Below are positions 1 through 64,000 of a stretch of 64,000 nt of DNA, piece after piece (within the stretch, counting starts at the first letter, position 1; the number at the start of each line of letters is the position of its first letter). The notes beneath the pieces are model-generated. The model made no database searches. It was not told the DNA's origin and worked only from the letters and a program-made list of their open reading frames with translations. The translations under genes and the position numbers were made by a program. The stretch is from an uncultured delta proteobacterium (GTDB lineage Bacteria; Desulfobacterota; Binatia; DP-6): contig CAWFFN010000009.1 of NCBI GenBank assembly GCA_963815115.1, positions 1,440,001 through 1,504,000 of the forward strand, written 5' to 3'.

Positions 1-1913
1 GCTGATCGACCAGGAGGGCCGGCTCTTCAAGCCCCTCGCCTACTCGAAGACCCTCACCATGGCGCTGGCGGCGGTGCTCGCCATCACTCTCGACCCGGCG
101 CTGCGCATGCTCTTCACCCGCATGGACCCGTTCACGTTCCGTCCGCGCGCCCTGGCGCGGCTGATGACCACAGTGGCGGTCGGACGGTACTACGCCGAGG
201 GGCGGCACCCGATCAGCCGCGTCCTGTTTGCGGTCTACGAGCCCGTGTGCCGGTTCGTGCTGCGCCACCGCGCCCTGACGCTCGGGGCGGCCCTGCTGCT
301 CGTCGCCTCGACGGTGCCGGTCTTTCTCCGGCTCGGCTCCGAGTTCATGCCGCCGCTCAACGAGGGCGCCTTCCTCTACATGCCGACCGCGCTACCGGGC
401 ATGTCGGTCACCGAAGCGCAGCGCATTCTCCAGGTCCAGGACAAGGTTCTCCGCGGGTTCCCGGAGGTGGAGCGCGTGTTCGGCAAGGCTGGCCGCGCGA
501 CGACGCCGACCGACCCGGCGCCGTTCTCCATGGTGGAGACGACGGTCCTGCTCAAGCCGGAAGCCGAATGGCGCCCGGTGAAACGCTGGTACGCCGGCTA
601 TCCGAAACCGCTGCGGTGGCTGTTCTCGATCGGCCTGCCCGAGCACGTGACCTTCGACGAGCTGCGCGACGAGATGGACGCGGCGCTGCGCTTCCCCGGG
701 CATCCCGAACATCTGGACGATGCCGATCCGCAACCGCATCGACATGCTGTCGACGGGCGTGCGCACGCCGATCGGCATCAAGATACTCGGGCCGGACCTC
801 GAGGTGGTGCAGCGTATCGGCGAGGACATCGAGCGCATCGTGCGCGACGTCCCGGGCACGCGCACGGTGCTCGCCGAGCGGACGGCGGGCGGCTACTACC
901 TGGACTTCGTGCTCCGGCGCGACGCCCTGGCGCGCTACGGGCTGTCCGTCGAGGACGCCCAGACGATCGTCACGTCCGCGATCGGAGGCGAGACCGTCAC
1001 CACGACCGTCGAGGGCCGCGAGCGCTACGGCGTGAACGTGCGCTACGGGCGCGAGTTCCGTGACAACGTCGAAGCGCTCCGCCGCGTGCTGGTGCCGACG
1101 CCATCGGGCGCGCAGGTGCCGATGGCGCAGATCGCCGACATCCAGCTCCGCGAAGGACCGTCGATGATCCGCGACGAGAACGGGCAGCTCGCCGGCTACG
1201 TCTTCGTCGACATGACGGGGCGGGACGTCGGCGGATACGTCCAGGAGGCGAGGGCGCGCGTCGCCGCGCAGCTCGACCTGCCGACGGGCTACACGCTCGT
1301 GTGGAGCGGGCAGTACGAGAACCTGGCGCGCGTCCGCGAACGCCTCAAGGTGGTGATCCCGCTCACCCTCGCGCTGATCACGCTCCTGCTCTACCTGAAC
1401 ACCAAGTCGGGCGTGAAGACCGCGATCGTGCTTCTCGCGGTGCCGTTCTCGCTCATCGGCGCGGTCTGGCTGCTCTGGGGGCTCGGCTACAACCTGTCGA
1501 TCGCGGTCTGGGTGGGGATGATCGCGCTCATGGGGCTCGACGCCGAGACCGGGGTCTTCATGCTCCTCTTCCTCGATCTTTCATACGACGAGCGCGTGCG
1601 CGCCGGCCGCATGCGCACCGCGTCCGACCTCGAGGAGGCGATCGTGCACGGAGCCGTGAAGCGCGTGCGCCCGAAGCTGATGACCGTGGTGGCGGCGTTC
1701 ATGGGGCTGCTGCCCATCATGTGGTCCACGGGCGCCGGCGCCGACGTGATGAAGCGCATCGCGGCGCCGATGGTGGGTGGGCTCGCCACCAGCTTCCTGC
1801 TCGAGCTGCTCGTCTATCCGGTGCTGTACGCCATCTGGAAGTGGCGCTTCGTGATGCAGCGCGGGGCGCAAGTGCCGCCGCCACTGACGGCGTTGCGGAC
1901 GAACGCAGGATGA
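1..1913 (+). CDS. cusA: CusA/CzcA-family heavy-metal RND permease, 5'-truncated by the window, one frameshift near 695-700
   Basis: Motifs GSEFMPPLNEG, VFGKAGRA.TPTDPAP.SM.ET, MPIRNRIDMLSTG.RTP.GIK, GAVKRVRPKLMT and IAAPMVGG. ORFs 59..1063 and 720..1913 join as FPG|IPNIWTMPIRNR. Confidence 0.9.
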
Positions 1914-1992
1914 GCACGACGATCGACGCAGGCAGAGCGGCGCATCCGGGGAACGGCACGGTGGGCACCAATTGACGCCGGTTGCGCAGGTG

Positions 1993-2034
1993 TGTACAGA
2001 ACAGGCGGGACAGACGAGTTGTACAAGTCGTACT
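1993..2034. promoter_or_regulatory. Putative Phd/YefM operator palindromes
   Basis: TGTACA at 1993-1998 and 2020-2025 plus degenerate CGTACT at 2029-2034, upstream of the antitoxin. TGTACA is the known YefM/Phd operator core. TTGACG (-35-like) at 1972-1977. Confidence 0.6.
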
Positions 2035-2060
2035 AGACCGAACCGAGCCAAGAGGGCAGA

Positions 2061-2444
2061 ATGCAGCACGTCTCGACGAGCGAGGCCCGCAAGGACTTCG
2101 CGGAGATCATCAACAAGGTCGCGTACGGCAAGGAGCCGGTCATCATCGGCCGCCGGGGCAAGGAGCTGGCGGCGGTCATCCCAATGCGGGACCTCCGGCT
2201 GCTGGAACGGCTGATCGAGGAAGAAGAGGACCGGCTTGACGTCGCAGAGGCCTCCCGCATCGAGGCCGAGGAGCCCGAGTCGATCCCGTGGGATGAGGTA
2301 CGGCGTGACCTCCTCGAGGGAGCGACGCTCCCGGCACCGACGCGTAAGAGAACGGCCGCGTCGTACGGAACCAGGAATCCTGCGCGCGCCGCTACTCGCG
2401 CCATTCCGTCGAAGGCTCGCGACCGCAAGCGACGGGCTCGCTGA
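2061..2444 (+). CDS. Phd/YefM-family antitoxin with basic C-terminal extension
   Basis: MQHVSTSEARKDFAEIINKVAYGKEPVIIGRRGKELAAVIP fits the Phd fold; typical IPWDEVRRDL segment; lies upstream of a RelE toxin. Confidence 0.85.
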   Translation: MQHVSTSEARKDFAEIINKVAYGKEPVIIGRRGKELAAVIPMRDLRLLERLIEEEEDRLDVAEASRIEAEEPESIPWDEVRRDLLEGATLPAPTRKRTAASYGTRNPARAATRAIPSKARDRKRRAR

Positions 2445-2483
2445 CGCCCTCACCGTAGAAGCCGATACGGGCACCGCCCCGCC

Positions 2484-2765
2484 ATGACCTCCTCCCAGGC
2501 ACGGCGGTACCGCGTCGACATCAAGCCCAGCGCCCGGCGCGCCGCACAACGCCTTCCCGCGCGCGCGCGGGTCAGGCTGGTGGCCGCGATCGACGCGCTC
2601 GGGGACAATCCACGACCGGACGGCTGCAAGAAGGTCGCGGGGGTTGAGCATCTGTATCGTGCCCGCGTGGGGGACTACCGGATCGTGTACGAAGTGCACG
2701 ACGAGGTGCTGCACGTCTTGGTGATCCGGGTCGGCCACCGGAGTGACGTTTACCGAGGCCTGTAG
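2484..2765 (+). CDS. RelE/ParE-family toxin
   Basis: 93 aa; [11 protein letters not shown]...[14 protein letters not shown]...[12 protein letters not shown]. Confidence 0.9.
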
Positions 2766-2836
2766 TTGCCTCCCTGTCCCCTTCATCCCATCGTCGCCAC
2801 CATGTGCCTCGTGCGACAGCAGGCAGGAACCACGTC

Positions 2837-3163
2837 ATGACCGTGGCACGCTCGGTGCTGCTCTTCGTCCTCGCGGGCCTGTGCGAGATCGGCGGTGGTT
2901 GGCTGGTGTGGCAATGGCTACGCGCCGGACGACCCGCGGGCTGGGGACTCGCCGGGGCCGCCGTGCTGGTGCTGTACGGCGTCATCCCCACGCTGCAGCC
3001 GGCCCCCTTCGGGCGCACCTACGCGACCTACGGCGGGTTCTTCATCGCGCTCTCGCTGCTCTGGGGCTGGGCGATGGACGGCACGCCTCCCGATGCGGCC
3101 GACGTCGTGGGGGCCACGATCGCGCTCGGCGGGGTGGCCCTGATGATGTACTGGCCGCGGTGA
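2837..3163 (+). CDS. ynfA: YnfA/UPF0060 small membrane protein
   Basis: [35 protein letters not shown]; ATG 2837 follows an AGGA RBS. Confidence 0.88.
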
Positions 3164-3187
3164 CTCTCTCGCGCTACAAGACCGCCC

Positions 3188-4573
3188 GTGGCCGGGATCA
3201 TCCGATACGGAACCTATGTCCCCTACTTCCGCCTGACGCGCGCCGCGATCGGCGCCGGCAAGGGTGAGCGTGCCGTCGCCAGCTACGACGAGGACGCGGT
3301 GTCGCTGGCGGTCGAGGCGGCACGCGACGCGGTCCGCGGCGGTGCGGCGCCCGACGCGCTGCTCTTCGCGACCCTCAGCCCGCCCTACGCCGAGAAGCTC
3401 AACGCGGCGACGATCCAGGCGGCGCTCGACCTGCCCGAGCAGATGGTCGCCGCCGATCTGGGTAGCTCGTCGCGTGCCGGGCTCAGCGGCCTGCTGCTCG
3501 GGCTCGACCTCGCGGCCGCGGGGCGGCGCGTGCTGGTCTGCGCCAGCGACGTCGTCATCGGCGCGCCGGGCGGGGCGCGCGAGACCCAGGGCGGCGACGC
3601 GGGGGTGGCGTTCGTCGCGGGCGGGGACGCCGAGGCCATCGCGCGGCTGGTCGGCCGCGCCTCGACGACGCTCGAGATCCTGGACGTCTGGCGGCTGCCC
3701 GAGGAGCGCTTCGGCCGCCAGTGGGAGGAGCGCTTCACGGCCGACACGATGGCGCCGGCGATCACCGACACGGCGACGCGCGCGCTGGCGAGCGCTGGCG
3801 TCGAGGCGGCGTCGCTCGCGACGGTCATCCTCGACGGGACCGGTCCGCGCAGCATGGCCGGGCTGCCGAAGGCGCTCGGGCTCCGGCCGGAGCAGGTTGC
3901 CGACCCGCTGTCGGCGAGCGTCGGGCGCGCGGGCGTCGCGCACGCCGGGCTTCTGCTGGCGCGTGCTCTCGACCAGGCGAAGCCCGGCGACCGTATCCTC
4001 GTCGTGGGCGCGGCGGATGGCGCCGATGCGCTCGTCTTCGAGGTCACGGGCGCGATCAAGGACGCGCGACCGGCCCGGACGGTCGATCGCTGGATCGCGT
4101 CGAAGCGCAACGACCTGGCCTACAACACCTACCTCAAGTGGCGCGGCATCCTGCCCTTCGAGCCGCCGCGCCGGCCCGACCCCGAGCGGCCCGCGGCGCC
4201 CCCGATGCGGCGTCACGAGCGCTGGAAGCTCGCCTTCGTCGGCTCGCGCTGCACGAAATGCCAGGCCGGACACCTCCCGCCGCAGCGCGTGTGCGTCAAG
4301 TGCGGAGCGGTGGACCAGATGCGTGACGAGCGCTTCGCCGACACGTCGTGCGCCGTGGCCACCTACACCCTCGACCATCTGGCGTACTCGCTCCAGCCGC
4401 CCGTGGTGGCCGCCTTCGTCGACTACGAGGGGGGCGGCCGCTTCTCGTGCGAGCTCACCGACGTCGATCCGAAGCGGGTGGCGATCGGGGATCGGCTCGA
4501 GATGACGTTCCGCCGGCTGTTCACCGCGCAGGGCGTGCACAACTACTTCTGGAAGGCGCGTCCGGGGCGCTGA
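3188..4573 (+). CDS. HMG-CoA-synthase-like (thiolase fold) domain fused to DUF35 Zn-ribbon/OB-fold
   Basis: N-terminal GI..YG.YVP.FRL and ER.VA..DEDAVSLAVEAA resemble archaeal HMGCS. C-terminal CTKC...PPQRVCVKC and OB fold ending HNYFWKARP. Confidence 0.85.
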   Translation: MAGIIRYGTYVPYFRLTRAAIGAGKGERAVASYDEDAVSLAVEAARDAVRGGAAPDALLFATLSPPYAEKLNAATIQAALDLPEQMVAADLGSSSRAGLSGLLLGLDLAAAGRRVLVCASDVVIGAPGGARETQGGDAGVAFVAGGDAEAIARLVGRASTTLEILDVWRLPEERFGRQWEERFTADTMAPAITDTATRALASAGVEAASLATVILDGTGPRSMAGLPKALGLRPEQVADPLSASVGRAGVAHAGLLLARALDQAKPGDRILVVGAADGADALVFEVTGAIKDARPARTVDRWIASKRNDLAYNTYLKWRGILPFEPPRRPDPERPAAPPMRRHERWKLAFVGSRCTKCQAGHLPPQRVCVKCGAVDQMRDERFADTSCAVATYTLDHLAYSLQPPVVAAFVDYEGGGRFSCELTDVDPKRVAIGDRLEMTFRRLFTAQGVHNYFWKARPGR

Positions 4574-4640
4574 GGCGGATCCGGGCGCGGCTGGTCGCCA
4601 CCGATCCGCATCCCTCAGGCCGGAACGGCCCTCGGCCGCC

Positions 4641-6401
4641 TCACCCGGCGACCTGTCGAGCCGCCCGCACGCGCTCGTAGATCGCTCGGAGACGTTCGTC
4701 CCGGTCGTGATCGGGATACATCGAGCTACAGCGGGCCGCGGTGGCCGTCGCGCTCGTGACGTCGTCGGCGAGTAGCAGCACCTCGACCAGGGTCGTACAA
4801 GCGGGCTGCAAGTCGGGATCGACCTGCAGCGCCCGCTCGAGGTGGCGCCGCGCCGCCTCGAGCTGCAACCGCCGCAGGGCGGTCACGCCGAGGCTGAGCT
4901 CGCGGTAGGGTGACCGGGGGCTCGCCACCAGCCGGTCGGGCAACCTCGCGGTCTCTCGCACGAGCAGCTGGGAGACGGAGTCCCGATAGAGCGAACGCCA
5001 GCGGCCGGTCCGCACGAGGTCCGTGAGGACGTCGCTCGACTGCCAGCGCGGCCACAGCACGAAATCCGCACCGCTGCCTTCGATGACGTCGATCCAGCCC
5101 GGCTTCCGATCGAGGACGGTCAGGTAGTCGACGTACGTATCGTCGCCGTATGCCGTCTCGGCGCGACCGTCGATGAACACCTTGAGCCGACCCTGGGTGC
5201 GCAGGTCCACGTAACCGCCCCATCGGTAGTAGGCGAAGACGTTTCCCGAGAGCCCGTTGGCGTCGATGAAATTCAGGGTCTCGACCGGAAACTCGTAGTC
5301 CGCCGTGAGGTAGTGGAACGCGGACGACGTCTTCGGATACGGCGCCAGCCAGACAACGGCCAGGACGAGCGCGCCCAGGGCCGGCACCAGCGCAGGGATC
5401 CGGGCGCGTCGGGAGACCCCGAGACGCGCCAGCGCGAGACCCAGCACGAGGGTCTCCGCCATTCCGAAGAGCGGCACGAAGCGGCGACTGCGCAGCGACA
5501 TCGCGAGAGCCATCGCGCCGATCACGATCGCCACCCAGGGAGCTGCCGAGCGGCGCAGCTCGGCATCCGCCGTCACGACCAGCGTCGCGGCGACGAATGC
5601 GCCGATCCCGTACGGGTAGAGCCACGATCGGAGCCCGCCCGGCTCGAACGGCGGCAACCATTCGGCGACCCGGTGGATGGGCGACGTCGGATCGAATGCG
5701 TGCTGGAACGCACGCTCGACGGCCGCGCCGCCGTGGGGATTGATCATCGTCACGGCGCAGCAGGCGGCCGCCAGGAGCAGCGCCCGCCGACGGTGCTCGC
5801 GCCGTCGAACGCTCGGGAACAGCACGACCGGCAGGGTGAGGAGACCCAGCACGAAGCTGGCGTGGAGGTTCGCCCAGATCAGGAAGACGATCGGAAGCCA
5901 CGGCCGCGGCTGCGGGCGGCCGAGGGTGGCGTCGAGGACGAGCGCCCAACCGAGGAGCGCATAGAGCTGCGGGCGCACGTCGAGGAATGGCGCCGCCACC
6001 GCCAGACCGAAGGTCGCGGCGGCCCAGCCGGCCAGGCGATCGCCGGAGAGGCGCACCAGGAGCCGGAACAGGATCAGCCACGCGGCGACGATCACGAGCC
6101 ACTTCCAGTATGCGAGGCTCTCCAATCCGAACGCGCGGGCCCAGAGATACAGCAGGACGTCCGCGAGCCACGAGTCGTTCAGCCAGTAGCGGCCGGCCGT
6201 CGTGTAGCTGAACGGATCCGGTGCCCGGACGGCCCCGTGCTCGACGATCCACCGCCCGCCCGCGATGTGCCACCACAGGTCCGCGCCCTGCAGGCCCGTG
6301 AAGCCGAACGACCAGAACGTGAGGCCCGCGGCGAGATACCACGTGGCCGCGGTCAGCCGGTCGGAATCGCGATGGCGCGACGTCTTCCCCGCGCTCGGCA
6401 C
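4641..6401 (-). CDS. Multi-pass membrane protein (GT-C-like) with C-terminal TPR-like helices
   Basis: DLWWHIAGGRWI...DPFSYT, many hydrophobic segments, WANLH, VFIDGR, and a TPR-like ARRHLERALQVDP. Confidence 0.65.
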   Translation of the reverse strand: MPSAGKTSRHRDSDRLTAATWYLAAGLTFWSFGFTGLQGADLWWHIAGGRWIVEHGAVRAPDPFSYTTAGRYWLNDSWLADVLLYLWARAFGLESLAYWKWLVIVAAWLILFRLLVRLSGDRLAGWAAATFGLAVAAPFLDVRPQLYALLGWALVLDATLGRPQPRPWLPIVFLIWANLHASFVLGLLTLPVVLFPSVRRREHRRRALLLAAACCAVTMINPHGGAAVERAFQHAFDPTSPIHRVAEWLPPFEPGGLRSWLYPYGIGAFVAATLVVTADAELRRSAAPWVAIVIGAMALAMSLRSRRFVPLFGMAETLVLGLALARLGVSRRARIPALVPALGALVLAVVWLAPYPKTSSAFHYLTADYEFPVETLNFIDANGLSGNVFAYYRWGGYVDLRTQGRLKVFIDGRAETAYGDDTYVDYLTVLDRKPGWIDVIEGSGADFVLWPRWQSSDVLTDLVRTGRWRSLYRDSVSQLLVRETARLPDRLVASPRSPYRELSLGVTALRRLQLEAARRHLERALQVDPDLQPACTTLVEVLLLADDVTSATATAARCSSMYPDHDRDERLRAIYERVRAARQVAG

Positions 6402-6487
6402 CTCCCCGCCTCAACCGCCCGCCATCCGCGCATGCATGCCTCAGAGAAGCCGGCGGGGGTGGTGCAAGTCAATTCGCCGTCAGGACG

Positions 6488-7171
6488 TCAGCCGCGGCTC
6501 CCGTTGAGGCCCGGCTTCGCCTCCAGCGTGTGCCGGTCGATCCAGGTGTACTCCCTGCCGAGGGCCGCGGCCGTCGCCGCGGCGAGCCCCTCGTCGATCT
6601 CCGGGGGCAGGGCGGCGGCGTACATCACGGGCGACGGCTGCTCGTCGCCGATCTTCAGCTCGAGCCAGCCGACCTGCGCGCCGTCGCTCGATCGGAGGGC
6701 GGCGCGATACGTGCCGGAGAGCTCGTCGTCGTGCTCCACGCGGCGGGTGAGCTCCGCGCGCCCCCAGCGGGGCCGGCGCACGAAGACGTCGCTGCGGAGC
6801 GGCATCGAGCCCGCGGGCGCGATGACGAGACGGATCGCATCGTGGTCCCAGAACGGCTCGACGCGCCCGACGACCGGTGATTCCGGCGAGTCCGTGCTGC
6901 GAACGACCGCGCGCCCGGGACCCTCGAGCCAGATGCCCTCGCCGCGCGAGGGACCACGGTTCACGACCAGCTCGGGCACCGTGAAGGCGGGGAGCCACCG
7001 CGTCGACGTGACCAGCGCGGGCTGGTCGTCCCCGCGCATCTCATCGACCATGAGGCCGCCCCGGACGATGTGCGCGCCGAACGATGCTCCCGGCTCGACC
7101 GGAAGACGCTGATAGGGGCTGCATCCGGCCCCGAGAGCAAGCACCAGCCCGAGGACCCATGACCTGCGCAT
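6488..7171 (-). CDS. Hypothetical lipoprotein (paralog A)
   Basis: MRRSWVLGLVLALGAGC lipobox; similar to 10295..11028 (GGL.VD.M, GRVEP.WD..AIRL, GTY.A.L...G..VGWL). Confidence 0.7.
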   Translation of the reverse strand: MRRSWVLGLVLALGAGCSPYQRLPVEPGASFGAHIVRGGLMVDEMRGDDQPALVTSTRWLPAFTVPELVVNRGPSRGEGIWLEGPGRAVVRSTDSPESPVVGRVEPFWDHDAIRLVIAPAGSMPLRSDVFVRRPRWGRAELTRRVEHDDELSGTYRAALRSSDGAQVGWLELKIGDEQPSPVMYAAALPPEIDEGLAAATAAALGREYTWIDRHTLEAKPGLNGSRG

Positions 7172-7185
7172 GTGGTGTCGTCGGG

Positions 7186-7201
7186 AGCATTTCGCGTGCC
7201 C
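7186..7201 (-). promoter_or_regulatory. Putative sigma54 -24/-12 promoter
   Basis: Minus strand GGGCACG-CGAA-ATGCT matches TGGCACG-N4-TTGCW; next to a sigma54 activator gene. Confidence 0.55.
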
Positions 7202-7248
7202 GGCGCGACCATGGCTGGTTGGCAAGGGGTTCAACCGCGGGGTGTCCA

Positions 7249-7277
7249 GTTCTGGACCGCACCGTCGCATCCTGCGC
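7249..7277 (+). promoter_or_regulatory. Enhancer-like motif copy 1 (TTCTGGAC-N6-GTCGCA-...)
   Basis: gttctggac-cgcacc-gtcgca-tcctgcgc; same spacing as the copies at 11114 and 16877. Confidence 0.55.
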
Positions 7278-7450
7278 ACGGCGAGGACCGTCCTGCCGCG
7301 TGCCGGTAGATCGTGGTGACACCTCCTTCAGCTCCTCTCCGACGTCGACTGACTGCGCGAACGCGCCGTCCGCGCGGAGCCAGATGACCGCGGCTGCGGC
7401 CGCGGCGAGGCGGAACGCTGCGCGGAACCAGCGCGCGGCGCGCGACCACG

Positions 7451-8783
7451 TCACTGCGAGGTCGGATCGGAGAGCCAGCGGCTGAGCGTCTGGCGGGACA
7501 CGCCGAGCTTCTGCGCGGCGAGCGCCTTGTTGCCGTTGCAGAGGCCGACCACCCGCGTCACGTAGGCGAGCTCCAGCTCCTCCACGGTCATGATGCGATC
7601 GGCGCTCTGCGGCAGCTCCGTCAGCCCCGCGAGCGCCGCGCGCTCCACCTGGCCGAGGAGCTCGACACCGATCACGCTGCCGTCGGCCATCACCGCGGCC
7701 GAGGCCACGGCGGTCCTCAGCTCGCGCACGTTCCCCGGCCAGCGGTGGTTCCGCAGCAGGGCCTCGGCCTCGGGCGAGAACCCGTCCAGCGGCTTGCGGA
7801 ACTGCCGCGCGCACTCCTCGAGGAACGCGCGCGCCAGCAGGAGGACGTCGTCGCCGCGATCGCGCAGCGGCGGCAGCGTGATCGTCATCCCGGCGAGCCG
7901 GTAGTACAGGTCGCGGCGAAAGCCGGTGGCGCCTTCCAGCGACTGGTGGGTGGCGGCGACGACCCGGCAGTCGACGGTCAGGAGCCTCGTCCCGCCGACG
8001 CGGCGGAACTCGCGCGACTCGACGAAGCGAAGCAGCTTCGCCTGGGCGGAGCCCGGGAGATCACCGATCTCGTCCAGGAAGAGCGTGCCGCCGTCGGCCA
8101 GCTCGACGAGGCCGCGCTTCTGCTCGCGCGCGTCGGAGAAGGCGCCGCGCTCGTGACCGAAGAGCTCGCTCTCCACGAGGGATTCGGGGATGGCCGAGCA
8201 GTTGAGCTCGATGAACGGTCCCTTCGCGCGTTGCGAGCGACGGTGGAGGAAGCGGGCCGCGAGCTCCTTCCCGGTGCCGGTCTCGCCCTGGATGAGGACG
8301 ACCGGCATCGGCTGGGCCGCCACCCGCTCCAGCCGCTCCATGGCGGCGCGCATGGCGGGGCTGTCGTAAAGCAGGTCGGCGCGCTGGCCGCTCAGGTAGG
8401 CGACCTGGCGCTCGAGCTGCTCGGTGTGCAGCGCGTTCTTGACCGAGGCGAGGACCTCCTCGACGTCGAACGGCTTGCGGATGAAGTCGAAGGCGCCCAG
8501 CCGCAGCGCGCTCACCGCGCTGTCGACGTCGCCGTGGGCCGTGATGACGATGGCCTTCGGCATCGGGACGCGCTCGCGCGCGGCGCGCAGCACGTCGAGG
8601 CCGTCCATGTCGCCCAGGCGCAGGTCGATCAGCACGCAGTCCGGCGTCTCCTGGGCGAGCCCGGCGAGCGCGTCGGCGCCGCTGGCGGCCGACTGGACGT
8701 CGTAGCCGGCACCCTCCAGCGCCATGCGTGAGCGAGCGCCGGATGAGGCCCTCGTCGTCGACGATGAGGACGGACTGCCGCAC
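7451..8783 (-). CDS. Sigma54-dependent NtrC-family response regulator (frameshift near 8726-8730)
   Basis: Receiver VLIVDDE (upstream frame, GTG 8783); GETGTGKE, ESELFGHERGAFSDA, LFLDEIG, WPGNVREL; Fis HTH GNKALAAQKLGVSRQTL. Confidence 0.9.
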
Positions 8784-10213
8784 TACGCCTCCGCCCGCGG
8801 GAGTACCACCTCGAACGCCGTCCCGCGACCGTTCTGCGGCAGGACGTCGATCCGACCGCCGTGCTCGCGGACGATGTTCCGGCTGACTGCCAGCCCGAGC
8901 CCGTTGCCGTTCGGCTTGGTGGTGAAGAAGGGATGGAAGAGGCGAGCGCGCACCTCGGGCTTCATCCCCGTGCCGTGATCGGACACGACGAACCGGAGCC
9001 GATCGTCGAGCACCTCGGTGCGCAGCTCCACGGCTTCGCCCGGCGGCGAGGCCTCGCAGCCGTTGACCAGCAGGTTGACGAGCACCTGCTCGATCAGGTC
9101 CGGATCGAGCCGCCACTCCAGCTCGGGCGGGAGCCCGCGGGTACGGATGGGACGCCCCGCGGCGCCCGGCGCGAGCTGCGCCGTGCGCACCGCGCCCTCG
9201 ATCACGCGCCGCACCGAGACGTCTCCCATGCGGGGCTCGAGCGGTCGCGCATACGACATGAGCCGCCGGACGGTGTTGGCGACCCGTCCGAGCTGCCGCT
9301 CCATCTCCGCGAGCTCCGCTCTGAGCTGATCCGGCGGCACCGGGCCGCGCTGCAGCGCCTGCAGCATGCCGCGCACGCCGGTCACCGGGTTCAGCGTCTC
9401 GTGCGCGATCTCGGAGGCGATCTCCCCCAGCTCCGACAGCTTCTCGGCCTGCTGCAGCGCGCCCTCCTGCCGGCGCACGCGCTCGAGCAGCGCGTTCACC
9501 TGGGCCTCGAGCATGCCGAGCTCGTTGCCGTCCACCTGGATCGGATCGCCGACGTCCGCGGCGCCGAGCCGCAGGACGAGCCGGTAGATCGGCCGGGCTG
9601 CGTAGCGCGACAACATGAAGCCCAGGCAGAGCGAGAACACGGCGCCGAGCCCCGTCAGCCAGAGCACGAAGGTGCGACCGCTGGCGATGTCGGCCTCGGC
9701 CGACGCGCGTCGCTCGTGCATGTCGGTGGCCCCGAGGCGGAAAAGCTCCTCGCCGCTGGCGAGCAATCGCTCGACGTCGGCCGACATGGTGACGAACACG
9801 CGGCGGGCCTCGTCCGGACGACCCTCCTTCTGCAGCTGGACGACCCGGTCCGCGGCCGCGGTGTACTCGGACCACCCGGAGCGCATGCCGTCGAGCAGCG
9901 CGCGCTCGGTGTCCGTCCGCACGAAGGTGCCCATCTCGTCGAACCAGGCGGAGAACTCGGCGCGATGCGGGCGGATCGCGTCCAGTGTCGCCTGGTCGCC
10001 GGAGAGCAGGTAGTCCGCGAGCCGGCTCTTTTCGCGCACCAGCGTCTCCAGCTTGGCCGCGAGGTCGAGTCCCTGGACGCTGCGGTCCGACAGGCGCTGC
10101 GCCGCGCGCTCGGCCTCGGACAGGGAATGCTGGCCCCACCACGAGGACACGAGGACCGCCGCCAGCACGACCGCGTATGCGAGCATGAGGCGCCCGACCA
10201 GGCTCGGCTTCAT
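8783..10213 (-). CDS. Membrane sensor histidine kinase with four-helix-bundle periplasmic domain
   Basis: Two TM segments, H-box EIAHETLNP, N-box NLLVNG, DHGTG, FFTTK..GNGLGL. Confidence 0.9.
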   Translation of the reverse strand: MKPSLVGRLMLAYAVVLAAVLVSSWWGQHSLSEAERAAQRLSDRSVQGLDLAAKLETLVREKSRLADYLLSGDQATLDAIRPHRAEFSAWFDEMGTFVRTDTERALLDGMRSGWSEYTAAADRVVQLQKEGRPDEARRVFVTMSADVERLLASGEELFRLGATDMHERRASAEADIASGRTFVLWLTGLGAVFSLCLGFMLSRYAARPIYRLVLRLGAADVGDPIQVDGNELGMLEAQVNALLERVRRQEGALQQAEKLSELGEIASEIAHETLNPVTGVRGMLQALQRGPVPPDQLRAELAEMERQLGRVANTVRRLMSYARPLEPRMGDVSVRRVIEGAVRTAQLAPGAAGRPIRTRGLPPELEWRLDPDLIEQVLVNLLVNGCEASPPGEAVELRTEVLDDRLRFVVSDHGTGMKPEVRARLFHPFFTTKPNGNGLGLAVSRNIVREHGGRIDVLPQNGRGTAFEVVLPRAEA

Positions 10214-10294
10214 GGTCCCGGTCGAGACTCTGCGCGCCGGGCGGCCGTCCGGCAAGTCGTGACTCGACCATTGCCGCGTCATGGACCTGGCTGC

Positions 10295-11028
10295 TCAGCG
10301 GCGCTCCGGGGCTCGCGCCACGCTGCGGAGGTGCATCCCGATCCAGTCGACCTCCTGACCCAGAGTCTCCGCGGCCGCCACCGCCATGCCCTCGCCGATG
10401 GTCGGTGGCAGGACGCCCTCGCAGTTCGCCATGATCGAGGCCCACGGGCTGACCTGGATCCGGAGCCAGCCGACGTCACGACCCTCCGGGTCGTGGAGCT
10501 CCGCCTGGTAGGTGCCTCGCAGGTCCATGGAGGTCTCGCGCCAGTCGCGTGAGCTCGTCCATGCCCGCGCACGTCGTCCACACGCGAGAAGACGTCGCTC
10601 GTGAGCGGCGGACCGTCGACCGGTCGCAACGTGAGCCGGATCGCCTGGTCGTCCCAGCTCGGCTCGACGCGACCGGACACCGGTCCCTCGTCGGACGTCC
10701 CGCGGTGGACCACGATGGGACCCGTGCCGACGAGCCGGCGATCGCCGCCCGGCCCGTTGAGGTGCAGGTCGAACTCGGGGTTGGTCAGGCTCGACCATCC
10801 ACCTTCCGGCTCGAGCAATCCGGTGTCGCCGTTCTGCATGCGATCGACCACCAGGCCGCCGTGCACGGTGTGTACGGCGAAGGTGAGGTCCGGTGCGACC
10901 GGGATCGGGCGTGCGTCGACTGCGCAGCCGCTGCCCAGAAGGCTGGCGGCAAGGAGCGCCACCAGGCCGCGCCTGCCGGACGCCACGCTCCGGTACATCT
11001 GCCTTGCTGCTGTCGATGAAGTCGTCAT
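10295..11028 (-). CDS. Hypothetical lipoprotein (paralog B), frameshift near 10560
   Basis: LLGSGC lipobox. N-half in ORF 10279..11028; C-half (DLRGTYQAELHDPEGRDVGWL...GQEVDWI) in the frame ending at 10295; aligns with 6488..7171. Confidence 0.65.
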
Positions 11029-11113
11029 GGCGTCCCGCCGATGCAGGTTCCGTGCACGTCGTGGCGGCTCGAGAACGGACGGTACGCACGGGCGTCGCCG
11101 TGCGCGCCGTGAG

Positions 11114-11142
11114 GTTCTGGACTGCCGCGTCGCATTCTGGAC
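11114..11142 (+). promoter_or_regulatory. Enhancer-like motif copy 2
   Basis: gttctggac-tgccgc-gtcgca-ttctggac in the divergent intergenic region. Confidence 0.6.
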
Positions 11143-11185
11143 GGCGGCCGCGCGCGCATCGCGCGGCGCGGCGCACGATCGGCCG

Positions 11186-11201
11186 GGGCACGCTTCGTGC
11201 T
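11186..11201 (+). promoter_or_regulatory. Putative sigma54 promoter of the RND operon
   Basis: GGGCACG-CTTC-GTGCT, about 45 bp downstream of motif copy 2. Confidence 0.5.
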
Positions 11202-11218
11202 GACCGGGTCAGGCGATC

Positions 11219-14200
11219 ATGCCCGGCTTCTCGCTGCGCAACCCGCACACCATCATCGTCGGCGCGCTGATCGTCGCGCTGCTCGGGCTGACCGCGTTCG
11301 CGCGCATGCCGGTCGACGTCTTCCCGAATCTCAAGATCCCGGCGGTCGTGGTCGCGACCTTCTATCCCGGCATGCCGCCGCACGGAGATCGAGCGCGACA
11401 TCACGACCCGCTTCGAGCGCTTCTTCACGCTCGGCAGCGACATCGAGCACATCGAGTCGCGCTCGCTGCCCGGCGTGAGCATCATCAAGGTCTTCTTCCA
11501 CCCGAGCGCCAACGTCGACACGGCCGCCGCCTCGCTCGCCAACCTGGCGATGGCCGATCTGCGCCATCTGCCGCCGGGGACGCTGCCGCCGCTGGTGCTC
11601 AAGTCCGACGCCTCGTCGCTGCCGGTGACGCTCGTCACCGTGGCGGGCGAGGGCTTCTCCGAGGCGCAGCTGCGCGATCAGGCGCAGTACAACATCCGCA
11701 ACCAGCTGGCGACGGTCGCGGGCGCGTCGGTGCCGCCGCCCTTCGGCGGCAAGTACCGCCAGATCATGGTCTACGCCGACCGCGAGGCGCTCGAGGCGCG
11801 CGGCCTGACGCCTGATGGACGTCGTCCACTCGCTCAACGACGCCAACCTGATCATCCCGGCCGGCGACGCGAAGATCGGCGACACCGACTACTTCATCAC
11901 CACCAACAGCATGATCGAGGACCCGGACGGGATCGACGACGTGCCGGTCAAGGTCGGGCGACGGCCAGGCGCCGGTGCTGGTCCGCGACGTCGGCCACGC
12001 CGAGGACGCCGCGCAGATCCAGCAGAACGTGGTCCGCATCGACGGCCAGCGCTCGGTCTACGTGCCGGTGCTGAAGCAGGGCAACGCCAACACCATCGCG
12101 GTCGTGGACGGCGTGCGCGCGCTGCTGCCGAAGGTCGTCGGCCTGCCGGACGGGATGCAAGCTCGGCGCCATCTTCGATCAGTCGAGCTACATCCGCGGC
12201 GGCGATCGCGCAGCCTCGAGCACGAGGCCGCGTCGGCCGCGGTGCTGGCCTCGCTGGTGATCCTGCTCTTCCTCGGCAGCTTCAAGTCGACCCTCGCGAT
12301 CTTCGTCTCGATCCCGCTCTCGATCCTGGCGGCGGCCTTCGGCCTCTTCCTGAACGGCTCGACGATCAACGTGATGACCCTCGGCGGCTTCGCGCTCGCG
12401 ATCGGCCGGCTGGTGGACGACTCGGTGGTCGTGCTCGAGAACATCAACCGCCACCTGGCGCAGGGCAAGAGCCCGCAGCAGGCGGCGCGCGACGGCGCGG
12501 AGGAGGTGGCGCTCGCCGGTGCTGGCGTCGACCATCACGACCGTCATCGTCTTCTTCCCGGTGATGTTCCTGTTCGGCGTGGCGAAGTACCTGTTCAGCG
12601 CGCTCTCGCTGGCCGTCGTGCTCTCGATGCTCGCCTCCTACGTCGTCGCCATGACCGTGATCCCGATCTACTGCGCGCGCTTCCTCACCGTGGAGGAGGC
12701 GCGCGCCGAGGAGCAGGGCACCGGCCACGGCCGGCTCGGCTGGTTCATCCGCGGCTACGAGCGCTTCGCCGGCCGCTACGAGCGGCTGCTCGAGCGCGCG
12801 CTCGACCACAAGCTGCGCGGTGATCGGCGCCGTGACGGTGCTCTTCGTCGTCGCCATGCTCGGCGCGCGGCTGATCGGCACGGAGCTCTTCCCGCGCACC
12901 GACGCCGGCCAGTTCATCATCAACCTGCGCGCGCCGCCCGGCTCGCGCATCGAGGTGACCGAGGCGCTCACCGAGCAGGTCGAGCAGGTCGATCCGCGAC
13001 GTCATCCCGCCGCACGACCTCTCCATGGTCGTGTCGAACCTCGGGCTCGCGCCCGGGCTTCTCGGCGATCTACTCGTCCAACGCCGCGAGCGACTCGGGC
13101 TTCGTCATGGTGAGCCTGAAGCCGGACCACGAGCGGCTCGACCTGGGAGTACATGCGTCGCGCTCCGCGGAGGCGCTGCGGCACGCGGGTGCCGCAGGTG
13201 CAGACGTTCTTCCAGTCGGGCAGCATCATCGACGCGGTGCTGAACTTCGGGCTGGCGGCGCCGATCGACGTCCAGCTGAGCGGGCCGGACTACGACGGCG
13301 CTGCACGCCGCGGCGCAGGCAGGTGGCGCGGCACGGTGCGCCAGGTGCCCGAGGTGGCCGACGTCTTCGTCCCGCAGGAGTCCGGCTATCCGACGCTCCA
13401 GGTGCGGGTCGACCGGGTGAAGGCCGCGCGGCTCGGCCTCTCGCCAGCGCGACGTGGTGACCAACGTCATCACCGCGCTCACCTCGAACCAGATGATCGC
13501 GCCGTCGATCTGGATCGATCCGAAGAACGGCAACGACTACTTCCTCACCGTCCAGTATCCCGAGCAGGACATCCAGCTCGCTCGACACGCTGCTCAACAT
13601 TCCCGTGCGCGGCCGCGCGTCGACCAGCGACGGCCACGAGGACGCGCTCCTGCTGCGCAACGTCGCCACGATCACGCACGACCACCGAGCCCGCGGAGGC
13701 GGCGCACTACAACATCCAGCGCGTGGTCGACGTGCTGGTCGTCGCCGCGCGGCGACGACATGGGCGGCACGCAGGCGGCCATCCAGCGCGCGCTCGCGGG
13801 CACGCCGCTGCCGAAGGACGTGCAGGTCACCTATCGCGGGTCGGTGTCGGCGATGCAGGCGTCGTTCTCGAGCTTCGGCTTCGGCCTCGGCGATGGCGCT
13901 CGTCCTGCTCTACCTCGTGATGGTGGCGCAGTTCCGGTCGTTCCTCGATCCCTTCATCATCATGTTCTCCGTGCCGATGGGCCTGATCGGCGTCGTCGCC
14001 GTGCTGCTCGCCACCGGCACGACGCTCAACATCGAGTCGTTCATGGGGACGATCGTGATGGTGGGCATCGTGGTGTCCAACTCGATCCTGCTGGTCGACT
14101 TCGCCAACCAGCGCCGCCGCGAGGGCGCGCCGCTGCGGCGGGCGATCGTCGAGGCGTCGCGCATCCGCATGCGGCCGATCGTCATGACCGCGCTCGCGAC

Positions 14201-14369
14201 GGTCGTCGGGCTGCTGCCGATCGCGCTCAAGCTGGGCGAGGGCTCCGAGGCGTCGGCGCCGCTGGCGCGCGCGGCGGTGGGCGGCCTCGCGGTGTCGACG
14301 GTGCTGACGCTGGTGCTGGTGCCGGCGATCTACGAGCTGCTCTACGCCCGCCGCGCGGTGCAGGCATGA
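11219..14369 (+). CDS. RND efflux permease, broken by many single-base frameshifts
   Basis: Consecutive ORF pieces MPVDVFPNLKIP, PPGTLPP, INVMTLGGFALAIGRLVDDSVVVLENI, FPRTDAGQF, SNSILLVDFA, RMRPIVMT. Confidence 0.85.
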
Positions 14370-15474
14370 GGGCTGTCGCGGTGGTCGTGGCGTGCCTGGC
14401 GGCGGCGCTCTGGCTGGCGGCGTGCGGCGAGCGCGAGGCCGTGCCCGGCGGTCGAACCGGCACGTCCGACCGTGACGGTCGTACGCCCGGAGCGCGGCGA
14501 CGTCAGCCGCACGATCACCCTGCCGGGCGACCTCGCCGGTCTCAACGAGGCGGCGCTCTACGCCAAGGTGACCGGCTACCTGAAGCGCATCGACGTCGAC
14601 AAGGGCGACTGGGTGCAGCAAGGGCCAGACCCTCGCCGTGATCGAGGTCCCGGAGCTCGAGCAGAAGCTGAAGCGCGCCCGGGCGAACCTCGACGTGCAG
14701 CGGGTGACCTACGAGCGCCTGCAGCGGCGTGTGGACGACCGACCGGCGGCTGGTCGCGCGCGAGGACGTCGACGTCGCGCAGGGCAAGTTCCAGCAGGCG
14801 CAGGCCGAGGTGGAGGAGCTCGAGGCGATGGTCGGCTACACGCACATCGTCGCGCCGTTCGACGGCGTGATCACCGCGCGCTACGTCGACCCCGGCGCGC
14901 TGATCCAGGCCAGCGCGCACGCGGCGAGCACGGGTGCGAGCGGCGGCTCCGTGCCGGTGGTGCGCATCGCCGACATCGACACGCTGCGGGTCTACGTCTA
15001 CGTCCCGGAGGAGGAGACGAGCCTCATCAAGCGCGGCATGCCGGCCACGCTCCGGCTGCGCGAGTTCCCGGGACGCGAGTTCACCGGCAGAGTCGCGCCG
15101 CTTCGCCACCGCGCTCGACCTCTCGACGCGCACGATGCTCACCGAGGTCGACCTGCGCCAACGCCGGCCACGAGCTCTATCCGGGCATGTACGCCGACGT
15201 CACGCTCGAGCTCGAGCGGCATCGCGATGCGCTGACGGTTCCCGCCACGGCGGTCGGGACCGCGGGCGCCGCGCGCTTCGTGTACGTCGTGCGCGACGGC
15301 GAGCTGGCGAAGGTGCCGGTGACCACCGGCATCCGCGAGGCCGGCTCGGTGGAGATCGTCTCCGGGCTCGCGGGCGAGGAGCAGGTGGTGACCAGCATCA
15401 GCCCGGCCCTCGCCGAGGGCGGCAAGGTGCGAGCCGTCGTGGCGGGGGCGAGCGGGCCGCAGGACGTGGGCTGA
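14366..15474 (+). CDS. RND periplasmic adaptor (MFP), frameshifted
   Basis: Lipobox WLAAC; LYAKVTGYLKRIDVDKGD, IEVPEL, APFDGVITARYVDPG, LYPGMYA. Confidence 0.85.
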
Positions 15475-15479
15475 GCCGT

Positions 15480-16864
15480 GTGCCGCCGCGCCTCGGCCGC
15501 TTGCTGCTCGTCGCCGGCTGCTGTCTCCTGGCGGTCGTCCGCGGCCGCCGAGGAGCGAGCCGATCGCGCCGGGCGAGGAGCTGACCCTCGAGCGCGCCGT
15601 CGCGCTCGCGCTCGAGCACCATCCGGCGCGCATGGCCGCCGAGGCGCGGGCCGGCGCCGCCCGCGAGCGGATCGGCGAGGCCAGCGCCTCGCTGCTGCCG
15701 CAGGTCTTCGGCGTGACCGAGTACCTGCGCGCGACCGACAACGGCATCGGCGACACGAGCCTACCTCGCCGCGCCCGGCGTGACGCGGGCGCCGAGCGAG
15801 GGGCGGCACGTGAATCAGCTCACCGACACCTTCGACAACTACCTGGCCGCCGTGTCCGCCTACCAGTATCTCTTCGACTTCGGCCGGACGCGTGGGCTCG
15901 TCGAGCAGCGCGACGCGGAAGCCGACGCCGAAGCGGCGCGCTCCCGCCTGGTCGAGCTCGACCTCGTCTTCCAGGTGTCGCAGGCCTACTTCGACCTGGT
16001 CGCCGCGAAGGAGATCGTCACGGTGTTCGAGCAGGCCGTCGCCCAGCGTGACGGAGCACCTGCGCGAGGCGCAGGTGAAGTCGCAGGCTGGCCTCAAGCC
16101 GGAGATCGACGTCTACACCGCGCAGTCCGACCTGGCGCGCGCCCAGCTCCAGCTCGTCGACGCGCGCAACGGGGTCGCCACGGCGAAGGTGGCGCTCGAC
16201 AACGCGATGGGACTCGGGGACCAGGCGCCGGAGTACACCCAGAGCGAGCAGCTTTCCCCCGGGCACATCACCGAGACCGCGGAGCACTATCTCGAGCGCG
16301 CCCTCGAGCAGCGTCCCGATCTGAAGATGCTGGTCGACGAGGCGCGGGCGGCGGGCGCGGAGATCAAGCAGTATCGGAGCGACTACCTGCCGAGGGTCGG
16401 CGGCGTCGCCGGCTACAACGTGCGCGGCCAGGACGCGACCCCGGGCAACAACTACTACGTCGGCCTGGTCGTCACGTGGCCGATCTTCAACGGCTTCCTC
16501 ACCGACCACCAGGTGGAGGAGGCCAGGCTGAAGCCAGGACGCCGTCAAGCACGGGATCGAGGACCTGCGCCAGCAGATCGTGCTCCAGGTGAAGCGGTCG
16601 TTCCTCGACTGGCAGGCGTCGCTCGACCGCATTCACCAGGCCGACGCGACCCTGGCCGCGTCGCGCGTCGAGCTCGAGCTGGCGGAGAAGCGCTACGACA
16701 CCGGGCTCGGATCGATCATCGAGCTGACCGATGCCCAGCGGCGGTTCACCGAGGACGGCGCGGCGCAGGTGAAGGCGCTGGCCGGCTTCTCGATCGCCAG
16801 GGCGGCCCTGAATCGGGACGCGGGGTGCTGCCTGCCCGACGAGCCGGTGACGCACGGTGGGTGA
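15480..16864 (+). CDS. TolC-family outer membrane channel, frameshifted
   Basis: LTLERAV..ALE, LFDFGRTRG, VSQAYFDL, WPIFNGF, LAEKRYDTGLGSIIELTDAQ. Confidence 0.82.
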
Positions 16865-16876
16865 CCTGGATGGGCC

Positions 16877-16905
16877 GTCCAGATTGCGACGGCGGCGTCC
16901 AGAAT
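16877..16905 (-). promoter_or_regulatory. Enhancer-like motif copy 3 (reverse orientation)
   Basis: Reverse complement reads attctggac-gccgcc-gtcgca-atctggac. Confidence 0.6.
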
Positions 16906-16989
16906 CTTACATCGCCGGCGGCTGACGGCGACGGTCTCCACGAGGCCGCGGCTTACACGGGATTTGCTTCATCCGGGCGTCGAGCAACC

Positions 16990-17632
16990 ATGCCCGCCGA
17001 GCTCCCGGACGTCGAGCAGCTCCGCCTCCGCCTCGCCGCAGTCGAGCGGCGGACGGCGAGGCTCCGCTGGATCGGGGTGGCGCTCGCGGTGGCGGTCGCG
17101 GCCGCCGGAGCCGTAGCCGTTCGGCGCGGAGCGCTCTCCCGCGACGGGAGCCTGGAGGGCCGGGCAGGTCGTGCTGCACGATGCGACCGGAGCCGTGCGC
17201 GCCGTCCTCGGGGTCCGCAGCGACGGCAGCGTCGGATTGATGCTCGCCGACGGCGAGGCGCGGCCCCGTGCCATGCTGGGCGTGGCGCGGGACGGCGGCC
17301 CGGCGCTCGGCCTGAGCGACCGGCAGGGCCGCCTGCGCGCCGCCTTCGCGGTGGCGGCCGACGGCTCGGCGAACGTCGGCTTCCTCGACCAGGATCAGAC
17401 GGTGCGCACCACGCTCGGCACGTCGGAGAACGGGGCGCCCGCGCTCAGCCTGGTGGACGACGACCATCGCGTGCGGGCCGCGTTGCAGGCCGACACCGAC
17501 GGCACGTCGCTGCTGCGGCTCTTCGACGGCGCCGGCAAGCCGCGCGTCGCACTCGGCCTGAACCACGACGCGCCGAGCCTCGTCCTGCTCGACGAGGACG
17601 GCGAGCTGCTCGGCGAGGTGCCGGGCCGGTAG
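16990..17632 (+). CDS. Membrane-anchored hypothetical protein with short beta repeats, frameshift near 17160
   Basis: N-terminal coiled coil plus TM (MPAELPDVEQ...VALAVAVAAA), then repeats of L.D..G..R..LG...DG. Confidence 0.6.
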
Positions 17633-17636
17633 CGCG

Positions 17637-17666
17637 TGTAATGTGCTCTGTAACATTCATTGTTAT
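17637..17666 (+). promoter_or_regulatory. AT-rich regulator-binding region upstream of the porin
   Basis: TGTAAT/TGTAAC/TGTTAT direct repeats at 12-bp period, containing the TAACA-N5-TGTTA palindrome. Confidence 0.4.
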
Positions 17667-17752
17667 GATCTAGAGATAGTTCATCGCCATCGGACTTCAC
17701 GCTAGCATGCCAGCGGCGCGGGGCTCTTGCGCGCCGCCAGGAGGATGACTCG

Positions 17753-19415
17753 ATGATCCGGCCGTACTGCGCTGTCGCTCGCTGCGCTGCTCGCTCCGTT
17801 CGCGATCGTTCCCACCGTCTTCGCCCAGCAGACGACCGAGCAGCGCCTGCAGGCGCTCGAGGGCCAGCTGCGGGACGCCCTCCAGCAGCTCGGCGAACAG
17901 CGCGAGGCGACCCGGCGCGCGCAGCAGCAGATCGGCGAGCTACAGCGCCAGCTCGACCAGCGACAGGCGGGCGCCCCCGCGTCGCGCGCCTCCCGGCAGG
18001 CCGCTCCCGCGGCGACGTCGCGCACGGTCGACCGCGCAGATCGAGGACAAGGTCCGCGCCGAGGTGGCGCGCACGCAGGAAGAGGATCGCGCGAAGCAGC
18101 AGCAGCTCGAGACCCAGGTCGCGCAGATGAAGCCGGCCTGGGACGACTACGCGCAGAAGTGGCTCAACAAGTTCAAGATCAGCACGCTCTTCTACTCGGA
18201 CTGGGCTTTCTACAGCCAGACCGGATTCGGCCCGCAGTTCCTCACCCAGCTCAACCCGCCCGGACCGGGGAACGACAACTACAACTCCTTCGACATCACG
18301 CGTGCCTACATCAACCTCTTCTTCACGCCCGACGAGGATTTCACGTTCCGGGTGACGCCCAACATCTTCCGCGCGCAAGGCGGCGGTACGAACCAGACGA
18401 CGGGCAAGAACGGCGGCATCGGCAGCAACCTGAACGGGAACCTCAGCTACCGGCTGAAGTACGGCTACATCGACTGGAACACGCCCTTCAAGAGACTCGC
18501 GGAGTACTACGTGCCGGCCTTGGCCCCCATGAACGACGCCAAGATCACCTTCGGCCAGCAGCCGAATCCACTGATCGACTGGGAGGAGAATCTCTACGGC
18601 TATCGCTTCACCAGCCTCGTCCCGTGGAACTATCTCAGCCTGAGCTCCACGCAGGTCGGGATCGCCAGCAAGGGACCGATCAAGTTCGACGGCCTCCAGT
18701 ACCTGGACTACGACCTCGGAATCTACAACAACGCGAACTTCCACCAGAACGAGCAGAGCGCAGCCAAGAGCGGCATGATCCGGGTCTCCGGCTATCCATT
18801 CGGCGCCAGGTCACGTTTCGACGGGCTCGGGGTCACCGGCTTCTACCAGTACGGGTTCCGAACACGACGCCCGACGCAGCGACCTGAACACCCACATCTA
18901 CCGGACTGCTGCCCTGCTGCATTACAGCACCGACTGGTGGAGCATCGCCGGGGAGTACGACCAGGGTCACAACGCGTTCACGTCGAGCAATCTCTTCTCG
19001 GGCAGCGGGCCGGCCGATGAGTTCGGCCTCGCCAAGACGCCCTTCGCGGACTTCGACAAGATGGTGAAGGCGATGCAGAACAACGACCGCACCACCCAGC
19101 AGGGCGTCGACGTTCTTCGGCCACGTGGACATCCAGGACACCCCGTTCTCGGTCTTCGGGCTCTGGCAGCTCTTCTATCCCAACACGCAGGTCAGCAATA
19201 ATCCGCTGGACTTCCAGCGCTTCGTCGCGGGCGTCGGGTACAAGTACAGCCGGTACCTGCGCCTCGCCCTCGATGTCCAGTATCTGGCGTACCTCCACTC
19301 GCAGTTCACGTTCCCGCTCTCCGAGGGGAAGCAGTTCGGACTCACGTCCCCGGTCAAGGATGCGGTCCCGCCGGACATCCTGGCCGTCTTCCTGAACCTC
19401 GAGTTCAACTACTGA
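17753..19415 (+). CDS. Putative outer-membrane beta-barrel/porin with N-terminal coiled coil, frameshifted
   Basis: AGGAGG RBS, signal ...PTVFA-QQ, coiled coil, aromatic-rich strands (FDITRAYIN, YRLKYGYIDW) and C-terminal aromatic end VFLNLEFNY. Confidence 0.7.
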
Positions 19416-19447
19416 GCCAGGCGAGCTAGACTCCGCCTCGTACTGGC

Positions 19448-19888
19448 ATGCGAAGGGTCTTGCTCGCGACCCTCGGTATGCTCGCGGCGTGTGCTCCTCC
19501 CACGCCGCATGCCCCGAGGGTCACCACGGCGGCCGGGCGGGAGTGCGTCCAGACCTGCCGGTCGCTCTACAGCGACTGCCTGGGGGCGATAGGGGTCGGC
19601 GGGAACTACTGGAGCTTCAACCAGCGAAATTCGCATGGTCAGGCCCGGAATTGCGATGAGAACCTCGCATCGTGCTATGCCACTTGGCTTCGTCCTAGCC
19701 GGGAAGCACGCCCAAGCCGGCTGCGTCCGGTCAGCGCTGACTCGCCGCCGAACTCCGCAGAGCTGGCGCTCTTCCTGAACGTCGAGTTCGACGACCGAAG
19801 GCGGCTCGGCCTCAGAAGCAGGCCAGCCCCGCCACCGTTCCCGTGGAGTCGGAGATCGGGATCTGGACGTGGCACGCCAGCTCGATGA
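19448..19888 (+). CDS. Small Cys-rich lipoprotein (3' end uncertain)
   Basis: MRRVLLATLGMLAAC lipobox; C..C...C...C...C pattern up to about 19690. Confidence 0.5.
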   Translation: MRRVLLATLGMLAACAPPTPHAPRVTTAAGRECVQTCRSLYSDCLGAIGVGGNYWSFNQRNSHGQARNCDENLASCYATWLRPSREARPSRLRPVSADSPPNSAELALFLNVEFDDRRRLGLRSRPAPPPFPWSRRSGSGRGTPAR

Positions 19889-21328
19889 CGAAGCCGAGCA
19901 GCATCGGGTCGCCGGTGCATGGGCCCGAGCGGTCCGCCTTCGCGAAGGCGGCCACGAGCTTGTCCTCTATCTTCGTTCCCGGCAACAGGATGCGCAATCG
20001 GGATCGGCCGGCTTCCCGCGCGACGCCGACCTGGTGGTGCAGTTGAAGAGGCCGGTGACAGCCTTGGCCGCCGCCGTGAGCTTCGACGCTTCGCACCTGC
20101 TCGGCACGTCGGGGAGACTTTCGGCGACCTGCGACACGCAGGAGTCGACAGTGTCCTCGCAGTTCGCTGCCGAGCTTCCGCACTCTCCCGCCTTTGCGAA
20201 GGCGGTTGCGTACTTCGACTCGGCCCTGGCGATGCAATCGCTCAGGCCCGAGGAGTCACCGGTCTTGGCGACCTTCGCCAGGCAGGCGAGCTTGCCGCTC
20301 TCCTTCTTGCCGATCGCCTTCAGCTTCGCCGCGACGCACTTGTCGCAGTCGGCGATGGCCAGGCGCCAGACCGACTGCTGGATCTGGGTGAACCACAGGT
20401 TGCCGTCGGGCCCGTTCGTGATGTTGCTGCCCGAAATGAAGAACTCGGTGATCGTGTTGGGGCTGTTCGGCGAGATCCGCCCGACCGCTCCGCCCTCGGT
20501 GAACCACAGGTTGCCGTCCGGTCCGGTCACGATCGAGAACGGCCGGCTATTCGCGGTGGGGATGGGGAACTCGTTGATGGTGTTCGGCGCGCCCGGCGTG
20601 ATCCGTCCGATCTGCCCGCCGGTCACCTCGGTGAACCACAGGTTGCCGTCGGGGCCGGTGGCGATCCCACCGGGGGACCCGTTTGCGGTCGGGATCGTGA
20701 ACTCCGTGATGGTGTTGGGGCTGCCCGGGGTGATCCGCCCGATCTTGTCTCCGCGCTCGTTGCCCGCGACGAACGCCTCCGCGAACCAGATGTTGCCGTC
20801 CGGACCGACGGTGATGCCCCGCGCGCCCTGTCCGCTCGGGATGGGAAACTCCGTGATGGTGTTGGGGCTGCCTGGCGTGATGCGACCGATCTTCGCGCTG
20901 TTCCCCTCGGTGAACCACAGGTTGCCGTCGGGGCCCGCGACGATGTCTTGCGGGTCGCTGTCGATGGTCGGGATCGGGAACTCGGTGATGGTGTTCGGGC
21001 TCGCGGGGGTGATCCGGCCGATCTGGTTGCCGGTGATCTCGACGAACCAGAGGTTGCCGTCCGGACCGGCCGTGATGCCCGCCGGTCGGATGTCCGCGGA
21101 CGAAACGGGGAACTCGGTGATGGTGTTCGGGGCGGACGGGAGGATGCGTCCGATGTTGTCCGGGTCGAACTCGGTGAACCACAGGTTCGCGTCCGGTCCC
21201 GCCGTGATGTCCTCGGGAAAGCTGAACGGTGATCCCCGGAACTCGGTGAAGCATTGCCCGCGTGCAGTGCCGGCGGCCACGAGCAGGTTCACGGCGAGCG
21301 CAACCAGAAACGCGCCTCTCCGATTCAT
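19812..21328 (-). CDS. Secreted Vgb-like beta-propeller with C-terminal Cys-rich helical domain (frameshift near 19980)
   Basis: Signal peptide; seven GPDGNLWF-type blades with IGRITP..PNTITEF linkers; Cys-rich tail continues in the frame ending at 19812. Confidence 0.8.
20385..21250 (-). repeat. Intragenic tandem repeats (~130 bp unit) encoding propeller blades
   Basis: Recurrent ggtgaaccacaggttgccgtc and aactcggtgatggtgtt segments on the + strand. Confidence 0.75.
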
Positions 21329-21604
21329 GACGGCCCCCCTTGTGAACCCGGTGGGTGTTTCGCGCCGATCGAACTGGCTTGGCAGTCACTCCCGGCGCAG
21401 GACGGCGTGCCGGTCGCCGAGGAGTGCAACGAGCACCACCCGGATGAGATGCGCGGGCTGGCCAACCTATTGCATCGACCCGTCTGGCCAAACGGCCGGA
21501 GCCGCCCCGCCGGCGGGTTCCTTGTTCGATCGGGCGGCGTGCAATGCCTCCCGGGGCGCTGGCGGCCTCGCCTGCGTCGGGAAGAACCGCTCCGCTCGGG
21601 TCGC

Positions 21605-22960
21605 TCACGCCCCGGCCGGGTCCCGCAGGCGGCCGATCTCCCGCGCCACCCCCCGCACCTCGCGCCTGATCTCGACCTCGTCGGCGGTGGTCAGCTCACC
21701 GTCGCGCACGACGACGCGGCCGTCGACCAGGACGGTGCGCACGTCGGCCGCCTCCACGGCGTACGCCAGGTGCGACACGGCGTCGTACAGCGGGACCAGG
21801 TTGTCCTCGTCCAGCTCGACGATCACCACGTCGGCGCGCTTGCCGGGCTCGAGCGACCCGACGAGGTGGTCGAGCTTGAGCGCGCGGGCGCCGCCGATGG
21901 TCGCCATCTCGAGCGCGGCCACTGCGGGGACCGCCAGCGGGTCGAGGCGGACGCCCTTGTGCAGCAGTGCGGCGAGCTGGATCTCGGCCAGCAGGTCGAG
22001 CTCGTTGTTGCTGGCGGCGCCGTCGGTGCCGAGGCCGAGGAGCACGCCGGCGCGCAGCATGTCGGGCACGGGCGCGATGCCGCTGGCGAGCTTCAGGTTG
22101 CTCCGTGGATTGTGCACGACGCCGGTCCGGCTCGCCGCCAGCAGGTCGATCTCCTCGGGGTCCACCCAGACGCAGTGCGCGGCGATGAGGCGCTCGCCGA
22201 GCAGGCCGAGCTCCGCCATGTGGCGCACCGGCGACCGGCCGTAGCGCGTGCGGATGTCGTGATCCTCGTCCCGGGTCTCCGCCAGATGCGTGACGAGCGG
22301 GACGTCGAGCGTCTCGGCCAGCGTGCGGAGCGTGCGATAGAGCTCAGGGCCGACGGTGTACGTGGCGTGCGGCGCGAGCGCCGGCACGATGCGGGGATGC
22401 CCACGCCAGCGTTCCACGAAGCGCTTCGCATAGGCGACGTTCTGATCGACCGTGAGGCCCTGGGGTCCGGTGAAGTCGAAGAAGGCCTGCCCCAGCACGC
22501 CGCGCATACCGAGCTCGTCGACGACCATCGCGACGTCGTCCTCGTAGAAGTACATGTCGCACAGGGTGGTGACGCCCGAGGTCAGCAGCTCGGCCACGCC
22601 GAGGCGGCTGCCGAGGCGGACGGTGTCGGGGTGGATGAACCGCCGCTCGGCGGGCCACACGTGGCGCTCGAGCCAGGTGTGGAGCGGCAGGTCGTCGGCC
22701 AGGCCGCGAAACAGCGTCATCGCGATGTGGGTATGGCCGTCGACGAGGCCGGGGATGACGAGATCGTCCTCGGCCTCGATCACGGTGGGAGCGGTGTGCG
22801 CACGGGCGACGTCGTCGCGCGGCCCCACGGCAACGATGCGGCCGTCACGGATGGCGAGCCCGCCCCGGGGCAGGATCGTGCGGCGCTCGTCCATCGTGAC
22901 GACGATCCCGCCCAGCACGAGCAGATCGGCCGGCACGCCCTGCGGCTGGGGTTCGCTCAT
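21605..22960 (-). CDS. Metal-dependent amidohydrolase, MtaD/SsnA-like (MTA/SAH deaminase family)
   Basis: PGLVDGHTH, CDMYF, APHATYT, HLAET, AHCV, HNPRSNLKLASG, GTDGAASNN. Confidence 0.88.
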   Translation of the reverse strand: MSEPQPQGVPADLLVLGGIVVTMDERRTILPRGGLAIRDGRIVAVGPRDDVARAHTAPTVIEAEDDLVIPGLVDGHTHIAMTLFRGLADDLPLHTWLERHVWPAERRFIHPDTVRLGSRLGVAELLTSGVTTLCDMYFYEDDVAMVVDELGMRGVLGQAFFDFTGPQGLTVDQNVAYAKRFVERWRGHPRIVPALAPHATYTVGPELYRTLRTLAETLDVPLVTHLAETRDEDHDIRTRYGRSPVRHMAELGLLGERLIAAHCVWVDPEEIDLLAASRTGVVHNPRSNLKLASGIAPVPDMLRAGVLLGLGTDGAASNNELDLLAEIQLAALLHKGVRLDPLAVPAVAALEMATIGGARALKLDHLVGSLEPGKRADVVIVELDEDNLVPLYDAVSHLAYAVEAADVRTVLVDGRVVVRDGELTTADEVEIRREVRGVAREIGRLRDPAGA

Positions 22961-23042
22961 TCCGCAGAACCTGATAGCGCACGGTGCTCGCAGGTCAACG
23001 GAGACGGCTGGACTCGGACCATGCCCGTGCTACAGCGCGGTC

Positions 23043-23390
23043 ATGACGTACAAGGGCGGATGCCACTGCGGCCGGATTGCCTTCGAGGTCGAGGGCGACC
23101 TCGCGAAGGTCGTCCAATGCAACTGCTCGATCTGCAGCAAGCGCGGCTACCTGCTCTGGATGCGGGCGCGCGATCAGCTGCGCCTTGCCACCCCGGAGTC
23201 CGACCTCGCCAGCTACACCTTCAAGAGCCACAAGATCAGGCATCACTTCTGCCCGACCTGCGGCTGCGCGCCGTTCGCCGTCGGCAGCGACAAGTCGGGC
23301 GCGGCCACGGCGGCCGTGAACGTGCGCTGCCTGGAAGGCGTCGAGCCACAGGCCCTCGAGGTGATGCCGTTCGACGGCCGCAGCCTCTGA
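23043..23390 (+). CDS. GFA/CENP-V family protein
   Basis: GGCHCG, CNCSICSK, HHFCPTCG, VNVRCL. Confidence 0.9.
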   Translation: MTYKGGCHCGRIAFEVEGDLAKVVQCNCSICSKRGYLLWMRARDQLRLATPESDLASYTFKSHKIRHHFCPTCGCAPFAVGSDKSGAATAAVNVRCLEGVEPQALEVMPFDGRSL

Positions 23391-23458
23391 CCGTGCCCGG
23401 TGGCGTCGGCGGCGCGCGCCGCGCTATACCCAGGGCGTAGGAAGCGAAGGAGACTGCC

Positions 23459-24634
23459 ATGGCAAGCAACGGCATCAAGGACCGCGTCGCGATCGTCGGC
23501 ATGGGCTGCACGCCCTTCGGCGAGCGCTGGGACAAGGGGGCCGACGACCTGCTCGTCGATGCCGCCAGGGACGCGTACCAGTCGGCCGGCATCGACCCCG
23601 AGCAGGTCGACGCGTACTGGCTCGGCACCATGGCCAGCGGGGTCTCCGGGCTCATGCTCTCCGAGGCGCTCAAGATCCCGTACAAGCCGGTCACTCGCCT
23701 GGAGAACATGTGCGCCACTGGCAGCGAGGCCATCCGCAACGCGGCTTACGCCGTCGCCAGCGGCGCCTACGATCTCGTGATGGCGATCGGCGTCGAGAAG
23801 CTCAAGGACTCGGGGTACTCCGGCCTCACCGGGTCGAACCCGCCGAACGACGGCACGCTCTCGAGCATGACCGCGCCGGCGACGTTCTCGTTGCTCGCGC
23901 CCGCGTATGCGAAGAAGTACGGCGTCGACGAGGCGGAGCTCAAGCAGGTGCTCGCCCGCATCGCGTGGAAGAACCACAAGAACGGCGCCAAGAACCCGAA
24001 GGCACAGTTCCGCAAGGAGGTGCCGATCGAGACCATCACGAAGTCGGCGCCCGTCGCCGGCATGCTCGGCATCTTCGACTGCTCGGGCGTGAGCGACGGC
24101 TCCGCGGCGGCGATCCTCTGCCGGGCCGAGGACGCGCACAAGTATTCGAAGCACCCGATCTTCATCAAGGCGCTGTCGTTCGCCGCCGGGCCCGCCGAGG
24201 GCTACTACAGCCAGGACTACGACTTCACGACCTTCCCCGAGGTGGTCGCCAGCTCGCAGGATGCGTACAAGCAGGCCGGGGTGCAGGATCCGCGGAACGA
24301 AGTCAGCATGGCCGAGGTGCACGACTGCTTCACGCCGACCGAGCTCGTGCTGATGGAGGACATGGGCTTCTCGCCGCGCGGGCAGGGCTGGAAGGACGTG
24401 CTGACCGGCCGCTTCGACGGCGACGGGCCCCAGCCGGTGAATCCAGACGGCGGCCTCAAGAGCTTCGGCCACCCGATCGGGGCCAGCGGGCTCCGCATGA
24501 TGTACGAGATGTGGCTCCAGCTGCGCGGCGAGGCCGGTCCGCGCCAGATCAAGGAGCCGAAGCTCGGGCTGACGCACAACCTCGGCGGCGCGCCGGGACG
24601 GTGTGTGAGCTTCGTGTCGATCGTCGGCGGGTAG
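23459..24634 (+). CDS. SCP2-type thiolase / acetyl-CoA acetyltransferase
   Basis: ENMCATGS, SDGSAA, EVHDCF, GHPIGASG, HNLGG; AAGGAG RBS. Confidence 0.9.
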   Translation: MASNGIKDRVAIVGMGCTPFGERWDKGADDLLVDAARDAYQSAGIDPEQVDAYWLGTMASGVSGLMLSEALKIPYKPVTRLENMCATGSEAIRNAAYAVASGAYDLVMAIGVEKLKDSGYSGLTGSNPPNDGTLSSMTAPATFSLLAPAYAKKYGVDEAELKQVLARIAWKNHKNGAKNPKAQFRKEVPIETITKSAPVAGMLGIFDCSGVSDGSAAAILCRAEDAHKYSKHPIFIKALSFAAGPAEGYYSQDYDFTTFPEVVASSQDAYKQAGVQDPRNEVSMAEVHDCFTPTELVLMEDMGFSPRGQGWKDVLTGRFDGDGPQPVNPDGGLKSFGHPIGASGLRMMYEMWLQLRGEAGPRQIKEPKLGLTHNLGGAPGRCVSFVSIVGG

Positions 24635-24676
24635 CGTCCGGAGCTTTCAGCGGCGTAAGGACCTGGCGGCAGCCCC

Positions 24677-25168
24677 TCACGGCACGAGGTTCGTCGTGTA
24701 GTTGTCGAAGCCGTCGAAGTTCTTTCGACGGAAGTTCACGGTTGGACCGCACGAGCCGCCGGAGCAAAGGTGCCCCTCGTTCCAGCACCACTGGAACGCG
24801 GAGTACGGGACCGTGTGCGTATTGGTGTTGCTCGTCCAGACGAGGGTGCCGTCACTCGACTCCGCATAATAGAAGTAGTCACCGGTATTGTCCTGCAAGT
24901 CGCCGCCGTAGACCGTTTTGCAGCCGGCCGGCGCCATGTTCCACCAGCCCCGGATCACCCACGGGTAGCCGGAGTCCCAGCACGAGTCATCGTGGTACAC
25001 GATGGAAACCGACACGGTCTTCGACGTCTTGTTGCAGAACTTCCACCAGGCATGAGCGTTCGAACCGAAGAGCAACGCGAAGGAGACGCAGGTGAGCACG
25101 GCGACCCGGCGTACGCAGGCGTGGCCTCGCGGCGGCGAACAGCCTTCGAGGTGGACTCTCGATGTCAT
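24677..25168 (-). CDS. Secreted DUF1036-like protein
   Basis: Signal ...AHA; FCNKTSKTVSVSIVY, W..RGWWN.APAGCK, YFYYAES. Confidence 0.7.
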   Translation of the reverse strand: MTSRVHLEGCSPPRGHACVRRVAVLTCVSFALLFGSNAHAWWKFCNKTSKTVSVSIVYHDDSCWDSGYPWVIRGWWNMAPAGCKTVYGGDLQDNTGDYFYYAESSDGTLVWTSNTNTHTVPYSAFQWCWNEGHLCSGGSCGPTVNFRRKNFDGFDNYTTNLVP

Positions 25169-25657
25169 GAGTTTCTCCTCTCCTGAGGCTTCATCGACGC
25201 CCCGCGGAGCTGCAGGTTGCCCTGTTGCCTCATGACGAGAGGCGTTCAATCGCACGTCCCCGATGTTCCCTGCAGTGGAACATCGGGGCAGGCGATGCCG
25301 ATCAGGCCGCGAGAAGCTGGGCTTTCCCGCGGACGCGGCCCGCGAGCTGGAGGCACCACGGCAAGGAGCAGCCAGCCCCCGCTACCCGGCGCGATGGCCC
25401 GCTGGAGGCTTCTGTCGGCCGACTATACGACCAAGTCGAAGCCCTATCGTTGGCAGCTCACATGACAGCACCCATTTTAGCTTGACCCTTCGACGGCTCG
25501 GTGATAGCCGCAACTGGTGCGCTGGATGCAGCGGATGCCTCGGGGACCGGTCGGTCGGGTCCGCCATGGCCGCGCGATGCCGTCACGCGGTCCGGCCGGC
25601 GACGGGACGTCTTGCGCCGGGTTGACTCCGCGTACCATCCCTCGCACGGAGCGACGC

Positions 25658-26542
25658 ATGGCGAGGTTCAGGAGCGTGAGCTTGCCGGCCGCGGCACTCG
25701 TGGCAGGCGTGGTGCTCGGCACCGCCTGTGCACCACCGATCCCGACGGGCAAGTTTCACGTGTTGCAGCAGAGCAGTGCCACGGTGCTCGCCACGGCGGA
25801 CCGCGCCTACGACAGCATCGGAACCCTGCAGGCGTTGCGGCTCGTCTACCGAGCCGCCACCGAGCCCCACCCGCTCACCCGAGCGACCTTCCAGCCCGAC
25901 GCGCAAGACAGGAAGACCGATGTCGCGGGGCGCATGCGAGCCCGGCGCGCGGCGCTCGAGACCCTGGTACGCTACTTCGCGGCCCTCGACGCTTTCGCGA
26001 CACGCGACTTCGAAGGTGAGGTCGACGCCGAATCCCAGGAATTTGCGGGAAGCGTGCAGGCGCTCGCCGCCCACGGCGCAAGCGACGCGGAGGCGAGCAA
26101 GATATCGTCCGTCATGGGAACGGTCGTGGACGTGATCGGTCGGGAGATCGTGAAGCGGCGGCGGCTCGACGGGCTGAAGCGCATCATGACCACGGCCCAG
26201 CAGCCCGTCGAAGAGACGTGCGCCTTCGTCGCTTCCGGCAGCGAGCTCGCATCCTTCGCGACGAATGTCCTCGTGACGAACATCCTCGCCCACGCCAACC
26301 AGCTCAGGCCGGAGACCCGCATCGGTCGCCTTCCCGTGGACGAGGCGGTCGGGCAGGCCGTCCGCGAGGCCGACGCGGCGGTGGCCGCGCTCGCGGCGGT
26401 GCGTGCGGCGATGCAGCAGCTGCCGGCGGCCCATGCCGAGGTTCGGCGCAACCTGGACGAGCGGGTCTCACCCGTCGAGGCGCTTCGGGAGCTCGCCGCC
26501 GAGGCCAAGCGCGCGAAGGCGTTCCAGGAGGAGCTGGAGTAG
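25658..26542 (+). CDS. Hypothetical helical lipoprotein
   Basis: MARFRSVSLPAAALVAGVVLGTAC lipobox; GGAG RBS; Ala/Glu-rich helical composition. Confidence 0.65.
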   Translation: MARFRSVSLPAAALVAGVVLGTACAPPIPTGKFHVLQQSSATVLATADRAYDSIGTLQALRLVYRAATEPHPLTRATFQPDAQDRKTDVAGRMRARRAALETLVRYFAALDAFATRDFEGEVDAESQEFAGSVQALAAHGASDAEASKISSVMGTVVDVIGREIVKRRRLDGLKRIMTTAQQPVEETCAFVASGSELASFATNVLVTNILAHANQLRPETRIGRLPVDEAVGQAVREADAAVAALAAVRAAMQQLPAAHAEVRRNLDERVSPVEALRELAAEAKRAKAFQEELE

Positions 26543-26568
26543 CCGTTTGGCATCTCGAAAGGACGTCC

Positions 26569-26886
26569 ATGGCGAATTCTCACGCACTGGCAGAGCGGCT
26601 GGCCGGCCTTGCTTCGCGCGTCAACGACCTGGCCGTCGATAGCACGGGGGCCGCGGCACGGCGCCTCCTCCTACTGCAGGATCGCCTCACCGATCTCGCC
26701 TTGCAGGCCATCGTGGTCGCGCTCGACGAGGAGGAGGCCCGCTACCAGAAGGCCGTCGACGCGCTCACCTCGGCGATCGACAAGATCGACGACGAGACGG
26801 CGGCCGTCGAGCAGGTCGAGCGCGTCATCACCTTCGCCAAGAAGGCGGCCGACCTGGCGGAGGCGGTGATCAAGGCGGCGGCATGA
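26569..26886 (+). CDS. Small helical hypothetical protein
   Basis: AAAGGA RBS then MANSHALAERL...; 105 aa, co-oriented with the lipoprotein. Confidence 0.6.
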   Translation: MANSHALAERLAGLASRVNDLAVDSTGAAARRLLLLQDRLTDLALQAIVVALDEEEARYQKAVDALTSAIDKIDDETAAVEQVERVITFAKKAADLAEAVIKAAA

Positions 26887-26961
26887 GCGTGACGCTCGGC
26901 TCGCGCAGCTCGTCGGGGGCAGCCGAGCCGAGCGGGCGCGCGTACGGGCAGGGTGAGAGCG

Positions 26962-28341
26962 TCAGGGCGTGTATTTGGCCACGAATCCGTCGTACGACTG
27001 GTTCACGAGCCCGTGCGCGTTGGCGAGCGCGCCACCGCCGAGATCGAGCGTGCCCGAGAAGCTGCCGGCGACCAGCACGGCACCCGAGCCGTCCATGGCG
27101 ACGCCGCCCAGGTAGTTGTAGGCTTCCTGTGGACTCCCGAAGCGCAGGGACCAGACATACGTCCCCTGCGGGGATAGCTTCACCACGACCGGATCGTAAC
27201 CACCGCTGATCGGCAGGGGGCCGCCCCCGAAGTCGACCGCATCGACCACGTTGCCGCCCAGTGCCACGTTGCCGTTCCGATCCATGGCGACAGCGGTGGC
27301 AACCTCCTGGAACGCGCTCGCGTTGCCGTAGCGCTGTGACCAGATATGTGCGCCCGATGAGGAAAGCCGCGCGACGTAGATGTCGGGCGCGCCGCTGTTG
27401 GACAGCGGTCCGCCGCCGAAGTCGATCGTTCGGCTGAACTGTCCGGTGACGACGAGGTCTCCGTTCGGACCGGCAGCCACGGCGTTGCCGTAGTCGTCGC
27501 CGGTACCGCCGAAGCGCTTCGACCAGCGATGCTGGCCATCGGCGCTCGCGTACTGTGCGACGAAGACGTCGAGGTCGCCGGTGCTCTTGAGTGCCGCGCC
27601 ACCGAAGGCCGCCGAGCCCGTGAACGTGCCGATGATGGAGACACGGTTCGCATCGTCGACCGCGACCCCGAAAACGCGGTCGACGCCGGAGCCTCCCGCC
27701 GCGCGCGACCACCGATGCGCGCCCGTCGTGGCATCGTACTGCGCCACGAAGACGTCGTCCTGACCCGCGCTGGCGACCGGGCCGCCGCCGAGATCGACAC
27801 TGCCGGCGAAGGTGCCCGCCACGGTCACGTCTCCACTCGCGGTGAGGGCGACGGCGGCGGCCGAGTCGTCATCCGGACTGCCGGCGCGCCGCGACCAGAG
27901 TGGCATTCCCGAGGAGGACAGGCGCACCACGAACACGTCGTAGCCTCCCGCGCTGGTCAGCCGGTTGCTGCCGAAGTCGGTCTGGCCGCTGAAACCGCCT
28001 GCAAGGGACACGCTGCCGCTCCGATCGACGGCCACGGCGGCCGCGAAATCGTTGCCGGTGCCCCCGAATCGGCGGGCCCAGACGAGGGCGCCGCTTGCCC
28101 CCGCGTACTGTGCGACGAAGGCGTCGTTGCCGCCGGCGCTCCTCAGCGTGGCGCCTCCGAAGTCGACGGTCCCGGTGAAGTAGCCCGCGACCACGATGTC
28201 GCCCTTCGGACTGGCCGCGACGGCGCGCACCGTCAGGGTATCGACGAAGGTCGAGCCGCCGAACCGACGTGACCACACATGGAGACAGCCGATCAGGAAG
28301 ACGAGCGCCAGACAGAACAGCTGTACGATCTTCCGGTTCAT
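26962..28341 (-). CDS. Secreted SBBP-like beta-propeller repeat protein
   Basis: MNRKIVQLFCLALVFLIGC; repeated W.RRFGG.G.D....VAVD..G.V.V.G.F.G.VDFGG..L.S.G..D.FV. Confidence 0.8.
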   Translation of the reverse strand: MNRKIVQLFCLALVFLIGCLHVWSRRFGGSTFVDTLTVRAVAASPKGDIVVAGYFTGTVDFGGATLRSAGGNDAFVAQYAGASGALVWARRFGGTGNDFAAAVAVDRSGSVSLAGGFSGQTDFGSNRLTSAGGYDVFVVRLSSSGMPLWSRRAGSPDDDSAAAVALTASGDVTVAGTFAGSVDLGGGPVASAGQDDVFVAQYDATTGAHRWSRAAGGSGVDRVFGVAVDDANRVSIIGTFTGSAAFGGAALKSTGDLDVFVAQYASADGQHRWSKRFGGTGDDYGNAVAAGPNGDLVVTGQFSRTIDFGGGPLSNSGAPDIYVARLSSSGAHIWSQRYGNASAFQEVATAVAMDRNGNVALGGNVVDAVDFGGGPLPISGGYDPVVVKLSPQGTYVWSLRFGSPQEAYNYLGGVAMDGSGAVLVAGSFSGTLDLGGGALANAHGLVNQSYDGFVAKYTP

Positions 28342-28818
28342 GCGATGGTCCCTCCCCACGCGGCACGCAGAAGCCCGGTCCGGGCACGCCGCGTCTCGAA
28401 GGCGGTGAACGGGTACGCTCGTCCACGTCGGGCTCGACGCTGGCCGCGCGACGACTCCGCCCCCCGACTCGTCGCCCCGGACACACGTCGACCCGAGGCG
28501 CGCAGACGAACTCCCGGCTGCACGCCCGTCCCCTCCAGTACTCGCATCCCGGGTCGCCACCAGCCATCACGCTCAGGTGGCGAGCGGGAAGCATGATGAT
28601 GTACCGCTGATCTCGAGTTCGGTGACGGTTAGTCGAAGGCGCGCTCGATGACAATCGGACGAAGGTCGCGCCCGGCGCGCGGCGCTGCAAGGGTTCCCGC
28701 GGTCGCGGTGTGACGCTTCTGCCCGCCCCCCCAGCTTCGCGGGCGGCTCAGCGACGGTGCTCCAGCCCCTGAGCCCCGGGCGTTTGCGCGGCGGCCGCCG
28801 GCACGCTCACGGACACGC

Positions 28819-29526
28819 TCACGGAATGGATACGCAGCGACAACCGGTCAGATCGAAGATGCAGAACTCATCCCGGGAGCAGAAGCCCCGGCACGAAGGG
28901 GCGTCCGCGTCGCCACAGGCCGTCGTCCGGCATTCACAGGCACCGCCCGATGCGACCACGGAGCAGTGACCGCCGTTGCCGCATGTACCCACGCATCTGC
29001 CGTCGCTGAACTCGCAGGAGCGCTGCGCCACGGTCGTGGTCGTCGTGGAGGGACCGCTCGTCGGCGGGCCGGTCGTCGTGGTCGTGGACGAGTCGGTCGT
29101 GGGCACGCACAGCAGCTGGCCCCGCCGGAAGTCGACGATGCGTTGGCCGCCGAACCCATCCGTCCTCTGGACGGCGGGCGGGAATGGCCGCGGGCAGCGT
29201 ATCCGGTAACAGAGGAAGTCGCCGGTCGCACCTGCCGACGGTTCCCCGGGCGGCGTGGGAGTGATGCCGGAGATCTGCGTTCCGAGACATCCGAGCCTCG
29301 CGGGCACCTTCAACCTGCACGATTGCGTGACTCCGCCGTTGGTGACCGTCAATCTGAACGCCTGGTGTCGCGCATGATCCTTCACCGTGTAGCAGGCGAC
29401 AGGACCGCCGATCTGCGCGTGGGCAGGCACGGTCACCGCCAACCCGAGCAGCGCGGCGGCGAGCCGGAGGTCCCGGCCACGGGCGCGCCCTCCGTCCACT
29501 CGAGAAAGCGGCGCACGACTTCGCAT
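28819..29526 (-). CDS. Secreted Cys-rich protein with Thr-rich linker
   Basis: Signal ...PAHA-Q; CY.VK and FLCYRIRC motifs; TTTTT linker; Cys-rich C-terminus. Confidence 0.7.
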   Translation of the reverse strand: MRSRAPLSRVDGGRARGRDLRLAAALLGLAVTVPAHAQIGGPVACYTVKDHARHQAFRLTVTNGGVTQSCRLKVPARLGCLGTQISGITPTPPGEPSAGATGDFLCYRIRCPRPFPPAVQRTDGFGGQRIVDFRRGQLLCVPTTDSSTTTTTGPPTSGPSTTTTTVAQRSCEFSDGRCVGTCGNGGHCSVVASGGACECRTTACGDADAPSCRGFCSRDEFCIFDLTGCRCVSIP

Positions 29527-29830
29527 CCTGCTCTCCATTCTGCGGAAGGAAGCAACTCCCGTGCCGGCCGACACGCCGTCCGAGCCCCTGCTTCTGTACC
29601 GATGTTGCGGATGGTGCTCCGCGATCGCGGCACACGAGTCTACAACCTGGATGCTCGAGGCTCCGTCGCGCAACCACGCGCCGTGTCGACGGGGCGAGGC
29701 GCGGGATCCGATCGCGCGCCAGGGGAAGGGGAGCGAGAATTCCCGGCGTCGTCCCCGGCGCGCGATCGGTGTCCGGCGGTCGAGTGACGAGGAGCCCGGT
29801 CTATGGGCTCCTCGCTCGCACGTGGGACGC

Positions 29831-30652
29831 TCACTCGCAGGTGCACCCGCCGGTGGTGGCCAGACGGAGACACTTGCGGCCTGCGGGACAGCCGCCGTTG
29901 CACGCGGGCGCGCTGCTGCCGCAGGCCTCGAGGCAGCCGCAGGGCGTGTCGGAAGACGACTGGCCGCAGATCTGGGTGACGTTGGGGCAGAAGCCGCCGC
30001 ACGCTGCTCCGGCCGGATTCCCGGTGCACTGCTTCTGGATCGGGACGCAGTCGCATTTGGTCGGACCGGTGGCGAGACACCGCGTCTGCTCGGGGCAGCT
30101 TCCCCCGCACAGGCCGGTGGCGTCGGGCGCCTTGCACGGCTGGAGCGTCGTGCTGGTCGTGCTCGTGGTACTGGTGGTGGTCGGCGTGACGACGGTCTTC
30201 TCGACCGGTGCGCAGAGGATCTGCGGCCGGTTGACGCGGATGTTGCCCTCGAAGCCGAACTGATCCTCGAGATTGACGACGATGCTGCCGCTCTTGAACC
30301 CGGCCAGCTTGGTGCACGCCGGATCGAGACAGGTGCGAGCCGCCATCTTGTAGCACTTGAAGTGCGGCACGGGGCTCGGCTGGATGGGACCGGTCGGACA
30401 GGTGGTGGGGATGCAGACCCCTGCCGCCGATGGCGCGCAGCAGCTCTTCTGGGTCGGCAGGCACAGCAGCGTGGGGCTGAGCTTCACCACCAGCGATCGG
30501 CCGAACTGATCGTCGGTGATGACCCTCTGCGTGATCGCTTTCCCCCTGATCTGGTAGCACTGGAGGTGCGAGTGCCGCGAGTCGAACTGGGCGGAGGCGG
30601 ACGCGGCGAGTAGCAGGGCGACGGCGGTGGTAGCCGGACGTGTGATGGACAT
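29831..30652 (-). CDS. Secreted Cys-rich protein (H..CY / DQFG / LC.P..K repeats)
   Basis: GGAGGAG RBS; signal ...ASA-Q; HLQCYQIR...DDQFG...LCLPTQK, HFKCYK...EDQFG...LCAPVEK; Thr linker; CGG.CP repeats. Confidence 0.75.
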   Translation of the reverse strand: MSITRPATTAVALLLAASASAQFDSRHSHLQCYQIRGKAITQRVITDDQFGRSLVVKLSPTLLCLPTQKSCCAPSAAGVCIPTTCPTGPIQPSPVPHFKCYKMAARTCLDPACTKLAGFKSGSIVVNLEDQFGFEGNIRVNRPQILCAPVEKTVVTPTTTSTTSTTSTTLQPCKAPDATGLCGGSCPEQTRCLATGPTKCDCVPIQKQCTGNPAGAACGGFCPNVTQICGQSSSDTPCGCLEACGSSAPACNGGCPAGRKCLRLATTGGCTCE

Positions 30653-30942
30653 CGATACTCCTCCTGGTTTGACGGACGGGCTTGGGTAGGGCCGTCGGAA
30701 TCCGCGGCGCGCGACGGCGGTCCGCGAACGCGCGGCATTCCGCGTGCTGAACCCCGTGCTGCGGCGTCCGCGGTCGTACGTCATCAGGAGGAACATCCGA
30801 CGGCACGCGTGTTCCATTCTCACGCGGATCGGTGATTGGCCCTCGGGCTTCGGGTCGATCGTGTTCGCCGGCAGAGTGGGCCCGGAGAGGGCCGCGGCGA
30901 TCAGGACGGCGGACTCGGGGTGCAGGCCTGACGCGCCCGCGA

Positions 30943-31833
30943 TCACCCGCCAATGGTGTCGAGTTCGTGCACGGCGTCGGCGGGCAGCTCGATGCCGGCC
31001 CCCGCGACGTTCTCCCGCAAGTGGGCAACCGACGACGTCCCGGGGATGAGAAGGGTGCTGGGCGAGCGGTTCAGGAGCCAGGCGAGCGCGATCTGGAAGG
31101 GTGTGGCGTCGAGCCGGGAGGCGACGCGGTCGAGCACGTCGGATTGCACGGGCTTGAAGCCGCCGAGTGGGAAGAAGGACGTGTAGGCGATGCCCTCGCG
31201 GGCGCACCGGTCGACCAGCTCGTCGTCGGCACGGTTGGCCAGGTTGTAGAAGTTCTGCACGGAGACGATCGGTGCGATCGACTGCGCTTCGGTGAGCTGC
31301 TCCGGCGACACGCCACTGACGCCGAGGTGCCGGATGAGGCCCTGCTGCTGCAGCTCCGCGAGGACGGCGAACGGTTCGGCGATCGAACCGGGTGTGGGCT
31401 CGAAGATTCCTCCGACGCGGAGGTTGACGATATCGAGCGCGTCGAGTCCGAGGCGTTCGAGGTTCTCGTGGACGGCCGTGATCAGTTCCTGGCGGGAGAG
31501 CGCGGGGGGCCAGGACTTGTCGGCGCCACGCCGGGCGCCGACCTTCGTGGCGATGTGCACGCCGTCCGGGTAGGGATGCAGAGCCTCACGGATGAGCTCG
31601 TTGACGATGTAGGGGCCGTAGTAGTCGCTGGTGTCGATGTGAGTGATTCCCAGCTCGACCGCAGCGCGCAGCACCGCGATCGCCTGTTTCCGATCCCGTG
31701 GGGGTCCCCACACCCCGGGACCGGCGAGCTGCATGGCTCCGTAGCCGACGCGGCTGACCGTGAGATCATCGGCGAGCTTCAGGTTCCCGCCCGGGAGCGA
31801 CGTCGGCACGATCGGACCTTTCGTGTCGGGCAT
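30943..31833 (-). CDS. Aldo/keto reductase
   Basis: RVGYGAMQL, HIDTSDYYG, ATKVG, IRHLGVS, SVQNFYN, LIPGTSSVAHLREN. Confidence 0.92.
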   Translation of the reverse strand: MPDTKGPIVPTSLPGGNLKLADDLTVSRVGYGAMQLAGPGVWGPPRDRKQAIAVLRAAVELGITHIDTSDYYGPYIVNELIREALHPYPDGVHIATKVGARRGADKSWPPALSRQELITAVHENLERLGLDALDIVNLRVGGIFEPTPGSIAEPFAVLAELQQQGLIRHLGVSGVSPEQLTEAQSIAPIVSVQNFYNLANRADDELVDRCAREGIAYTSFFPLGGFKPVQSDVLDRVASRLDATPFQIALAWLLNRSPSTLLIPGTSSVAHLRENVAGAGIELPADAVHELDTIGG

Positions 31834-31941
31834 GGCACGAGCGTGCCACGCGCACGCACCCGAGGCGATCCCCTCACGACGGCTGGCGGAGTCTCGTCCT
31901 GTTGGCCACACGTCCCGCGTGCGCTAGGCTCCCCCACGCGC

Positions 31942-32496
31942 ATGCCGCTCGCTTCGCCACCTCCGGGCCCGCGCCCGGCGTGGTACCGCCGCCTGCCGCC
32001 GTCGCTCCAGCGCGTCGCCGCGGCGAGCGATCGTGTCACTTCGTTGCCCCTGCACGCAGGACCGGGACTGCGCGATGCGGTCGCGGCGCTCTCGGGCGTC
32101 CTCCTGAGCGAGCAGGTCGGCGCGGTCGAGGCGGTGGCGCAGCAGATCGCGGACGACGTGTGCTCCGCCCTCGGTGTGGCCCGCCTCCGGGTGCGCGTCC
32201 AGGGCCAGCGGCCCCACGACGCGCGCGGGGAGCTGCACGGCCTCTACCTGCCGGCGAACGGCAGCGGGCGCGATCGGATCACGCTCTGGATGCGCACCGC
32301 GAAGCGGGGACAGGTCGTGGCCTATCGCACCTTCCTGCGCACGCTCCTGCACGAGCTCTGCCACCACCTCGACTACACCTATCTGCATCTCCGCGACTCG
32401 CTGCACACGCAGGGGTTCTATCAGCGAGAATCCAGCCTCTTCGCGGCGTTGGGCGCAGCGGGCAACGACCGCTCGCCGTCCCGCAGACGCGCCTGA
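31942..32496 (+). CDS. Small HExxH (zincin-like) hypothetical protein
   Basis: ELHGLY...ITLWMRTAK...RTLLHELCHHLD...SLHTQGFY. Confidence 0.65.
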   Translation: MPLASPPPGPRPAWYRRLPPSLQRVAAASDRVTSLPLHAGPGLRDAVAALSGVLLSEQVGAVEAVAQQIADDVCSALGVARLRVRVQGQRPHDARGELHGLYLPANGSGRDRITLWMRTAKRGQVVAYRTFLRTLLHELCHHLDYTYLHLRDSLHTQGFYQRESSLFAALGAAGNDRSPSRRRA

Positions 32497-32556
32497 CGCG
32501 GTGCCGCTGGGGCGTGCGTCCGGTCGTCGAACAGGATACAAGCGGGGCGCTCGGCA

Positions 32557-33537
32557 ATGTTCGGGACCCTCGTCACCGCGCGCTCCAACGTCAACGTTGC
32601 CCTCGTGAAATACTGGGGGAAGCGCGACGCCTCGCTCAACCTCCCGGCCACGGGCAGCATCTCGCTCACCCTCGACGGCCTGTCGGTCGAGGCCGAGGTC
32701 GGCTTCGGCGATGCGTCCACGGACGAGCTGACGATCGACGGCGAGCCCGCGCGAGGTACCGAGCGCGAGCGCCTGGTCGGCTTCCTGGATCTGCTGCGCC
32801 ACGAAGCCCGCCGCGTGGATCGCGCACGCGTCTCGACCCGCAGCCGCGTACCGCGCGGTGCCGGCCTGGCGTCGTCGGCGGCGGCGTTCGCGGCGCTGGC
32901 GCTCGCCGGCAGCCGGGCGGCGGGCCTGCGGCTCGAGCCGCCGGCGCTCTCCGCGCTCGCGCGGCGCGGCTCGGGCTCGGCTGCACGCTCGATCTTCGGC
33001 GGGTTCGTCGAGTGGCACCGCGGCGAGCGGTACGATGGCACCGACTCGATCGCCGAGCCGCTCCTCGCGCCGAGCGACTGGGACCTGCGCATCGTCGTCG
33101 CGCTCGCCAGCACGGAGGCGAAAGCCGTGTCGTCGCGCGACGGCATGGCGCGCGCCGCGGCGTCGCCGTTCTACCCCGCCTGGGTCGCGGGTGCCGAGCG
33201 CGATCTCGCCGAGGCTCGCGCCGCCGTGCGGACGCGCGATCTGGAAGCGCTCGGCCAGCTGGCGGAGCACAGCGCGCTCAAGATGCACGCGGTCGGCCTG
33301 GCGGCGCGGCCGCCGCTGCTCTACTGGCGCGGCGCCACCGTCGACTGCGTGCAGCGGGTGTGGGCACTGCGTGCCGAGGGCATCCCGGCGTTCGTCACCA
33401 TCGACGCCGGCCCGCAGGTGAAGGTTCTGTGCACGCCGGCCAACGCGGCGAAGGTCGCGCAGGCACTCGGGGACGTCCCGGGCGTGGCGCGCGTGATCAC
33501 CTGTGCGCCGGGCAGCGGCGCCGAGGTGCTCGCGTGA
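32557..33537 (+). CDS. mvaD: Diphosphomevalonate decarboxylase
   Basis: NVALVKYWGKRD, GLASSAAAFAAL, ARRGSGSAARS, SSRDGM, TIDAGPQVK. Confidence 0.95.
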   Translation: MFGTLVTARSNVNVALVKYWGKRDASLNLPATGSISLTLDGLSVEAEVGFGDASTDELTIDGEPARGTERERLVGFLDLLRHEARRVDRARVSTRSRVPRGAGLASSAAAFAALALAGSRAAGLRLEPPALSALARRGSGSAARSIFGGFVEWHRGERYDGTDSIAEPLLAPSDWDLRIVVALASTEAKAVSSRDGMARAAASPFYPAWVAGAERDLAEARAAVRTRDLEALGQLAEHSALKMHAVGLAARPPLLYWRGATVDCVQRVWALRAEGIPAFVTIDAGPQVKVLCTPANAAKVAQALGDVPGVARVITCAPGSGAEVLA

Positions 33538-34493
33538 GCGTGACGGCACGCGCGCCCGGCAAGCTCTTCATCACCGGCGAGTGGGCCGTGCTGCGCGGCG
33601 CGCCGGCGCTGGTCGCCGCCGTGGACCGTCATGCGTCGGTCACGGTCGAGCCTGGCGGCGACGGGATCGTCGTCGAGTCGGTCGCGGAAGGTCGCAGCGA
33701 TCATCTGGATGGCGCAGGGGACGGCCCGCTGCCCGGTGGTGATGCGGGCGCGGTGCTGGCCGCGCTGCGCCAGCGCCGCGAGCCGCCACGCGCGCTCCGC
33801 ATCGCGGTCGACTCGTGCGCGTTCCTCGTCGGAGAGCGCAAGCTCGGGCTCGGTCGCAGTGCGGCGACGCTGGTGGCTGCGAGCGCGGCGCTGGCGGCGG
33901 GGGAGACCCCCGCGCAGCTCCTCGGTCGCGCACTCGAGGCGAACGCGCTCTTCCAGGCAGGGCAGGGCAGCGGGGCCGACGTGGCCGCGGCGGTGCACGG
34001 TGGCGTCGTGGAGGTCCGGCGCAGCGCGGACGGGCTCGCCGTCGCCTCGCGAACGCTCCCGGCGGGCCTCCATCTCGTCGCCGGCTGGACGGGGACGCCC
34101 GCGCCGACGACGCCGCTGCTGGTGCGCTTCGCCACCTCGCCGACGCCGGCCGCCCTGGCCGACCTCTCGGCGGCCGCCGTCGCGGCAGCCGACGCCGTGA
34201 CACGGGGCGACGCGGCGACGCTGCTCGACGCGGTGGAGCGCTCCGCGGCGCTCCTGGTCCGGCTCGGCGCCGAGCTGGATCTGCCGCTGGTGACGCCGGC
34301 GCTCGCCACGCTGGTGCGTGTCGCGAACCGCGTCGGCGCCGCGGCGAAGCCGTCGGGCGCCGGAGCGGGCGATTGCGGCATCGCCCTGGCCACCTCGCTG
34401 GCGCAGGCGGCGGCGGTGCGGGCCGCGTGGCAGGACGCCGGCATCCTGCCATTGCCGGTACGGGTGGCGGAGCGCGGGGTGAGCGTTGGCTGA
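33534..34493 (+). CDS. Phosphomevalonate kinase (GHMP family)
   Basis: APGKLFITGEWAVL, KLGLGRSAA, GSGADVAA, KPSGAGAGDCG; GTG overlaps the mvaD stop. Confidence 0.88.
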   Translation: MSVTARAPGKLFITGEWAVLRGAPALVAAVDRHASVTVEPGGDGIVVESVAEGRSDHLDGAGDGPLPGGDAGAVLAALRQRREPPRALRIAVDSCAFLVGERKLGLGRSAATLVAASAALAAGETPAQLLGRALEANALFQAGQGSGADVAAAVHGGVVEVRRSADGLAVASRTLPAGLHLVAGWTGTPAPTTPLLVRFATSPTPAALADLSAAAVAAADAVTRGDAATLLDAVERSAALLVRLGAELDLPLVTPALATLVRVANRVGAAAKPSGAGAGDCGIALATSLAQAAAVRAAWQDAGILPLPVRVAERGVSVG

Positions 34494-35548
34494 GCCGATC
34501 GCCGAGCGCAAGCGCGCGCACCTCGATCTGTGCGAGCAGGCCGAGGTGGAGTACGCGCGCAAGACGACGCTCTTGGAGGAGGTCGAGCTGGTGCACGACG
34601 CGCTCCCCGAGCTGGCCCTCGCCGAGGTCGACGTCTCGACCGGACTGCTCGGCAAGCGACTGCGTGCGCCCCTGCTCATCACGGGCATGACGGGGGGGAC
34701 GAGCGAGGCGGCCGACATCAACCAGGCGCTGGCGCAGGTCGCCGAGGAGCACGGCATCGCCTTCGGCCTCGGCTCGCAGCGCGCCATGCAGCGGGCGCCG
34801 GAGCTCGAGTACACCTTCGCGGTGCGCACCCACGCGCCGACGGCGCTGGTCCTCGCCAACCTCGGCATGGTGCAGGCGGGCGCGCTACGGTCGTCGGAGG
34901 TCGAGCGCCTGGTGCAGCGGGTCGGCGCCGATGCCGTCTGCATCCATCTCAACCCGGCGCAGGAGCTCATCCAGCCCGGCGGCGACCGCGACTTCCGCGG
35001 CGGTCTCGCCACCTTCGCTCGCCTGGTCCGCGACCTGCCGGTGTCCGTGGTGGCGAAGGAGACCGGCTGCGGCATCTCGCGCGACGTCGCGGCGCGCCTG
35101 CGCGACGTCGGGGTGCGGACCATCGACGTCTCCGGCGCCGGCGGCACGTCATGGGTCAAGGTCGAGACGCTGCGTGCGGACGCCGCGGGGCGCGACCTGG
35201 GCGAGGAGTTTGCCGACTGGGGCATTCCCACGGGCGCGGCGGTGGCCGGGTTGCGTGGCGTCGGCGTGGAGGTCATCGCCAGCGGCGGCATCCGCAGCGG
35301 GCTCGACGTGGCCAAGGCGGTGGCGCTGGGTGCCCGCGGGGCGGGCGTTGCGCTGCCCGTGTTCCGGGCCTATCGCGAGGGTGGCGTGGTCGCGGCGGGG
35401 CGCTTCGTCGAGCGGCTGGTGGACGGACTGCGGACCGCGATGGTGCTCACCGGCTCGCGCGACCTCGAGGCCCTGGGGCGAACGCCGCTTGTGATAGGGC
35501 GTCGCTTGCGAGATTGGCTCACCCGTTGGCCGACCCCGGAGGAGGTGC

Positions 35549-35556
<8 letters not shown>
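34486..35556 (+). CDS. fni: Type 2 isopentenyl-diphosphate isomerase
   Basis: RKRAHL, HDALPE, GMTGG, GSQR, HLNPAQE, KETGCG, GAGGTSW, SGGIR. Confidence 0.95.
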
Positions 35557-36832
<1,276 letters not shown>

Positions 36833-36861
36833 CCCGCGCGGCCCCGGCGGGCCAGGGAGCG

Positions 36862-37767
36862 ATGCACGCCAGCGGGCGCGCGGGAGGCAAGGTGATCCTC
36901 CTGGGCGAGCACGTCGTGGTCTACGGCCGGCCGGCGGTGGCGGCGGGGCTGCCGATCGGGCTCGAGGTCGAGGTGACCGAGGGGCAGGGCCCGGTCATCA
37001 CGAGCGACGATCCCGCGCTGGCGGCCGACCCGCGGCCCCGCGAGCTGATCGTCCAGGCGGCGGCGCTGACCGGCCTCGATCCCACGCGCCTCGTGGTGCG
37101 GGTGCGCTCCGAGCTGCCGCCGGGACGCGGGCTCGGCAGCTCGGCCGCGCTGGCGGTGGCGGTGCTGCGCGCCCTCGCGACGCTCGCCGGCAGACGACTC
37201 GACCGGGCCGCGGAGCTCGACGGTGGCCGCCGGCTGGAAACCGTCTTCCACGGCACGCCGTCGGGCATCGACCCTGCGGCCGCCGCGCTCGGCACCTGCT
37301 TCCGGTTCGTGCGCGGCGAGCCGCCGGTGGTGACGCCGCTGCGGCCGGCAATGCCCCTGCCCATCGTCGTCGCGTTCGGCGATCGACCGCGCAGCACCGG
37401 CGCCGCGGTCGGTGGCCTGCGTGCGCGCTGGGAGGCGGACCAGGCGCGCTACGAGGCGCTCTTCGACGCCGTCGGCGAGGTGGTCGAGCGCGGCGCCGCG
37501 GCGGTGGAGGCCGGCGATCTCGTCACCCTCGGGCGGGCCTTCGACGACAATCAGGCGCTGCTGGAGACGCTCGGCGTCTCCTCGGACGAGATCGCCCGGC
37601 TGGTCGCTGCGGCTCGGCGCGCGGGTGCGCTGGGGGCGAAGCTCACCGGCGGCGGCGCGGGCGGCGCGGTGATCGCGCTCGCGCCCGACCCGGAAGCGGT
37701 GGCGGGACGGCTCGAGCACGAGGGATGGACGGCGCTGGTGACTCGCGTCGGCGAGCAGACGCCCTAG
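36862..37767 (+). CDS. mvk: Mevalonate kinase
   Basis: GKVILLGEHVVVYG, PPGRGLGSSAA, HGTPSGID, GAKLTGGGAGG. Confidence 0.93.
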   Translation: MHASGRAGGKVILLGEHVVVYGRPAVAAGLPIGLEVEVTEGQGPVITSDDPALAADPRPRELIVQAAALTGLDPTRLVVRVRSELPPGRGLGSSAALAVAVLRALATLAGRRLDRAAELDGGRRLETVFHGTPSGIDPAAAALGTCFRFVRGEPPVVTPLRPAMPLPIVVAFGDRPRSTGAAVGGLRARWEADQARYEALFDAVGEVVERGAAAVEAGDLVTLGRAFDDNQALLETLGVSSDEIARLVAAARRAGALGAKLTGGGAGGAVIALAPDPEAVAGRLEHEGWTALVTRVGEQTP

Positions 37768-38969
37768 CTGCCCGCGCGCCTCCGCAGCGCCGTCGACAGC
37801 TCCCCGGCACATTCCCGGCCGAGCCGGTGCCGCGCCGCCGGCTGCCTGGCGAGACGCGCGGCCTGACGCCACGCACGAGCCACCTTCTTGTCGTTGACGC
37901 TCGCGCTCGCGAGCAGCCGGCAGCACCGCCCGACCGCCGCCGTGAGCGCTCGCGGCGCCGGCTCGCCGGTTGGGCACGACGACGTCGCGCGCCGCGGCCA
38001 GCTGCAGCTCGCCCCGACGGTGGCCGATTCGATCGCCGGGGCGGACGTCGTTCGGCCGGCTCCCCAGCGCTCGACGAAGGCGGCGGCGACCGCGGCCGCG
38101 TTGTCTGCCGCGAGCCGGTAGTAGTCGAAGAAGACCCTGAAATCCTCGTTGTCGGAGACCGCGCGGAAGGCGATGAACGGCACGCCGCGCGCACCCGCCT
38201 CGCGGGCCACCGCGGCGGTCTCCATGTCGTTGGCGACGATCGTCTCGCCGGCCTGCGCGGCCGCTGGGGGGGCACCGGCCGCCGCGGTCACGCCCGTCGC
38301 GACGTCGCAGCCGAACACCGGATCACGACCGGGAGTGCACGGGTCGGGCCGGCCGCCGAAGGGATCGTCGCTCTCGCCCGTGCCGCCGACGATCACCGTG
38401 GGCAGGTCGGGCAGGCAGACGATCGGACCCGGCGGATCCGGCGGCACCGCCCCGCAGCGCTCCAGGATGACGTTCGGCGCGATCGCGCTCGCGACCTCCA
38501 GGAGCGAGGGATCGGCCGCGTGCGCCGTGCCGTCGTTCTCGAGCCACGTCGCCGGCACCGTGACGTCACCGATACCGTGGGACGCGGAGCCGGCAACGCC
38601 GGAGACCACGACGGCGGCGACGTCGAAGCGATCGAGCACGAGACGGGTGGTGGCGCCCGCGTTGCCGAGGCCGATGCCGAGGAGCCCGAGCACGACGGGG
38701 ACGCCGCCCAGCGTGCCGACGCGCAGCACGCGATCCCCGACCACGAGCGTCTCGTGGACGGTCGCGTGGGTGAGGACCGATTCCAGCTCCGCCGGGAAGG
38801 CGGAGAAGACGGCGAGCATCGGCGGCGAGCCGCAGGCGCTCTCCTCGATCGCGCACAGGCCGTCGCCGAAGTCGGCAGGCGGTGCCGGGGCGGCGCCCGC
38901 GACCGCGGGGACGAGCGCGACGGCGAGCGTTGCGGCCAGCGCGGCGATGCGCCGGGTCACGGGCTCCAT
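37764..38969 (-). CDS. Secreted MTA/SAH-nucleosidase (PNP/UDP-family) protein with Cys-rich tail
   Basis: Signal peptide; SAFPAE, GIGLGNA, SGVAG...IGDV, DMETAAVA, FRAVSD. Confidence 0.75.
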   Translation of the reverse strand: MEPVTRRIAALAATLAVALVPAVAGAAPAPPADFGDGLCAIEESACGSPPMLAVFSAFPAELESVLTHATVHETLVVGDRVLRVGTLGGVPVVLGLLGIGLGNAGATTRLVLDRFDVAAVVVSGVAGSASHGIGDVTVPATWLENDGTAHAADPSLLEVASAIAPNVILERCGAVPPDPPGPIVCLPDLPTVIVGGTGESDDPFGGRPDPCTPGRDPVFGCDVATGVTAAAGAPPAAAQAGETIVANDMETAAVAREAGARGVPFIAFRAVSDNEDFRVFFDYYRLAADNAAAVAAAFVERWGAGRTTSAPAIESATVGASCSWPRRATSSCPTGEPAPRALTAAVGRCCRLLASASVNDKKVARAWRQAARLARQPAARHRLGRECAGELSTALRRRAGS

Positions 38970-39157
38970 ATGGGGTGACCATACCGTAGACCGGCGCGGC
39001 CGTCGCGGGAAATTCACGGCGCGAGTCGTCGCACCGCATGCGCCATGGCGAGCCCGAGGACGCCTCGCGTCACCGGCCGGGCCCGCGGCGGTGGTGGAGG
39101 GTCGCAGGACCGTGATATCGAGGGATGCCTGTGTCGGGGATGCCGGTGGAGGGTCGC

Positions 39158-41086
39158 ATGGGCGCCAGCGAAGTCGTCGAGCAGCAGGGGCTCGCAGCGC
39201 GTGTCGACGAGAGCATCGCGCGCGCGTCGCGAGCGCTCCTCTCCGTCCAGTGCCCGGCGGGCTACTGGCAGGGTGTCGTCGAGGGGGCGGCCCACCTCGA
39301 GGCCGAGTACGTGTTCGCGAACCGCCTGCTCGGACGCCAGCGTTCCGAGCAGGACCGTCTCATGGCAGAGCGCTTGCTCGCGCTGCAGCAGGACGATGGC
39401 GGATGGGCGCTGGCGCCGGGCCAGCCGGGTCATCTGTCGACGAGCGTCCAGGCCTACCTGGCGCTGAAGCTGGCGGGGCTCGGAACCGGCGAGCCGGCCC
39501 TCGCTCGCGCCCGCGACCTGATCCTCTCGCGCGGCGGCCTGGCCGCGTCGGGCATGTTCACGCGTTTCTGGCTCGCCTGCTTCGGGCAGTTCCCCTGGTC
39601 GGGCGTGCCGCGCGTGCCGGTCGAGATGATGCTCCTGCCCAGCTGGGCGCCGCTGAACATCTACCATCTCGCCAGCTGGACGCGGGCCACGCTGGTGCCG
39701 TTCGCGCTGCTGATGGTCCACCGGCCCGAGGCACGCGTGCCGGCGGAAGCCGACCTCCGCGAGCTGTGGCTGCGCGAGCCCACTCCCGCCGACCTGTCGT
39801 TCGCGCGCTCGCCGTCGCTGATCTCGTGGCGCAACGTGTTCCTGGCGCTCGACCGCGCGATCGCGCTCCTCGGCCGCGTGCCCTGGAAGCCGTTGCGCCG
39901 CCGGGCCGTGGCCCGCGCGATCGAGTGGCTGCTGCGCCACGAGGACGCGGCCGGCCAGTGGGCGGGAGCCCAGCCCGCCACCGTGCGATCCGTGCTCGCG
40001 CTGCATGCCATCGGCTTCGCGGCCGATCATCCGACCATCGTGCGCGGCCTGCAGGGCCTCGACGATCTCCTGGTGCAGCGCGGCGACCAGCTCGCCTACC
40101 AGCCGTGCATGGCTCCGACCTGGGACACCGTGAACGCGATGCGGGCCCTGCTCGACGCCGGTCTCGAGCCGCAGCATCCGGCACTGGCCCGCGCGGGCGA
40201 ATGGCTCGTCGGACGGCAGGCGGTACGGCCGGGGGACTGGGCGGTGCACAATCCGGAGCTCGATCCGGGCGGCTGGGCGGCCGAGCCCGCGAACGACTGG
40301 TATCCCAGCGTCGACGTCTCGGCCCTCGCGGTCTCCGTGCTGCAGCAGCTGCCCATCCGAGCGACGCACGCCGGCAGGCGTGCGCTGGCTCACGGCCTCG
40401 ACTGGACGCTCGGCATGCAGGGACGCGACGGCGGCTGGGCGGCGTTCGACACCGACAACGAGTCGCGGTTCCTGGACGCGGTCCCGTTCCCGGACCTCGA
40501 GGGCGTCACCGACCCGCCCAGCGCCGACACCACCGGGCGCGTGCTGGCAGTCGCCGCCGAGCACGGCTTCGGGCTCGGCCTGGGCCGCATCCGGCGGGGC
40601 GCCGAGTTCCTTCGCCGCACCCAGCACGCGGATGGCAGCTGGTCGGGGCGCTGGGGCGTCAACGCCCTCCACGGCACGTGGCTCGCGCTCGCCGGACTCG
40701 CCGCCGCGGGCGAGGACCCGCGCGCGCCGTACGTGCAGCGCGCGGTCGCGTGGCTCGCCGCACGACAGAACGGCGATGGCGGCTGGGGCGAGAGCGTGGC
40801 CTCCTACGAGGACGACGCGCGGCGAGGGTGCGGCGACAGTACCCCGTCGCAGACGGCATGGGCGCTGATGGGTCTCCTCGCTGCCGCCGGAGCCGACCAT
40901 CCGGCCGTGTCGCGCGGAGTCGAGCACCTGGTACGCAGCCAGGACGCCGACGGCCGCTGGGAAGAGGTCGCGTTCACGGCCACGGCCGTTCCGCGGCGCG
41001 CCTACCTGCGCTACGAGCTGTTCTCGCTGCACTACCCGCTCCGCGCCCTCGGCCAGTACCGGGCTCGCGTCGCCTCCACGGCATGA
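39158..41086 (+). CDS. shc: Squalene-hopene cyclase homolog with non-canonical active site
   Basis: QW repeats (QQDDGGW, QGRDGGW, QHADGSW, QNGDGGWGES, QDADGRW), SWTRAT, DPPSAD, GRWGVN, STPSQTAWA; DXDD is replaced by SVDV. Confidence 0.88.
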   Translation: MGASEVVEQQGLAARVDESIARASRALLSVQCPAGYWQGVVEGAAHLEAEYVFANRLLGRQRSEQDRLMAERLLALQQDDGGWALAPGQPGHLSTSVQAYLALKLAGLGTGEPALARARDLILSRGGLAASGMFTRFWLACFGQFPWSGVPRVPVEMMLLPSWAPLNIYHLASWTRATLVPFALLMVHRPEARVPAEADLRELWLREPTPADLSFARSPSLISWRNVFLALDRAIALLGRVPWKPLRRRAVARAIEWLLRHEDAAGQWAGAQPATVRSVLALHAIGFAADHPTIVRGLQGLDDLLVQRGDQLAYQPCMAPTWDTVNAMRALLDAGLEPQHPALARAGEWLVGRQAVRPGDWAVHNPELDPGGWAAEPANDWYPSVDVSALAVSVLQQLPIRATHAGRRALAHGLDWTLGMQGRDGGWAAFDTDNESRFLDAVPFPDLEGVTDPPSADTTGRVLAVAAEHGFGLGLGRIRRGAEFLRRTQHADGSWSGRWGVNALHGTWLALAGLAAAGEDPRAPYVQRAVAWLAARQNGDGGWGESVASYEDDARRGCGDSTPSQTAWALMGLLAAAGADHPAVSRGVEHLVRSQDADGRWEEVAFTATAVPRRAYLRYELFSLHYPLRALGQYRARVASTA

Positions 41087-41946
41087 CGGCCGCCGTCGCG
41101 CAGGTCGAGCGGGCGTACGCCGAGTGCGTCCGCATCGCCCGCCACTACGAGAACTTCCCGATCGGCTCCTTCCTCCTGCCACGCAGGCTGCGGCGCGATC
41201 TCGCGGCGGTGTACGCCTTCGCGCGCGGCGGCGACGACCTGGCGGACGAGGGCGACCCCGCCGGCCGGCTCGCGGCGCTGGCCGCGTACGAGGAACGGCT
41301 GGTCGCCTGCGTGGCCGATCCGCCGGCCGTGGACGACCCGGTCTTCCTGGCCCTCGGCCACACCATCGCGAAGCACGATCTCGGCATCGAGCCGTTCCGC
41401 AACCTGCTCACGGCGTTCCGGCGCGACGCGGCCGGCGAGACCCGGACCATGGCGACCTTCGCGGATCTGGTCGAGTACTGCAGCTGCTCGGCCAATCCGG
41501 TCGGCCGCATCGTGCTCGGGCTGTTCGGATATCGCGACCCCGAGCGGCAGGCGCGCTCCGACGAGATCTGCACGGCCCTGCAGTTCACCAACTGCTGGCA
41601 GGACGTGGCCGGGGACCTCGAGCGGGGCCGCGTCTACCTGCCCCAGGAAGACCTCGATCGCTACGCGGGGAGCCGGGATGCCCTCTCCAGCGGCCGCCTG
41701 ACGCCCGGCTTCGCCGCTCTCATGGCGTTCGAGGTGGAGCGCGCGCGGAGCTGGTTCGCACGCGGGCTCGGTCTGGCGACCCTGGTGCACGGCCGGCTGC
41801 GACGCGAGGTCCGGTTGTTCGCTCACGGCGGGCTGGCGGTGCTCGCCCGCATCGAGGCGTCGGGCTACGACGTCTTCACCCGTCGGCCCACCCTCCGCCG
41901 CGCCGACCTGCTGCGGCTCGTGCTGCGCGAGGTGTGGGCCGCCTGA
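41083..41946 (+). CDS. hpnC: HpnC-type squalene/hydroxysqualene synthase
   Basis: HYENFPIGS, VYAFAR..DDLADEG, YC..SANPVGR, ALQFTNCWQDV..D..RGRVYLP; ATGA overlap with the cyclase. Confidence 0.9.
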   Translation: MTAAVAQVERAYAECVRIARHYENFPIGSFLLPRRLRRDLAAVYAFARGGDDLADEGDPAGRLAALAAYEERLVACVADPPAVDDPVFLALGHTIAKHDLGIEPFRNLLTAFRRDAAGETRTMATFADLVEYCSCSANPVGRIVLGLFGYRDPERQARSDEICTALQFTNCWQDVAGDLERGRVYLPQEDLDRYAGSRDALSSGRLTPGFAALMAFEVERARSWFARGLGLATLVHGRLRREVRLFAHGGLAVLARIEASGYDVFTRRPTLRRADLLRLVLREVWAA

Positions 41947-41972
41947 TCCGATCGTGGCAAGGAGAGTCCCAG

Positions 41973-43226
41973 GTGACACCGATTCCGTCCACTGACCTTC
42001 GCATCGACGACATCCAGCTCGGCTCGGCCGAGCTGTGGGCCCGCCCGGACCGCGACGGCATCTTCGCGAAGCTGCGCGCGGAGCGGCCGGTCTCGTTCCA
42101 CGAGGAGCCGGAGTTCATCGGCTTTCCCAAGGGGCCGGGCTTCTGGTCCGTCGTGCGCCACGACGACGTGCTGCGGGTCTCGCGCGACTCGGAGACCTTC
42201 GTCTCGGGCCGGGGCTCCAACATCGGCGACCTGCCCGTCGAGCTGCTCGAGTTCTTCGGCTCGATGATCAACATGGACGCGCCGCGCCACACCAAGCTGC
42301 GCAAGCTCGTCAGCCGTGGCTTCACGCCCCGCATGGTGGCCGGGCTCGAGACGGCGGTGCGCCAGCAAGCGCGCCACATCGTGCAGACCGTCGCGCCAAA
42401 GGGTCGCTGCGACTTCGTCGAGGAGATCGCCGCCGCGCTCCCGCTGAAGATCATCTGCGACATGATGGGGATCCCCGAGGCCGACACGCGGCGCATGTTC
42501 GAGCTGTCGAACATCATCCTCGGCGTCGGCGACCCGGAGTACGGCACGACCATGGAGACGCTGATGGCCGCCGCGGTCGAGCTGTCGCAGTACGCGCAGG
42601 CGCTGGGCGAGGAGCGCGCCCAGACGCCGCGCGGCGACATCACCAGCGTGCTCATGCAGGCCGACGTCGACGGCGATCGGCTGACGACGGCCGAGTTCGC
42701 GTCGTTCTTCATCCTGCTCGTGGTGGCGGGCAACGAGACCACGCGCAATGCCATCAGCCATGGCATGAAGGCGCTCACCGACTTCCCCGAGCAGCGCCGC
42801 GCCTGGATGAGCGACTTCGAGGGCGTGGCCCCGGCGGCGGTGGAGGAGATCGTGCGCTGGGCGACGCCGGTGATCCACTTCCGGCGAACGGCGACGCGCG
42901 ACGTCGAGATCGCGGGCCAGAGCATCCCTGCCGGCGACAAGATCGTCATGTGGTACAGCTCGGCGAACCGGGACGAGCGCGCCTTCGACGATCCCTACCG
43001 CTTCGACGTGCGCCGGGAGCCGAACGAGCACGTCGGCTTCGGCGGGGGCGGCGCGCATTTCTGTCTGGGCGCCAACCTGGCCCGGCGCGAGATCAAGGTG
43101 ATGTTCGAGGAGCTTTTCCGCACGCTGCCCGACATCCACGTCGTGGGCGAGCCCGACCGCCTCTTCTCGGCGTTCATCCACGGCATCAAGCGCATGCGCG
43201 TGGAGTGGACGCCGCCCCGCGGCTGA
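41973..43226 (+). CDS. Cytochrome P450 (CYP124/CYP125-like)
   Basis: MDAPRH, LVVAGNETT, EEIVR, SANRDE, FGGGGAHFCLG; GTG after an AGGAG RBS. Confidence 0.92.
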   Translation: MTPIPSTDLRIDDIQLGSAELWARPDRDGIFAKLRAERPVSFHEEPEFIGFPKGPGFWSVVRHDDVLRVSRDSETFVSGRGSNIGDLPVELLEFFGSMINMDAPRHTKLRKLVSRGFTPRMVAGLETAVRQQARHIVQTVAPKGRCDFVEEIAAALPLKIICDMMGIPEADTRRMFELSNIILGVGDPEYGTTMETLMAAAVELSQYAQALGEERAQTPRGDITSVLMQADVDGDRLTTAEFASFFILLVVAGNETTRNAISHGMKALTDFPEQRRAWMSDFEGVAPAAVEEIVRWATPVIHFRRTATRDVEIAGQSIPAGDKIVMWYSSANRDERAFDDPYRFDVRREPNEHVGFGGGGAHFCLGANLARREIKVMFEELFRTLPDIHVVGEPDRLFSAFIHGIKRMRVEWTPPRG

Positions 43227-43244
43227 CGGCAAGGAGGACGCGGC

Positions 43245-43877
43245 ATGGACTTTCGCGAGGTCATCGAGACGACGCCGACCTGCCGCTTCTACCGGCCGGA
43301 TCCGGTGCCGGACGACGTGCTGCGCCGGGTGCTCGATGCCGCCCGCTGGGCGCCGACGGGCGGCAACCGCCAGGGCGTGCGCTTCATCGTGGTGCGCGAC
43401 CCCGGCCGGCGGCGGCAGCTGAAGGCATGGTACCTTCCGCTGTGGGAGCAGTACGTGTCGCGCGCGACCTCGCGTGACGGTGCACCGATGCCGCGGCTGC
43501 TCGCGAACGCCGACCACTTCGCGCACCATCTCGACGAGGTGCCGGTGCTGATCGTGGTGTGCGCGCAGCTCGGCGACCTGATGGCGACCGACCGCCATCT
43601 CGACCGCCTCTCGCTCGTCGGCGGCGCGTCGGTCTATCCCGCGGTGCAGAACCTGCTGCTGGCGGCGCGGGCCGAGGGCCTCGGGACCGCGCTCACCACG
43701 CTGCTCTGCGCCCTCGAGCCACAGGTGAAGGAGCTGCTCCAAATTCCCGACGGCATCGCGACGGCGGCCACGGTCGCCCTCGGCCATCCCGCCCGCGGCT
43801 TCCCGAAGCGGCTGGCACGCCGGCCGCTCGAGGAATTCTGCTTCGCGGACGCCTACGGAGCGCCGCTCTTCGCCTGA
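43245..43877 (+). CDS. Nitroreductase-family flavoprotein
   Basis: CRFYRPDPVPD, AARWAPTGGNRQ, GASVYPAVQNLLLAARAEGLG. Confidence 0.88.
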   Translation: MDFREVIETTPTCRFYRPDPVPDDVLRRVLDAARWAPTGGNRQGVRFIVVRDPGRRRQLKAWYLPLWEQYVSRATSRDGAPMPRLLANADHFAHHLDEVPVLIVVCAQLGDLMATDRHLDRLSLVGGASVYPAVQNLLLAARAEGLGTALTTLLCALEPQVKELLQIPDGIATAATVALGHPARGFPKRLARRPLEEFCFADAYGAPLFA

Positions 43878-45229
43878 GCATCCTGCGCCGGTGAAACGGT
43901 GCGGGCCCGGAGCCACGCCGCGAGCTCGGTGCGCGGCACCCGGGTGCTCTGGCGGCTACTCAGATCGCGCACCTCGAGCACGCCTGTGCGCAGCGCGTCG
44001 GGATCGGCGACGACCGCGAAGGCGATACCCTTGCGCTGCCCCAGCTCGAACTGGGGTCCGAGCTTGCCGGCGTGCGGAAAGCCGTCCACCGCCAGCCCGG
44101 CGTCGCGCAGCTCGACGCCGAGGCGGAGCGCGTCGCCTGCCGCGGCGTCGGCCGTCAAGGCGATCAGCACGTCGGCCGCGCGGGCGTCGGCCCCGAACAT
44201 GCCGCGCTCCTCCATGAGCGTGAACACGCGCTCGAAGCCGATCGAGAAGCCGCACGCCGGTACGGACGCGCCGGCGAGGCGCTCGACCAGCTCGTCGAAG
44301 CGGCCTCCACCGGCCAGGCTGAACGGGACTCCAGCGGCGGCGATCTCGAAGATCGGACCGGTGTAGTAGTCCATGCCGCGCGCGAGGAACGGATCGAAGA
44401 CGAGCCGGCCGGACGGCAGCGGCGGGGTGAGGCCGAGGACCTGCCGCATCTGCGCCACGTAGGGCGCTCCCGCGGCGCCCACGCGCTCCTCGATCTCGCG
44501 CAGCCGATCCGCATCGGCCGCCGCACGCGAGCGGGCGTGCAGCTCGAGGAGCGTCGCCGCGGCGGCCTGCGGCACGCCCTTGCCGTCGAGCTCGGCGGCC
44601 ACCGCGTCCGGGGTCTCCTTGTCGAGCTTGTCGATGCCGATGACGGCGGCGCCGAGGTGCTCCTCGGGCACGCCGCAGCCGCGCACGAGCAGCGCGAGCA
44701 GCGGGCGCGCGTTCAACCGCACCACCAGCTCCGCGAACCCGAGGCGTGCCAGCGCCGTCGCGGTGGCGAGGATCACCTCCGCTTCCACGGCCATCGACGG
44801 GGAGCCGAGCACGTCGACGTCGCACTGGACGAACTCCCGATAGCGACCGTGCTGGGCGCGCTCGGCGCGCCACACGGGACCGATCTGGTAGCGCTTGAAG
44901 ACGGTGGGGAGCTCGCCGCGGTGCGTGGCGTAGTAGCGCGCCAGCGGGACGGTCAGGTCGAAGCGCAGCGCCATGTCGGCGAGCTCTCCGCCGCCCGACC
45001 GGGCCCGCTCCAGCTCCGCGCCGCGCCTGAGCACCCGGAACATCAGCTTCTCGTTCTCGGCTCCGCCCTTGCCGAGGAACACCGCGAGCGCCTCCATGGC
45101 GGGCGTGTCCATGCCTTCGAAGCCGAAGGACTCGTAGCTCTCGCAGATGCGGCGAATGAGCTCCTGGCGCCTGCGGTACTGCGCCGGGAGGAAGTCACGG
45201 AAGCCGCTGGGCGCGGCGGGTTTTGCCAT
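43853..45229 (-). CDS. hisS: Histidyl-tRNA synthetase
   Basis: PSGFRDFLP, LRFDLTVPLARY, WRAERAQHGRYREFVQCDVD, LARGMDYYTG, GGGRFD, GFSIGFER. Confidence 0.95.
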   Translation of the reverse strand: MAKPAAPSGFRDFLPAQYRRRQELIRRICESYESFGFEGMDTPAMEALAVFLGKGGAENEKLMFRVLRRGAELERARSGGGELADMALRFDLTVPLARYYATHRGELPTVFKRYQIGPVWRAERAQHGRYREFVQCDVDVLGSPSMAVEAEVILATATALARLGFAELVVRLNARPLLALLVRGCGVPEEHLGAAVIGIDKLDKETPDAVAAELDGKGVPQAAAATLLELHARSRAAADADRLREIEERVGAAGAPYVAQMRQVLGLTPPLPSGRLVFDPFLARGMDYYTGPIFEIAAAGVPFSLAGGGRFDELVERLAGASVPACGFSIGFERVFTLMEERGMFGADARAADVLIALTADAAAGDALRLGVELRDAGLAVDGFPHAGKLGPQFELGQRKGIAFAVVADPDALRTGVLEVRDLSSRQSTRVPRTELAAWLRARTVSPAQDAQAKSGAP

Positions 45230-45786
45230 GAGGCTCTTTCTCTGCCCTGGACGGGCGAGACAGTCCACCCGCGGCTGACCGGCCGGCCGCGGATCGGTGG
45301 CGGCCCGCCGTACGACCGCCGTCAGCCCGTCCGATCCACCCGGGGCGCTGGTCTTCCTGGTGGGCCTGGCCGCGGGCGTCCCGTTCGGCCTGCTGCTGCC
45401 CGGCGCCGGCGCCGTCCCCCCGAGGCGCACGCGTTTCCGGGAGGGTCACCCCGATCGGCCGCGCGCCACCGGAGCGAGCCGACGCTGGCGGTGTCCGGCG
45501 ACGGGACGCGGATATTCCCACACCGACAGGAGGGCGGGCACGAGGTCGTCTCGTGAGCGAGCTTGCTTCGCCGGCTGAACGGTAGCCGTGCCATCGCGGC
45601 AGCGGCGTGATACTGCACGGACGGCGTGTGGAAGCGATGAGACGGTTCGCGCTTCTCGAGTGTACGCGGGTGCGTGCGGCGACACGGTCAGGGGGCTCAG
45701 GGGGCCGCTCGAAGAAGAGGATCGTGGAAAGGCCTGTAGCACGGGCTGGCCGAGTGCGCGCCGCCGGAGCAGCTGCTCGGCGTGCG

Positions 45787-48700
45787 ATGTCCGCGAGAGG
45801 CGCCCAGGGAGCCCCCGGCCAGGTGACCCCCGCGATCGTGGGTCTGGGTTCTTCGGCAGGAGGTCTCGACGCCCTCAAGCGGTTCTTCAACAGCATGCCA
45901 TCCGACAGCGGCATGGCCTTCGTGCTGGTGCAGCACCTGGACCCGACGCACCCGAGCCTGATCGCGGAGCTGCTCGGCAGGTGCACCGCGATGTCCGTGG
46001 TGCAGGTGGACGCCGACACGCCGGTCGAGGCCGATCACGTCTATTGCATGCCGCCGGGCCGATACCTGAGCATCAGCGGACGGACGTTGCGGCTGACCGG
46101 GCCGGTCGAGACCGGCAGCGTCCGCATGCCGATCGACTTCTTCCTGCGCTCCCTGGGCGCGGACGTGCAGGAGCGGGGGATCGGGATCGTTCTCTCCGGA
46201 ACCGGAACCGACGGCACGCTCGGCCTGCGAGCGATCAAGGCGGCTGGAGGGTTGGCCATCGCGCAGGATCCCGTGACCGCCGAGCACGATGGCATGCCGC
46301 GCAGCGCGATCGCTGACGGAGCGATCGACCATGTCCTGTCCCCCGAGCAGATGCCTGACGTCCTGGCCGAGTTCCTGCGGCACCCCTATGCCCGAGGTCC
46401 GAGCGGCCTCCCCGCGGCAGAAGACATCGGCCGCGATCGTCTGGATGACGTCCTGGGGGTCCTGCTCGATCGGACGGACCTCGACTTCCGCAGCTACAAG
46501 CGAAGCACGCTCGAGCGTCGCATCGGCCGCCGCATGGGCTTGAAGCACATCGAGCGCACGGTCGACTACGTGCGACTCCTGACGCGTGACCCCGCGGAGG
46601 CCGCGGCGCTGCGCGACGATCTTCTGATCAGCGTCACGAGCTTCTTCCGCGACCCCGAGGCATGGCGGGTTCTGCAGGAGCAGGTGCTTCGTCCAATGAT
46701 TGCACGCACTGACGTCCATGCGGCGCTCCGCGTGTGGGTGCCCGGCTGCGCAACCGGGGAGGAGGCATACTCCATCGCCATGCTCCTCATCGAGGAGCGG
46801 GAAGCCGCGGCGAAGAGCTGCCCCATCCAGATCTTCGCCTCGGACGTGGATGCGGGCGCGCTCGAGGTGGGCCGGGCTGGTCTCTACCCGGGGAGCATCG
46901 TCGCCGACGTGCCGGCGCACCGGCGCCGCCGGTTCTTCATAGACGAGAGGCACGGCGCTCGGGTCGGCAAGGGGCTGCGCGAGTCGGTGGTGTTCGCCCG
47001 GCAGAACCTCCTGGCGGACCCGCCGTTCTCCAAGCTCGACCTCGTCACCTGCCGCAACCTCCTCATGTACCTCGAGCCGGAGGCCCAGCGGAGGATCCTC
47101 TCGCTGCTGCACTTCGCACTCGTCGAGGGGGGGCACCTGCTTCTGGGGACCGCGGAGACGATCGGCCAGCAGGAAGACCTGTTCGCGGTGGTCTCGAAGC
47201 ACTGGCGCATCTACCGACGGATCGGACCGCCGCGGTACGACAAGGTACGGTTCCCGGTCATGGATGAATTCGCAGTCGGGCGGCGGATCGATCCGTCACC
47301 CGGCCACCCGGGCGTCGGGCGGCTCGGGGCGCTGGCCCAGCAGGCGCTGCTCGAGCGCTTCGTCCCGGCGTCCGTGCTGATCAACCGCAGGTACGAGATC
47401 GTGTACTTCGCGGGACCGACCGAGGACTATCTGGTCCAGCCGACCGGCGTCCCCACCCAGGACCTGATGTCCCGGCTGCGCGAGGGCCTGCCGACCAAGC
47501 TGCGCGGCGCCATCCGCAGGGCGATCCGCGAGGGCGAGCGTCCGGTCGTCATTGCCGTCCGAGTCCGGCGCGGAGACGCGTGGCAGCGGGTGAAGGTGAC
47601 GGTCGAACCCCTCGCGGGAATCGGCGAGATGGAGGGGTTGCTGCTGATTTCCTTCGTGGACGGACCCCGGGCGGCGCCTCCGGCGCTCCATTCCGCGAAT
47701 GCCGCAGGCGAGCACGACGAACCGGTCACCCGAGCGCTCGAGGACGAGCTCAAGGCCACACGGGAGGAGCTGCAGGGCAGCGTCGGCGACCTGGAGAGCT
47801 CCAATGAAGAGCTGAAGGTCGTCAACGAAGAAGTGATGTCGGTCAACGAGGAGCTGCGCTCCTCCAACGAGGAGCTCGAGACCTCCAAGGAGGAGCTCCA
47901 GTCGCTCAACGAGGAGCTGAGCACCGTCAACACGCAGCTCGAGGACAAGGTCAACGAGCTGGAGCAGGCGAACAACGACCTGGACAATCTGCTGACCAGC
48001 ACCAACATCGCAACGATTTTCCTCGACACCAGCTTCCACGTACGGCGCTTCACGCCGGCCGCGGCCAGGCTGTTCCACATGACGCCCGCGGACGTCGGGC
48101 GGCAGTTGGGCGACGTCGTCGGGCGGGGTATCGACCCCGATCTCCCGCAGGACAGCGAGGCCGTGCTCGCTCGCCTGGGGTCGATCAGCAAGGAGGTGCA
48201 GGGGGCGGACGGCCGGTCGTACGTCCGGCAGGTGCTACCCTATCGCACGCGCGACGACCGGATCGAGGGCGTGGTGATCACCTTCTCGGACGTCGCGGCA
48301 GAGGCGCTCCAGGAGGCACGGCTCTACGCCGAGGCCATCGTGAACACGGTCCGGGAACCCCTGCTGGTGCTCGACTCCGAATTGTGCGTCCTGTCGGCGA
48401 ATCGGTCTTTCTATCATACCTTCCGGCTGTCGCCGGAAGAGACCGTCAACCGTGCGCTCTACGAGCTGAACGATCGCGAGCTGGACGTCCCGAGGCTCCG
48501 AGCGCTGCTCGGCGTGATTCTGCCGGACCGGGGTGGCCTGACCGACTTCGAACTCGAGCACGACTTTGCGAGGATCGGGCGACGGATCATGCTGCTGAAC
48601 GCGCGCATCCTGGCGCGGGGCGGCGACCGCCCGGACCTGATTCTTCTCGCCATGGAGGACATCACCGAGCGCAAGCGTGCCGAGCACGCGCTGCGCGAGA

Positions 48701-49824
48701 GCGAGGCCATGACGCGGGCCGGCATCGAGGCCGCCGTGGACGGCGTCGTCGCGACGGACGAACGCGGTACCGTCCTCTCCTTCAACCCGGCCGCCGAGCT
48801 CATCTTCGGCTACTCCGGCGGAGAGGTGATCGGGCAGAACGTCGGGATGCTGGTGCCACCATCCTACCTGGACGAGTACCAGCGGTCCGTGGCGGCCTTC
48901 CTCGAGACGCCAGACCGTCACGTCATCGGCATCGCGCAGGAGGTCCACGGCCGGCACAAGAACGGCACCACCTTCCCGATGGACCTGAACCTCAGCGAGT
49001 TCGACGACGGCTCAGGTCGCCGGTTCGTCGCAACGATCCGCGACATCACCGAGCGCAAGTGGGCGGAGGAAGAGGTCCGGAGGCGCCAGGCCGAGCTGGC
49101 CCACGTGCTCCGGATCGCCACCATCGAGCGACTGGCAGCCTCCCTGGCGCACGAGCTCAACCAGCCTCTCACCGCGATCGCCAACGAGGTGGAAGCGTGT
49201 GCGACCTACGTCCGGTCGGGCAAGCGCGAGCCCCGCCGCCTGCTGTCGTTGCTCGAGCGCGCGGGAGCGGAGGCGCTGCGCGCCGGCGAGATCGTGCACC
49301 ACCTGCGAGACTTCGTGCTGCGGAGCGAGCCGCGGATCGAATCGGCTGACCTCTGCGAGGTGATCCGCAATGCGACCCGCTGGCTGGCGCGTGAGATGGA
49401 GGACGAGCGGATCACGCTGCGGCTCGATCTGGCACCGCAGGGGCTGCTGGTTCACGCCGATCGCATCCAGATCGAGCAGGTGTTCGTGAATCTCGTGCAG
49501 AACGCCATCGACGCGATCCGCGACGGGGGGAGCGAGACGAGAGAGATCCGCGTACGGACGTCGCGGGGCGAGGACGGCACGGCCGAGGTGCTCGTCGACG
49601 ATACCGGCATCGGCTTTGCCGCCGGGGCCACCGCGCGATTGTACGAACCCTTCTTCACCACCAAGCCGCAAGGTATGGGAATGGGCCTGGCGATCAGCCG
49701 CACCATCGTGGAGCTGCACCGCGGCCGGCTCTCGGTCGAGCCCCGGGAGTCGGGGCTCGGTACCACGGTGCGACTGGTCCTGCCCGCCGGCGCCGTGTCG
49801 GCAGCGGGCGAGAGATCGGGATGA
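45787..49824 (+). CDS. CheB-CheR fusion with coiled coil, PAS domains and histidine kinase
   Basis: GSSAGG/VQHL/SGTGTDG (CheB); VTSFFRD, GCATGEEAYS, CRNLLMY (CheR); NEEL repeats; PAS; HELNQPL; FFTTKPQGMGMGL. Confidence 0.92.
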   Translation: MSARGAQGAPGQVTPAIVGLGSSAGGLDALKRFFNSMPSDSGMAFVLVQHLDPTHPSLIAELLGRCTAMSVVQVDADTPVEADHVYCMPPGRYLSISGRTLRLTGPVETGSVRMPIDFFLRSLGADVQERGIGIVLSGTGTDGTLGLRAIKAAGGLAIAQDPVTAEHDGMPRSAIADGAIDHVLSPEQMPDVLAEFLRHPYARGPSGLPAAEDIGRDRLDDVLGVLLDRTDLDFRSYKRSTLERRIGRRMGLKHIERTVDYVRLLTRDPAEAAALRDDLLISVTSFFRDPEAWRVLQEQVLRPMIARTDVHAALRVWVPGCATGEEAYSIAMLLIEEREAAAKSCPIQIFASDVDAGALEVGRAGLYPGSIVADVPAHRRRRFFIDERHGARVGKGLRESVVFARQNLLADPPFSKLDLVTCRNLLMYLEPEAQRRILSLLHFALVEGGHLLLGTAETIGQQEDLFAVVSKHWRIYRRIGPPRYDKVRFPVMDEFAVGRRIDPSPGHPGVGRLGALAQQALLERFVPASVLINRRYEIVYFAGPTEDYLVQPTGVPTQDLMSRLREGLPTKLRGAIRRAIREGERPVVIAVRVRRGDAWQRVKVTVEPLAGIGEMEGLLLISFVDGPRAAPPALHSANAAGEHDEPVTRALEDELKATREELQGSVGDLESSNEELKVVNEEVMSVNEELRSSNEELETSKEELQSLNEELSTVNTQLEDKVNELEQANNDLDNLLTSTNIATIFLDTSFHVRRFTPAAARLFHMTPADVGRQLGDVVGRGIDPDLPQDSEAVLARLGSISKEVQGADGRSYVRQVLPYRTRDDRIEGVVITFSDVAAEALQEARLYAEAIVNTVREPLLVLDSELCVLSANRSFYHTFRLSPEETVNRALYELNDRELDVPRLRALLGVILPDRGGLTDFELEHDFARIGRRIMLLNARILARGGDRPDLILLAMEDITERKRAEHALRESEAMTRAGIEAAVDGVVATDERGTVLSFNPAAELIFGYSGGEVIGQNVGMLVPPSYLDEYQRSVAAFLETPDRHVIGIAQEVHGRHKNGTTFPMDLNLSEFDDGSGRRFVATIRDITERKWAEEEVRRRQAELAHVLRIATIERLAASLAHELNQPLTAIANEVEACATYVRSGKREPRRLLSLLERAGAEALRAGEIVHHLRDFVLRSEPRIESADLCEVIRNATRWLAREMEDERITLRLDLAPQGLLVHADRIQIEQVFVNLVQNAIDAIRDGGSETREIRVRTSRGEDGTAEVLVDDTGIGFAAGATARLYEPFFTTKPQGMGMGLAISRTIVELHRGRLSVEPRESGLGTTVRLVLPAGAVSAAGERSG

Positions 49825-50432
49825 CGGCAGTTCCGACGGTCTTCGTGGTCGACGACAATCCGGGCGTCCGCAAGTCGCTGCAGGCGCTCGTCGAGGCGGA
49901 GGGTCTGGCGGTCGCCACGTACGCGTCCGCCGCGGAATTCCTCGAGGCCTGGGACGTACAGCGACCTGGCTGCCTCGTCCTCGACGTCCGTCTTCGGGGG
50001 GATAGCGGTCTGAATCTGCAGGACGAGCTTCGCAGGCGGAACGCCACGCTGCCGATCATCGTGATGACCGGGTATGCCGACGTTCCCACCTCCGTGCGTG
50101 CGCTCAAGGGCGGTGCCATCGACTTCCTCCGGAAGCCCGTGCCCCCGAAGCAGTTGATTGCACGGATTCGCGAGGCCATCGACGTCGATCGGCGCACTCG
50201 TGACGCGGGAGCGCAACGCGCCGCCGTGACGGATCGAATCGCCCAGCTCACACCGCGCGAGCGCGAGGTCATGGAGCTGCTGGCCGTGGGGAACAGTTCC
50301 AAGGCAATCGCCGTGGCGCTAGACATCAGCGTGCGCACGGTGGAGAGCCATCGCCGGACCGTGCTCCGGAAGCTGGGGGTCTCCTCGGCGGCGCAGCTGG
50401 CGCGTGCCGTCGCTCGGAGCCAGCTGCCGTAG
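49821..50432 (+). CDS. FixJ/LuxR-family response regulator
   Basis: VFVVDD, CLVLDVR, DFLRKP, LTPREREV...SKAIA..LDISVRTVESHR. Confidence 0.93.
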   Translation: MTAVPTVFVVDDNPGVRKSLQALVEAEGLAVATYASAAEFLEAWDVQRPGCLVLDVRLRGDSGLNLQDELRRRNATLPIIVMTGYADVPTSVRALKGGAIDFLRKPVPPKQLIARIREAIDVDRRTRDAGAQRAAVTDRIAQLTPREREVMELLAVGNSSKAIAVALDISVRTVESHRRTVLRKLGVSSAAQLARAVARSQLP

Positions 50433-50581
50433 AAGAACCGCCTGGGGTGGCACTGCTGGGGTAGGCCGACCGGATCGCTCCCCCTTCAGGCTGCCCCTCG
50501 CCACACAGCCGCCAAGAGGCGTACGTCTCGCTGCTGCTGGCGGACGCCGCTTGCGCGGCTGAGGGCCCGATCCTTCGGCGC

Positions 50582-50998
50582 TCAATAGGCGATCGGGGCG
50601 TGCGCAGGCTTCTCTGTCAGTCCCATCACCTCGACTTTGGTCTCGAAGTGCCCGTCGCCTCGCGTGGGCAGGGCGGTCGTACGCTGTACCGTGAAGGGCG
50701 CGATCCCGTTGGGTGGGATCTCCTGCGCCAGCGTGTACGTCCCTGTCTGGCTCGGGTCGTTGCTCCCGGGGTGGAGCTCGTTGGTCCACAGGAACGTGTC
50801 GCTGACCGAGAGCTTCAGGTTGGACACCGTTCCGTCACTCAGGTTGACGAGGCGCCCGCTCACGCTGGCCGCGTCCCCCGTCACGTCTCGCACCTCGACC
50901 AAGCTGGTGATGTGGGTCTGGGGTACGAGCTCGGACGACGCGGGAGCGGCCAGGAACAGTCCCAGAACCGCGGTCATGAGAAATCCCATTGCTCGCAT
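50582..50998 (-). CDS. Secreted hypothetical protein (Ig-like beta composition)
   Basis: AGGAGGGAG RBS; signal peptide; VSGRLVNLS...V. Confidence 0.6.
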   Translation of the reverse strand: MRAMGFLMTAVLGLFLAAPASSELVPQTHITSLVEVRDVTGDAASVSGRLVNLSDGTVSNLKLSVSDTFLWTNELHPGSNDPSQTGTYTLAQEIPPNGIAPFTVQRTTALPTRGDGHFETKVEVMGLTEKPAHAPIAY

Positions 50999-51157
50999 TG
51001 GTAGACTCCCTCCTGTTGCGTCCATGGCCAAGAGTGGTCGTCCCAATGCATACTATCAGGGGAATCCACCACGGAGATGGGTCGTCTGAAGCGCCGACAG
51101 AGCGGTCCATGACACTTGCCCGAATTCCCGGCGCTCAGCAACGCCGGGTACGAGGAG

Positions 51158-51232
51158 CTAGAGCCGACCCGTCAACAGCATGACGACGAGAACCGGCAGG
51201 ATGATGCCACCGAGTCCGTATCCGAAGTACAT
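51158..51232 (-). CDS. 24-aa DUF3309-like small membrane protein
   Basis: Hand-translated as MYFGYGLGGIILPVLVVMLLTGRL*; purine-rich RBS (GAGGAAAGGGAAAGGAAAG); absent from the ORF track. Confidence 0.7.
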   Translation of the reverse strand: MYFGYGLGGIILPVLVVMLLTGRL

Positions 51233-51294
51233 TGCGCTTTCCTTTCCCTTTCCTCTAGGTCTTATCTAGCACGCGGCGTGGCGAGCTGCACACG

Positions 51295-51334
51295 CGCATA
51301 GCTACCGGCGTACACGTACGTACGCAGTTACCGC
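51295..51334. promoter_or_regulatory. CGTA-N4-TACG array 1 (3 units, 14-bp period)
   Basis: cgcatagctacc-gg-cgtacacgtacg-ta-cgcagttaccgc. Confidence 0.5.
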
Positions 51335-51540
51335 GAGGGTGGGTGCACGCTGATCCTGTTACGTCCTCGTCTGCGCGACCGTATCGAGGAGCTGGCCGAC
51401 GAGATGCACACGAAGATCATGCTCAGCGCGTAGAGAGTCGCGGTGGGTTCTCGGGCGCCGCCGCGCGGGCGGGCCATGTTCGCTGCGCGGTGTCTCCTCG
51501 GCACCCCGGATCATGCGTGCCGCTGCCTGTCTCCGACCAC

Positions 51541-51580
51541 CGTAGAACTGCGTACGTGGTTCCACGTACGGAAGATAACC
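51541..51580. promoter_or_regulatory. CGTA-N4-TACG array 2
   Basis: cgtagaactgcg-ta-cgtggttccacg-ta-cggaagataacc, upstream of csbD. Confidence 0.55.
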
Positions 51581-51699
51581 TTCTAGTGGTCGGCCCACCG
51601 TGCTGCTACTCCTCAGCACGCGACGGTGGCTCACTTCCCGTGGGTTCCGCATCGCAGCCGTGCCACCGCGGGGTTGGCGGGAAAGACAGAAGCAACGAC

Positions 51700-51873
51700 A
51701 TGGGTGGAACCACCGACAAGGCCAAGGGGCGATTCAAAGAGGCCGCCGGCGCTCTCACGGGCAACGACAAGCTGCGCCAGGAGGGGAAGCGCGATCAGGC
51801 AGCGGGCAAGGTGAAGGTCGCGGCCGAGAAGGTCGTCGACAAGGTGCGTGACGCGGCAAAAGGCCGAGGCTGA
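51700..51873 (+). CDS. csbD: CsbD-family stress protein
   Basis: TDKAKGRFKEAAGALTGNDKLRQEGKRDQAAGKVK. Confidence 0.9.
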   Translation: MGGTTDKAKGRFKEAAGALTGNDKLRQEGKRDQAAGKVKVAAEKVVDKVRDAAKGRG

Positions 51874-51972
51874 TCGCCGTCGTCGTGGGATGCTCCCGAT
51901 GGTGGAGGAGCCCTGGCGAGGAGAGGAGTCTCGAATTCCAGTGTCAGATGGATGCGAGGGTCAAGGAGTCCG

Positions 51973-52413
51973 ATGGCCGTTTCCCAGGTGAGTCGAGCGA
52001 CGCAACAATCCACGGACGGGGCGGTCGCGGGGCTGTACGAGACACACGCCATCCTCCCGGTGCAGTTCTTCCTCCAGTCAGCGACCGTGAGGACGGGGGA
52101 GCAGCGGCTCATGGCGGCGGTCCTGGAGGACGCGATCGGGCTGTATCTCAAGCGGCCTCCGCCAAGCACAGCGAAGCTGCGGCAGAAGTTCCAGCAGGCA
52201 CTGCAGCAGACGGAGTACTGGCTACTGAGCAACGATCGCGCCTCGCCGTTCGACTTCCTGCGGATCTGCGACGCCTTGAACCTGGACCCGCAGTATCTCC
52301 GCCGCGGCCTGCGTCAGCTTCATGGGCGCGGGGGTCATCGACGCACCACATTTACCGATGTGGATGGACATCGGCGCCGGGATGCGAGCGGAAGCCGCGC
52401 GGCTGCGAGTTGA
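51973..52413 (+). CDS. Conserved-looking hypothetical protein
   Basis: AAGGAG RBS; GEQRLMAAVLEDAI...W..S.D...PFDFLRICDALNLDPQYLR. Confidence 0.7.
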   Translation: MAVSQVSRATQQSTDGAVAGLYETHAILPVQFFLQSATVRTGEQRLMAAVLEDAIGLYLKRPPPSTAKLRQKFQQALQQTEYWLLSNDRASPFDFLRICDALNLDPQYLRRGLRQLHGRGGHRRTTFTDVDGHRRRDASGSRAAAS

Positions 52414-52420
52414 GAAAGGC

Positions 52421-52760
52421 ATGACCGGCCACTCGCAAGGCGCGGCGATCGGCGATCGTCCCCCGACGGTGAGTGGCGCGATCGACCGCGCTGCCGACGC
52501 CGCCCAGAGCCTGGTGGAGGATCGGATCGGACTGGCCCGCCTCCGACCTGGAGTCATTGCTCAGGACGGCATCGCTCGGGATCCTCGGAGGCTGCCTCAT
52601 CCTGGGAGGCTGGATGATCCTGCTGGTCGCAGCATACCACGTGCTGGCCCCGCATCTCGAAGCGGTGCCGACCCTTGGAGCGCTCGCCGGCCTGAACTTT
52701 GCGCTGGGCGCGGGAGCGCTGCTGGTGGCGCGACGAGGCCCGGAGGGTTCGGATGGCTAG
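52421..52760 (+). CDS. Holin-X/YqjE-like two-TM protein, frameshift near 52545
   Basis: AQSLVEDRIGLARL|DLESLL followed by two hydrophobic helices. Confidence 0.55.
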
Positions 52761-52952
52761 CCGGGAGCAGCGTGAGACGACCACCAGTCGATCGAGTTTC
52801 ACAAGGGGGAGCTGCGGCTTGCGATCGACGAGCTTCGGCTAGCGGCGCGGCCCTTGACGCCGCTGAGCGAGGCCATTCGTACACGACCCTTGTCCTGGCT
52901 TCTGGCAGGAGGGGCGGTCGGTTGCTGGCTCGGGATGCGAGGACGGAGGTGA
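52753..52952 (+). CDS. Small YqjK-like tail-anchored protein (probable frameshift near 52800)
   Basis: ATG 52753 after GGAGG; ELRLAIDELR...IRTRPLSWLLAGGAVGCWLG. Confidence 0.45.
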
Positions 52953-52957
52953 ATCAC

Positions 52958-53152
52958 ATGGAAGAGGAAACTGGGACGGCGAACGGCTATCCCGGCGCGG
53001 AGCTGACCGGGGACGCAAGCCAGCGCCTCGCGGAGGCGCGCGAGGAAATCAATCATCGCGCACGGCGGTTCATTCAGGAGCGTCCGCTGGTGGCGGTCCT
53101 CGCCGCCGTGGCCGGAGGCTACCTGGTGGCGCGCCTCGCCAACCGACTGTGA
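52958..53152 (+). CDS. ElaB/YqjD (DUF883)-like small protein
   Basis: GGAGG RBS; ARRFIQERPLVAVLAAVAGGYLVARL. Confidence 0.7.
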   Translation: MEEETGTANGYPGAELTGDASQRLAEAREEINHRARRFIQERPLVAVLAAVAGGYLVARLANRL

Positions 53153-53171
53153 GAAGGAGCGACTCCTGACG

Positions 53172-53501
53172 ATGAACAGGCAGCAGGAAGGCGGCCCGAG
53201 GATGACGGGACGGACGCAGGGGCAGGGCGCGGCGTCCAACAACGGGCTCGCCCCCAGATCGGCCGACATGTTCGCGGCCGTCGAGCAGCGAACTCAGGCA
53301 GTCGCCAACTACGTGCGCGAGAAGGCGCAGGACCAGCCTTTTCTCACCATAGCCACGGGCGCTGCTGCCGGCTACGTGCTCGGTGGGGGGCTCACCCTGC
53401 GACTGACACGCTTCGTGCTCACGAATGTGGGCCGTGCGGTAGCCGGCAACCTGGTCGCTGCGACAATACACGGCGCCAGGTCCTCCTGGAGGACCCCATG
53501 A
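53172..53501 (+). CDS. DUF883-like hypothetical protein
   Basis: AAGGAG RBS; EKAQDQPFLTIATGAAAGYVLGGG. Confidence 0.6.
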   Translation: MNRQQEGGPRMTGRTQGQGAASNNGLAPRSADMFAAVEQRTQAVANYVREKAQDQPFLTIATGAAAGYVLGGGLTLRLTRFVLTNVGRAVAGNLVAATIHGARSSWRTP

Positions 53502-53794
53502 GTCTGAAGGAGCTGACGCAAAAGCTCGCCGCGACGCTACCGACTTCCGACAGTCTGTTGAAAGCGATCGGCCTGCAAGAGCAGCGGCCCGTCACCGAGG
53601 GGTCGGCCGCCATGCTCGGGGTGTTGGGCCTCGGCATTCTGGTCGGTGTCGGCATGGCGTTGCTCTTCGCGCCCCGGGCTGGCCGAGAGCTTCGCGAGAA
53701 CCTGGGACAGCGCATCGACGATGCGACTACCGCCCTGACGAGACGATTCGGCCGCCCGGGCGACCATACCTCCCGGGCGCAGTCGCACGAGTGA
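53498..53794 (+). CDS. YtxH-like protein
   Basis: GILVGVGMALLFAPRAGRELRENL; ATGA overlap with the previous gene. Confidence 0.8.
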   Translation: MSLKELTQKLAATLPTSDSLLKAIGLQEQRPVTEGSAAMLGVLGLGILVGVGMALLFAPRAGRELRENLGQRIDDATTALTRRFGRPGDHTSRAQSHE

Positions 53795-54101
53795 CCGCTA
53801 GTCGAGCGCCCGATCCAAGAGACCGTCGCCGATGCGGCCGTTCAAGCGACGCGGTGCCGAGCTCGCGCTGTCTCTCCACGATGTGTTCGACCCCTTCGCA
53901 CAGTCCGCCGTACTCGATTGCGCGCAAGGTGGGATGAGTATGGGCTCGCCGTGTGTGCGGCTGAACCAAGGATGGGCACAGAGCAGTCAGTCGTGTTCGT
54001 GAGCGGAGAGTCCCGAATCGTCGGCTAGCACGAAGCGCTTCGCCACGGCGCCGCCGCGCACGGCATGGCGGCTTGGCCGTCGCAAAGTCACGCGAGGAGC
54101 G

Positions 54102-54127
54102 CGTACAACTACGCGCGTAATTTCCGG
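54102..54127. promoter_or_regulatory. CGTA-N4-TACG array 3
   Basis: cgtacaactacg-cg-cgtaatttccgg, upstream of the ECF sigma. Confidence 0.5.
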
Positions 54128-54420
54128 AGCTTCCGGGCACGCTGTGGCGCCTGTATTCGGCTATGCAGTTTCGAAGGAGCAGGAACATGCAGCGGCGGAT
54201 GTGGCCGGTCTCTGCTGAGGACCCCAGGAGATCGGCGCGATGACCTGCGACGCATGCACGGAGCACGTCGATCTACACCGAGCAAGCTCCCCGTACACCG
54301 ATCCGTAGGCGAACACGTTGGAAAGCAAGAGGATGAGGCGTTGAAGAAGCTGATCGAGTCTCACGTTGAGGAGGAAGAGAGTCCCAATGGCGAAACCGTT
54401 CGCCTTCTGCCGGGAGACTG

Positions 54421-55056
54421 GTGCCCCGCTCGTCGTGGCCCATCCCGGGCTTTCGCGAACGCGGCGGTGGCAGGTTGAGGGGGCAGCCGGAAGTTCTTCT
54501 CGGTATCCTCCGTTCTGCGTATTCGACGACGCCGGATCCGCGCCTCGGGCCGGTGCTCGAGGACTTTCGCAAACGCTGGCTCGTCCTTGGCGGTCAGCGC
54601 TATCCGCAGCTCCGCGATGATCTGGAGGACGCGGTCCAGAGCGCGCTCCTGAAGCTCGTCTGCAGCGACAAGCTCGACACCCTGCGCGAGGCCGAGCGGC
54701 TCGAGGCGTGGGCCCGGAGCCTCTTCGTGCATACCGTGCTCGACCTGGCCCGCAAGGGGCGGCGGCACAACAGCCGCAGGACCTACGTCGGCACACCCGA
54801 GGACGACCCGGAGCACGCCCTGCGCGACACGTTGCCCGATTGGAGGCCGTCGCCCGAAGACCTGGCCTCCCACCGGGAGCGCCTCGCCATCGTGGCACGC
54901 ACGGTGTCACGACTGGAGGTCGCGCAGCTCAGGTTCGTCGAGGACCTCCCGGAAAAGGCGATTGCCACGCGCCAGGGCCTGACTCGCTTCGCTGTCGCTG
55001 GACAGCTGCAGCGCATGCGGAGGGCACTGCGGCAGGCGCTCGACGATTCGGAGTAG
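54421..55056 (+). CDS. ECF-type RNA polymerase sigma factor (start uncertain)
   Basis: Region 2 DLEDAVQSALLKL...LEAWARSLFVHTVLDLARK; region 4 LRFVEDLPEKAIA...AV...L.R.RRAL. Confidence 0.75.
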   Translation: MPRSSWPIPGFRERGGGRLRGQPEVLLGILRSAYSTTPDPRLGPVLEDFRKRWLVLGGQRYPQLRDDLEDAVQSALLKLVCSDKLDTLREAERLEAWARSLFVHTVLDLARKGRRHNSRRTYVGTPEDDPEHALRDTLPDWRPSPEDLASHRERLAIVARTVSRLEVAQLRFVEDLPEKAIATRQGLTRFAVAGQLQRMRRALRQALDDSE

Positions 55057-55318
55057 GACGAGGGTGATCGTGATAGCAGCGGGTGGGAAGTCTGGAGCTA
55101 CCCTGACGCCGGCCGTCGGCGCCGAAAGCGCAGCGAGCCCGTGCCGAAATGGCGTGGCCGCTGCGATCAGCGTGCGGGGGTGTCTCTGCTGGATCGGAGA
55201 GCCCTGCCGTAGCCGACAGCGTGGGGCTTCTCCCACGCTGTCGGCGAGGCCGCTCGGGGTGGGGGTGGGGTGCGGTTCGCTGTTGACAGCAGCCTGAGCC
55301 CGACTGCGAGGCGCAGCA

Positions 55319-55519
55319 TCAGCGTAGAGCCAACGTCCGCGCGAGCCACCTCGAGATGATGAGGGTGCCGCGATCGCCGGCCTTGGTGAGATCGGTCCCA
55401 TAGCGGATCTCGGTGAGCGGGACCCAGACCTTCTTGCGCTCGACCAAGCAGAGGAATGCCGTGCCGACATCGCGAATGACGTCGACACTTCGAAAGATCG
55501 CCCTCGCGTGACCTGACAT
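55319..55519 (-). CDS. Small hypothetical protein (66 aa)
   Basis: GGAGG RBS; V.VIRD.G.A.LC....KKVWVP..EI..G......GDRGTLIISRWLA. Confidence 0.6.
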   Translation of the reverse strand: MSGHARAIFRSVDVIRDVGTAFLCLVERKKVWVPLTEIRYGTDLTKAGDRGTLIISRWLARTLALR

Positions 55520-55592
55520 GACGCCTCCCGCGCTGTTCGCTACATCCGTGCCGCCGAGCCGTATAGCGCGTGGGCGGCGACCCGAGGAAGCC

Positions 55593-55632
55593 CGGGATAC
55601 TACGTACGCCTAGCTACGTACGTAGTATCCCG
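55593..55632. repeat. Perfect 16-8-16 inverted repeat (CGTA-N4-TACG array 4)
   Basis: cgggatactacgtacg-cctagcta-cgtacgtagtatcccg. Confidence 0.8.
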
Positions 55633-55750
55633 CGGCGTGGATCACGCCAGCGTGCGCGGCTGCGTCCGTCGTGACGGGGTCGCGAGCTCGACCACGCAGT
55701 CGTTCTGCGGACTCGCGGACGGCAGCGCCTTGGCCGGCTTCTCGATCACA

Positions 55751-57574
55751 TCAATCGGGCCAGGGGAACTCGTCGAACGGATAGTCCGCGCAGCCTCGTG
55801 CCCCGGCGCTGGCGTACTGCTCGCGGGTGAATCCGCGCGACCACGTCGCGAGGGAGCGGAAGACGCGGCACTTGTCGCGCTGGGTCGGCAAGCGCGGATC
55901 GGCGTCGATGGCCGCGATCACCGACTCGCGAGTGACGCCGTCCGACGACAGCCGCGAGCCGCCGCCGGCCGGCGTGTCGAGGACCAGGTAGCGCGCGCCG
56001 TCCCGCCACGGCAGCCACGCGGGATCGGCGCCGTCGCGCCCCCGACCGGGATCGCCGGTCCGGGCGAACGCTGCCCAGTAGCCCATCATCTGGGCGGAGA
56101 GCGCTTCCCGTCCGGCCTTGTTGTCGTCCGTGAAGAGGCGATTGATGTCACGGCCGAGGTCGAAGTGTCCGAAGACGAAGGGCACGTCGAAGAAGTGCGC
56201 GGCGCCGATCATCCGCGAGAAATCGGACCCCAGGAGGGTGGGCTCCTCGTCCCAGTCGAAGCGATAGACGAAGACGGGCTCGCGCTGCGACGTGCTGAGC
56301 GCCTGCGCAGGCTCGTCCGCACCCGTCGCCTTCCACCATCGCGCGTGGTAGTCGGCGAAGATCTCGTACGCGGCGGGATCGCGCAATCGCGGCACGAGGC
56401 CGAACCACCACCGGACCAGGGCCGGATCGCCGAACATGAAGAGCTTGTTCTCGTCGCGCGTCGTGCCGAGCATCACCGGCACGTGCTGGTGAGACTCTCC
56501 GCGGCGGAGCGCCGCGAGGCCGTCGCCAGCCGGTAGCACGACCCCGTCGGCGAACACCTGGGGCAAGTCGATCATCTCCGAGTTGTAGTCGGGCGGGAAC
56601 GCGCGCAGCACGTCGATCGCCGGCCGCGCCCGCAGGTAGCGTGCGACCTCCTCGGGGGACATCGCCGCCAGCCGCGCCTTGGCCGCGGCCCGGTCGCTCG
56701 CCGTGCCATCGGCCATCAGCATGTGGACGAGCGCCTCGCCCGACGCGTGCGGCTCGCTCGGCACGGGGTCGTCGACGAAGCCCTCGGCGGTCGCCGGCGC
56801 GTCGAGCTCGACGCCGCCGCTCTGGACGATGGCGCGGTGGAAGAGCCCGCGTGCCGGGCGGGCGACGAGGAGCGCCACCACGTCGCGGCCGCCCGCCGAC
56901 TCGCCGAACACCGTGACGTTGCCCGGATCGCCGCCGAAGACGGCGATGTCGTCGCGCACCCATTCGAGGGCGCGGATCTGGTCGAGGGTCCCGAAGTTGC
57001 CCGAGCGGTCGAGGTCGGTGGCGCCGTCGCCGCGCAGCGCCGCGTGCCGCAGCCAGCCGAAGGGGCCCAGCCGGTAGTTGATCGTCACGACGACGACGTT
57101 CTCGCGCTCCGCGAGGTTGCCCCCGTCGTAGGTGCCTGCGTGCCCGACGGAGTTGCCGCCGCCGTGGATCCAGACCATCACGGGAAGCCGGCTGGCCGGC
57201 GTCGCCGCGCGCGGCGCGTAGACGTTCAGGAAGAGGCAATCCTCGCTGCCGGCCGGCTCGAGACGCCTGACGTCGGTGATCCCTCCGAGCGGCCCGGCGT
57301 ACTGCACGCAGGGGGACCCGGCGGCCAGCGCCTCGCGGACGCCGTCCCAGCGCGGCGGCGGCCCGGGCGCGCGCCAGCGCAACGCGCCGACCGGCGGCGC
57401 CGCGTACGGGATGCCGAGCCAGGTCGCGTTGCCGTAGCGACCGACGAAGCCGACGACCTCACCACTGGTGGTCGTGCGACGGAGCGACTGGTCGGGTGTC
57501 GGGCGCTCGGTGGCACGCGATCCACACGCGGCGAGGAGCGCCAGCGACACGAGGACGGCGGCGAGCGAGCGCAT
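55751..57574 (-). CDS. Type-B carboxylesterase, lipoprotein
   Basis: LLAAC lipobox; GIPYAAPPVGALRW, SEDCLFLNV, WIHGGG, FGESAGG, GTTRDE, GAAH. Confidence 0.92.
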   Translation of the reverse strand: MRSLAAVLVSLALLAACGSRATERPTPDQSLRRTTTSGEVVGFVGRYGNATWLGIPYAAPPVGALRWRAPGPPPRWDGVREALAAGSPCVQYAGPLGGITDVRRLEPAGSEDCLFLNVYAPRAATPASRLPVMVWIHGGGNSVGHAGTYDGGNLAERENVVVVTINYRLGPFGWLRHAALRGDGATDLDRSGNFGTLDQIRALEWVRDDIAVFGGDPGNVTVFGESAGGRDVVALLVARPARGLFHRAIVQSGGVELDAPATAEGFVDDPVPSEPHASGEALVHMLMADGTASDRAAAKARLAAMSPEEVARYLRARPAIDVLRAFPPDYNSEMIDLPQVFADGVVLPAGDGLAALRRGESHQHVPVMLGTTRDENKLFMFGDPALVRWWFGLVPRLRDPAAYEIFADYHARWWKATGADEPAQALSTSQREPVFVYRFDWDEEPTLLGSDFSRMIGAAHFFDVPFVFGHFDLGRDINRLFTDDNKAGREALSAQMMGYWAAFARTGDPGRGRDGADPAWLPWRDGARYLVLDTPAGGGSRLSSDGVTRESVIAAIDADPRLPTQRDKCRVFRSLATWSRGFTREQYASAGARGCADYPFDEFPWPD

Positions 57575-57597
57575 GCGACGGGATGGCGTGCGGCGGC

Positions 57598-60500
57598 CTA
57601 GCTGCCGCCCACCCCCGCGACCGCCGTTGCCTCCGGCTCGCCTGCCGGCGGCTCCGTCTCCGCGGTTTCCTTGCCGCCCCCACGCAGGTGCTCGACGACG
57701 TAGAACGAGACCGGGATGATGAAGATTGCGATGAAGGTGGCGGCGAGCATGCCGCCCATCACCCCCGTGCCGAGGATCCGGCGCGAGACGGCGCCGGCTC
57801 CCTGGGCGGTCACCAGCGGCACCACGCCGAGGATGAACGCGAACGCGGTCATCAAGATGGGGCGCAAGCGCAGCCGCGCCGCGCTCAGCGCGGCGTCGAC
57901 GACCGACTTTCCCTTGTCGTACTCGTCCTTGGCGAACTCGACGATCAGGATGGCGTTCTTGGCGGCGAGGCCGATCAGCATCACCAGGCCGATCTGCGCG
58001 AAGACGTCGTTGTCGAGCCGTCGCAGCCAGAGCGCCGCGAAGGCGCCGAAGACGGCGATCGGCGTACCGAGCAGCACGCTGAAGGGGAGCGACCAGCTCT
58101 CGTACTGCGCCGCCAGGATCAGGAACACGGCGAGCAACGAGAGCCCGAACACCACGGAAGACGGGACGCCCTGCGAAGCCACCTTCTCCTGGTACGACAT
58201 GCCGAAGTAGTCGAATCCCATCTCGGACGGCATCGTCTGGTGGAACACCTCCTCGAGGGCCGCCATGCCCTGGCCGGTGCTGTATCCGGGCTTCATGCTG
58301 ACGTTCAGGAAGACGCTCCGGTACTCGTTGTAGCGCACCGTGAACTCGGGACCGTAGGTCGGCTCCATGTCGACGAGCGAGGACAGGGGCACCGGATCGC
58401 CCTTCTGGTTGCGCACGTAGAACAGACCGATGTCCGACGCCTGCGTCCGGTAGTCCCCTTCCGCCTGTACGTACACCTGCCAGGTACGTCCGAAGCGATT
58501 GAAGTAGTTCACGAAGGCGCCACCCATGAACGCCTGGAGGGTCTTGTAGACCGTGGTCAGATCGACGCCCTGCTTGAGCACCTTGTCGCGGTTCACCCGG
58601 GCGAAGTACTGCGGCGTCGCGGCGATGAAGGGGGTGAAGACCGATGCGAACTCGGGGCGCTGGCGAACCGCGGCGATGAACTTGTTGCTCTGCTCGGCGA
58701 GGAACGGCACGTCGGCGCCGCTGCGGTCGGAGAGGACGAAGCTGATGCCGCCCGCGGTTCCCACGCCCGGGATCGCGGGGGGCGAGAACGAGATGGCGAT
58801 GGCCTCCGGTAGCTCGCGAAGCCGGCCGTTCAGCCGTTGCATGATGACGTCCGCCGTGAGGCCCTCGGGCGTGCGCTCGTGCCACGGCTCGAGCGTGACG
58901 AAGTAGAAGGTGCTGTAGGTCGTGTAGACCAGGCTCAGCAGGCTGAAACCGACCACCGTGTTGAAGCTCTTCACTCCCGGGGTTTCTTTCAGGATGCCCT
59001 CGATCTGCTTCGCGACCACGTCGGTGCGCTGCATCGACGCCGCCTCGGGGAGCTGCACGTTCATGTAGAAGTAGCCCTGGTCCTCCTCGGGCACGAAGCT
59101 GGTCGGCAGCCGCGAGCCGAAGAACCCCGCCAGCGCGGCGATGACCGCGAGCAGCACCATCGACAATCCGGCCTTGCGGATCAGGTGGTGACACCAGGCG
59201 ACGTAGCCGTCGGTCGCGCGTCCGAACACGCGGTTGAACCAGCGATAGAACGCGCCGAGCGGTCCGCGGGTCTCCGACTTGGGCTTCAGCAGGAGGGCGG
59301 AGAGCGCCGGGCTCAGCGTGAGGGCGTTGAAGGCCGAGATCACGACCGACACCGCGATGGTGACCGCAAATTGCTGGTAGAGGCGCCCCGTGATGCCGGG
59401 GATGAAGGCGGTCGGGACGAAGACGGCGGCCAGGATGATCGCGATCGCGATGACCGGCGACGAGACCTGCTCCATCGCCTTGAAGGCCGCGTCCTTCGGC
59501 GACAGCCCTTCCTCGATGTGGTGCTCCACCGCCTCGACGACGACGATGGCGTCGTCGACCACCAGCCCGATCGCGAGCACCAGGCCGAAGAGCGACAGCG
59601 TGTTGATGGAGAAGCCGAGCAGCGGGAAGACGGCGAAGGTGCCGACCAGCGACACCGGCACGGCGAGCAGCGGGATCAGGGTGGCGCGCCAGCCCTGCAG
59701 GAAGACGAAGACGACGATGATGACGAGGACCAGGGCCTCGAAGAGGGTCTTGACGATCTCCTGGATGCCCTCGCTCACCGCCAGGGTGGTGTCGAGCGAG
59801 GTGACGTACTCGACGTCGGACGGAAAGCGCCGCTTGGCCGCTTCCATGAGCGCCTTGGCGCGCTTCACGGTGTCGATCGCGTTCGACCCCGGCGACTGGT
59901 AGATGGCGATGACGGCCGCCTCGTCGCCGTTGTAGCGCCCCTTGCGGTAGTAGTACTGGGCGCCGAGCTCGATCCGTCCGACGTCCGACATGCGCACGAT
60001 CGAGCCGTCCGGGTTGGCGCGCACGACGATGGCGGCGAACTCCTCCGGCGTGACGAGCCGCCCCTGCGCCCGGACCGTGTAGGTGAACTCCTGCCCCGGC
60101 GGAGCGGGCTCCGCCCCGATCTGCCCCGCCGGGTTCACGGTGTTCTGCTTGTCGATCGCAGCCAGGATCTCGGAGATCGTGATGTTCAGCTTGGAGAGGG
60201 TGTCGGGCCTTACCCAGAAGCGGAGCGCGTACTGACCGGCGCCGAAGATCGTCACCTGCCCGACGCCCGGCACACGCGTCATCGGATCGTTCAGGTTGAT
60301 GTAGGCGTAGTTCGAGAGCCACTGGGAGTCGTAGGTGTGTTTCGGGGAGAAGACGGAGAAGAGCGCCAGCGGGCTCGTCGTGCTCTGCAGGATGGTGACG
60401 CCCTGCGCCCGCACGTCCTGGGGCAGCTGCGACTCCGCCTGCGAGTAGCGCATGTACGACAGGACCTGGTCGATGTATGCATCCGACGTGACGTCGAAGT

Positions 60501-60777
60501 CGATGCGCAGCGTGCAGGAGCCGTTGCTGGCGTTCGTCGAGTACATGTAGATCATCCCCGGCACGCCGCTCATCTGCTGCTCGATGGGCGCGGACACCGC
60601 CTGCTCGCAGGTGAGCGCGTCGGCGCCGGGGTAGGTGGCGGAGAGCTGGATCTCGGGCGGTGCGATGTTGGGGTAGAGCGAGATCGGCAGGGACAGCATC
60701 GAGACGATGCCGATCAGCGTCATGAGGATCGCGATCACCATGGCGACGATCGGCCGGTTGATGAAGAAGCGGGACAT
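57598..60777 (-). CDS. HAE1 multidrug RND permease (AcrB/MexF-like)
   Basis: MSRFFINRPI, INTLSLFGLVLAIGLVVDDAIVVVE, LTLSPAL, GLAAKNAILIVEFA, LRLRPILMT. Confidence 0.95.
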   Translation of the reverse strand: MSRFFINRPIVAMVIAILMTLIGIVSMLSLPISLYPNIAPPEIQLSATYPGADALTCEQAVSAPIEQQMSGVPGMIYMYSTNASNGSCTLRIDFDVTSDAYIDQVLSYMRYSQAESQLPQDVRAQGVTILQSTTSPLALFSVFSPKHTYDSQWLSNYAYINLNDPMTRVPGVGQVTIFGAGQYALRFWVRPDTLSKLNITISEILAAIDKQNTVNPAGQIGAEPAPPGQEFTYTVRAQGRLVTPEEFAAIVVRANPDGSIVRMSDVGRIELGAQYYYRKGRYNGDEAAVIAIYQSPGSNAIDTVKRAKALMEAAKRRFPSDVEYVTSLDTTLAVSEGIQEIVKTLFEALVLVIIVVFVFLQGWRATLIPLLAVPVSLVGTFAVFPLLGFSINTLSLFGLVLAIGLVVDDAIVVVEAVEHHIEEGLSPKDAAFKAMEQVSSPVIAIAIILAAVFVPTAFIPGITGRLYQQFAVTIAVSVVISAFNALTLSPALSALLLKPKSETRGPLGAFYRWFNRVFGRATDGYVAWCHHLIRKAGLSMVLLAVIAALAGFFGSRLPTSFVPEEDQGYFYMNVQLPEAASMQRTDVVAKQIEGILKETPGVKSFNTVVGFSLLSLVYTTYSTFYFVTLEPWHERTPEGLTADVIMQRLNGRLRELPEAIAISFSPPAIPGVGTAGGISFVLSDRSGADVPFLAEQSNKFIAAVRQRPEFASVFTPFIAATPQYFARVNRDKVLKQGVDLTTVYKTLQAFMGGAFVNYFNRFGRTWQVYVQAEGDYRTQASDIGLFYVRNQKGDPVPLSSLVDMEPTYGPEFTVRYNEYRSVFLNVSMKPGYSTGQGMAALEEVFHQTMPSEMGFDYFGMSYQEKVASQGVPSSVVFGLSLLAVFLILAAQYESWSLPFSVLLGTPIAVFGAFAALWLRRLDNDVFAQIGLVMLIGLAAKNAILIVEFAKDEYDKGKSVVDAALSAARLRLRPILMTAFAFILGVVPLVTAQGAGAVSRRILGTGVMGGMLAATFIAIFIIPVSFYVVEHLRGGGKETAETEPPAGEPEATAVAGVGGS

Positions 60778-60794
60778 GGGATCGCGGTTCCGCG

Positions 60795-62021
60795 CTATCC
60801 GGACGTCGGCGCGGCCGGCGCGGCCGGCTTGCCGGCGGCGTCTTCGACGTAGGGTTTCGCCTGCACCTTCACCCCGTCGCGCACTTTCTGGAGGCCCTCC
60901 ACGATCACCCGCTCGCCGGCCTTGACGCCGTCGGTGATCACCCAGAGCGCCTCGTATCGCGGCCCCACCTTGACGCCACGGATCTGGACGGTGTCGTCTG
61001 GCTTCACGACGGCGAGCTGGTAGCTCCCCTGCACCTCCTGCACCGCTCGCTGGGGAACCACGAGGGCGCCCGTGAGGGTCTCGGTCACCGCCCTGATGCG
61101 GGCGAACTGTCCCGGCCGGAGCAGGTTGTCGGGGTTGTCGAACAGGGACTCGACCTGGATGGCGCCGGTCTGGGTCTCGACCTGCCGGTTCACGGCCGAT
61201 GGCTTGCCCTGCCGCGGATAGACGTCGCCGTTGGCGAGGATCAGCTCGAGCACGGGCGCGGTGCTGGCGTCGCCGGTCCGGCGGAAGCGCTCGATGCCGT
61301 CGGCGAACTTCAGGTACTCCTGCTCGCTGATCGGGAAGTAGACCTTGATCGGGTTCACCTGCGACACCGTGGTCATGACCGTCGCCGGCGAGATCAGATC
61401 GCCGATCTGGGCCTGGGTGATCCCGGCGACTCCCTCCACGGGCGAGTTGATCGTCGTCCACTCGAGGTTCAGCCTGGCGGCGGCCACCGCGCCCTTCGCG
61501 GCTTCCACGGCTGCCTCGTTGGCGCGCACCTCCTGGACGGTGTCGTCGTACTCGCGCCGGCTGACGGCGCCGACCGCCACCAGCGGCTGGTACTTGGCCT
61601 CGTTCAGCTGACTTCTCGCCAGGTTGGCCTTCGCCTGCGCCAGGTCGCCCAGGGCCTTGTCGAGGTCGGCCTGATACTGGCGCGGGTCGAGCTTGTAGAG
61701 GAGCTGACCCGCCTTGACCGTGGACCCCTCGCGATAGCCCTTGGTGAGCAGGTAGCCCTGCACCTTGGCCCGGATCTGCGCGTTGATGTAGCCGTCGGTG
61801 GTCCCGACCCACTCGGAGTGGACGGGAACGTCCTGCTTGCCGACCTCGATGACCCGGACGTCGACCGCCGGCGGCGCGGGCGGAGCCGCCTTGGTGCATC
61901 CCGAGGACCCGAGCGCACAGGCGAGCGCGAGCGCAGCGGCCAGCCCCGAGCTCTGGGGTCGACGCGTTCGCGGCCGGCGCCTCCCTGCTGCCAGCCCAGC
62001 CCGAAGGCGCCTTCCCGCCAT
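60795..62021 (-). CDS. RND membrane fusion protein
   Basis: Lipobox SSGC; IRAKVQGYL...YREG..VKAGQLLY, INSPVEG, NPDNLLRPGQF. Confidence 0.92.
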   Translation of the reverse strand: MAGRRLRAGLAAGRRRPRTRRPQSSGLAAALALACALGSSGCTKAAPPAPPAVDVRVIEVGKQDVPVHSEWVGTTDGYINAQIRAKVQGYLLTKGYREGSTVKAGQLLYKLDPRQYQADLDKALGDLAQAKANLARSQLNEAKYQPLVAVGAVSRREYDDTVQEVRANEAAVEAAKGAVAAARLNLEWTTINSPVEGVAGITQAQIGDLISPATVMTTVSQVNPIKVYFPISEQEYLKFADGIERFRRTGDASTAPVLELILANGDVYPRQGKPSAVNRQVETQTGAIQVESLFDNPDNLLRPGQFARIRAVTETLTGALVVPQRAVQEVQGSYQLAVVKPDDTVQIRGVKVGPRYEALWVITDGVKAGERVIVEGLQKVRDGVKVQAKPYVEDAAGKPAAPAAPTSG

Positions 62022-62293
62022 CTGCTGAATCTAGCAGCAAAAGCTCGCCGCGGACAAATTCAGGACGCTCGTCCGATGGGCTGGGTCGCAGCCGACTCCT
62101 CATCGTCGGCTCGAGGGCGCCGGCGCTACGTGTCTGCAACGAAGGCAACCTCTGACGTTCCCATTCCCGCCCGTCTCCCCCCAAGATCGATTTTTCGCTT
62201 GACACTTTACCATCGTTTGTCGGAGTCAAACTGGACACGGATACGGGGGCAGGCCGTCCAACCGCTCCGCGAGGAGCGACCATCGGAGGGGAC

Positions 62294-63370
62294 ATGAGAG
62301 ATCATCGGAAGCTGTTCGTCGCCGCCACCTTCGCCGCCGCGATCGTGCTGCCGGCGGCGCGCCTGCTGCTGACCCGCGTCGTGACGGGCGTGGCCGGGCC
62401 CCGGGTCGCCTGGGCCGTCCTCGCGTGCGGCAACGGCACCATCGAGGCGGGAGAGGAGTGCGATCCGCCGGGCAGCGTCACCTGCCCGCCGGGATCACCC
62501 GCCATGGCCTTTCTCGCGTGCACGGGCAACTGTACCTGTCCGACGACGACCACGACGACGACCAGCACGACCACCACGACCCTCCCGCCGCTCGACCACT
62601 TCGAGTGCTACGAGATCAAGCCCGGGTTCTTCGTGAACCAGCAGGTGACGGTGCAGGACCAGTTCGGCACGATCAGCGAGCTGCTCCGGTTCCCTCACCG
62701 TCTCTGCAACCCGACCAACAAGAACAACGAGGGCGTCCACGACCTGGCGGATCACCTGGCTGGCTACGTGATGAAGGCGCCCAAGTTCACGAGGATCGCC
62801 AACCAGACCATCACGAACCAGTTCGGGACGACGCTGATCGACGTCGTGCGTCCCGATCTCTTGATGGTGCCGACCTCGAAGGACGGCGTGCCGATCAGTC
62901 CCCCGCCGGTTGACCACTTCCAGTGCTACAAGGTGAAGCGCTCGAAGGGCGCGCCGAAGTTCACCAAGCGGACGGTGAGCATCGCGAACCAGTTCGAGAC
63001 CATGACCGTGACCGTCGTGAAGCCGGTCAGGCTGTGCGCGCCCGCCAACAAGAACGGCGAGGATCCGACCGCGCCGAGCCACACGGAGCACCTCCTGTGC
63101 TACAAGACGAAGGGGGCGCCGTTCGGCCAGTCGATCCACACGATCGACAACCAGTTCGGCCACGACACCGTGAAGGTGATTCACCGCCGCGAGCTGTGCG
63201 TCCCGTCGCTCAAGAATCCGCCGACCACGACGACGACGACACACACCACCACCACCACCACGAGCTCGACGTCCACGACCTCGACCACCGCCAGCACCAC
63301 GACCACGACGACCATGTACGGCTCTCCCAGCCGGGCCTTCCTCGAGGAGGTTCCGTCGCTGCTCGAATGA
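62294..63370 (+). CDS. Secreted protein with Cys-rich motif, three H..CY/.QFG/LC.P repeats and Thr-rich tail
   Basis: CGNGTIEAGEECD; DHFECYEIK...DQFG...LCNPTNK repeated; poly-Thr; C-terminal YGSPSRAFLE. Confidence 0.8.
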   Translation: MRDHRKLFVAATFAAAIVLPAARLLLTRVVTGVAGPRVAWAVLACGNGTIEAGEECDPPGSVTCPPGSPAMAFLACTGNCTCPTTTTTTTSTTTTTLPPLDHFECYEIKPGFFVNQQVTVQDQFGTISELLRFPHRLCNPTNKNNEGVHDLADHLAGYVMKAPKFTRIANQTITNQFGTTLIDVVRPDLLMVPTSKDGVPISPPPVDHFQCYKVKRSKGAPKFTKRTVSIANQFETMTVTVVKPVRLCAPANKNGEDPTAPSHTEHLLCYKTKGAPFGQSIHTIDNQFGHDTVKVIHRRELCVPSLKNPPTTTTTTHTTTTTTSSTSTTSTTASTTTTTTMYGSPSRAFLEEVPSLLE

Positions 63371-63381
63371 GCTGACCGCCG

Positions 63382-63421
63382 GGCGCGCCCGGGGCCTCCC
63401 GAGGGGAGCCCCGGGCGCGCC
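63382..63421 (+). terminator. GC-rich hairpin after the secreted protein gene
   Basis: ggcgcgcccgggg(c)ctccc-gag-gggag-ccccgggcgcgcc; no U-tract. Confidence 0.5.
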
Positions 63422-63468
63422 GGGTCCGCGGTTGACACGCGCGGCGCCGGCCGGTGTAACCGCGGCCG

Positions 63469-63966
63469 ATGACCGAGGCGACGCGCTATCGCGTGGAGGT
63501 GTCTTCCGATCACCTTCGCTTCGCGGCGGCTCACTTCATTGCCTACCCGGGCTTCCGCGAGCCGCTGCACGGCCACAACTATCAGGTGTCGGTGCGCATC
63601 GAGGCTGCGCTCGGCCCGGACGGCTACGTGCTCGACTTCGGGCTCGTGAAGCGGCTCGCCGAAGGCCTGTGCAGGGAGCTGACGGAGCGCACCATCCTCC
63701 CCACCCGCAGCGACTGCCTCGAGGTGACGAAGCACGGCGAGAGCGTGCACGTGGTCACCGCCGACGGCGGGCGGTTCGAGTTCCCCGCCGCCGACTGCGT
63801 CCTGCTGCCGATCGTGCACAGCTCGGCCGAGGAGATCGCGGCCTACGTGCTCGGGCGATTGCGGCAGGCGCTCGCCGCCGAGGTGGCGGCGCGTGGCGTG
63901 CGCGCGATCGTGGTCGGGGTGGCCGAGGCGCCGGGACAGACGGCGTACTGCGAGGAGACGCTCTGA
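63469..63966 (+). CDS. 6-pyruvoyl-tetrahydropterin synthase family, PTPS-III-type motif
   Basis: FAAAHF, EPLHGHNY, GYVLDF, SSAEE. Confidence 0.85.
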   Translation: MTEATRYRVEVSSDHLRFAAAHFIAYPGFREPLHGHNYQVSVRIEAALGPDGYVLDFGLVKRLAEGLCRELTERTILPTRSDCLEVTKHGESVHVVTADGGRFEFPAADCVLLPIVHSSAEEIAAYVLGRLRQALAAEVAARGVRAIVVGVAEAPGQTAYCEETL

Positions 63967-64000
63967 GACCGGCGCTCCTGCTGGCGCTGGTCGCTCTCGT

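Follow-up and report, generated by a model that had tools for sequence, protein, structure and literature searches.

The remodelled squalene-hopene cyclase (SHC) paralog described here, SHC*, is a 642 aa protein encoded at 39158..41086 on the forward strand of the window, the whole 64,000-nucleotide stretch of DNA that was analysed. Judged by its sequence, SHC* very probably does something other than ordinary hopene synthesis, because the acid motif and the ring-shaping aromatic residues are replaced and yet selection preserves the protein. The reading that we prefer, at about an even chance, is that SHC* is a selected protein which has ceased to turn squalene into hopene and most likely lacks catalytic activity. 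Counted for this reading are the change of DxDD to SVDV, the replacement of F365, F493, F601 and F605 by Ala, Ala, Val and Ala, the column entropies, the drift at D376, W312, 609 and 612, purifying selection, a second SHC, an intact fold and an open frame in the related genome G007, which has no HpnE or HpnH over the cut-off, whereas the retention of the central Asp D376, of D313 and D447 in its second sphere and of W489, Q262 and F434 in the query counts against it. Residues are numbered as in the SHC of A. acidocaldarius (AaSHC).

The frame of SHC* could also begin at an upstream ATG at 39125 (+), giving an ORF of 653 aa (39125-41086). The start at 39158, M12 of this longer form, is likelier because a GGAGG Shine-Dalgarno-like site, recognised by eye, lies at 39149..39153 (+), 4 nt 5' of the ATG, because the database gene call P0002 likewise has 642 aa, and because residues 1-18 of the 653-aa form are disordered in the predicted model. 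Both Pfam domains, SQHop_cyclase_N and SQHop_cyclase_C, are matched over their full length (E 8e-106 and 4e-115), as is AaSHC 1gsz in a phmmer (HMMER) alignment (E 2.7e-147). SHC* scores 642.5 bits on TIGR01507 (squalene-hopene cyclase, EC 5.4.99.17), above the curated equivalog cut-off of 431.1, and the canonical paralog of the same genome scores 742 bits. It falls below the cut-offs of the oxidosqualene cyclase model TIGR03463 (268.8 vs 851 bits) and of TIGR04277 (squa_tetra_cyc, NCBIfam name 'tetrahymanol synthase'; 148.8 vs 500 bits, a partial match only). A structure model shows an SHC fold predicted to be intact (AF2, pLDDT 90.2, pTM 0.90), with a TM-score of 0.90-0.96 to AaSHC at about 40% identity, so that Pfam, AF2 and TM-score alike describe the two-domain alpha/alpha-barrel. 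The claim of a full-length, intact SHC homolog is borne out by these matches. That of a complete set of QW repeats holds for the tryptophans; alignment to the paralog places eight QW sites with W in all eight and Q in seven, the third site reading RHEDAAGQW.

SHC* has both Pfam domains and the eight QW sites in common with AaSHC (PDB 1gsz, 2sqc, 1sqc) and departs from it in the active site, where the phmmer alignment recovers every substitution that the original prediction had listed by eye. YPDVDDTA is replaced by YPSVDVSA (D374S, D377V and T378S, with D376 kept), GGFAFQ by GGWAAE (F363W, F365A, Q366E), GVNYLYGT by GVNALHGT (Y493A, Y495H) and TGTGFPGDFYLGY..Y by TATAVPRRAYLRY..F (G600A, F601V, G603R, D604R, F605A, Y612F), and I261A is a further change. 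W312/D313, W489, F434, L607 and Y609 are the same as in AaSHC, and the query also retains D447, Q262, W169, R451 and F420, the last two being the lineage state. On the forward strand of the window the remodelled motifs lie at 40268..40285 (GGWAAE, with F365A; GGWAFE in canonical relatives), 40307..40324 (SVDVSA where the proton donor DxDD(S/T)A would stand, the D376 equivalent alone being kept), 40655..40678 (GVNALHGT, with F493A and Y495H; GVNF(I/V)YGT in canonical relatives) and 40976..41023 (TATAVPRRAYLRYELF, with G600A, F601V, H604R, F605A and Y612F; TGTGFPRHFYLRYHLY in canonical relatives).

Comparison with 92 canonical relatives, which carry F493 and H604, identifies Y420F, Q366E and H451R as normal for the lineage and leaves true departures at D374, D377, F365, F493, Y495, G600, F601, H604, F605, Y612 and I261. 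The substitutions are beyond chance because the same columns are invariant or nearly so in these relatives. D374, D376, D377, F365, F601 and F605 are each present in all 91 canonical relatives (92 aligned) that have a residue in the column, and SHC* thus has SVDVSA where D-x-D-D stands in all 91. Among the cation-stabilising cavity aromatics, which we take to be F365, Y420, F601, F605, Y609, Y612, W169, W312 and W489, SHC* is altered at four (F365A, F601V, F605A and Y612F) and keeps W169, W312, W489, Y609 and F420. The side-chain volume summed over 30 cavity positions, a crude stand-in for cavity volume, is 4637 +/- 26 Å^3 in canonical sequences, 381 Å^3 less in the query and 297-772 Å^3 less in the 23 of 23 remodelled sequences scored. 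An ordinary hopene or diplopterol cyclase whose changes compensate one another would agree with the SHC fold and with the score above the TIGR01507 cut-off. This is nonetheless very improbable in view of the six residues found in all 91 canonical relatives, of a canonical SHC2 in the same genome and of the D377C mutant of AaSHC, whose main product, in the part of the source available, is not hopene (PMC6127371).

The remodelling is common to 27 of the best 120 database matches, of which 24 are full length, and in the tree the remodelled sequences form one clade nested inside the canonical SHCs. Its recurrence in these matches and in eight genomes rules out a sequencing error or a lineage-specific accident, and the original prediction, which was to fall if close homologs kept DXDD, has withstood this comparison. 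D374N/S, D377V, F493A, F601V/I, H604R, F605S/A, A435P, V174L and L36V are fixed clade-wide. Altogether 16 sites carry a new residue that all members share, including V174L, I432V, A435P and A439G at positions that presumably form the substrate-channel gate. D374 and D377 are gone in all remodelled members, while D313, D447, W489, Q262 and F434 are present in 24 of 24 sequences and D376 in 20 of 24. The genus-level subclade of the query (16 sequences) bears additional variable changes at F365, W312, Y495, Y609, Y612 and in some members D376. Here D376 is D in 12 sequences, G in two, E in one and R in one, W312 is R in seven, L in six, W in two and C in one, and six residue types occur at position 609 and four at position 612, with Arg at 312 and 609 in several members.

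Constraint was compared as mean column entropy at 40 AaSHC active-site positions, which we drew from the AaSHC literature, against the rest of the protein. In the 92 canonical relatives the active site is far more conserved (0.16 vs 0.91, p 1.7e-10), whereas no such difference is seen in the 24 remodelled sequences (0.75 vs 0.76, p 0.9) or in the 16 of the query's subclade (0.69 vs 0.55, p 0.12); the eight sequences of the two other subclades, of g6 and g13 type, still have a constrained active site (0.30 vs 0.58, p 0.007), all these being comparisons of related sequences in small groups. Catalytic-site-specific constraint is lost in the query's subclade. Most aromatics persist in the g6 type, whose motif reads NVDVSA, and the G004 type is acid-less. 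Across the clade as a whole, the 16 fixed sites together with the constrained active site of the two other subclades look, from these alignments, like re-tooling and not loss.

Where related genomes have a canonical SHC in their mevalonate-hopanoid cluster, the query has SHC*. Outside the query's genus the SHC slot directly follows MVD-PMK-IDI2-HMGR-MK in every type-1 locus fetched, and in the window this mevalonate block lies at 32557..37767 (+). The canonical type-1 SHCs in this slot (e.g. G017/P0022 and G020/P0029) are 57-62% identical to SHC* and, unlike it, keep DVDDSA, GGWAFEF, GVNF(I/V)YGT and TGTGFPRHFYLRYHLY and are the sole SHC of their genomes; they are followed by HMGS (absent in G020), HpnC and HpnD, with HpnE next in the loci checked for it. 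Downstream of SHC* its stop codon overlaps the ATG of HpnC (41083..41946, +; ATGA), the only HpnC over the cut-off in the genome. A CYP124-like cytochrome P450 (41973..43226, +) begins 26 nt past the HpnC stop with a GTG start after AGGAG, and a nitroreductase-family protein (NTR; 43245..43877, +) is the last gene of an apparent SHC*-HpnC-P450-NTR unit. SHC* was found in eight of 25 genomes of the order, in three genera, with an open frame in all eight. Each of the eight has a second SHC match elsewhere (full-length canonical in seven, partial in G002), and in the query genome this second locus contains HpnD, HpnE and HpnH.

The main competitor of a non-catalytic role is that SHC* works as a class II triterpene cyclase whose chemistry is new; we take this possibility seriously though it falls short of even. 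Such an enzyme might use a single, weaker Asp, as in oxidosqualene cyclases (OSC), and a wider cavity to stop early at mono- or bicyclic products of the 3-deoxyachilleol or polypodatetraene type, or else might act on a substrate that is bulkier or reacts more readily (an epoxide, hydroxysqualene or a longer polyprenoid). Human OSC (1w6k; TIGR03463) resembles SHC* in its single Asp at the D376 position, but the two are only 24-25% identical and SHC* has V at the position that, in the OSC motif, we take to be occupied by the activating Cys. Activity would agree with the retention of D376, D313, D447, W489 and R451 in the query, with the fixed, non-random nature of the clade-wide replacements (16 sites, among them D377V, F493A, H604R and, at the gate, 174 and 435), with the active site still constrained in the g6- and g13-type subclades and with a smaller side-chain volume sum in 23 of 23 remodelled sequences scored.

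Engineered and natural variants offer further analogies, as far as the available parts of the sources go. AaSHC D377C and BmeTC D373C form monocyclic 3-deoxyachilleol, from squalene in the case of the weakly active AaSHC D377C, which lends the original idea of a partially cyclised product support by analogy; the activity of D377C is however strongly decreased, and SHC* has lost D374 too (PMC6127371). The D377C/V380E/V381A mutant cyclises oxidosqualene to mono- and pentacyclic products, and deletion of G600 limits AaSHC to (3S)-oxidosqualene (PMC9634032). These mutants, like D377C/N, resemble SHC* in that the last Asp of DxDD is non-acidic, but they keep D374 and all aromatics, whereas SHC* is natural, multiply substituted and known from sequence. 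Departure from DxDD can also go with catalysis in nature, as in MstE (DxD; PMC12414744) and the pleuromutilin cyclase, an active class II cyclase with DxDM (PMC12887988), although both belong to other subfamilies with other substrates and, in what these sources give, both retain the first Asp that is lost in SHC*.

Against activity stands the drift of the protonation machinery in the query's subclade (D374, D376, Y495, W312 and position 451), where D376 is absent from four of 16 members whose frames are nonetheless intact and where Arg appears at 312 and 609. The epoxide substrate suggested originally is further disfavoured, as the 100% complete query genome has no match to an SE-type squalene epoxidase (PF08491). 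As for hydroxysqualene, the overlap of SHC* with the start of the sole HpnC speaks for the suggestion, but this HpnC would in any case be required to make squalene in the usual way. The operon with HpnC and, in the query's genus, with a CYP124-type hydroxylase of methyl-branched lipids counts for an active cyclase. A P450 dedicated to the product of SHC* is made less plausible by orthologs (71-82%) in 10 genomes outside the genus, lying away from the SHC locus; of these genomes seven have a canonical SHC as their sole SHC. At well under an even chance, SHC* and its clade would be natural single-Asp triterpene cyclases which form one or two rings (3-deoxyachilleol- or polypodatetraene-like products) or use an oxygenated or bulkier squalene-derived substrate. 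If true, it would add a new and environmentally widespread bacterial triterpenoid class beside the hopanoids, and nature would then have its own version of the D377C enzyme engineered for ambrein synthesis.

The whole SHC* protein is under purifying selection. Its NG86 dN/dS is 0.083 between G010 and G011, 0.18-0.22 for pairs with G012 and 0.22-0.29 within the query's genus, compared with 0.066, 0.155-0.16 and 0.22-0.25 for the canonical SHC2 in the same genome pairs where both are measurable, and the mevalonate genes of these pairs give similar values. The homologs that share the substitutions are thus selectively maintained, as the original prediction had wished to see checked. A redundant relic, in slow decay since SHC2 assumed its function and still open from short time or operon position, would suit the longer path that runs from the shared node to the remodelled sequences (about 0.63-0.75 substitutions per site vs 0.26-0.31 in its canonical sisters, as summed branch lengths). 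It would also suit a graded series that leads from remodelled and D376-less copies through G007, a 100% complete genome whose SHC-like frame in this slot is even more degenerate though still open (end branch 0.79-1.13, with W489 lost), to a frameshifted copy in G005 and no copy in G013 and G015. A relic would further suit the HMGS adjoining SHC* in G012, which matches only half the model (100 bits vs a cut-off of 360). We consider a relic improbable, since dN/dS (0.08-0.29) equals that of the canonical paralog and of the mevalonate genes, which are essential, none of the eight genomes from three genera has a broken frame, 24 of 27 remodelled matches are full length and the fold is predicted with high confidence.

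Two features expected of a pseudoenzyme are seen together in SHC*: catalytic residues that are lost (D374 and D377, and D376 in four of 16) or without special conservation (entropy 0.69 vs 0.55), and purifying selection that conserves the protein as a whole (dN/dS 0.08-0.29, as for the canonical paralog). The original choice between a new cyclase class and a pseudo-enzyme still stands, the close homologs of its own clade having lost DXDD as well, and is tilted towards the pseudo-enzyme by the lost site conservation and by G, R or E at D376 in four of 16 sequences. By its position in the mevalonate-hopanoid cluster, SHC* is proposed to be orthologous to the canonical type-1 hopene cyclase of a Binatia-like order. 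Hopene synthesis would have been assigned to SHC2 in a lineage with a second locus (HMGR2-SHC2-HMGS-HpnD-HpnE-HpnH), the type-1 copy losing its ancestral chemistry in two layers, first a clade-wide fixed set of changes and then the variable changes of the query's genus-level subclade. The product may be a membrane-associated protein of SHC fold with a widened and less acidic cavity, kept as a binder, scaffold or regulator in squalene or hopanoid metabolism and probably co-translated with HpnC. That SHC* has lost catalysis, that it has a binding role and that the events came in this order are inferred from comparative sequence data.

Polyene cyclisation has its model enzymes in the SHCs, from which the hopane biomarkers also derive, and genome surveys score any protein that passes an SHC model as hopanoid capacity. 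SHC* clears the equivalog cut-off despite its missing motif, and the largest recent survey, according to the portion of it available, dropped sequences without an aligned DxD motif ahead of its tree (PMC12414744), so that clades such as this one are likely to be both miscounted and unstudied. Our literature search found no paper describing this kind of paralog and no description of an SHC-fold pseudoenzyme. If active, SHC* would be a natural cyclase that terminates early or takes another substrate, and of relevance to biocatalysis and orphan biomarkers; if inactive, it would provide a clean enzyme-to-pseudoenzyme series after the arrival of a second pathway copy.

In the query's genus a PNP_UDP_1 gene (MTA/SAH-nucleosidase-like; 37764..39017, -), divergent from SHC* and with a signal-peptide-like N-terminus by eye, stands between SHC* and the mevalonate genes. 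It was rejected as HpnG (25.5 bits vs a cut-off of 187), and a better HpnG-like gene on another contig reaches 114.7 bits, likewise under this cut-off. A search of public sequencing runs gave no RNA match and only DNA matches of small share. In a scan of metagenome contigs with the D376-less P0016, the nearest of the 80 loci kept are 70-72% identical (L055, L057 and L060) and are ordinary remodelled members, with D376 present where the region is covered.

SHC*, the remodelled squalene-hopene cyclase (SHC) paralog of the window (G+C about 70-75%), is encoded on the forward strand by an ORF at 39125-41086 that comprises 653 aa from its upstream start. The likely start is the ATG at 39158, the coordinate given in the original prediction, because it is preceded by a GGAGG site and agrees with the 642-aa database gene call P0002, and because residues 1-18 are disordered in the predicted model. 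Fold, score and ancestry all identify SHC* as an SHC. It matches the two SHC Pfam domains over their full length and exceeds the cut-off of the NCBIfam equivalog model for hopene cyclases (642.5 bits vs 431), and the AlphaFold2 model (pLDDT 90.2, pTM 0.90) superposes on the A. acidocaldarius enzyme (AaSHC) with a TM-score of 0.90-0.96. The predicted full set of QW repeats holds for the tryptophan, present at all eight sites, and fails for the glutamine, which is missing from one. Identity as an oxidosqualene cyclase (OSC) is ruled out by a score far below the TIGR03463 cut-off (268.8 vs 851).

SHC* departs from SHCs in two defining features: it has neither an intact DxDD motif nor the usual aromatic lining of the cavity. 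Every substitution relative to AaSHC listed in the original prediction is reproduced in a phmmer alignment of the two proteins (E 2.7e-147), and the DNA coordinates of the motifs were verified by translation. The acid motif YPDVDDTA of AaSHC is YPSVDVSA in SHC*, GGFAFQ is GGWAAE, GVNYLYGT is GVNALHGT and TGTGFPGDFYLGY..Y is TATAVPRRAYLRY..F; the substituted positions are essentially invariant among 92 canonical relatives. Side-chain volume summed over 30 cavity positions lies 297-772 Å^3 below the canonical 4637 ± 26 in the remodelled sequences. SHC* is very unlikely to be an ordinary hopene cyclase. In the literature searched, which comprised main texts and few subscription journals, neither SHC paralogs that lack DxDD nor the SHCs of Binatia were found to be described.

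A motif survey of the best 120 of 3078 database hits recovered the remodelled motifs (xVDVSA, VPFPDLE, GVNAL(H/Y)GT and T.T.(V/I)P) in 27 proteins, including P0002, the window's own; two more, P0085 and P0098, have other degenerate motifs, and the remainder are canonical, one being gapped in the motif region. Several canonical hits carry the source label Candidatus Binatia. In the tree, the 27 remodelled rows, of which 19 are hit proteins and 8 are genome copies, group as a single clade (SH-like 100 in FastTree; SH-aLRT 100 in IQ-TREE under LG+C20), nested inside the canonical SHCs with both programs. This single clade answers whether homologs share the substitutions, a question left by the original prediction: the remodelling is conserved and no accident. 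By summed FastTree branch lengths, the rate of evolution of the clade since its split from the canonical sisters is about 2.3-2.9 times theirs. P0085 and P0098 have the motifs DVPTSA and SVPGSA, lack an Asp at the D376 position (AaSHC numbering) and sit on long branches; P0098 branches within a canonical subclade, and the acid has therefore been lost more than once.

Pairwise Nei-Gojobori dN/dS values, safe solely for gene-to-gene comparison since GC3 is near 0.9 and dS partly saturated, are 0.083, 0.18-0.22 and 0.22-0.29 for SHC* with rising divergence, against 0.066, 0.155-0.16 and 0.22-0.25 for SHC2, the canonical second SHC of the genome, over matching genome pairs; values for the mevalonate genes are comparable. 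Purifying selection on the remodelled homologs, likewise raised earlier, is thus evident, and these between-gene comparisons exclude neutral decay. The remodelled paralog is genuine, its changes are conserved, and selection maintains it. Slow decay, to which a graded series of copies ending in two genomes of the order (G007 and G005) could point, is contradicted by the dN/dS values and appears improbable.

Constraint was measured as entropy at 40 AaSHC positions, which structural and mutagenesis literature assigns to the active site, against the rest of the protein. The site is far more conserved in canonical relatives (0.16 vs 0.91, p 1.7e-10), whereas all 24 remodelled sequences together show no extra conservation (0.75 vs 0.76, p 0.9). 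It is still conserved in two subclades (8 sequences; 0.30 vs 0.58, p 0.007) and if anything more variable in the query's own (0.69 vs 0.55, p 0.12), where 4 of 16 sequences have G, R or E in place of D376, W312 is mainly R or L and residues vary widely at positions 609 and 612. Sixteen positions are fixed clade-wide at a new residue, including D377V, F493A, H604R, L36V, V174L, I432V, A435P and A439G, the last four presumably around the substrate-channel gate. The pattern appears to reflect two steps: the clade ancestor was re-tooled in a way that has been conserved, and the active site later dissolved in the window's lineage.

We give an even chance to the reading that the window copy is a selected protein that has lost cyclisation. 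It would keep the SHC fold, a widened cavity and probably membrane association, would be co-translated with HpnC, and may serve in binding, scaffolding or regulation. The main rival, that SHC* is an active weak-acid cyclase, is somewhat less likely. In its favour, AaSHC D377C is reported still to yield a product, monocyclic 3-deoxyachilleol, with strongly decreased activity, as does BmeTC D373C (PMC6127371); a D377C/V380E/V381A mutant cyclises oxidosqualene and deletion of G600 alters the substrate range of AaSHC, limiting it to (3S)-oxidosqualene (PMC9634032); and a natural DxDM cyclase is active (PMC12887988). Against an epoxide route, a search of the genome found no SE-type squalene epoxidase.

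The second SHC homolog of the genome, SHC2, lies 110 kb off and has the motifs DTDDTA, GGWAFEF and TGTGFPGHFYLRY. Among 25 genomes of the order searched for SHC and read for motifs, eight from three genera carry the remodelled copy, and all eight also have a match to a second, 'type-2' SHC (about 50% identity), full-length and canonical in seven and partial in G002. Twelve have a single canonical 'type-1' SHC (57-62% identity to SHC*), one (89% complete) has type 2 alone, one (G007) a still more degenerate copy and one (58% complete) a frameshifted copy; in two, no SHC was found. The G007 copy (genome 100% complete) is an open, far more degenerate SHC-like frame directly after MK (L054 9054-10865) with an ETDLTG motif, the W489 region lost and an end branch of 0.79-1.13; no HpnE or HpnH over cut-off was found anywhere in that genome, and no match to HMGS or HpnC/D/E downstream of the frame within the fetched locus. 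In the 58% complete genome (G005, L025) the type-1 SHC is split between multiple frames and contains 4 in-frame TGA codons, the result of either pseudogenisation or faulty assembly.

Synteny shows that SHC* sits in the slot of the type-1 enzyme. Single-copy genomes have the order MVD-PMK-IDI2-HMGR-MK-SHC-HMGS-HpnC-HpnD-HpnE, two genera with SHC* have MK-SHC*-HpnC, with an HMGS remnant between where checked (G012), and in the query's genus MK is followed, in some after a PNP_UDP gene, by SHC*-HpnC-P450-nitroreductase. The G012 HMGS gene (L036 10566-12014) matches the N-terminal half only of the HMG-CoA synthase model (100 bits vs cut-off 360) and is probably a remnant, so that degeneration of the type-1 locus would go beyond the cyclase. 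In the window, the genes MVD-PMK-IDI2-HMGR-MK occupy 32557-37767, SHC* and HpnC overlap by ATGA, and 26 nt separate HpnC from the P450 start; HpnC is absent from the G004 SHC* locus. The only HpnC over cut-off in the genome adjoins SHC*, and squalene synthesis is therefore split over two loci. The isoprenoid/hopanoid genes as a whole are divided between these loci, the second of which (L050, G000:C9:1581400-1601399), 110 kb away, holds HMGR2, SHC2, HMGS, HpnD, HpnE and HpnH; no HMGS was found in the window's cluster. The second-locus HMGR matches the NAD-type 'degradative' model TIGR00532, and a thiolase and an enoyl-CoA hydratase lie alongside. A third SQS_PSY-family gene (G000:C8:759631-760455), below the HpnC cut-off with 177.9 bits, is possibly a phytoene synthase.

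Divergent from SHC*, a PNP_UDP_1/MTA-SAH-nucleosidase-like protein whose N-terminus by eye resembles a signal peptide is encoded on the reverse strand at 37764-39017; its score rules out HpnG. Such a divergent gene lies between MK and SHC* in two of four loci of the query's genus; the PNP match in G004 is about 2.4 kb away and none was found in the locus of G003. Genome G002 and the metagenome contigs L057 and L060 show the MK-PNP(-)-SHC* arrangement as well. Downstream, at 41973-43877, a CYP124-like P450 and a nitroreductase-family gene form a pair that follows SHC* in all four genomes of the query's genus carrying it. The P450 is a strong homolog of CYP124 (E 6e-147; PDB entry name 'methyl-branched lipid omega-hydroxylase'), and by analogy a CYP124-type function would suit an isoprenoid tail. 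Its link to SHC* is weak, because in the order's other genera orthologs (71-82%) lie away from the SHC locus, also in genomes whose only SHC is canonical. Further along, a forward-strand ORF of 1405 aa (45607-49824) combines CheB methylesterase, CheR methyltransferase, several PAS, HisKA and HATPase domains and is followed by a LuxR-type response regulator (49821-50432).
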